64,000 nucleotides of DNA, from positions 32,800,001 to 32,864,000 of the forward strand of contig CM119372.1 in the NCBI GenBank assembly GCA_051294905.1, read 5' to 3'. The position numbers and the translations under genes were made by a program. The notes beneath the pieces are model-generated. The model was not told the DNA's origin and did no database searches. It was given only the letters and a program-made list of their open reading frames with translations. This document shows, in pieces, positions 1 to 64,000 of this stretch. Numbering within the stretch: position 1 is the first letter of the stretch; each line of letters begins with the position of its first letter. Source of the DNA: Botryllus schlosseri (lineage: Eukaryota).

Positions 1-138
1 AACAATTGTCTCACACCATTGGACATGCCCTTCCTTAAATGAGTTGTTCGTATAGCTAGTCTCGAGCGTCAGTTACCGTTTCGACACTCCCTAAAAGGTA
101 TATTCATTATCTTCATGCGCAACTGAACTGATATTATT

Positions 139-585
139 TGGGTTGCATTTAAAACAAACGGTGTTTTAAAACAATTTGTTTAAAACATGTTTTAAACACT
201 GTTTTAAACAAAGGCCTTTTTTTAAACGAAATTGTGTTTTTTAATTTGTAAAATTATGCCATAATTGTGCAAATACTTCCCAAAAAACATGTTGTATGAG
301 CTACGGACACTTACCACCCGATTTAGCCAACGTATATCGATATGGGATGGTAGGAATCCTCAAAATAGTTGGTTCAACAGTTATAGTACAGATATTTCGT
401 CAAAGGAGCTATATTTACCCTATATTTTCAATTGTCAATGTCAAATCATTATGATGTCACAATTAAATATTCGCGAGGTCATGGCTTAATATTAAAAAAA
501 CGATAAAAAATAGGTTTTAGATAGGGCCTTGTTTTAAACATGTTTGTTTTAAAGTGATTTTTGTTTTGAATGCAACCCCACCCTA
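139..585. mobile_element. MITE, family with (TA)GGGTTGCATT/AAAACA-rich ends, copy 1
   Basis: Inverted ends GGGTTGCATT...AATGCAACCC. The internal sequence is clearly homologous to 47454-48008 (same orientation) and 24758-25199 (opposite orientation). Confidence 0.75.
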
Positions 586-651
586 AATATTATGATATTT
601 TGCTCGATATGAAATCGCTGACGAGACAAGAAATCGCTGTTGTATTTTCAG

Positions 652-3600
652 AGTTTCGTTTGATCCAACCGTCCGAATATCAATTCTACACTGTATCATT
701 GGTCAGAGCGTCATGACCATGGCCCTAACGTGCAGCAACCAAGCGATGGTGCAGCGAATCATGTCGTGTCGATCTCAAACGATAGCAAGAAGGTAAATGC
801 AATGGAGTGGCCGTATTCGTGCGCAAAATCGTAGGCATATAGTAAAGCACGGTGAAATACAAAGATCATACCACACAAGGCGCGAATAGCAAGAATGACA
901 CGTAAAAGGAGCGATTAATTTTAATATTGTAGTGATGACAACGTGGCATGCGTAACCAGAATGGCGTCAAAACAAGAATATGTACGACGGGAGAGAGTGA
1001 TCTTTGAATACCAGACCATATGCCACGGTCATCCACGTTTCTGTAGTAGCTTAGCGCAGTACAGCCATGCTCATATCAGTGTATTGATATAAAGCAGGTC
1101 ATGGCAAGTCAGGCGGGAGAGTTAGCCTAGTGCTGGTAGGTGGTAGGTGGGAAGCCCCTGTTCGACTCGTGACAGTAGCACAGTCCGCTCTGTTGAAGTT
1201 TCGGAAGTTGATGTGCATTCCTACTCTCCTATCTTGCTGTTCTTACCGCATCTTTACGACGAAGTCCAGAATAAGACCCGATTAAAGGCGAACACAAAGA
1301 AAGCGAATAAAAACGGAAAAGCGTCTTAAAGGCAGCCGAAGTTACACATTCGGCGTTAAGCGGAGATGGATGCTCGATAAAAAGATCTCACTTGTTCCAT
1401 ACAACTTTCTACTGTCTGTTCATTGCATCACATTGTGTCTTGTCTAGCGAATTGTACACTGTATGTCATAAGCGGACAAAAATAACATTACCCCCTCATT
1501 GTTGGATATCTCTCACTTCCTATTTGTATAAATGAGTATATCTCTCGTATCAGTATGAGACTGAAGTTACCTACTGCTAATGAATACACCCGAAGGCGGA
1601 ATCGGGTTGTGTTTTAGTGCACCACCCCAAGAAGGCACAAAAAGGTGGTACACCCCTAATATAGCCTATATATGTTCATAAAGTTTTATGTATGTTACAC
1701 GCATTTGCCCATTGAAATGGGCATGAAAGTGCAATTTGGTACCACAGAATGCCGATGACCTGATTAGCACCATCGTACACTATATGGTGGAAGTTTCGTA
1801 AAATCAGATATTAGAAAACATACATATACAATGTCGCCTTTTCGAAAATGATTTCGAAGTCCGTGAGCAAAAAAGACTTCAAACGCCGACCTACAGTGCG
1901 TTCGTTTGATTTCAGAGAATTCCGAGATGTGTAGCCTACATATTACGGTAAGATTCCCTCTACATTCCAGAGCCCTCTTCTTCTGCCTCGTTCCGGTATC
2001 AGTGATCTCCACGCTGGCTGTAGGCAACGGCTTGGTGATGTACGCCTACTACGAAAATTGCGATCCACTTCTGTCTCATATCATCAACAAGCCCGACCAG
2101 ATGATTCCGAAAATGATGACGAAAGCGTTTTTCGAAGTACCCGGTTTGGCTGGGATATTTGTCGCCGCAGCATGTAGCGGCACACTAAGGTACTGAGATA
2201 AAATGTCAACAATCAATTGTTATGATTTTGATTGCATTACATAATCTAAAATAGACTACGTATATTTACAGTAGCGATTGCTTGGATCGCTAAAAGGTTC
2301 TAAGACTTATGAACCTAATCTTTTACTCACTGGTTCCCAAACTATTCAGGCATGTGGCACAACAGAAATATCAAAAAACAATCGCAGCACAAGCAAATTG
2401 ATGTGGTAACTCACGTGGTAATGCGAGGGTCATGCTTATCCAGACCACGAGTGAAACGAGCTTACATTGCTGACAAACATGACCTTATTAGGCGAGAAGC
2501 GCTACTGTTGTTGTGTCAATAAAACAAACAAACAAACCCGCATTTCATCGTCAATTTCAAGCAGTGTCTCTCGTATCCAACAGCTTTTTTTACTTCAGTC
2601 AAAACAGCAAAAGCTATATTCGCATAGTCATAGGGATACGCAATGTGCATGGCATGAAATACTGGTTTCTTTTTTCACCCATGGTAAAGGATTATGAATC
2701 AGACCGCCATAACCATATTTGTGGAAACAGCGTTTCCGAAAACTGGGCGTTTTGTTTATCAGTGAGCTGTTATTCTGTAGAAAAATTGCTTGATTCACTG
2801 CTTCCAAATGTACTATATACCCATCTAACGTTGTGCAGAACAAATCGTGAGAAGTAATATTGGATTGTAAGTTGAAGTCCAGGCCGCTTGCCCACGTTTT
2901 GAGGAGTAACATTTTGTTTCATTTGGAGCGGAAAGCGAATTTAGGAATTCAGACTTCACACTTCCACACACCACAATCCAATTATGACGTGAAATTATCC
3001 AACTCATTGGCAATGTCATGATTGGTTTCATTGTAATGGTCACATGTGCCTGCTTATTTATCATCTATGAAGCAGTTAGAGCGCTTCAAGTCGCATATGC
3101 TACCATGCATGCGTCATTTTGAAAGCTGAAATTCGTTCATAAATTTCTTAAAGATTCAACGCACATCTAAGAATCTGTGGCGGTAAACTAATGCGTCGCG
3201 GCACACAATTTGGCAATCACCGATAACTAAATAATTTTTGCGAACACGAACGATGAATTGACTGTAATCTGTTACAATCTGCCAAATATGGATCTACTGT
3301 GACGAGAAGTAGCGTATTAAATATGTCCACATCCGCAACTCATTTCGTTTTATTCATACAAATCCATGTTGACATCGTATGACGACTCAAATGTATAAAA
3401 ATATCGAAGGAAAAAGCCAAATTCATCAAGATCTCCTCTACAAATACCTTGTATAAATCCAGTTTCGCAAATCCAACAAATACAAATTTAATTCATTTCT
3501 TACTAGAACCATCAAATGTTTGTTTTTTTAAATCCATTCACTCGCCCATATTCGACTCTATATAGCATGGGTGCGCACTGCGCATATTAGCGCCTCGCCG

Positions 3601-5886
3601 ATTCCCAGCTGCTGAAGCATGACAAATTCCGGCAGACATTTGTATTGCCCGTCAACATTTTCGCAGCACTGTGTCGTCGGGAATTAATTCGCTGTCCGTT
3701 GTGATCGTGGAAGATTTCGCGACGCTGCTGAAGAAGTCATTGTCGCCGAAACAGAAATTATGGGGCGGCAGGTTATGCGGTAAAGTCTCCTTTTTGCTTT
3801 TTCTACCGATAACAACTTCTAAAACAAATATATTCCAGGAGCCTTTCTTGGATGTCTGGTTACTCTTATAGCCTTCATAGCCGGAAGCCTCGGGTCAACC
3901 GTTATTCAAATCGCTTCGTCGTTAATAGGCGGGTTCGGCGGCCCTATCTTTGGTATCTTTGTATCTGGTATATTCATTCCAAGAACTACGGCGAAGGTAC
4001 GGAAACGTTGACGATATCAGGCTTGGACAGCTCGATAACTCGTGTTGTCTAATTAAACTAATTCCGTCGAAATGCCGGTCATCTAACTGTAATCTAATTT
4101 GTGACATCTTTAAGTACTTTAATTTCAATTCTAGTCCAATTTGAGGTTTACCTGAAAATGTTGCATGACAACTGTATAGTCCGAAACGCGCCATGCCGTA
4201 ATACAATATGAGAATGATTTCTGATTTGATATGAAAAGAGCTTGATTTTTGTTGCGTTTCTTTTTCAACTTGTAACTAATTTAAGTCAAATTCCAAGATA
4301 TTGAGAATCCAATATCTCTAATTATAATATAATTTAGACAAAGCTGTTTAGCTATGTTAATTCTAATCTGATTGGAAAAGCTGAAATTTTTCTAGTAATC
4401 GACCCCTGGTCATATGTGGAGCCGTAGAATGTGCCAGTTGAATCGCAGTAAACGATTTATTCAACAGGGCGCCTTGGTTGGGCTTACCGTATCGACGATT
4501 ATGAGCCTGTGGGTAATATCAGGGTCGGCTGTTTACAAAGGCAATCCTGCGAAGCAAAATTACCTAAACAGATCCATCAGCAATTGCTCGATCGACGTTA
4601 CATTGCCACCTATTGATTGGAATGTGACGACTCTTTCGCCCACCTTCGAAACGACAGTCAACGAAACAATTGCTACTCATGACGAGCGGCCTTTAATAGC
4701 GGACACCTTGTATTCAATCTCGTACTTTTACGTTTGCATGTTTGGAGCAGCGGTGTCGATTGCTGTCGCATCATTTGTTTCAATCTTGTCGGGTATGTTT
4801 ATTTCTATCTATTGCGTAGCAGTCATATACTATCGGAATTGATATTCATCATCACAAGCAAATTTCAAAATTCAGGTGTAGCTCCAAATCTTGAAATCAT
4901 TTCCGCTCATGCCCAGATCCGTTTCATTGTAATTAAAACATGATGATTCGATGCGTACATTGTACATCAAATTTGCTTCATATTAATTGCAACATGAAAG
5001 TAAGTAGGGTTAGCATACGATCTCTTTTAAGAGGATTTGTCCTCTTTTTGATTTTTTCGAAAGTGTTCTCGGAGAACGCCGAAATGTCCTCTTCTTGCGA
5101 TATTATCCTCTTTTATGAGAATTCTGGTTAAATTCGACTGAGATACAGTAAATCAGCACTGAAGTAACGCTCCGGCGGCTATTTCATTTCGGCAGCTGTG
5201 CCGGAAAGCTTACTTTATTTTTAGTCAACCGACCACGAAGTGGGAAAAATTCACCATTTTTCAGGATTTTTTTTTCGGTATTGCAAGTCTGAAAATTTTG
5301 AATAATTGTCCAAAATATGGTAACTCTAAAAGTAAGTGGCATGCAAGAGATGTCAATTTTGATTCGGGTACATTTGACCCCAAGAGACTTGTGGGTCTCA
5401 CTCATTAAAACGGTCGGGCTTATGTTTAACCCAACCAGGATAACCAACGAGAACCTTTAATAATTCTTCGTACTCAGTGATCACATCATAAACAATTTGG
5501 AATTCCCATGAGCTGTTAGAATGAATTTGAGTTCGACGACAATAGGGGGTAAAATGTGGGCATGATACGGTATTAATTTCTAATTCCGATTTGAACTCGG
5601 ATATTCAACTAATATCAGCGGCAGCAGTTGAAAATATCCACTAATTTCAGCTGAATGAACTTTCCATTCGTACATTTTTTCAATGTTCAATAAAAAACAA
5701 TATATTTTGTCAGGGCCAAACAATCCAAAAGATATTGACCCCCTACTGTTCGTGCCATTGGTCGACAACAAAAGATTGCCAGCGAAAATCAGAAAGTTCT
5801 TCCGCTTCGGAGTCCCGGAATACGAGGAATACGAACACGTCGCCGTGAAAAATGATGACTTACTCCTCAGAACTGACGTTGCATGA
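652..5886 (+). CDS. SLC5A8-like: Sodium:solute symporter, SLC5A5/6/8/12 (NIS/SMVT/SMCT) subfamily; 3' part, 5' exons lie before the window
   Basis: Six GT-AG exons join in frame: 652-792 (SFDPTVRISILHCIIGQ..SNQAMVQRIMSCRS), 1971-2189 (GLVMYAYYENCDPL..KPDQMIP..PGLAGIFVAAACSGTL), 3667-3779 (STVSSGINSLSVVIVEDF), 3839-3996 (GGPIFGIFVSGIFIPRTTAK), 4468-4792 (GALVGL..TLYSISYFY), 5714-5886 (GPNNPKDIDPLLF..TDVA*). These motifs match the SMCT/SMVT/NIS clade. Exact orthology cannot be determined here. Confidence 0.92.
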
Positions 5887-6355
5887 AATACACTACATTC
5901 ATTGATAGCTATGAGATAGGAAAGATTGTACAACTACATGTGTTACACACTTAAAGATACTATGAAATGTTCAAATCTGTAAACAGTGTCGAGTGCCTAC
6001 TGAGTACATAATGCGGTTTGTTTGAGGTTGTGTTTTAAGCAGAGTCTCCCTGGGACGACAACTAGGGTAGGTATGTCCGGGTATTGCGACTTTCAAGAGT
6101 AGTTTTGGCCACTGGCTCCTATTTAATGATGGATGTGATACTGTATGGTCCGCGTAAGCACTCTCCCAAAGTTTGACAACTTATCCAGTTTCCATGAATT
6201 CAGAATAACAGACTTTGATCGACCGTTAAACGGATATATTGCTTACTTTATGTCAAGTACGGGACGCGATAACACACATCGGGAGCATTTCTAATAGTAT
6301 ATATCGATAGATCAGCGCAATGTCACAAGTTTTAGTTGGATTAATCACCAGAAAC

Positions 6356-6415
6356 GAGGTGGAGCCTAGATAAACCTCCTACGCTATTACACTAGTGTAG
6401 GAATTCTGGAGTCGG
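6356..6415 (-). mobile_element. Fragment of tRNA-derived SINE family 1
   Basis: The reverse complement matches the cgacttcagaattcctat..ttatctaggctcc body of the copy at 7607. Confidence 0.55.
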
Positions 6416-7606
6416 AACCGGTCAGTTTGGGACTTGAGTCCCATTCGTGCTGCAGACGTGGAACACACCACAATGCTATCACACCAATTCAAATCTGACG
6501 TCTATGGGCTTACGTTGAACAGTCTCAGGTATGTTATATATAAATCATACAATATCCAGACATATGACTCTCGACGTATAACTCACACCAGGTCAATGCT
6601 GAGTGCTGACGTACAAGTATATGTCAATGTACGCTGTCGGCGTGTTCTAAATCAACACATAAATCAAAGTAGAATCAATACAACTGATTGGTTGTTCCCC
6701 CTAAACTACAGGAAAACCAGTTAACGATATTTGCACAATGCAGGTAAATGACTACGCTACACGAAAGAGAGGGAAAGTCAAAAAGACACATCGTAATAAA
6801 GGTTAAGCAAACACACCACCATTATCGCATACAATTGGGTGCATGAATAATCGTTAAAATCATGTGACATTCGCTTACTCAATGCTTTTGTGGTGTTATA
6901 CTACGTTGTAATTTAGCATCGAGCTTTTACTGCTCAGGTTGATGAAACGAAATCGTAGGTTAGATAACTGGGCTTTGAATAATTTTATGTTATGATGTGG
7001 TCGTCTCCTTCGTTTGCATATGGATAAAAGCGATTTGGGGCGAAGTTGACTCATTTATTATCCAAGACTAATTTAAGGGTCGGTTGAGGTTAAGGTTAGT
7101 GTAGGGTGTACCACTGGAATCAGCAGAGAAACCAAACTTTGAATTGAATTTTTGCCTGATATAATATAGTCTATAAAATCAAAATATGGAACACTGTCAC
7201 TTAAGAAAATCATAATTGGATTTGGATTTTGAAAAAAAATCGGATGGATTCACGCTTTGAGTTCTCAGATTGCAGCTCATGCCCAGAGTGAAAGGTGCTG
7301 AGTTTATATGGTAGTATAACAGAGACGAGAAACCTGTAGCCGTTTTACTTTTTTCATTTCGCCCATCCATGCTGTAATTTCGTCAAGTATGCGAAATACG
7401 ATAGATACATCGATGGATCGTACTTTCTGTCGTATTCCGGCCATTCGATTGCCTGTCTCTTCAGTACAAAATCTTTTACCACGTTTTAACTTTTCTAACT
7501 ACTCTTGTTAACTATTCCAAGTTGTTACGACACCTTTCTATTTTTTCATTGTATCACAGTCTTCTGGTGTGTTGAAATGATAAAATTCCTAACTGAGTGC
7601 AAGGTG

Positions 7607-7748
7607 TGGCGAGATAGCGCAGTGGTATAATCCGTGGCTGCTACACAAATGGGTTGCGGGTTCGAGTCCGACCGAGGTCGACTTCAGAATTCCTATACCT
7701 AAGTGTTGGAGGGCTTATCTAGGCTCCTCCTCGCCACCTCATCCGCGT
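7607..7748 (+). mobile_element. tRNA-derived SINE family 1 (3'-truncated)
   Basis: Pol III A box TAGCGCAGTGG and B box GGTTCGAGTCC, followed by a non-tRNA body shared with 20664, 35117 and 49125. Confidence 0.8.
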
Positions 7749-8206
7749 AAGCGAATATCGTGTATTCCCCGATTTGTACTATAGTGTATCTCAGTTTCAC
7801 ACACATTCCAATGAGTGATAATGAGTCAAATACACCATTTCTTAGTATGCCAGTGATATATTACAGAGGTTGAGAGGGTTATGTTTTCCAGTATATCACT
7901 TCCAGAACGCGTTAAAGGTGGTACACGTACAGATCTCCTACGCTTCCGGGATATATCTCCATAAGTAGTGGTGCATTTGATTCATGAGAAAGCAAGTTAG
8001 GGGCCGGAAAGTGCCGATTTCCTGATTTACACCCTGCGCTGTGGCCGTGGTCTGGTAAATTCACCTAATTCTCATCAGTCCGTTACGGCAGGGGCGGGCA
8101 ACATACGGCCCACGAAGGGATTTTGACCGGCCCGCAGAGAGTTTCTACCGTGAAAGGGAAATTCTAATCTGAAAGTACAGTTGAATAGTATATTCATATC
8201 GAAATG

Positions 8207-8241
8207 AACCCGAATATTTTCGGCTGACACTCGTCAGGGTT
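8207..8241 (-). ncRNA. Minimal type I hammerhead ribozyme motif (inverted pLTR copy)
   Basis: The minus strand reads aacc-CUGACGA-GugucagcC-GAA-AAUAUU-C-ggguu: intact core and palindromic stem III, but a weakened stem I. Confidence 0.6.
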
Positions 8242-8621
8242 AATCGTCAGCAACCATGGTGAAAAGCTCGCCCCTCACTCATCCGCTCAAGCTCGATGCT
8301 GAGCGATCAAAGGCCAGAAACTATGCCATTTGCAAACATTTGTTGGATAATCCCGCTTGTGCAAAAAATAATCAAGACGACAAATGTTGGCGTCATCGGA
8401 AGGGACCGCTCACACTATCATCTGCGTGCCTTGGAGTGGACCTTTATCAAAATACACCAGCTCAAGCTTTGTCTAGAAAAAGGAGTTCGTGTACCTTCTT
8501 AAAATAGTACATTGAACGCTCTCTTATTTGAGATTACATTCCAAGCCGGTGACGTCATATTTTGTGATACGATTGTTGATATACAATGTTCTTTCCAATT
8601 CTCTACTGGTTGCTGACGATT

Positions 8622-8655
8622 CCCCCTGACAAGTGTCAGCCGAAAATATTCGGGT
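8622..8655 (+). ncRNA. Minimal type I hammerhead ribozyme motif (core mutated)
   Basis: cccc-CUGACAA-GugucagcC-GAA-AAUAUU-C-gggu. G8 is changed to A relative to the inverted copy. Confidence 0.5.
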
Positions 8656-9649
8656 ACATTTTAATATGAATATGGTATTCAATTGTATATTGAAGTTCTG
8701 TACCCCCAAGAAGCTCGTTAATCTAAAAGTATCGACAAATTTTATGCGTCACAAAATGAATCCAAGTGTGCCAACCTGGGCAAGATGGACATGAAACTAC
8801 TTGCTCTGATCGGATGTACAATGTACATGTAGGCTACATATATTTTCGACCGTGAACATTAACGAGACAAGGCTACGTTCCAATATAACTGATGTTCACG
8901 TGCAGTCTTTACTAAGGGTTTCTACATACAACATGCAGCCAGCGTCCAAAGAACTTGTTGACAACTCTGACCCGCCACGGATGTCCGATTGACCTCAACA
9001 GCTACTGTTAATAAATTCATTGAACAGGCCACTGTTTTGGTGTCTATGCTTTAAACTTAATGTTCACATTAAATACGATTTATTCCTTATGTAGGTGGAT
9101 AAATGCGATTAATGTATATATTCTGTAATCCGGCCCGCCAAGTGCTTCATTTTCCCATATCCGGCCCGCCGACCGGAGAAGATGCCCGCCCCTGCGTTAC
9201 GGTATAGCGCAACGTGCCATTTCTGTTATTTGAAGTCGTTCCACCTGGAAAATAGAAAGATAAAGGAGTGAGGATGGGTAAGGAGGGTCTTCAGAAACCG
9301 GTGGAAAGCTATTAATTTTTTTATTTTCGTAAGTTATAGACTTGCGAGATACGTTCGTTGGAAGCGGTCACTGGAGGGAATAACTATTTCTATACAGTCC
9401 TTCCGCTGGTTAGAGGTGGAAGTCGGGTATACGGTACTCGGGTTTGGCTCGGTTTTGGAAACGAATTCGCGATTGAATAGGTTCGGATGACCATTCCATC
9501 AATCAACAATGTGATATTTTCATTGGTTTCCGGAATCAAAACAGGCTCTAATTATACGATACAATCGACCTTCGGGCAAGGACCCAATGCGCAGTCCCGT
9601 TTCGATCTCTGATTTGGCTACCCTTCAGATTACCTGATAAAAATGCGTG

Positions 9650-10130
9650 GTTCTAATGGCTCGAGTCGCGATTTTGGTGTCTCGACTTGACTCAAGTCAT
9701 TTACTTTAATGCGGAAAATAACTCGACCCGAGTCATATGACTTGGAACTATATAGAACGGCAAAGACAGGTTCACTGTAACCGCGAATAATAATAAAGTT
9801 ACCACATTATTGGTATTTCGTCTATCCCGTACTGGTATTGAAAAAGGGCCAGAAGCTGCTAAAAGTGAGGAAAATTCGTATATTAAGAATGCGAGGCTTT
9901 TGATATCACCCAAGCAGAGTTGTTTAAAGTGGATTTAACATGACTTGAATTCGAAACTGAATAGTAAATGCAATGACTTGGACTCGTGCTCGAGTTTAAA
10001 CGCTGTGAATCGAATCTCAGCGCGCTGACTTGGATCGGACTTGAGTTGGTGGTGAATTGAAAATGGCTCGAGTCAAGACTAAAAGAAGACAAGATTGAAT
10101 TGTTACTCGGAGAATGGTGACTTGGTTATA
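9650..10130. mobile_element. GACTCGAGTC-rich MITE, degenerate copy
   Basis: Colinear with 27017-27600 (shared gagtcatatgact..accaca(t/a)tattgg..gaggaaa..ggtggtgaattgaaaatg blocks). Confidence 0.7.
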
Positions 10131-11077
10131 AAAATGAAATGAAATTTGCGAATAAGAACATATTCATTTCCACCAAACACCCGTTCGACTTAACATCACT
10201 TGTTGTATCGGGGTTATTTTATAAGGATTTTAGAAATGAGAAAAGGCGGCCTTTCTAAAGCACACGATTCATGCGGCCCGTAGTACACGAACGATTCCCC
10301 ACTCCTGCAGTATTGTGGCATACCCCGCCAATATAGTGCACGCGAGTGGAACGATTACCACATATTTTATTGGAACGTTAAAACGTTCAGATCATAACCG
10401 AGAGTCTTAAAAATACCTATACATGATCATTTATGATATTTACCTGAGCTATTTATTTCCGGCTATTGCTATGAGCTAGGTCTATTTGCGGAGCTCAAAA
10501 TAAAGCTAGCGCCGGTTATGCATTGTGTATATGGGAATCTTAAAAGCAGGTACCCTATTTGGCAAATATAACTTGCATCCCATGAAAAATCCTTTTAGGC
10601 ATCTTTCTGATATAAACACCGTACTTCTGTTATTGCCTATACCCACGGGCTCCCTTGTATGTACATTGCACAGTACACACACTTTTCGACAAAGGAATCA
10701 AACATTTCTATCCAGAGTAGCGATAGATAATATATTTGCTGTTTTGCACCATTTGAATGGTGATGTAGGTCTATTTACGCAGTTATCCAGTTTGCGCTGA
10801 GTGGTGGCGAGCCGTCCACAGAAACAGGCGTGTAGAAAAGTTGAGACTAAAACTTCATATTGTTTGACAAAAGTCGGCAAAATGATGAAATTGTATTAGT
10901 CATGTGGTATATTTTAACAGGATTTGGCGATTTCTCGGCTCCCATAATTCTAAGAAAATATCGAAACTCTGTTTATCGTTGAGGAAAGAATTCATGGTGT
11001 AATGTGAAGGACGTATATTTTTGTTACCCAGAAAACCGAATCATTCTACTTTACACAAATCGTTACAACTGATAATA

Positions 11078-12488
11078 ACGATGGTCAACACATATTTTTA
11101 GGCAGACAAAGTAACAGTGGTTTTGGGGGTTCTGAAGGGGACTGAATCCGAATATGACCTTGTTTTGTTTTTTCAAATTGGCTCTATTTTAGAAGATAAC
11201 CCACGGGGCTATTTTGACTAAAATATCATATATTCAGAAATTCAATCTACTTGTTATGTTGACACGCTGAAGACTGTTTTAAATCAAACTACATCAACAG
11301 AATTATATTTCAGGGTACTATATTTATTATAATTTAAGACTTTCACGGATATCATGTACATTGTACATAAATAAACTTTAATCATGTATATAAGTATTTA
11401 CATATGTACTGAATTAACGTTGCATCAATTGAATCAGTTTTTTATCATCCACCTATTCTAAATTCTAAATAATGAGTTGGAATATAATAATAATACTTTA
11501 TCCTAAAGCAAAATTGGTTCTTGTACTAGGCCTATTTTCGGTTATAAGCAATTTAGTGCATTAATCCGAAAGGTTCTAGAAATAGGCTGCCATAATATGT
11601 TCGTCGCATCTGCACTGATATCTTGTTCTTGTTGTTTTTATGTATTGGTGGAACATTTCCCCTTTCTATTCCCTCTAATCAACAATATCATCTAAATATA
11701 TATCAAGATGTCTGAACAGGAAGCGGGATGTATTGCTCATGTTTGCTCCAAGGTTTCCATATGCAGATACCAATTCTCAGACCAACTGTTTGTAGTTGGT
11801 TGCTTTGTAATCTTCCAAAAAGAAACATTTACTACATCTTAGAAGGAAGTTTATGCACTGAGCCCCTTTCTTAATATAAAATTGTAATCCTTAGTCCGTA
11901 TTCAAATCTGATATCCATCAGAGATTGCAGATTCAAACTTCTCGTTTGATATGGATACTAGGTATACCCACTTTGTTGGCTTTACGGAAAATTATCCATT
12001 TACAAGTGAAAAGAGATGAGACGTATATGAGTATTTTAGTTAAGCTTTCCAGGGACAACTTGACAGCTTTATACTCCTCTTTCATCTTGGTAGAATGACC
12101 AACTGGTAAAGGAGAAAATATATTTCGATTGTGGCAAAAGTACAATTTTTAGGCTTGACAAACTGCTATTTTAACAAACAAAGTTCTCGCATCAGGTAAT
12201 GTTAATATTGATGAAATAACTGAGAACGACATGCGTGTTCATCATAGTCAATTAATTATCTATTTATGCGCAGTGTAAAAGTAGAAAAATCCAATATTCA
12301 CTTCCTACCAAGTGAAATATTCAAGGGTAAATACAGTAATTTCAAACTTTTTTAGGGGTATAAGTGTCTTCTTTTCTAGCGCCAATCTGGCAAAACTAAT
12401 GTGATATTCGTAATCAGCAACCCTGAAAACCCCAGAAATTGCTTATAGATGTTCTGCCAATTTTTTAGCTTCATTTTGTTGACCAGTG
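11078..12488 (-). mobile_element. Decayed CMC-Chapaev3-like DNA transposon
   Basis: Right end TGTTGACCAGTG followed by TA, with a degenerate left end (GATGGTCAACA). Minus-strand relics HNRNIFSPLPVGHSTKMKEEYKAVKLSLE (~12035-12135) and RFLFRHLD..E*KGEMFHQYIKTTRTRYQCRCDEHIMAAY (~11580-11727) match recalled Chapaev3 transposase motifs (LHNGN..HS..KEEY; HFLHSHLD..EHGERFHQDI..RYQG.W..MLADYCW). Multiple stops. Confidence 0.75.
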
Positions 12489-12953
12489 TAATCGACTCGG
12501 ATCAATGTTCCAATCCCTAACCCCACATAAAAGCTAGTTGATTTGAAAAAAGTGATATTTCCACCCAGCGTAGTCGAAATTGCGCCAGTGCAATAGCTTA
12601 TTCATAATCATTTAGTTTTGTCAGGTATAGTAAGTGTTTTTTTTTGCAATGACATTGCGTAGGTTCAATTAAGAGCAAACAATATTCGCTAAAAATTAGG
12701 ATCCAACGTGATGAAACGCTTCCAACTAATTGTACTGCTTTGCGGTGGCTACCTGAGTATACGTTAAATTAGTGATTCCCAACCTTTTTCGACTCATCGC
12801 CCCCTTATTAAGCTCGGCACAAATTTTCGCCCTAATATTTATGGATCCGAAAATGAGGACATATAAACGGGAAATATATTCACCTAACTCTGATCGCTTT
12901 TGAATTAACTAATAAAAGACAAATAATTTTTCGAAGTAGGTGCTCGGAAAACC

Positions 12954-13112
12954 GGCAAGATAGCGTAACGATGAAGCGTCCGGCTTCTCTTGATCGGTAG
13001 GTTGTGGGTTCGATTCCCGGCCGGGTCAGATCAAAGACCTGATTAGTAACACTGGTATCCATGACTTCCCCGGTTGGCGCTCATGCATTACTGGGATAGC
13101 ATGGACGGGTGG
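12954..13112 (+). mobile_element. tRNA-derived SINE family 2 (possible Meta-domain SINE)
   Basis: A box TAGCGTAACG and B box GGTTCGATTCC, then CCGGGTCAGATCAAAGAC. Homologous to the copy at 18321. Confidence 0.75.
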
Positions 13113-14337
13113 TAGGGCCGTAACAGCACTTCACCAGGTCCCCCTAAAACTTTGGTCTTGGGCTCCCCATAGGGTAATAGACCGAACTTATGGGGGGCTT
13201 CGCCCCCCAGACCCCCCTCCGCCAATACACTGTTTACCGCTGTTCATTGTATACACTGGGAGTTTCTTTAGCGTATCAGCTTTTGTCGCCTAAGCGCGCC
13301 AAGCGCGGAAAAAATCTATAATTCATGATTTCATCGGTCAGTATGATCGGGAATTGCATATTTGTTATTAATTTTTATCTGCTCTCTGCTCACATAATCA
13401 GATTTGCCGGTAGAGCTGAGTGAGGTGTGTTTGAAAAAGTAGGACCACTCAATATTAATTAAACATCTTCGGGCGTATACCCGTTGGCAGTAACGAAACA
13501 GCACCTCATCAGGGCCCCATCAATTATCTGTACTGTATTGTGAGCCAGCGCGAAGCGCGAAAATTTTCGATAATTTATGATAAAATCGGTCAATCAGATC
13601 GGCGATTGCATATATATTATGCTATCAATTTATTGTCCTCTCTACTCACGTAATTAGATTTACCGGTAGAGCTGAGTGAAGTGTCTTGAAAATGGGAGAG
13701 CCCGTAAATAATGATTAAACGTCTTCGGGCGGGCGGACCCGTTGATATGACTTCGTTAAATGATGTTATTTCGTGACTTCCAGTCTGCTATATCAAAAAA
13801 TATAGAATCGCCCAAACGTTGGCTTCTAAACTAAGAGACGCACACGATTTCAAATTGGTATTTCTTCACTGGCATAAAATTTTTCCCAGCGGGATGGTAT
13901 TTGTCTTGTGAGGTTCAGATTGCAAAGACAGGAACATTCGGCGCCAGTCATTTAGGCGCCTATGGACAATGAAACCTATATGTATTTTGTATAGCCTATA
14001 TAACGAAGTCTTCGGTCTGCATAAGGGCATAGACCTTTTCGGCCAAGCTTTTATCGCTGCCGATCGTTCTGGCACACTTCTTGGAGTCGCATGTTATATG
14101 GCCTAAAACTTGATTGTATGTCTTGGTGGGTCGTGGCGCGGTAATAGCCCAATACCCAATAATATAGAAAAATGGCAAATTGAATTCGCGCGCAACGCGA
14201 AAAAATTTTGAAAAAATTGCATAAATTTTCCAAAAATAGTTTATGATTTATGCTAATTCACGAAATAATTTTGGGCCCCCTTCGAGCTCGCCCCCCCCCC
14301 CGATTGGGGGGTTTGGGGTGCGGCAGTTACGGTGCTG
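13113..14337. mobile_element. MITE with (C/T)AGGGCCGTAAC-type TIRs and an internal ~255-bp tandem duplication
   Basis: Ends TAGGGCCGTAACAGC / GCAGTTACGGTGCTG. The right part is homologous (inverted) to 48301-48802. ~13295-13490 is repeated at ~13548-13745. Confidence 0.7.
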
Positions 14338-14790
14338 GGTGGTGCATGACTTCGAAAGCCGTAGAAGGCTATATCTGTACCTTCCTTGTCCTGCGGCATA
14401 CGGACATCATCCACTCATGGTATGCATATGCAGTTACGCACAGATCGTGTACATGTATATCATGAGTGGGTGTATATGCTGCAAATAAAAACATCAATAA
14501 CAGAAATAATTTGTGTCTTTTTCCTTTTTCGCGTTTACTTGCCGTTGAGTTACTTTTTTATCGTCATATGCAGAATAAACCATCTTCAAGTGCATTTTTT
14601 GGTCAGGACAGTTAAATATATCACACTGGTCGTTCTAACATTTTCGCCCCCATCTCCCCCTGTCGCCCCCTTGTTTCTTAAAATCGTCCACTGGGGGGGG
14701 GGTATCGCCCAAGTTGGGAACCACTGCGTTACATGGAAACAACCAAGAACATATGGCATTGTAATTTCACAGTAACAGCGTAGTGTCATC

Positions 14791-40704
<25,914 letters not shown>

Positions 40705-40781
40705 CAAGTTTACGTACCATGGAGTATTATTTTTGTCAATGCAACGCATCAGACGATCATTTTTACCATGAATTTCGAATC

Positions 40782-40787
40782 AATAAA
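40782..40787 (+). terminator. Putative polyadenylation signal of aminopeptidase copy A
   Basis: AATAAA 78 nt after the TGA stop (40702-40704). Confidence 0.5.
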
Positions 40788-43389
40788 GCACGAGGGTTAC
40801 AACTTATAGCGATACTATGCAGACTATCGGCGGATATAAATGTTCCTGAATACATATCGCATAATTGAATTTCTTTCGCGAATAGGATATTGTCTAATTT
40901 TCTCACAATGCGTTTTACAATTTCCGATTCATCGTATTCAAACTAAAATAATTATAGTTGGTGATGTACAATACAGTATTGAATATTGCGAAATATTGGT
41001 GTGTGAAATGATTGTTAATGGTATTAGAAGTCTGCCTTACCGAGGTCAGAAGAACATGGCAACGGCTTGGCGTTCATCGGCAACTCAGATATACCTTTTA
41101 ATTCTGGTCCAATAATTACACACGACGTGATAATATCGATGATGGTCCGGTGCATTTATTTTGTCTATTCTCGATTTAAAGGGATGGATTATTCCTTTTC
41201 CGAACTCTATAGATAAATGACTGCGGCTCCGTTTGAAGAGGAAAGTGCTACTAATGACTTTTGAAAGCAGATATGTAATAAATTAAAACATGCTTTTGAT
41301 AAATGTTTGTAAAATATTTCGATATATTCAACTTATAATATTGCCAAGTTTCCATCCAGTACCCGTGCATGTGCATAGCTTCAGGGTGTCGTAGAATACA
41401 TGGCGGGTATATGTGTACAAAAAGACATGAAAATCCAAGTAAGCCGAATGAACTATACATAACATATAGTAAATGTGAAGCAGAACGGAATCGGTACATT
41501 GAGGACGTATTAGGGCACTTGCGGAACGTACAGGGATGTCAAATTTTAAAATGATTTAATAACAATAGAGTACATAATAGGCTGGCACACACGATATGTC
41601 GAGGCGAAAAATAATGTACTTAAAATATGGCAACGAATTCATGCCGCCCGGTAACATGTCACCGAGCTCGTAAGTCTGAATAAAATCAATATTTGAAAAG
41701 GCAATTCTTACCCGAAGCAAACAACAATGATTATTCATAAAGTTTGCGAACAGTAACCCGTGGTCTCTAATCACGGGCACTGGATCAAAAACATTACAAA
41801 GGAATTTTTCGTAATTACTGGCAAACAGTTCGCTTGTAGCTAAGGCAATCATCGGAAACATACAGTGACGCTTGTGTTCAGTCCAATGTATGCAATGACT
41901 TTATGTAAAAGCTATATGTTTTACCTTAGCTGTTGAACTCAAGGCCGCGCAGCGGGCGGAGTTGAACGAAATATTAGCTGGTAAACAAGTGTGAGATTGA
42001 CTTTGAGTGCAGCAACTGTCAAGTTTCGGACGTAAACATCTATAGAAGTTGCAAAATGTTATCATCTTCACTGAATGCGATATCTCTGACCTTGTCAACA
42101 TTTCTTATCCCCCGATCCCCACCGGTGTCTTTCTGGGCAGTAGGAATATCGATATTATTCATCACGCCTAACGTGGTTCTTCAGTGCAGTTTAATTGATT
42201 TATCAGAAAATAGACGTTTACTTCTTGGTGAAAATGCGGAAAAGTTATTCTCATAAACTACGATGTAGACTATGCCTGATGGATTGAAAGTAGCCTGTGA
42301 TATAGTTTCCTACTTAAGCCTATGCCTGCAGATTCAATGTAAATATATATGAAGATTTTTCAACCTACCGTTGCTAGTTAAAAATCCCAGCATAAATACA
42401 TGTCACATTGTTATATCGGCTTTGGACTTTGTCGGAAGAATATTTTGAATCGGCTTACATCGCAGACATCGTTCGAGCTCCAGTTAACGCAGGTGGAAAT
42501 AGTTATCCTTAAGTAACGTTCCTCTTATTCAACCGCTGCTCAGTCATTGATTTCCGTTTCAGATATGCAATAGGGGGTATCGAATGCCACATTGCCACAT
42601 AATTGGAATCGATAGCTGGATCCGCTACCAAAACTAAGTAAACATGTTTTTGTGTAATGTAACTTGTCCTCTGCTCTACTGATGTAGATAATACAGATTA
42701 AATCAATCAAGCGTGAAATTTTAAAATAAGTATAAGCTGGTGCTGCGCTGATCGTAAATTTGTTTATTGAACCTAATAACCCTGCTCCACCAAACGGGAA
42801 ATATATCCTATGTAGGAATAATGTATCCCATGTAGAGATTATAGCCTTTGCTAATAACTGTTGCTGCGACGATAATGAATAGGAATTTCCGCGAGCATAA
42901 AGATCATTTTCTTGAAGGATCATTGCAAATATGAACTTCACTACACAAGGAGAAGCAATAAGCATGACCTCGTTCGAACAACCGAATACAGCAGCTGATA
43001 AGGTAATACCAGTCGTCTCATCATCGAAACAGTGGAGAGTGTTATATAATGATGTTATCGGAAGACAGACGACGATAAAAGTCTAATCAGGAGTCGATAC
43101 TGGAACAGTAACAAAGTACATGCTCTAGATATGCAATAGTCAACGAATAGCATATATTTCATGTTGTTCGACGTATGACCAATGGCCATGGACAACAGAT
43201 GGTACAGATGGTCAGTAATGAAGTACTTCTGCTTTCTCGGAGTACTCAAGTGCGATTTGTCTACTTTTACTCCTTATTCAAGCGCAAAATAAAAGATAAT
43301 GTTTTTTAGATTTTGGATTTTGTTAAGTATAAATTAATTCGGGGATATGTTTGCTTGGGCTTTATAGGTGAAATTGTGATATCATCTGC

Positions 43390-44322
43390 CAGTGTTGGGA
43401 TTAATCGAATCATGACTTGACTCGAGTCAGACTTGAGTCACCTTTTTCGTATGACTTGACTTGACTTGACTCGGCGTATCAGAAATGTGGATTGAGTCGT
43501 GACTCGGAGCAAAATTCCTGATTCAATTTCAAGTCATCAAGTAATCGGTGTCGATAAAAGTAACTGTATCTTGCATACGTTCGGATTGTTCGCGAATCGC
43601 AGGTGTAGCCCATGAGAGCGACCAATCATTCAATGATCGTGCGTTTTACTAAGCCTCCATTGTTCTATCACAAACGAAGTGATCGAAACTTACAGCTTAC
43701 GTTGTCGCAAACTAGTAATGAAGTAATATATTTGCAAAATATCTATTTCTGTTCTCTGTTCTTACCTTAACCAAATCTCTTGTTTTATTGAAATTGAAGT
43801 CGATATTTTATAATATACTCCTTAACCATTGGCGCAGACGCGAATAGTATCATATCAATATGTATGAATCATATTGCATCTTATCAACTCGTTTCTCTAT
43901 TCTCTATGCTCTATTTTGGATGGTAACTATAAAATGAGGCTATGGAATTACTTATCCAGTTCAACAGTTCTACGTATATGTGAGCAATACAGCGCCGTTT
44001 TGCGTGTATATTTAACTCTATAGTTGTTCATCGGTTCAGAATCAATGACCACTCAATTTGTATTTCAAACAGCTAGCAAAATGCAATGTCGTAATTATGC
44101 TTCATACTTCGAAAAGGCGACTTGACTTGAATTGTGACTTGACTCGTGACTTGACTTGACTTGACTTGACTCGAGTCACCTCCAAAAATCGAGTGACTTT
44201 ATATGACTCGAGTCACCTTTTAAAATCGATTGACTTAACTTGACTTGACTTGACTCGAGTCAAAATGTGCAATGACTCGAAATGACTCGTGACTCGAAGG
44301 TAGTGACTTGATCCCAACACGG
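43390..44322. mobile_element. hAT MITE with GACTT/GACTCGAGTC subterminal arrays
   Basis: TIRs CAGTGTTGGGAT / ATCCCAACACGG with a perfect TSD TCATCTGC (43382-43389, 44323-44330). A related left-end fragment starts at 46812. Confidence 0.88.
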
Positions 44323-44824
44323 TCATCTGCACTAAATAGTCCCGTGTCACGGCAACTGACTTTATGTTCGATAATTGTTCCTATATTTTAGTAGAATTAG
44401 TCATTTTGAGGTAATCGCGAAGAAGGACCCTGCAATTTCAAAACTCGTCATCTCCGATATACGGCTAGAATTATGCGACACTTAATCCAAATCTAATTTT
44501 TGAAATTACACACTCCATTAGATCTTAGTCCTGGCATTTCCTCCTTCTTCTTGCAGTAGTTTTGACATGTCCTGGAAATTGCTACTTCTACTTATAATGG
44601 AGTCGAAATCTACTACGTACTTCTGCTTCTATATCTGTACCAATGATGAATACTTTGACCACCAGTGGCTTTAACCCGCATGCTCATCAAGTGCCGCATT
44701 CTCAAATGTTCCATGCGATCGCTTCACTTTTCCGCATGTCATTTACAGAATAGGGGTTGCCACATCGGGATCGGTGAACCGCATTACAGTGTGACTGAAG
44801 TGTTTACTACTTAGCGCCGTATGT

Positions 44825-44978
44825 TATTTCTGACGTAAATCTACCCATTTTCCCGATTTCGGGACCGGCACTGCAATGGATGGATCTCACCGGTGGCTTC
44901 GTTTCAGTGTGATAGCCGCCGATGAGACTCAACCAGGACCTGCCGATTGCGAGACCAGTGCTATCACTACTGGGGCAT
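44825..44978 (-). mobile_element. Possible degenerate tRNA-derived SINE, third family
   Basis: The minus strand has a tRNA-like head (..CCCAGTAGTGATAGCACTGGTCTCGCAATC..GGTTGAGTC) followed by TTGCAGTGCCGGTCCC. Only one copy is present in the window. Confidence 0.35.
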
Positions 44979-45208
44979 AGATATTATATTTTGATTGCGT
45001 AATGATGACAGAAACAAGGTAAATAGACGTGGGTTGTGGACATTGTGATTTCGATAAGGCATTCCTATTTATCATGCTTCAGAAGCATATTTGACGTTAA
45101 GGCACGACATGACCTATTATATACAATTATGGTCAGCCTCTTATCGGCATCACGCGGTGTGATCAAGGATTGCCCGACACTGAACAAATGTTGGCATAAG
45201 TTGACGAG

Positions 45209-46115
45209 TAGGGATGGTGTGAACCTATGAAAGGCTCAGGTCCGTGCGAACGCGAACCTTATTGAAAGGTTCTGTGTGAACACGAACGTGAACCTCATGA
45301 CCTCACGTGACGTCATGTTGCTAATTCCAACCATACTTTTCAGTGAATTTATATATTAATATACACGATACTTGACGACAACTCGAGCCACATTGCTGAA
45401 GTACATACTGACTTTTTAACCATCGCCAAATGCATCAGCCGGATCAATCAAATGATCAATATCTTCCGTCGCTTTGCCAACAATTTCACAATTACACTGA
45501 TATTGAGCAGAGTGTAAAACGGGTTTCTATACTTGCTACCGATATTATCCCATTACCAAGGTATACAGAAGTAGCCAACACCCCAATCACACGGATTTGG
45601 TTTTTATTATACAATAAACAAATCAAATCAAGATGAACACCATACGCCTGGTAGATTTTTTACATTAGACAACGATGCATTCGTTATATGAGTTTCATTG
45701 ATTGGTTGAATAAGCATCATTCGCTCACTACCTATATGTAGCGTATTTCGCTCTTGATGTTGTGTGATTGCGGGTTAAGCTCACAGCATAGTCCCTAAAC
45801 ATTCACAAACGGAAAACGGGATATTTCGAGCAAACTTTTGTAACAAAGCAAGTATAATTTTTGAGATTGTCAAGGTGCATGCTCGTTTAGAGTTGATTTT
45901 TTTTTACGTTGCCAGCGCCATATATACCAGAGTGACCCGCAGTTGAAATGCAAAGAATGTCAACCAAAGATGTTGTGATGACGTGGAAAATTGTGATATA
46001 TGAAAAAGGTTCACATTGCAGAACCTACCAAGGTTCGTTTGTGAACGTGAACCGCTAAATTTCTGAGGTTCACACACATAACGCGAACGTGAACCTCATG
46101 TTCACACCATTCGTA
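45209..46115. mobile_element. hAT (Ac-like TAGGGATG) MITE with GTGAAC/GAACC subterminal repeats
   Basis: TAGGGATGGTGTGAAC / GTTCACACCATTCGTA. TSD TTGACGAG/CTGACGAC (6/8). Confidence 0.75.
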
Positions 46116-47084
46116 CTGACGACTCATTGCCTATAGTCACCCTTCAACGTCACGAATCAATACAAATAAATTTTGGTATCTCACTACTCCTAGATAATAA
46201 ATAGATAGCCTATATGCAAATAAAACAGCAATAACTCGACCCCATTGTCTCAGCGTATTTAATAGTTAAAGATACGCTAATGACGAACCACAATGCAATT
46301 CGCTAAAACATTTTGCGCAGTGATACAAACCCGCAAACATATTCATAATCAGGTGTCGAGGGGCAGCCAATTTTCATTCTGATTCTTCCGAGTACCCAAA
46401 ATACCTCATTTGGTATTGAAGGGCATGCCCGAAACAGGATTTCGGATTCGCCACATGACCGACTGCCGCCGAGGGGCACCGCTGGCGAATAGAGCAGTAG
46501 TATATTATGTGTATCAACCCCGATGGGTTGCAGGTTCCTGTACAGCCGACGTCCACTCCAGAATACTTGACCTCATGTATGTGGTAAATCCAGACTCCTC
46601 ATCGCCACCCGACACCTTGATTCATTGCGTTATAGTAAGATTCAAGAAATCGGGGAAGCAGAAGAGGGTGGATGGATCTTCAATGACCTCCTCGACTAGA
46701 AGCATAAATAGTAATAGGAATATAGTTCAATTATAAAATCGAATTTCCCTTCCCTCCCTACATATCATTGATGAAACATGAAATAAGTGTGTGCATGTGC
46801 TTGGTTTATGGCAGTGTTGGGATCAATTCATTACACCCGAGTCACGCGTTAAGCAAGGTCAATTCAGAATTTTTGAAATCAAGTCTCGTCACGAGATCAG
46901 CCGTTCAAATTTGCAAAGAGGCAAAAAGTCACAGCATCCCAACTTTTCCGAGTTGAAGTCTCTTTCAAGTCACCAAATAATCCAAGTTTTACTATGTGGC
47001 TGGCCAGATGCAGGTACACATGCAGAACTAATAAGACGACAGGAGTTGCTAGTTATTTATGTAAGTTGCTAAGAATATTTATTC

Positions 47085-47120
47085 CGCAGGAAGCTTTTCG
47101 ACTGGCTCTCTTCAGCAGTG
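47085..47120 (-). ncRNA. Minimal type I hammerhead ribozyme motif (inverted copy)
   Basis: The minus strand reads cacug-CUGAAGA-GagccaguC-GAA-AAGCUU-C-cugcg: perfect palindromic stem III, mismatched stem I. Confidence 0.62.
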
Positions 47121-47253
47121 AACGCCAGTAAATGAGGTTAACCAAGTTCGAAATATAGAAAGAATATTGTGATATGTGTACTTGTCATTATTGCGTCACA
47201 ACGACAATATTTTTTCTATATTTCGAACTTGGTTAACCTCATTTACTGGCATT

Positions 47254-47289
47254 CACTGCTGAAGAGAGCCAGTCGAAAAGCATCCAGTG
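47254..47289 (+). ncRNA. Minimal type I hammerhead ribozyme motif
   Basis: cacug-CUGAAGA-GagccaguC-GAA-AAGCAU-C-cagug: complete conserved core and a perfect 5-bp stem I. Predicted cleavage after C47284. Confidence 0.75.
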
Positions 47290-47453
47290 GAATGAATATG
47301 ACAATATGAACGTATTGTTTACTGCAATATTGAAGTTCTGTACTTCGAAAAGCCTATTTGCTGAGAATATTGCTCACATGCTGAACACTGTAGGGGTATA
47401 TTTCAATGTTAGCGAAGTTATTTGACTGAAAGTCTGCGTTAAGGCAGTGCGGG

Positions 47454-48008
47454 TAGGGTTGCATTCAAAACAAATGGTTGTTTAAAACACTTTGTTTAAA
47501 ACATGTTTCACATAGCATTTTAAGCAAGGACCCTTTTTTAAAATTGTGTTTTTATAAAGTTGTATAATTATGCCATAATTGTGTAAATACTTTTCAAAAA
47601 CATGTTATATCAGCCTACGGACGACGATTACCACTCGATATAGCCGTCGTATGCGATATGGAATGGTTGCAACCCCCGAAACAGTCGGTTCAACAGTTAT
47701 AGTACGTAGTTATCAATCATTGGTACGAAATGAATGTTCTGATGATGATGACCACCGACCAGAAAAATGCTGCAAGACAATGCAGCCCTGGTTAAAGATA
47801 TTTTAGTCCGTATATGACAGGGTTTGGAAGCCTATTTCGTCACAGGAGCTATATTTACCCCATATTTCAATTGTGAATATCAATCTACTATGACGTCACA
47901 ATTGAATATGTGTGACGTCATGGCTTAGACAAAAAAACATATTTTAAACAAGGGCCTTATTTTAAACATGTTTGTTTTAAATTGATTTTTGTTTAAAACG
48001 CAGCCCTA
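47454..48008. mobile_element. MITE, same family as 139-585, most complete copy
   Basis: TAGGGTTGCATTCAAAACA / AAAACGCAGCCCTA. Flanks AGTGCGGG/AGTACGAG (6/8). Confidence 0.8.
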
Positions 48009-48300
48009 AGTACGAGTGGTAGCCGAACTCATTATGTAGGGAAGAAAAAAATGTTCCAGTGTTTATGATAAATTTGTTAGCCGCACAGCGATGTCTTGAT
48101 ATCTCCGGCCGTCAAATTTGTCGGAATAGTCATGAAAGGACCAACCTTAGCTCTTAGTAACACAGAATTTTAATCAGCAACGATGCAACTGAATGCTGAA
48201 TGTGAGTGGCTCTGCCGTTGCATGTACTCCATTCTCCAAAATTCATGTAGACTCTTGGAGTAGACCAGAAATGAGATTCTTCCAGAACCAGCGCACAAAG

Positions 48301-48802
48301 CCGGACCGTAACTGCCGCACCCCAAACCCCCCAATCGGGGGGCCTGAGCTTGAAGGGGGCCCAAAGTTATTTCGTGAAGTAACATAAATCATTGAGTATT
48401 TTTTTGGAAATTTATGCATATTTTTCAAGAAATTTTCACGCCGCGCGCAAATTAATGTTGCCAAATATCTTGATTATTGGGTACCCTTCCCCCAACAAAA
48501 AATACGGAAGGTTTATAGAAATGGGCACTTTGGCGTCGGCCATTACCGTGCCACGACGCACCATGACATATAAAGTTATGGGCCATGTAACATGCGACTC
48601 CGAAAAGTGTGCCAGAACGATCAGCAGCGAGAACACCTCGGCCCTTGGCTGAGAAGGACTGCCCTTGTGCTGACTGAAAACTTCGATATATTTATACAGA
48701 TATGTTTAATTGTCCATAGGCGCCTAAATGGCTGGGGGTTCGGTTTATCACGCGGTGAAGGCTCAAGAGGGGGGTGACTGGCGAAGTTCTGTTACGGTTC
48801 TG
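48301..48802. mobile_element. MITE, same family as 13113-14337
   Basis: Ends CCGGACCGTAAC / GTTACGGTTCTG with a perfect 8-bp TSD GCACAAAG (48293-48300, 48803-48810). Confidence 0.85.
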
Positions 48803-49124
48803 GCACAAAGTACACACCAAACAGATCTTGCACAATTGGTGCTCGTATATTTTATACCAGTTTAAAATCCCGCATATAGCCCATGATGGCTTCGAACACG
48901 TGTGACATGTGCGCATGTGAATAAATAGATGCTGACTGTAACGATATTATAATGCCAATCAAAACCATTATCACTGCACTTGTTGCCATTCCCAACTTCT
49001 TACATCTGTGATTTAGCTGCTGATGGAGTTACAGCCATATCGGAAACGTAAATGGAAATCAAATTTAATAGATAAAGGATCAATTTCAATTGTGGCTGCG
49101 GGTTTTTGAATACTTTGCGGAGTT

Positions 49125-49407
49125 TGTTTGTTGGTAGTCTTCGTGGTGTTTGTCGACTAGGCTACTATGGTCATTTACACCAGGCTGATTTTTTAAATTT
49201 TGATTCCGGAACTGCCGACTTGTAGTACCGCCCACTTCTAGGCTTTTCTAAGACACCCCTCACGCGGATGAGATGACGCGGAGTAGCCTAGATAAATCTC
49301 CATCACCTAGGTCACAGGAATTCTGGAGTCGATCTCTGTCGGACTGGAACCCACAACCAATTGGTGTTGCAGCTGTGGATTATACCACTACGCTATCTCG
49401 CCAGTAC
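49125..49407 (-). mobile_element. tRNA-derived SINE family 1, full length
   Basis: Reverse complement of the 20664/35117 family. 14-bp TSD TACTTTG(C/T)GGAGTT (49111-49124, 49408-49421). Confidence 0.85.
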
Positions 49408-50098
49408 TACTTTGTGGAGTTCAATATGTCACAGCAGAAAATTGACTTAAACAATTTACGAGCCCGAATCAAGTCAAGTCATTCAAAATAGGCGACCAGA
49501 GTCATCTGATCACCGATTTATGAGTACCAGCACGAGATCAACTGAAAATCAACAACCAAAATAAAATTACCGATGTTTAGTAGCCAATTTCAATGAGTTG
49601 TGTCGAAATGAAGCTTGTCATGTATCGTTGCTGTGAAAAGATTAAGTGTGTACCTTGCAATATGGGCATTCGTTTTTAACATGATTCTGCATTTCATGAC
49701 TATATTTGTAGTTTGGAGTTCGATTGAGGAATTACGGTAATTTATTTTGACTCCTTTCTTTATTTTTCTTGTATCGTTATTCTTATGGTATTTTAAATCA
49801 ATAGAACTTCTTATAAATCAATTAATGAATGAGATACCGAGAGGCTCCATGTCAGAGGTTTCTAATTTATTTTTACCGCGGACCCTTCCATTTTTGGGTG
49901 GTTGCATGAACCGCCTAACCATAACATAGGTTGTCACTTTTGCTATCGCGTCTCAAGTTTATGCCTAAAAAACTATCCGATATGATTCACTTTTTCCCCA
50001 ATCGCGTCACTTAAGTGTGCATGGTATGATTGAACGTTACTGCTGTTTATCTAACTTTGTGCTTATCCTCTTGAATATAGATATAGCGTAAATCAGCC

Positions 50099-53000
50099 AT
50101 GGCTTACGACAGTTTCGACGAAAATGGCCAAAAGCTGGGAGGCAAAGGATATTTCTTTACCAAAACAACGATTGCCATCGTATCCTTTCTAGTCGTCGCA
50201 TTACTTATCGCTGAAGGTAAGGGCAAAATTCATTGATACATCGCATGATATAGAAATACGTCTACTTTGTCAACCAAAACAGTCAACCAAAATATAACAT
50301 ATACATGAGTAGCCTACCTCCAAAAAGTCGAAATAATTCTTTACTGATCACTAGTAAAGTTTTTGTAGCACTAAAAACCTGAGAAAGTTGCATTTTTTTA
50401 AAAATTTTATCAAAAGTTGCAGAAGTTGCATTTATACAATTTTTTGAAATCATGAGGGTATGAGATACTCGAAAGGTTCCAGCAGTTTAAAATTTGCATG
50501 GTGTCTGCTTGTTCCGTTTCTTCCTTCGCTATTCAATCGATCATGGTTACATTTCTATTTACATAGGGTTTGAAACCTACATGAAAGCAGCAAGAAAATA
50601 TCGAAAATAATAAGCGATATTCCCCCCAAATCAAATATCACACCCAAACCACCTCCCTAGGTCTGCAAACATGATCCAAGGCTTCCTGGAAAAGGTGACC
50701 CAGTGAAAATATCATTTTCGATCGCATCGATTGGGCGTCCGAGAAATAGGAAGAGACGTCAAATTTGAACGACAGTGAATTAATCAAGCGATCTATTTAT
50801 ATATAGTGCCAAATATTTCCAGACATTGTCGGGGGAGAAATGACGATCGTTTGCCAACAGTTTGTGTGGCATGCTGAAACTTCGTTCCACAGAGCATGAA
50901 GCTGCTTGGCAATTTAACAATTTGGCATACAGTTCTGGACTGGTGTTTGGTTGGGTCATTTCCACAATTGCTTTCAGGTGCCTGTTCAGTTCAAATCGAT
51001 GATCCAAATACAATTTTATTCTTGATGGATCACTGCTAAAGTCAAATGTGTAACCTCTTTCATAGGCTTGAGCAATGCTACATTCTGTGCTCTCTGCTCT
51101 TTTTATTTCATCAACAAGTTGAATATAACATTGACAAATTTCCCTTAGGCTTCTAGGAAGGCTTTCAGCCGTGACTGCTTTCTTCGCTTTCATCACTAAC
51201 AGCCCCGTGCCTTCAAAAGCATTAACAATCTCAAGAACTTGCGGAAGGTTTTTGGCATAGTATTTTGTTGCCTTCAACCAACTTCCCCATCTGGTGACCA
51301 CAGGTTGTGGGGGACTATTGATTGCTGAAAACTTGGCTCTTCGATCATTATTTTTCACCACTGAAGCTTTTACTGCTGCAATTAGGTTATCAACATCCTC
51401 ACAATTATTCCGGATTCGTTGCGCTACATTGTGTAACGCATGAGCTACATAGGTGATGTGAAACACCCTCGGAAATGTTCCTTTAACAACACGACCTGTT
51501 GCTGTCATGTACCTTGCAGCATCTGTGATCAACAGGATAAAATTATCTCTGTCTGTTCGTAGTGTACGTATTGCATCGTCTGCTGCATGTACAATGGTTT
51601 GCTGATTTGGTGATGCGCCAAGAATCTTACAATGCAAAAGATAACTAGTTTGTGGATATTCTATATCTCCGACTAGAGTGTTTAAATATTTGAATCCTGA
51701 AATATCAGATTCCTCAATGACCATGAAAATGAGCTTATCTGATAGAATATTGCAGATTCGATCAACTTCATGTTTACCCATGGTATCAATTCGCTTTCGG
51801 CGTGCTGACTCAGACGGAGATTTTCGTCCAACAAATTTAAATAGAGCCTGTAGGTCAGGATTGTTAAGTTTGTAGAGGGGAATATCTGCTGAAAGGAAAG
51901 CAGCTGTCGCTTTGCCAACATAATCATTCCATTGGAAACTCGTTGCTGGTAGCGGTTGCTGCCGTTGTTGCGATGTTGATGACAGAGCCTTGAGATGCTT
52001 TCTACTCTGACGATGTTTGTCCAGTAGTCCACTGAAAATTTCCTGTCGTGCGAGACAATTGTGGAGCACTGTGTGCAAAATAGTTCTCCGCGGGCACTGA
52101 CCATGAGTTCCGCATCGTAGCGTGCAACGTAGGCTTGCGCCTTGGAAAGTGACGATTTTGTTTCTTTTGGCAATCTTGTATAAATGTTAATAATTTCTAT
52201 TGTATGATATTGAGATAATACAATTTTTTTGAACAGTATCTAAAATTCATAGTTATTCTTTGTAAGTTACCGACGACTCGCAGAGTAACTTCACGGAAAA
52301 GGTATCGGTAGCCCAAGACTCACGTAGACAATAAGGAGATTTCAATCACTCCGTCCCTGGAACAAGCTATACGCATCTTCGGCGACGGCTAGCTATCGTC
52401 ACAAACTAAAGTTACAATAACTATTTACACAAATGCCCAAGTATGATAACTGGAATCGGTTGAGTAGAGTGACACCAATTTCAGATGCGTCAAAACTTTT
52501 GATATCTCTAGCCTGCAACACATCTTCTGATCGCAAACCAAAATCAATAACGCCGCTTGAGTCTGTTCGCAACCAGTATGCTGTATGTATTTTAATCAAC
52601 TTCGTCCGCGTCCTCAGTCTTGATCCAGTATGACATCACAATCGCAGTAGACGTAATGGTTCCGGCCGGCGAGTCGGATATCATATTTCTACAGAGCAGG
52701 AGAGGGCAATTACAACATTTCGCGGGTGTAGAAATCAACATCTTTGGTATCGAGCTCCCGGTCTTGTCGTGTCGCGTCGCGTTTTCTAATTACTCACGTT
52801 TCATCAATGTGTTGATAATTTGCTCACGTAAGCAGTAGCACGTCAACAAAATACTTTGCTTATTTCCGAATCTCACAATTTACCAGTTAGTTCAGGGAGT
52901 TTCACGACTAACGGAATAGTGGGTATGCCGCATACCCGAAAAAATTGCTAGGTAAACACGGCATACCCAGTATACCTGCGTCCGGCGCCTATGGTGGGCC

Positions 53001-56000
53001 GCATTGTCACTTGAAATCCATTAATTTAGTCTTACTTATAGTTTTATAGCATATTCTGCGCAATACTTGAGAAAAGTTGCAGAAAGAAGTTGCATGAAAA
53101 ATATAGACAAAAGTTGCAAAATGTTGCAACATAAAACTCCTCCAAACAGATTAAAACACCATACTACATACATTATGAGTATTTACGAAGCTTCCAGAAG
53201 CTGTAAAAAAAGTTGCAAAAGTTGCAAAAACTTGCCCTACTGATCACATGTGCAGTATCATAACAACAGCAACGGCAATCTATACAAAAACTACTATTTG
53301 AAAAACGTAAGAACGGTGAAGCGCAAGTACTAATATATTAAAATTGGAGGTAGGAATAATTGAAAACCAACTTCACTCGCGTCAGTGTAATGTAGTGTAT
53401 GTAGAGGAAGTATACTTGACTACTCCTAAAACGTCCCACGGCCGGTCGTCTCTTATTCATAACTTATTCGTATATTGTAATATGTATTCGTGTTATGAAA
53501 TTATTAAAAGGGATGATTTGAGCATGAAATACCTGCTTCAGCTTTTTAATCTTGTTTAAGGTCTGATTATTGGTTTGGCTGGCAGACCAGAATGCGAGGT
53601 CTGTGGTCCTATCGATGCAACAACAACGAAACCAACTACCACTACATCTAGCACCACAACGTCGACGACAACAACGACAACTAACGAAATGTCAACGACC
53701 ACAGCTGAAAGTGTAAGTGAATCTTATAGCGAATATTTTTCATATTACATCGTAGTTCAAATGCTATGAATTGCGTGTTCAATTCAAATTCGAGTGAAGA
53801 CTGGTACTGGTACATACTGGTACATACTGGTACATACTGGTACAAAATAGGATGAAAGCAGAAATAATATAATGTAGACTTTCAGTCCTTGATCCAGGCT
53901 TGTAATCAAGTCACAAGGTTCCGAGTTACAAGTCAATCTTACTGTTATAGTTTTGACTCAAGTCGAGTCATTTTCAATTCACCACCGAGTCAAGTCTGTG
54001 TCCAAGTCAGTGAGTCGAGCTCTAGTCCGAGTCATAGTGTTATGACTCGAGTCCGAGTCCAAATTATTTTGTTCACTGTTCAGTTGTGAGTTCAATCCGA
54101 TTCAACTCACTTTTTTCTACTCTGCTGGAGGGATGGCTTACATTCATAATATCGTAATTTTCCTCAGCCATAACAGTTTCAGACCTTATTTCCCAAGTAT
54201 CAGTACTGACATATGAAATACCAATAATGTGCTGACTTTACTATTCTTCGAAGTTACCATGATATGTCTGTCTTGACCATCCTAGTCTCGAGTCATATGA
54301 CTTGATTCGAGTCATGCGAAATGACTCTAGTACAAGTCGAGTCAATGCACAAATGGACTCAAGTCAAGTCGAGTGATTTTACGCGTCTGAAAAAATGACC
54401 CGAGTCAACTCGAGTCATGACTAGAGTCATTACCACACTGCCTCGGTCCTATCTAACTTTCCGATGTGGATGGCTACCATCCTCCAGGCTTAACTGAATC
54501 GAGTGACCAGCAGATTTAAAGGATATATGGCCACGAATGCAGGTACATCTATATACACAGCAACCAATTCATGTCGGATCAGCATAATATTTCCCTGTTA
54601 CCGGCTACCGCAAGACAGCGACAAGCCGATTCATTTCTCCCTTTCTCTCAGCATGCTACACAGTACACATGACTGATCTTGCCACCAGCGGCCACACAGG
54701 GTGGTTAGTGGGTACACATCCCTCTATTAAATCGGAGTGAACCAGAAGTAGAAAGAGATCACTCACACGTGGCAAGACATCAGCATGGAGCAAGGAAAAG
54801 TATTACAAAATTGGCAAGGAAATGTAGAAGGAGATAATTTCACATACAGCGATAGAGTCAAATTAAACCGGCCACTTATATTGCTGTGAAGCGAAACAGT
54901 TCCATAGTAATTTATCATAGATGTCAGAGAAAGGCATCTGAGGTGATCGCGAAACAGAATCTCTGCTATACAGTTCCATGATTGTGCATGTGCAATGCAC
55001 AATATGCTTCAAACTAACTGTTCTAGAAATATCGACATCTTACATTTCTATCTTCATAGGGACCATGGACTAGCTATCGCATGCCACTCAATCTTATTCC
55101 TTATGAATATGAAGTATCACTCCGTCCTGTCCTCGACCTCGGTCAACCGATCGCATTGAACAATTACGTTTTCTACGGCTCTTCCACAGTCCGATACGTT
55201 TGCGATGTACCGACGAACTACATAATACTGCATTCAAGGTTAGTGAATTATCGCATGTTTGCAGTTAAAGTATTATTGCGTCGTTCACTTGCTATAAACG
55301 GTGTTTAGTTGGTAGATTTCGAGATATTATAGCATATGCTATAGGTGTATATGTGTGAACACGTGATGTGACAATAAGACTCATGAAAATCTCACCTTAT
55401 CTCACCTTAATATGTGCATTTTAACAGTTCGATGTGGTCCGATAGTCATTCTAGTAACCAGTTAATGCTCTTCGTGCAACGCTTATCCCTAATCAAGTGC
55501 AATGGGAAGTAGTGCCTTCAAATAAAAATAGTAAACCTGAAAGGTAATCTAATAAGGAGTTTAGAAAGATACGTTGGAACACGGAATCACGGCACCAACT
55601 AAGATCCATCACGGTGCCTAACGCGGGATAACGAATGGCGTCACAATATAGTTGCATTTTCGAAACTATCCTGTGAACGAGATGCAGGGCCACATCGGTC
55701 TGCTCTTAGATCGTTTTCAGTGGTACCGGGGCCAACGATACGAATATCGTACGCCCTGGTGCACCAATAATGCAAATTTACCAGAAATCTACGGATTGCA
55801 TTATACTTTGACTCCAATACCCGCAGTGATCTCAGCGTCCAGGTATAGTCTAATATCAACAGCACTTGAGCAATTAGTGCAAATAGACAGAGCTTATCTG
55901 AGCACTCACACAGCGTGAAGTAGCCTACTTCATTGCTGACAAATGTGGTCAGTAAAGATGTGCGTCTGCTTCCTCGTAACATTTAAGTGGATTTTTTTCA

Positions 56001-59000
56001 AATGTACTACTTTTCCGAGTGGCTATGTTCTATTTACCATATTTTTATAGCAAAAAGACCTACTTCTCGCAGTTTGGATTTTGTAAGGTGGAAAGTAGTC
56101 TTGGGATAAGCTTGCGTCACTTTTATGAGCGAAATCGTCATGACAACATCGTGAAATTACCCCTGTGGGTCGCGGTAACTGGATTTATAAACGTGTAGAT
56201 TGCACCTATATCGGTAGTGTGATTAATCCTTGCTTAGCCATTTTGTGTTGTGCTTGTTTCGCAGATGCAAGCTGCAATTGAAAATATAGCTTCTTCGAAA
56301 ATACCTGCTACGAATGCGCCTCTCGATCAAATCCATATTTAAACCTACTTACTATGAGTACTTTCTTACCTTTTTTTTTATATAATTACTAGGCGTAGAT
56401 TTGAAATGTCTTGGAAGTCGTTACTTCTACTCGTATTTAGTAGTCCAGTACTTCTACTTGTACTTACGTAGCTCCGCTGAGCACTTTTCCCATATCTGAT
56501 TGTATTGATGAGGCCCATATGCACTGAATAACTGAAGCGTACTGGACGGAACTGGTATTGCGGGATTTCATGCTGCGATCCGTGTTGTGTTCACTATATC
56601 CTTAATGAAATCGATTTTGCAGACTCCTGGATTATACCCTGGATGACTGGTCCCTGACCAAAATCGACGACGGCCTCAGCATAGCGTTGACACGGATGTT
56701 CTTCTACGAACCAAATTACTACGTTATTCTCGAGTCAGAGGCAGCGTGCGAGCAAGGTGCCAGCTACGAATTGGCTCTGGCGGCCTTCACTGGACAGCTA
56801 AGATCGGACAACACCGGGTTTTACAGTAGCGATTACTTTAACAGCGACGGAGAATATGTGTGAGTAGTAGGGTAGATTGTCGTAGATACCGACTGCTCTG
56901 AAAGCGTATTACTTACTTCGTTTGCAAATATGATTTAACCGTTAGTACACAAGCCGGTCCACCGCCAGTCGCACTCCATGATCACCTTTGCTGTCACAAC
57001 TGTTGTACAGTAGCACAATCCGCCCAGTTGCATCAATTTATCAAGCTAACATGATCAATGGTCAATGATCAATGGTATGAAGTGTCGCATATCATTGATC
57101 TAATGTGATTATATTTTTCCCCTGAGTCATGCATGTTTTGGTAGAGGCAAATGACTATTTGCGATGTAACCAAAATGTAACTCCAGCGATCGCAATAAAT
57201 CTTAACATTCACTTGACATGACATATATATTATGACGCCTATGGAGTCAATACTGGGACCCCAAAAAAATCCACATTTAGTTTAAGCTTACTATCCAGTG
57301 TCAGAGAGGATTCTATGTTCATGCCTAGCTTGTACAATGTAGGCCTACATGTACTGTACATGCACAGTACATTGAACACATATCTCAAAGATGCGGCGAA
57401 GGTGTGAACGCATATTGGTCCGGGTCCTGTACAAATGTGAATGCAGATACAATCCCACTCCGGAAAAACTTGCCACACTCCTACCTGGTTATTATTTAAA
57501 ATTACAGTAGTATAGTAGTACATATTACGGTATTTATTATTACAGTAGGCTTAATTGAATTCAGTACATATAAGCCTGTACAGCATCGTTATAACGTATA
57601 CCTATCCAATAACGCTTTGATTTCAGTGTGATTGCAACTACCCAAATGGAGTCATCCGGGGCGCGGAAGACTTTTCCCTGTTTCGACGAACCGTCTTTCA
57701 AGGCTCAATTCGTGATCAAGCTCTGGCACAAAACGAACAGCGACTATTTATCATTGTCCAACATGCCGGTTCAAGGCACTAGGGTGCGTACAATTGAGAC
57801 TTGCATACTTCGTACGTGACGTCACCACGCATATTAAATTTGAAATCTCCCGCTCCGAAGGCTCGATGATCCCGTAGCCTTCGGATTCTCTAGGCTACTA
57901 CGTTAGAAGAGCGCAGTCTTTCACATGGTTAGCGCATATATCACAAAATGAGTAATGGCATCAGCTTGTGCCTGAAGAAAAGTGCAAACGTTTCCTCTCT
58001 CGAATAGCTCGACCACCAAAGGTCCGGATTGTCTCAGATTCATTCCTGTCTTAATGCAAGTGCAAGACTCTCATAGGCTTTAAAAAATTGCTTGAAACTA
58101 TATGCACAATTTTCCATCACTTGAAGATACTATTTACTCTAGTTATTCGTTCTTTGGCTTTCCGAATTATTGCTCACAATTTCACACAATAAGCACCTGC
58201 ACCTTGATAACGGCTGAGGGATAAAATTAGACAGCGACAATTCTCAAGTAAATGTTGGGTTTACGCGGCAAATTTCCGCTCAAGTATACAGACGTAGAAA
58301 TTTCTATGACTTGTCAAAACTACATTATTCGAAAGTAGAAAACGATATTTCTAAAATTTACTGAAGTACAAGTAGTTTTAAAACGTGGATTTTCTCGAGG
58401 GGTCACATACTTTGCTCAGGTCATCTGAGGGTCTATAGTCTATACATTCGAAGTTGCAAGATGTACGACTAACACTAAATGGTTACTGGCACTATGAAAA
58501 CAAATATTCGCAAATACATATTGAGTTACCTTGATACAAGGGTTATTTAATATAAAGTTCTTACGGTAATTTCGTTCATACATGAGATGCAAACTTATAA
58601 AGAAACTTTATTTATACTTTTCGAAGTCCCACTCATAATAAATAAATATTTCCTAAGAAATTCAATAGTTGTAGTGAAAGTAGTGTAAAAAGATAACTAC
58701 TTGCGTTCTGCAATGAAGCAGAAGTACATCGTCACTGATCACTTCCGGGTAAGGTCCTTTCCCACTGACCAGATGGTCGCTTCGAGTCTGTACATTCTGT
58801 GCAACAGGGTCGGCAGCCCCTGGCACGCGTGTCACGTGAATCAATTTCTTCCAAGCCAAGAAACGAATAAACACACTCCTGAAATATTTTAGGAGGAGAC
58901 AATCGACGGGGTACTATGGACGGAGACTACATTCGATCAAAGTGTCGTAATGCCAACGTATTTACTTGCGATGGTAGTGAGTGATTTTGGAGCGGTTCAA

Positions 59001-62000
59001 AACAGAACGTCGGACGGTTTGGTGCAGGTAATTACTACACTTGCATATCAGCATGACGTTGCTACAAATAAGTGCAATCTCAAAACAATATTCCGTTATG
59101 TGATACGTATGCTTGGACCGGGCAGCGAAAGCCGTGTTTGCCCATCAATTTTCGTATCGGACATCGTGTTTCACTGCTGCCTCACAATATATTCATGATT
59201 TCATGTTATGACAGGACAAATTTCTCTCCCCATCATCACAAATGAACTGTTCTCCTGAGTAGGGTTTATAACAGGGTCTACAACATTCCATAATGCAGGT
59301 TTAATGTTATGAATTCCAAGCAACCTTTCGCGGGCCGCACAGAATGGCTTCACGAGGCGCATTTGGCCCGCGGGCTGCACTTTGCCCAGCTCTGGTCTAT
59401 ATCCATATTAACTGGTAGTTAGGCGATTTATCTCCGGAAAATGATGTGAAAGTATATATACATCGACGAAGTACTGTCTGCTATACAATATATCAACTAG
59501 TAAAAGTAAATAGGTTCTTTCGGAACACCGCTAATAACAGGGATTGGCAGACTTTTTTAGCTCACGGTCCGCATTCAACATCTGAATCTATTCGCGGGCC
59601 GCACTATAAAAAAATTGAGATACTGAGCCAAAATTCAATATTGGTATTTGACTATATAATGACCAACGACATGGAAATAATATAATTGTAATTGTATGTT
59701 TAAAACAAACCAAACATTTGATGAAATTCGGTTGTCTCGATTCTTAGAACTGGATGTAAATTTGAGTCTGTAAGCACCGATCTTTTCATAGATTTGCTGG
59801 TAAAACTTTTGGTTTAAGTCCAGGACACACAATGCTGACAGTATGATAACGATGTTACCTTTAAATACGATTCTACAATATATCAATATTATAGATATAA
59901 ATACTTCTACACATACAAAGAACGAATCTATCTAACATACTCGCGAATCAGTTTTCCAAGTACAGAATTAAAAGCAATAAACTTCCTCGTGTTGTCAATC
60001 TAAAAATTACACTCGTGGTCCGAATTATGGTAAGTCATTTACGTTTCACTTTCTGTGATGCTTAGGAATTGAAACCTTTCAAAATGCTTAGATATCGAGG
60101 TCGGGCTTTCACGCCACCAATGGAATAGAAAAAATACTAAATTAGGATATAAGTTACTATCATGTTGAATTAGTTTAATAAAAGTGTAATCAAGTACCCA
60201 GAGTAATTGTAATTTTAGTACGCATTTCATCAATATATTTACAACGCTTCTTGAGGCTTTCACGGGCCGCACAAAACGGTGTCGCGGGCCGTAGTTTTAC
60301 CACTCTAGCTATCAGAATACTATAGCTGACTATGCCCATAAAAGGTATGGTATAATTCACTCATAAGCCGGGAATATTTACAGACCAGAGCTGGGCAAAT
60401 ATCTTTCCCATGGGCGAAAAGCGAAGCCGATAATATGTTGTCGGGCCGAGCCCAAAGTTTAAATTATATTCTGGGGCGAATTAATTTACTTCTAAATTGA
60501 AAGCAGTGAATTACTTAGTTTACACAGGCAGCTATGTCGATGTGTTGATATTGGATAATGATAATAGGAACATTATTATACAAAAATTAGTGTTTATTCA
60601 GTGTCATTATTCCAAACGGTGATCAACATGAAACATTTCCAACTCTTTTTTATTCACATTAACCCCATAGACACTTCTTTCTACTAAGGCACCAAAACGT
60701 ATTTGTTTTGTGATATTGCAGATAAAGAGCTGGCCTTGCAGTCGATGCAACCCGAGTTGTGCGTAGCTTGATGTAATAGCCTTGTGGATCTGCTAGCTTC
60801 ATTAACAGGTCTTTCGAAATTCGCGTTCTCTCAGCCTCTGACGAGAGCCTGTATTTCGCTGGGTGTTGTTCCTCATAAAGCAGACTCAAATTATACTCAT
60901 GAACGCAGACCACATGATCATCCCAAACTAAACTAAAAAGACGAGTTTACCTCTTAACTTCAGGAAACAAATATTTTGTACCCCTAATCTTCTTGACATT
61001 TCGGCATTCAGCCTCCCCCTTCCTTATTTGACATGACATTTCATGAGTGACGACGACACCTGATCATGATTATGTGCATTGATTGACTAGTTTTATAAAT
61101 CAGGGGTTGTAAACGTTTAAAGGACAAACTGTTTAATTTATAATGTACCAGTTGCAACAAAAACAGTTTTAACTATACTATATGGAAACAGTGAGTACTG
61201 AATTTAAATCTTGTGACAAACTTTGCTGTATATTGGCTTTATTTTGAACCTGGATTACGCATACGACGTACGTGCGCTACGTGATCACTGATCACGTTAC
61301 ATAAATAAACAAGCTTCAGAGTAAACGCGTGTCCAATTTGATTCAAACATCCTATGGTTTTAGTCTACGCATTACGTTCAAAAATATAGGTTTGATGTTC
61401 TAAAGTCCAATCAGCTCTTAGCGGACTGGATTTGGCCCGCGGGCAATAAAATACCTAGGTCTGTTACGAACTATATTATATATATTTACATAATAGATAG
61501 TGTATATACCAGTCAAGTTATTTTGAACGCTTACCCCTGCAATTCGTATACTGATTGCATAGTGTTTTTGTAGACGAACATATATGCAAGGAAAGAATAC
61601 ATCAGCGCTGGAGAGGCGGACTATGCGGCAATCATCACCCCTGCTCAATTAGATTTTTTCGAGGACTATACCGGGATAATATATCCGCTCGCGAAATCAG
61701 GTGCTTTACGACCACCAATTGTTTTGATTGAATATGGTACATTTTAGAAACTTTTTATTTATTAGATCCTTGCCTAAACGGCAAATTTGTTTCCGGTGAT
61801 CGGCAGCTCCGTTACATAGGCCTGTCCGTCATTGGCATACTCGGGTTTATTCGTCAAGTAAATACCACATTTTACCAACATCCTGGTACTGACCCGAAGT
61901 AAACCTACACATCATTCTTACGGGGTGTTATGGGGAAACTTCTCAGGGTTAGGGGATATTGTAAAAATCGTATCGTCCTGCGGCATATAGCAAAAAACAA

Positions 62001-62517
62001 TAGTCGTCATTTACAACTTTCATACTCGTGCTCATAAACTTTACCAATATACCAGTGAAGTGTTTCACGAATCGATGTGACTGTATTAGTCAGGACGTAT
62101 TAAGCGTAGATTTAGCATCGAGAAATTTAATATTAAAGTTTTATTTTTAATTTTGAAATCGTATCAGAATTTGAAGTTGAATTACAATGTTTTTTATGTT
62201 ACATTTGAACACGTTCGATACAGGCCACACCTGCCGCCATGCATTATGACGTGATATAAAATAATATGGCCGAGTATTTGGATTTGCAGGTTTCAAACCC
62301 TATATTTTTGCTTCAAAAAGCTCGTATCTGAAAATTAAATTTAATCACTAATAATTTTACAGATCAGATATGTGTTCCGGATTTCGCTGCGGGGGCCATG
62401 GAGAACTGGGGACTTGTCATTTACAGAGAAGAATATTTGATGTACAACGATACGTCGACATCTGACAGATACAAGATCTTCATCACTTCCATCATAGGCC
62501 ACGAATTGGCTCATCAG
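50099..62517 (+). CDS. ANPEP-like: Aminopeptidase N-like M1 metallopeptidase, tandem paralogue copy B (first 8 exons; gene continues past the window end)
   Basis: Exons 50099-50216, 53561-53712, 55060-55238, 56623-56859, 57627-57783, 58893-59027, 61574-61700, 62363-62517. Intron positions and phases are the same as in copy A, with no stops or frameshifts. Contains ARKTFPCFDEP, GAMENWG and HELAHQ. Exon 9 (WFGN..) was not found before 64000. Confidence 0.93.
50352..53239 (-). mobile_element. 2.9-kb hAT transposon in intron 1 of aminopeptidase copy B
   Basis: Perfect 8-bp TSD CTGATCAC (50344-50351, 53240-53247). Right TIR reads TAGGGCAAGTTTTTGCAAC on the minus strand; the left TIR is degenerate (TAGTAAAGTTTTTGTAGC). 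AAGTTGCA subterminal repeats at both ends. Confidence 0.92.
50780..52173 (-). pseudogene. Disabled hAT transposase with an N-terminal CGGBP1-like zinc finger
   Basis: The ORF from 52173 (LFCTQCSTIVSHDRKFSVD) joins the ORF ending at 50780 (KHRQSRKH..LSADIPLYKLNNP..LITDAARYM..AHALH..VTRWGSW..SCSVERSFS) if 8 nt at ~52019-52031 are removed. It starts with TTG, and has IEES in place of IDET and HITYVAH in place of HxTCxAH. Confidence 0.88.
53800..53843. repeat. Short tandem repeat (ACTGGTACAT)n
   Basis: About four copies of a 10-bp unit. Confidence 0.85.
53895..54440. mobile_element. GACTCGAGTC-rich MITE (inverted relative to 27017-27600)
   Basis: CAGGCTTGTAA / TTACCACACTG. TSD CCTTGATC/CCTCGGTC (6/8). 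Colinear with the reverse complement of the 27017 copy. Confidence 0.82.
59538..60307. mobile_element. Old hAT Charlie-like MITE (GCGGGCCGC subterminal motifs)
   Basis: CAGGGATTGGCAGAC start and GGGCCGTAGTTTTACCACTCTA end. The TSD is poorly conserved. Confidence 0.5.
60386..61463. mobile_element. Old hAT Charlie-like non-autonomous element
   Basis: CAGAGCTGGGCAA / TACCTAGGTCTG ends. TSD TTACAGAC/TTACGAAC (6/8). Confidence 0.6.
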
Positions 62518-63365
62518 GTTTCAACATAGCATTGCAATAATACTGATACTGATTATGCGAAAATGTATTCCCGAGCTGGGAAATGGGAAATATATTCCCG
62601 CATAATTTTCCTATCGTATCATACCGAATTACGTGTCGTAAAATCGAAGTTGCTACCTCGATGACGTTTAGCGAATATATTCAACTACTTGATAATATTA
62701 TCTCGCATTCAGTTCGCTTATGGGTATGAAACGAGCGTGGTGACCTGGAAATCTTTCATTTACACTTTGGTTTCCATAGCGATTATCTGTTCGTTGACTT
62801 TCATATACTTCCACTTGTTCACGCATTTTCTTTTCCTGTTTAGTTTGTCATGATATCGGATGAATCGCTTCGATTTCAACAGATGCGGAATTGAATACTA
62901 ATTCTTACAATAACTCTAGAACGAAACTGGCCGTGCTACAGTCGGCAGATCGGTAATCATAATAAGGAATATTAGACCTGTGTAAACTGACCAGTGACAA
63001 TATAACACTCAATATGTGCTGACAGTGGTCCTTTCCCGTTGAATATTTTGATACGGTTGGGTAACATCACTCTAGACCAGAGTCTAGTCTCTGTAATCAC
63101 TATGTTACAGGTAATGATTTTGCACTTTATTTTGAAACTGAGTAAACTTTCATTTATTAAGAACATGAATCCTTGCCGAAAGGCAACATGCAATAAGGTA
63201 TCCAATTAGGTTCAAAAGCTAGTTTTACCCGCACCTACTTCTAGGAAGAGTAACCTTTTTCACCGAAGGGAAACAATAAACACAGTGACACATGTGTGAG
63301 ATGCATTCCGAACTTTCGCCACTATGGTCACAGGGCGAGACCCCGTCTGACAGGTATAGCTAGCC

Positions 63366-63490
63366 TAGGGTTGCCATACGTCCGGAATTTCCCGGACATG
63401 TCCGGAATTTCACTGAAAAATCAGCGTCCGGGAGGAATTTCTAAAATATGCCTAAATGTCCGGAATTTTGAAGGCTTGAAGCAGGCTCAA
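63366..63490. mobile_element. Left end of a hAT Blackjack-like element
   Basis: TAGGGTTGCCATACGTCCGG followed by GTCCGGA repeats. The right TIR was not identified. Confidence 0.55.
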
Positions 63491-64000
63491 AAGTTTTTCG
63501 TAAATCAACATAAACAATATTACTTTCAAGCAGATTTATGCTATTCAAAATTGTTCTTCGCGCCGCGCGCGAGTTAATGCAACGTATAATGATATTAGTA
63601 TGAGCACCAGGCACCACCCTCTCCAAAAAATGCAATCAAAAGTAATATAACTAACCATCATTTACTGAAATAAGTCCGATTGTAATCGCAATTATAAGCT
63701 AAAGGTCTATTCCTAGTGTTGGTTGAGGCCGATTGGATGCTTCAATCACAGACAGTGGTTCCAACTCTTGGGGTCGTTCTCCTTTATCTGGGGATCGCGA
63801 TGATGTTGGACGTAATCAACTTCCTAGGCCGTGAGTAAGTTTGGGCAAGCTGAATTTTTTTAGTAATCAGCTAATCAAGTTTTGAACTTTGCCACGGAAC
63901 ATTTGCAAGTGGGAAAAGAGGTCGCGACCATAAAAGGTTGGAAATCACCGGATGTGCAACCTACTGGTGCATTTCATAGTAGCCTAATATATATGGAAGA

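What the first reader, a model, noticed from the sequence alone, without database searches (positions are those of the whole stretch)
47080..47357. 278-bp non-coding fold-back retro-insertion carrying an inverted pair of minimal hammerhead ribozymes
Seen: ~90-bp inverted arms, a 14-bp TSD with one mismatch, no ORF, and a hammerhead core in each arm. The + copy is cacug-CUGAAGA-G(agccagu)C-GAA-AAGCAU-C-cagug with perfect stem I. The - copy has the palindromic stem III AAGCUU but a damaged stem I, so the two copies together reconstruct an intact ancestral ribozyme. Established: Penelope-like elements carry minimal type I hammerheads with palindromic stem III in their pseudo-LTRs, thought to cleave efficiently as dimers, and they often insert as 5'-truncated inverted structures. 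Inference: this is either a pLTR-only Penelope insertion or a member of a non-autonomous, retrozyme-like family. It lies ~2.7 kb upstream of the aminopeptidase B ATG, where a read-through or outron transcript could self-cleave or fold into a long dsRNA hairpin.
Basis: partly seen in the sequence, partly recalled or inferred. Interest (0 to 1): 0.75.

Follow-up and report, generated by a model that had tools for sequence, protein, structure and literature searches.

The report
Truncated Penelope end with knotted hammerhead
The 278-base hairpin is most likely a dead, truncated end piece of an abundant Penelope-like jumping gene, inserted in the head-to-head pattern typical of that class; the one unusual point is that its small hammerhead ribozyme motif seems to replace its second stem with a six-base-pair knot.

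Summary
Observation confirmed: 96-nt inverted arms, 14-bp TSD (13/14), a hammerhead core in each arm. Laid runs show a highly repeated, dispersed family ending at 47356-59 and continuing 5' of this copy; T is the majority letter at 47282, so the proposed ancestral ribozyme is right. A sibling insertion at 8178-8718 has the same layout and a homologous tail; both tails open a 17-codon frame with a coding signature. Best reading: a dead, 5'-truncated Penelope-like insertion (pLTR end, one-sided tail, inverted copy), a layout already in print, including opposite-strand hammerhead pairs. No RT or endonuclease was verified. The locus should not self-cleave: the hairpin buries the core (about 50 kcal/mol) and opposite-strand copies cannot dimerise in cis. 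None of 56 plus 34 published PLE-survey rows has this form, but Lunse 2017 was unreadable. The scan reported such fold-back PLE stumps in other genomes and a knotted PLE hammerhead in this genome.

The parts
47066..47079 (+). Left target-site duplication (14 bp, 79% A+T); its last 5 nt also match the family sequence at 47295-47299 (microhomology)
47075..47170 (-). Inverted, tail-less, 5'-truncated copy of the pLTR end
47085..47129 (-). Hammerhead motif, minus copy: core, pseudoknot and palindromic helix III intact; stem I broken at 47088 and 47086
47171..47174 (.). Inversion junction; 2-4 nt fit neither arm
   Evidence: family match begins at 47173 or 47175 in other copies (loose ends)
47175..47299 (+). 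5'-truncated pLTR end, sense copy
   Evidence: repeat depth, shared upstream loose ends
47245..47289 (+). Hammerhead motif, plus copy: pseudoknot 47245-50 with 47268-73; stem I 47254-58 with 47285-89; core 47259-65 and 47275-78; one-pair helix II G47266-C47274; helix III 47278-83 with non-majority A47282; predicted cut after C47284
47300..47357 (+). One-sided tail (58 nt); family 3' end heaps at 47356-47359
47306..47356 (+). ATG and 17 open codons, read as the start of the element's ORF
   Evidence: 11 of 17 residues identical to the sibling, 10 of 17 base changes at third positions
47358..47371 (+). Right target-site duplication
8178..8718 (+). Sibling insertion of a related family, used as internal comparison: TSD 8165-77 / 8719-31 (12 of 13), arms 8176-8256 / 8607-8687, two hammerhead copies, 31-nt tail, frameshifted coding remnant about 8313-8513

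Best explanation
A dead-on-arrival insertion of the 3' end of an abundant, endonuclease-bearing Penelope-like element (PLE). Shown: TSD, head-to-head arms, one-sided tail, repeat status, fixed family 3' end, 5' truncation, a hammerhead under structural selection in the family, a coding signature in the tail. Inferred: the element's GIY-YIG nuclease cut an AT-rich target; reverse transcription started at the family's internal start (tail end, 47357), ran about 185 nt and stopped near 47173-75; a second, shorter copy starting at 47299 was laid head-to-head, either primed from the other nicked strand through the 5-nt microhomology or made by fold-back of the first cDNA; repair left the 14-bp TSD. 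Each arm then decayed by point changes. In the parent element the ribozyme, 22 nt upstream of the ATG, most likely folds as a type I hammerhead in which a 6-bp pseudoknot stands in for helix II and helix III forms between two RNA copies, and trims the element's RNA. At this locus it is buried in a 96-bp hairpin and has no catalytic role.
For: Layout matches published PLE insertions: inverted 5'-truncated copy, tail at one end, 8-10 bp TSDs, tail carrying the first codons of the ORF (PMC3846280; PMC8557442); opposite-strand min-HHR pairs 100-700 bp apart (PMC4209133; here 144 bp). Summed depth in X2 39,600-89,500 over 47202-47341 against 18-36 at 47392-47453; 92 contig ends at 47356-59 with mixed flanks (agreement 0.40-0.45); 32 X2 and 13 X16 contigs continue 5' of 47175 with shared non-palindromic sequence. 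Sibling at 8178-8718 with the same layout; its tail scores 53-54 against a maximum of 49 among 25,129 other window segments. Tail frame: 5 synonymous codon changes against 0 and 0 in the other two frames; 676 of 200,000 random placements keep 11 or more residues, 4150 give 5 or more synonymous codons. Between the two families stem I has 3 of 5 and the pseudoknot 2 of 6 pairs changed on both sides. Both arms share the minority T at 47208 (5% in X2), as expected from one source copy. Both-strand nicking and two RT start sites bounding the tail were shown for an anole PLE (PMC11167929).
Against: No RT or endonuclease was verified for either family: the sibling's coding remnant gave no Pfam match and no homologue, so its GIY-YIG reading rests on recall. 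No genome is held, so no master element was seen. The tail is 58 nt, longer than the 30-40 nt in print. No empty allele was seen; depth was near zero at 47362-47391 in all four runs. The covariation counts rest on two families (effective n = 2); 69 of 500 shuffles reached 5 pairs with a change on both sides. A fold-back primer at the junction is not the predicted minimum-energy DNA fold. About 15% of X5 depth at 47282 is not T, so A47282 may not be unique to this locus.
Confidence: 0.8

Rival explanations
1. The parent is a longer non-autonomous PLE derivative (retrozyme-like or MRC1-like) moved in trans by an autonomous PLE, and this locus is a truncated, inverted copy of it. The insertion mechanism is the same; the parent differs.
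For: No coding body was seen for this family. The family is very abundant. Animal non-LTR retrozymes derive from PLE pLTRs (bioRxiv 10.64898/2026.07.22.740005). The tail is shared with the sibling family across the genome: loose ends before 47302 in 15 X2 contigs and 7 X23 reads, the X23 consensus resembling the sibling's ribozyme end.
Against: The tail's frame shows coding constraint between the families. No head-to-tail joint is listed, although a unit longer than the 282 nt laid would not show one. Described animal retrozymes are tandem repeats with canonical type I hammerheads (PMC7229834).
Confidence: 0.13
2. The 278-bp fold-back is itself the replicating unit: a hairpin mini-element with a fixed centre.
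For: Both arms share a minority letter (47208). 92 X2 contigs run over an end of the laid stretch and were not resolved.
Against: No joint between 47172-75 and 47204 is listed; the three opposite-strand joints in X2 are single contigs at other places; the best-supported 5' continuation is non-palindromic. The sibling has a different centre. The hairpin blocks the ribozyme. The test is weak: contigs break at palindromes and the junction lies at the edge of the laid stretch.
Confidence: 0.04
3. The insertion has been co-opted to regulate the downstream aminopeptidase, by cleavage of an upstream transcript or as a source of hairpin small RNAs.
For: It lies between two tandem M1 aminopeptidase genes, 6.4 kb after the first stop and 2.7 kb before the next ATG. 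Any read-through RNA would form a 96-bp duplex. RNA-guess run X5 holds 31% of the sampled words of the intergenic stretch.
Against: Both ribozyme copies carry a disabling change and are buried. The arms have drifted apart (6 of 96) about as much as the TSDs (1 of 14). In X23, 0 of 60 laid reads lie on the unique flank, all 27 reads at 47282 carry the family T, and no pile of ends appears at the cut site (6% of one run).
Confidence: 0.03

Closest known systems
Canonical EN+ Penelope-like element insertion units (pLTR, adjacent inverted 5'-truncated copy, one-sided tail; Arkhipova et al. 2013 PMC3846280, Craig et al. 2021 PMC8557442)
   Same: Head-to-head inverted copy lacking the tail, TSD in AT-rich DNA, tail holding the first ORF codons, hammerhead in the pLTR, heavy 5' truncation.
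   Different: Only about 185 nt of the element remain; tail 58 nt against 30-40; TSD 14 bp against 8-10 in the rotifer examples; clade not assigned; RT and EN not seen.
Minimal type I hammerheads of metazoan PLEs (Cervera and De la Pena 2014, PMC4209133)
   Same: CUGANGA and GAAA core, G10.1-C11.1 pair, 5-bp helix I, palindromic helix III, opposite-strand pairs 100-700 bp apart.
   Different: All 56 rows of their Fig. S3 and all 34 rows of the Craig 2021 table have a helix II of 3 or more pairs; here helix II is one pair with no bulged base, and its loop pairs with a 5' leader. Two reviews say PLE minimal hammerheads usually lack tertiary contacts.
Pseudoknot (PK, RAGATH-1) hammerhead, Rfam RF03152 (Zhan et al. 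2024, PMC11300833), and the one-pair stem II type II hammerhead of Perreault et al. 2011 (PMC3088659)
   Same: One-pair helix II with a 7-nt loop, 6-bp pseudoknot in place of helix II, 3 nt before a 5-bp helix I.
   Different: No helix IV: the pseudoknot strand leads by 3 nt straight into helix I. Helix III is a bare palindrome, not a stable stem. Score is far below the Rfam cut-off. It sits in an animal retrotransposon.
Animal non-LTR retrozymes (Cervera and De la Pena 2020, PMC7229834)
   Same: Short, low-GC, non-coding, type I hammerhead, long TSD, PLE-related.

Membership tests
EN+ Penelope-like element insertion | Inverted 5'-truncated copy adjacent to the 5' end, head-to-head | tested here: met
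EN+ Penelope-like element insertion | Tail on one side only (30-40 nt in print) | tested here: met
   One-sided tail present but 58 nt; the sibling's is 31 nt
EN+ Penelope-like element insertion | Target-site duplication at an AT-rich site | tested here: met
   13 of 14, 79% A+T; empty site not seen
EN+ Penelope-like element insertion | Hammerhead in the pLTR close to the ORF start | tested here: met
EN+ Penelope-like element insertion | Dispersed repeat with fixed 3' end and 5' truncation | tested here: met
   summed depth is no copy number
EN+ Penelope-like element insertion | Parent encodes PLE-clade RT and GIY-YIG endonuclease | tested here: inconclusive
   Tail frame looks coding; sibling remnant unmatched; no genome held
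PLE minimal hammerhead (Cervera 2014 consensus) | Conserved core, G10.1-C11.1, palindromic helix III | tested here: met
PLE minimal hammerhead (Cervera 2014 consensus) | Long helix II with an unpaired base at its 5' foot | tested here: not met
   One pair plus pseudoknot against the consensus
PLE minimal hammerhead (Cervera 2014 consensus) | Self-cleavage as a dimer | not testable with these tools
   No end pile at 47284 among 60 reads is too thin to count
PK hammerhead RF03152 | One-pair helix II, 7-nt loop, 6-bp pseudoknot | tested here: met
PK hammerhead RF03152 | Helix IV stem-loop presenting the pseudoknot strand; Rfam gathering score | tested here: not met
   Only 3 nt between the pseudoknot strand and helix I; 14-17.6 bits against 56.3
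Animal non-LTR retrozyme | Head-to-tail tandem units, each with a same-strand hammerhead | tested here: not met
   Single head-to-head pair; no further copy in the window
Animal non-LTR retrozyme | Circular RNA intermediate | not testable with these tools
   No suitable reads

The most novel reading that the evidence does not exclude
A group of abundant animal PLE families carries an undescribed hammerhead form: a type I ribozyme whose helix II is replaced by a 6-bp pseudoknot with a 5' leader (a PK hammerhead without helix IV) and whose helix III needs a second RNA copy. Helix-II-based descriptors would miss it, so it could be common and could account for PLEs reported to have a hammerhead core but no fitting stems. 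It may cut much faster than the sluggish PLE minimal hammerheads tested so far, giving a tractable handle on what the ribozyme does 22 nt upstream of the PLE start codon.
Probability: 0.3. Interest if true: 0.55.

Novelty: new variant of a known kind. Interest (0 to 1): 0.3.

Why it matters
The locus itself is ordinary retrotransposon debris. If the pseudoknotted form is active and unpublished, it adds a structural class to PLE ribozymes, explains misses by standard descriptors (Rfam scored it below cut-off), and offers a direct test of the open question of why PLE hammerheads look conserved yet cut poorly in vitro: constructs trimmed 5' of helix I would lose the pseudoknot.

Tried and rejected
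No own genome for a copy search. Pattern scans found nothing: metagenome contigs twice, viral contigs once. Scan look-ups by sequence found no look-alikes and none nearby. Rfam microRNA matches on the hairpin are below cut-off and reflect any long stem. A covariance model from the four window copies found no fifth copy; its next hits had E 1.3 or more. The sibling's coding remnant was not identified; that question stays open. Short family motifs were absent from the Craig 2021 supplement and the one readable Cervera 2014 supplement (its file 1 was not searchable); two 10-nt core motifs hit once each in the Craig consensus files, outside any hammerhead context. No listed holder run is on record as RNA; this says nothing on expression. 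The aminopeptidase exon search returned one unnamed protein, so the host taxon and the outron idea were not assessed. Twin priming on a single pLTR was rejected because the arms duplicate the same bases. A DNA MITE was rejected because the inverted repeat is not terminal at the 3' side and the tail is one-sided. A DIRS-type element was rejected because a TSD is present (PMC8969392). Lunse et al. 2017 and Arkhipova et al. 2017 were not held.

Full report
1. Observation. The structure is there. The arms are 47075-47170 and 47204-47299, 96 nt, 94% complementary, with six differences. The RNA folds to -165.4 kcal/mol, and 0 of 200 shuffles match that. The 14-bp direct repeat (13 of 14) sits at both borders; 0 of 3000 random boundary pairs reached 14 and 1 reached 13. 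The longest Met-started frame is 20 codons. Rfam scores it below cut-off. A strict descriptor, written after seeing the motif, hit 1 time in the window and 0 times in 200 shuffles. The downstream gene is the second of two tandem M1 aminopeptidases. The element is 6.4 kb after the first gene's stop and 2742 nt before the second ATG; untranslated exons are unknown.

2. It is one copy of an abundant family. I laid 4 of the 24 listed runs on 47172-47453, which holds the plus arm, tail and right flank. In DNA run X2, 2262 contigs were laid. Summed depth is 39,600-89,500 over 47202-47341 and 18-36 at 47392-47453, a ratio of about 1,300-3,600 over the ribozyme; the tool warns that this is no copy number. 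Ends heap at 47356-47359 (92 contigs) with mixed AT-rich flanks, which confirms the 3' border set by the TSD. On the 5' side, 32 X2 and 13 X16 contigs continue past 47175 with shared sequence that is not the inverted arm, so this copy is truncated. The family also occurs in a second organism (X16). X2 may be the sample behind the assembly; X16, X5 and X23 are other samples. No empty allele was seen, and 47362-47391 had almost no depth in any run.

3. The ancestral ribozyme. T is the majority letter at 47282 (99.3% X2, 100% X16, 27 of 27 reads X23, but only 85% X5). At the four arm differences 47212, 47251, 47282 and 47294 the minus arm has the majority letter; at 47286 and 47288 the plus arm has it. 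Both arms share a minority T at 47208, which points to one source copy, or to later conversion within the hairpin.

4. A sibling in the same window. A 17-nt exact match led to 8178-8718: a 13-bp TSD (12 of 13), 81-nt inverted arms, a hammerhead in each arm, a 31-nt one-sided tail, and a frameshifted coding remnant. The remnant looks to me like the C-terminus of a PLE GIY-YIG domain; this is recalled, and Pfam, a homologue search and a supplement search did not confirm it. The two tails are homologous to their last bases. Both begin a 17-codon open frame at an ATG (47306, 8666): 11 of 17 residues are identical, 10 of 17 base changes fall on third positions, and 5 codons change synonymously against 0 in each other frame; 676 and 4150 of 200,000 random placements do as well on the two measures. 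In rotifer PLEs the pLTR plus tail holds the first 12-22 codons of the ORF (PMC3846280). This is the best evidence that the parent is a coding element.

5. Helix II is a single G47266-C47274 pair with a 7-nt loop. Six loop bases (47268-73) are exactly complementary to 47245-50, three bases 5' of helix I; chance at that register is about 0.0003, and 0.7-1.0% anywhere in 40 nt. All four window copies keep all six pairs, two of them changed on both sides between the families; helix I has three such pairs. Helix III is a perfect 6-nt palindrome of different sequence in each family. The covariation score exceeded all 500 shuffles and all slid controls, but there are only two independent families, and 69 of 500 shuffles matched the count of pairs changed on both sides. 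In the laid runs, ten minority variants are listed within 47245-47289, leaving out this copy's own two letters. Four form two complementary pairs with close depths (47249/47269: 580 and 660; 47258/47285: 3975 and 3963 in X2), two give G-U pairs, three are unpaired or free positions, and one hits the core (47264, 0.3% in X2). Linkage on one molecule is not shown, and some of these letters may come from sibling-like families. I saw an earlier scan note on a 'knotted second stem' in this genome before I noticed the pairing in the fold.

6. How it works. Inferred: target-primed reverse transcription by a PLE enzyme. An anole PLE protein nicks and extends both strands, prefers AT-rich targets, and starts at two internal RNA sites that bound the tail (PMC11167929). 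That fits a long copy from 47357 and a short opposite copy from 47299, the latter with 5 nt of microhomology to the target, joined at the centre. Fold-back self-priming, proposed for PLE palindromes (PMC3846280), is the alternative; a weak 6-bp stem exists at the junction but is not the minimum-energy DNA fold. I cannot separate the two. At this locus the ribozyme should be silent: stem I probability is 0.0 in the whole element on both strands, forcing the core costs 50 kcal/mol (nested model, no pseudoknot), each strand has one sense ribozyme preceded by its antisense, and each copy has a disabling change. Family RNA is present at a low level on both strands in X23 (60 reads in 12.9 million records), none on this locus's flank, with no pile of ends.

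7. Comparison. The layout is the standard PLE one (PMC8557442). Opposite-strand hammerhead pairs 100-700 bp apart and an inverted second ribozyme at a truncated 5' end are in print (PMC4209133), as is a Repbase entry with a hammerhead on each strand. It works like a truncated EN+ PLE insertion; membership lacks only the RT/EN test, which was inconclusive. It is not a retrozyme by the tandem criterion. The ribozyme fails the 2014 consensus on helix II: 0 of 56 rows in that paper's Fig. S3 and 0 of 34 rows in the Craig table have a one-pair helix II. One-pair helix II with a 6-bp pseudoknot is known and active in a metagenomic type II hammerhead (PMC3088659) and in the PK hammerhead (PMC11300833), which has an extra helix IV absent here. 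Searches pairing hammerhead, pseudoknot and Penelope or retrotransposon terms listed no paper on this form in PLEs, judged from listings and the passages read. The library lacks Lunse et al. 2017, the largest survey of PLE hammerhead variants, so novelty of the fold is unproven.

8. What I saw of each paper. PMC4209133: parts 1-2 of 4 and supplement file 2, parts 1-2 of 3. PMC11167929: parts 1-2 of 4. PMC3846280: parts 1-4 of 5. PMC8557442: passages, supplement parts 1-2 of 59, and text searches. bioRxiv 2026.07.22.740005: part 1 of 5 and passages; its supplements are closed. PMC11300833: part 1 of 6. Passages only: PMC8969392, PMC6765202, PMC10085705, PMC6155905, PMC3088659, PMC7229834, PMC7761336. 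Not seen: Lunse 2017, Arkhipova 2017.

9. Verdict. The locus is ordinary PLE debris (confidence 0.8), and the scan has reported the same stumps in other genomes. The pseudoknotted ribozyme is a real structural variant against what I could read, untested for activity. Interest 0.3; new variant of a known kind.

Noticed in passing
window 8165-8731: Second TSD-flanked, head-to-head PLE-type insertion with two pseudoknotted hammerhead copies and a frameshifted coding remnant; an 8-nt palindrome lies at its inversion junction (8251-8258).
   Followed up: yes
window 47267 (run X23): Five family reads end in poly(A) right after 47267, inside loop II and 17 nt before the predicted cut; may be a real 3' end or a priming artefact.
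   Followed up: no
window 47359 (runs X2 and X16): Loose-end consensus behind the tail shows the same short motif at the same offset in two organisms (agreement 0.40 and 0.52), hinting that some copies run on into a shared element body.
   Followed up: no
window 47282 and 47251 (run X5): About 15% and 10% of depth lack the family letter, although the run has no depth on the right flank; this copy's letters may be shared with other copies.
   Followed up: partly
window 47454-48008: About 550-bp repeat with imperfect terminal inverted repeats (MITE-like), 96 nt from the element; related copies at 140-578 and 24757-25195.
   Followed up: no
window 50780-52186 (-): 468-codon frame with DUF659 and a weak hAT dimerisation match, inside the first intron region of the second aminopeptidase.
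   Followed up: partly
window about 14800-40704 and 50099 onward: Two tandem M1 aminopeptidase paralogues with matching exons.
   Followed up: partly
window 31279-31317: 80% match over 40 nt to 47185-47224 (E 0.001); no hammerhead follows. Possibly a decayed pLTR scrap.
   Followed up: partly
PMC8557442 supplement: About ten PLE families, nearly all Naiads, are marked as having a hammerhead core with a 7-17 nt spacer that fits no stem descriptor; the spacer here is 9 nt. They could be pseudoknotted forms; only two short motif searches were made.
   Followed up: partly
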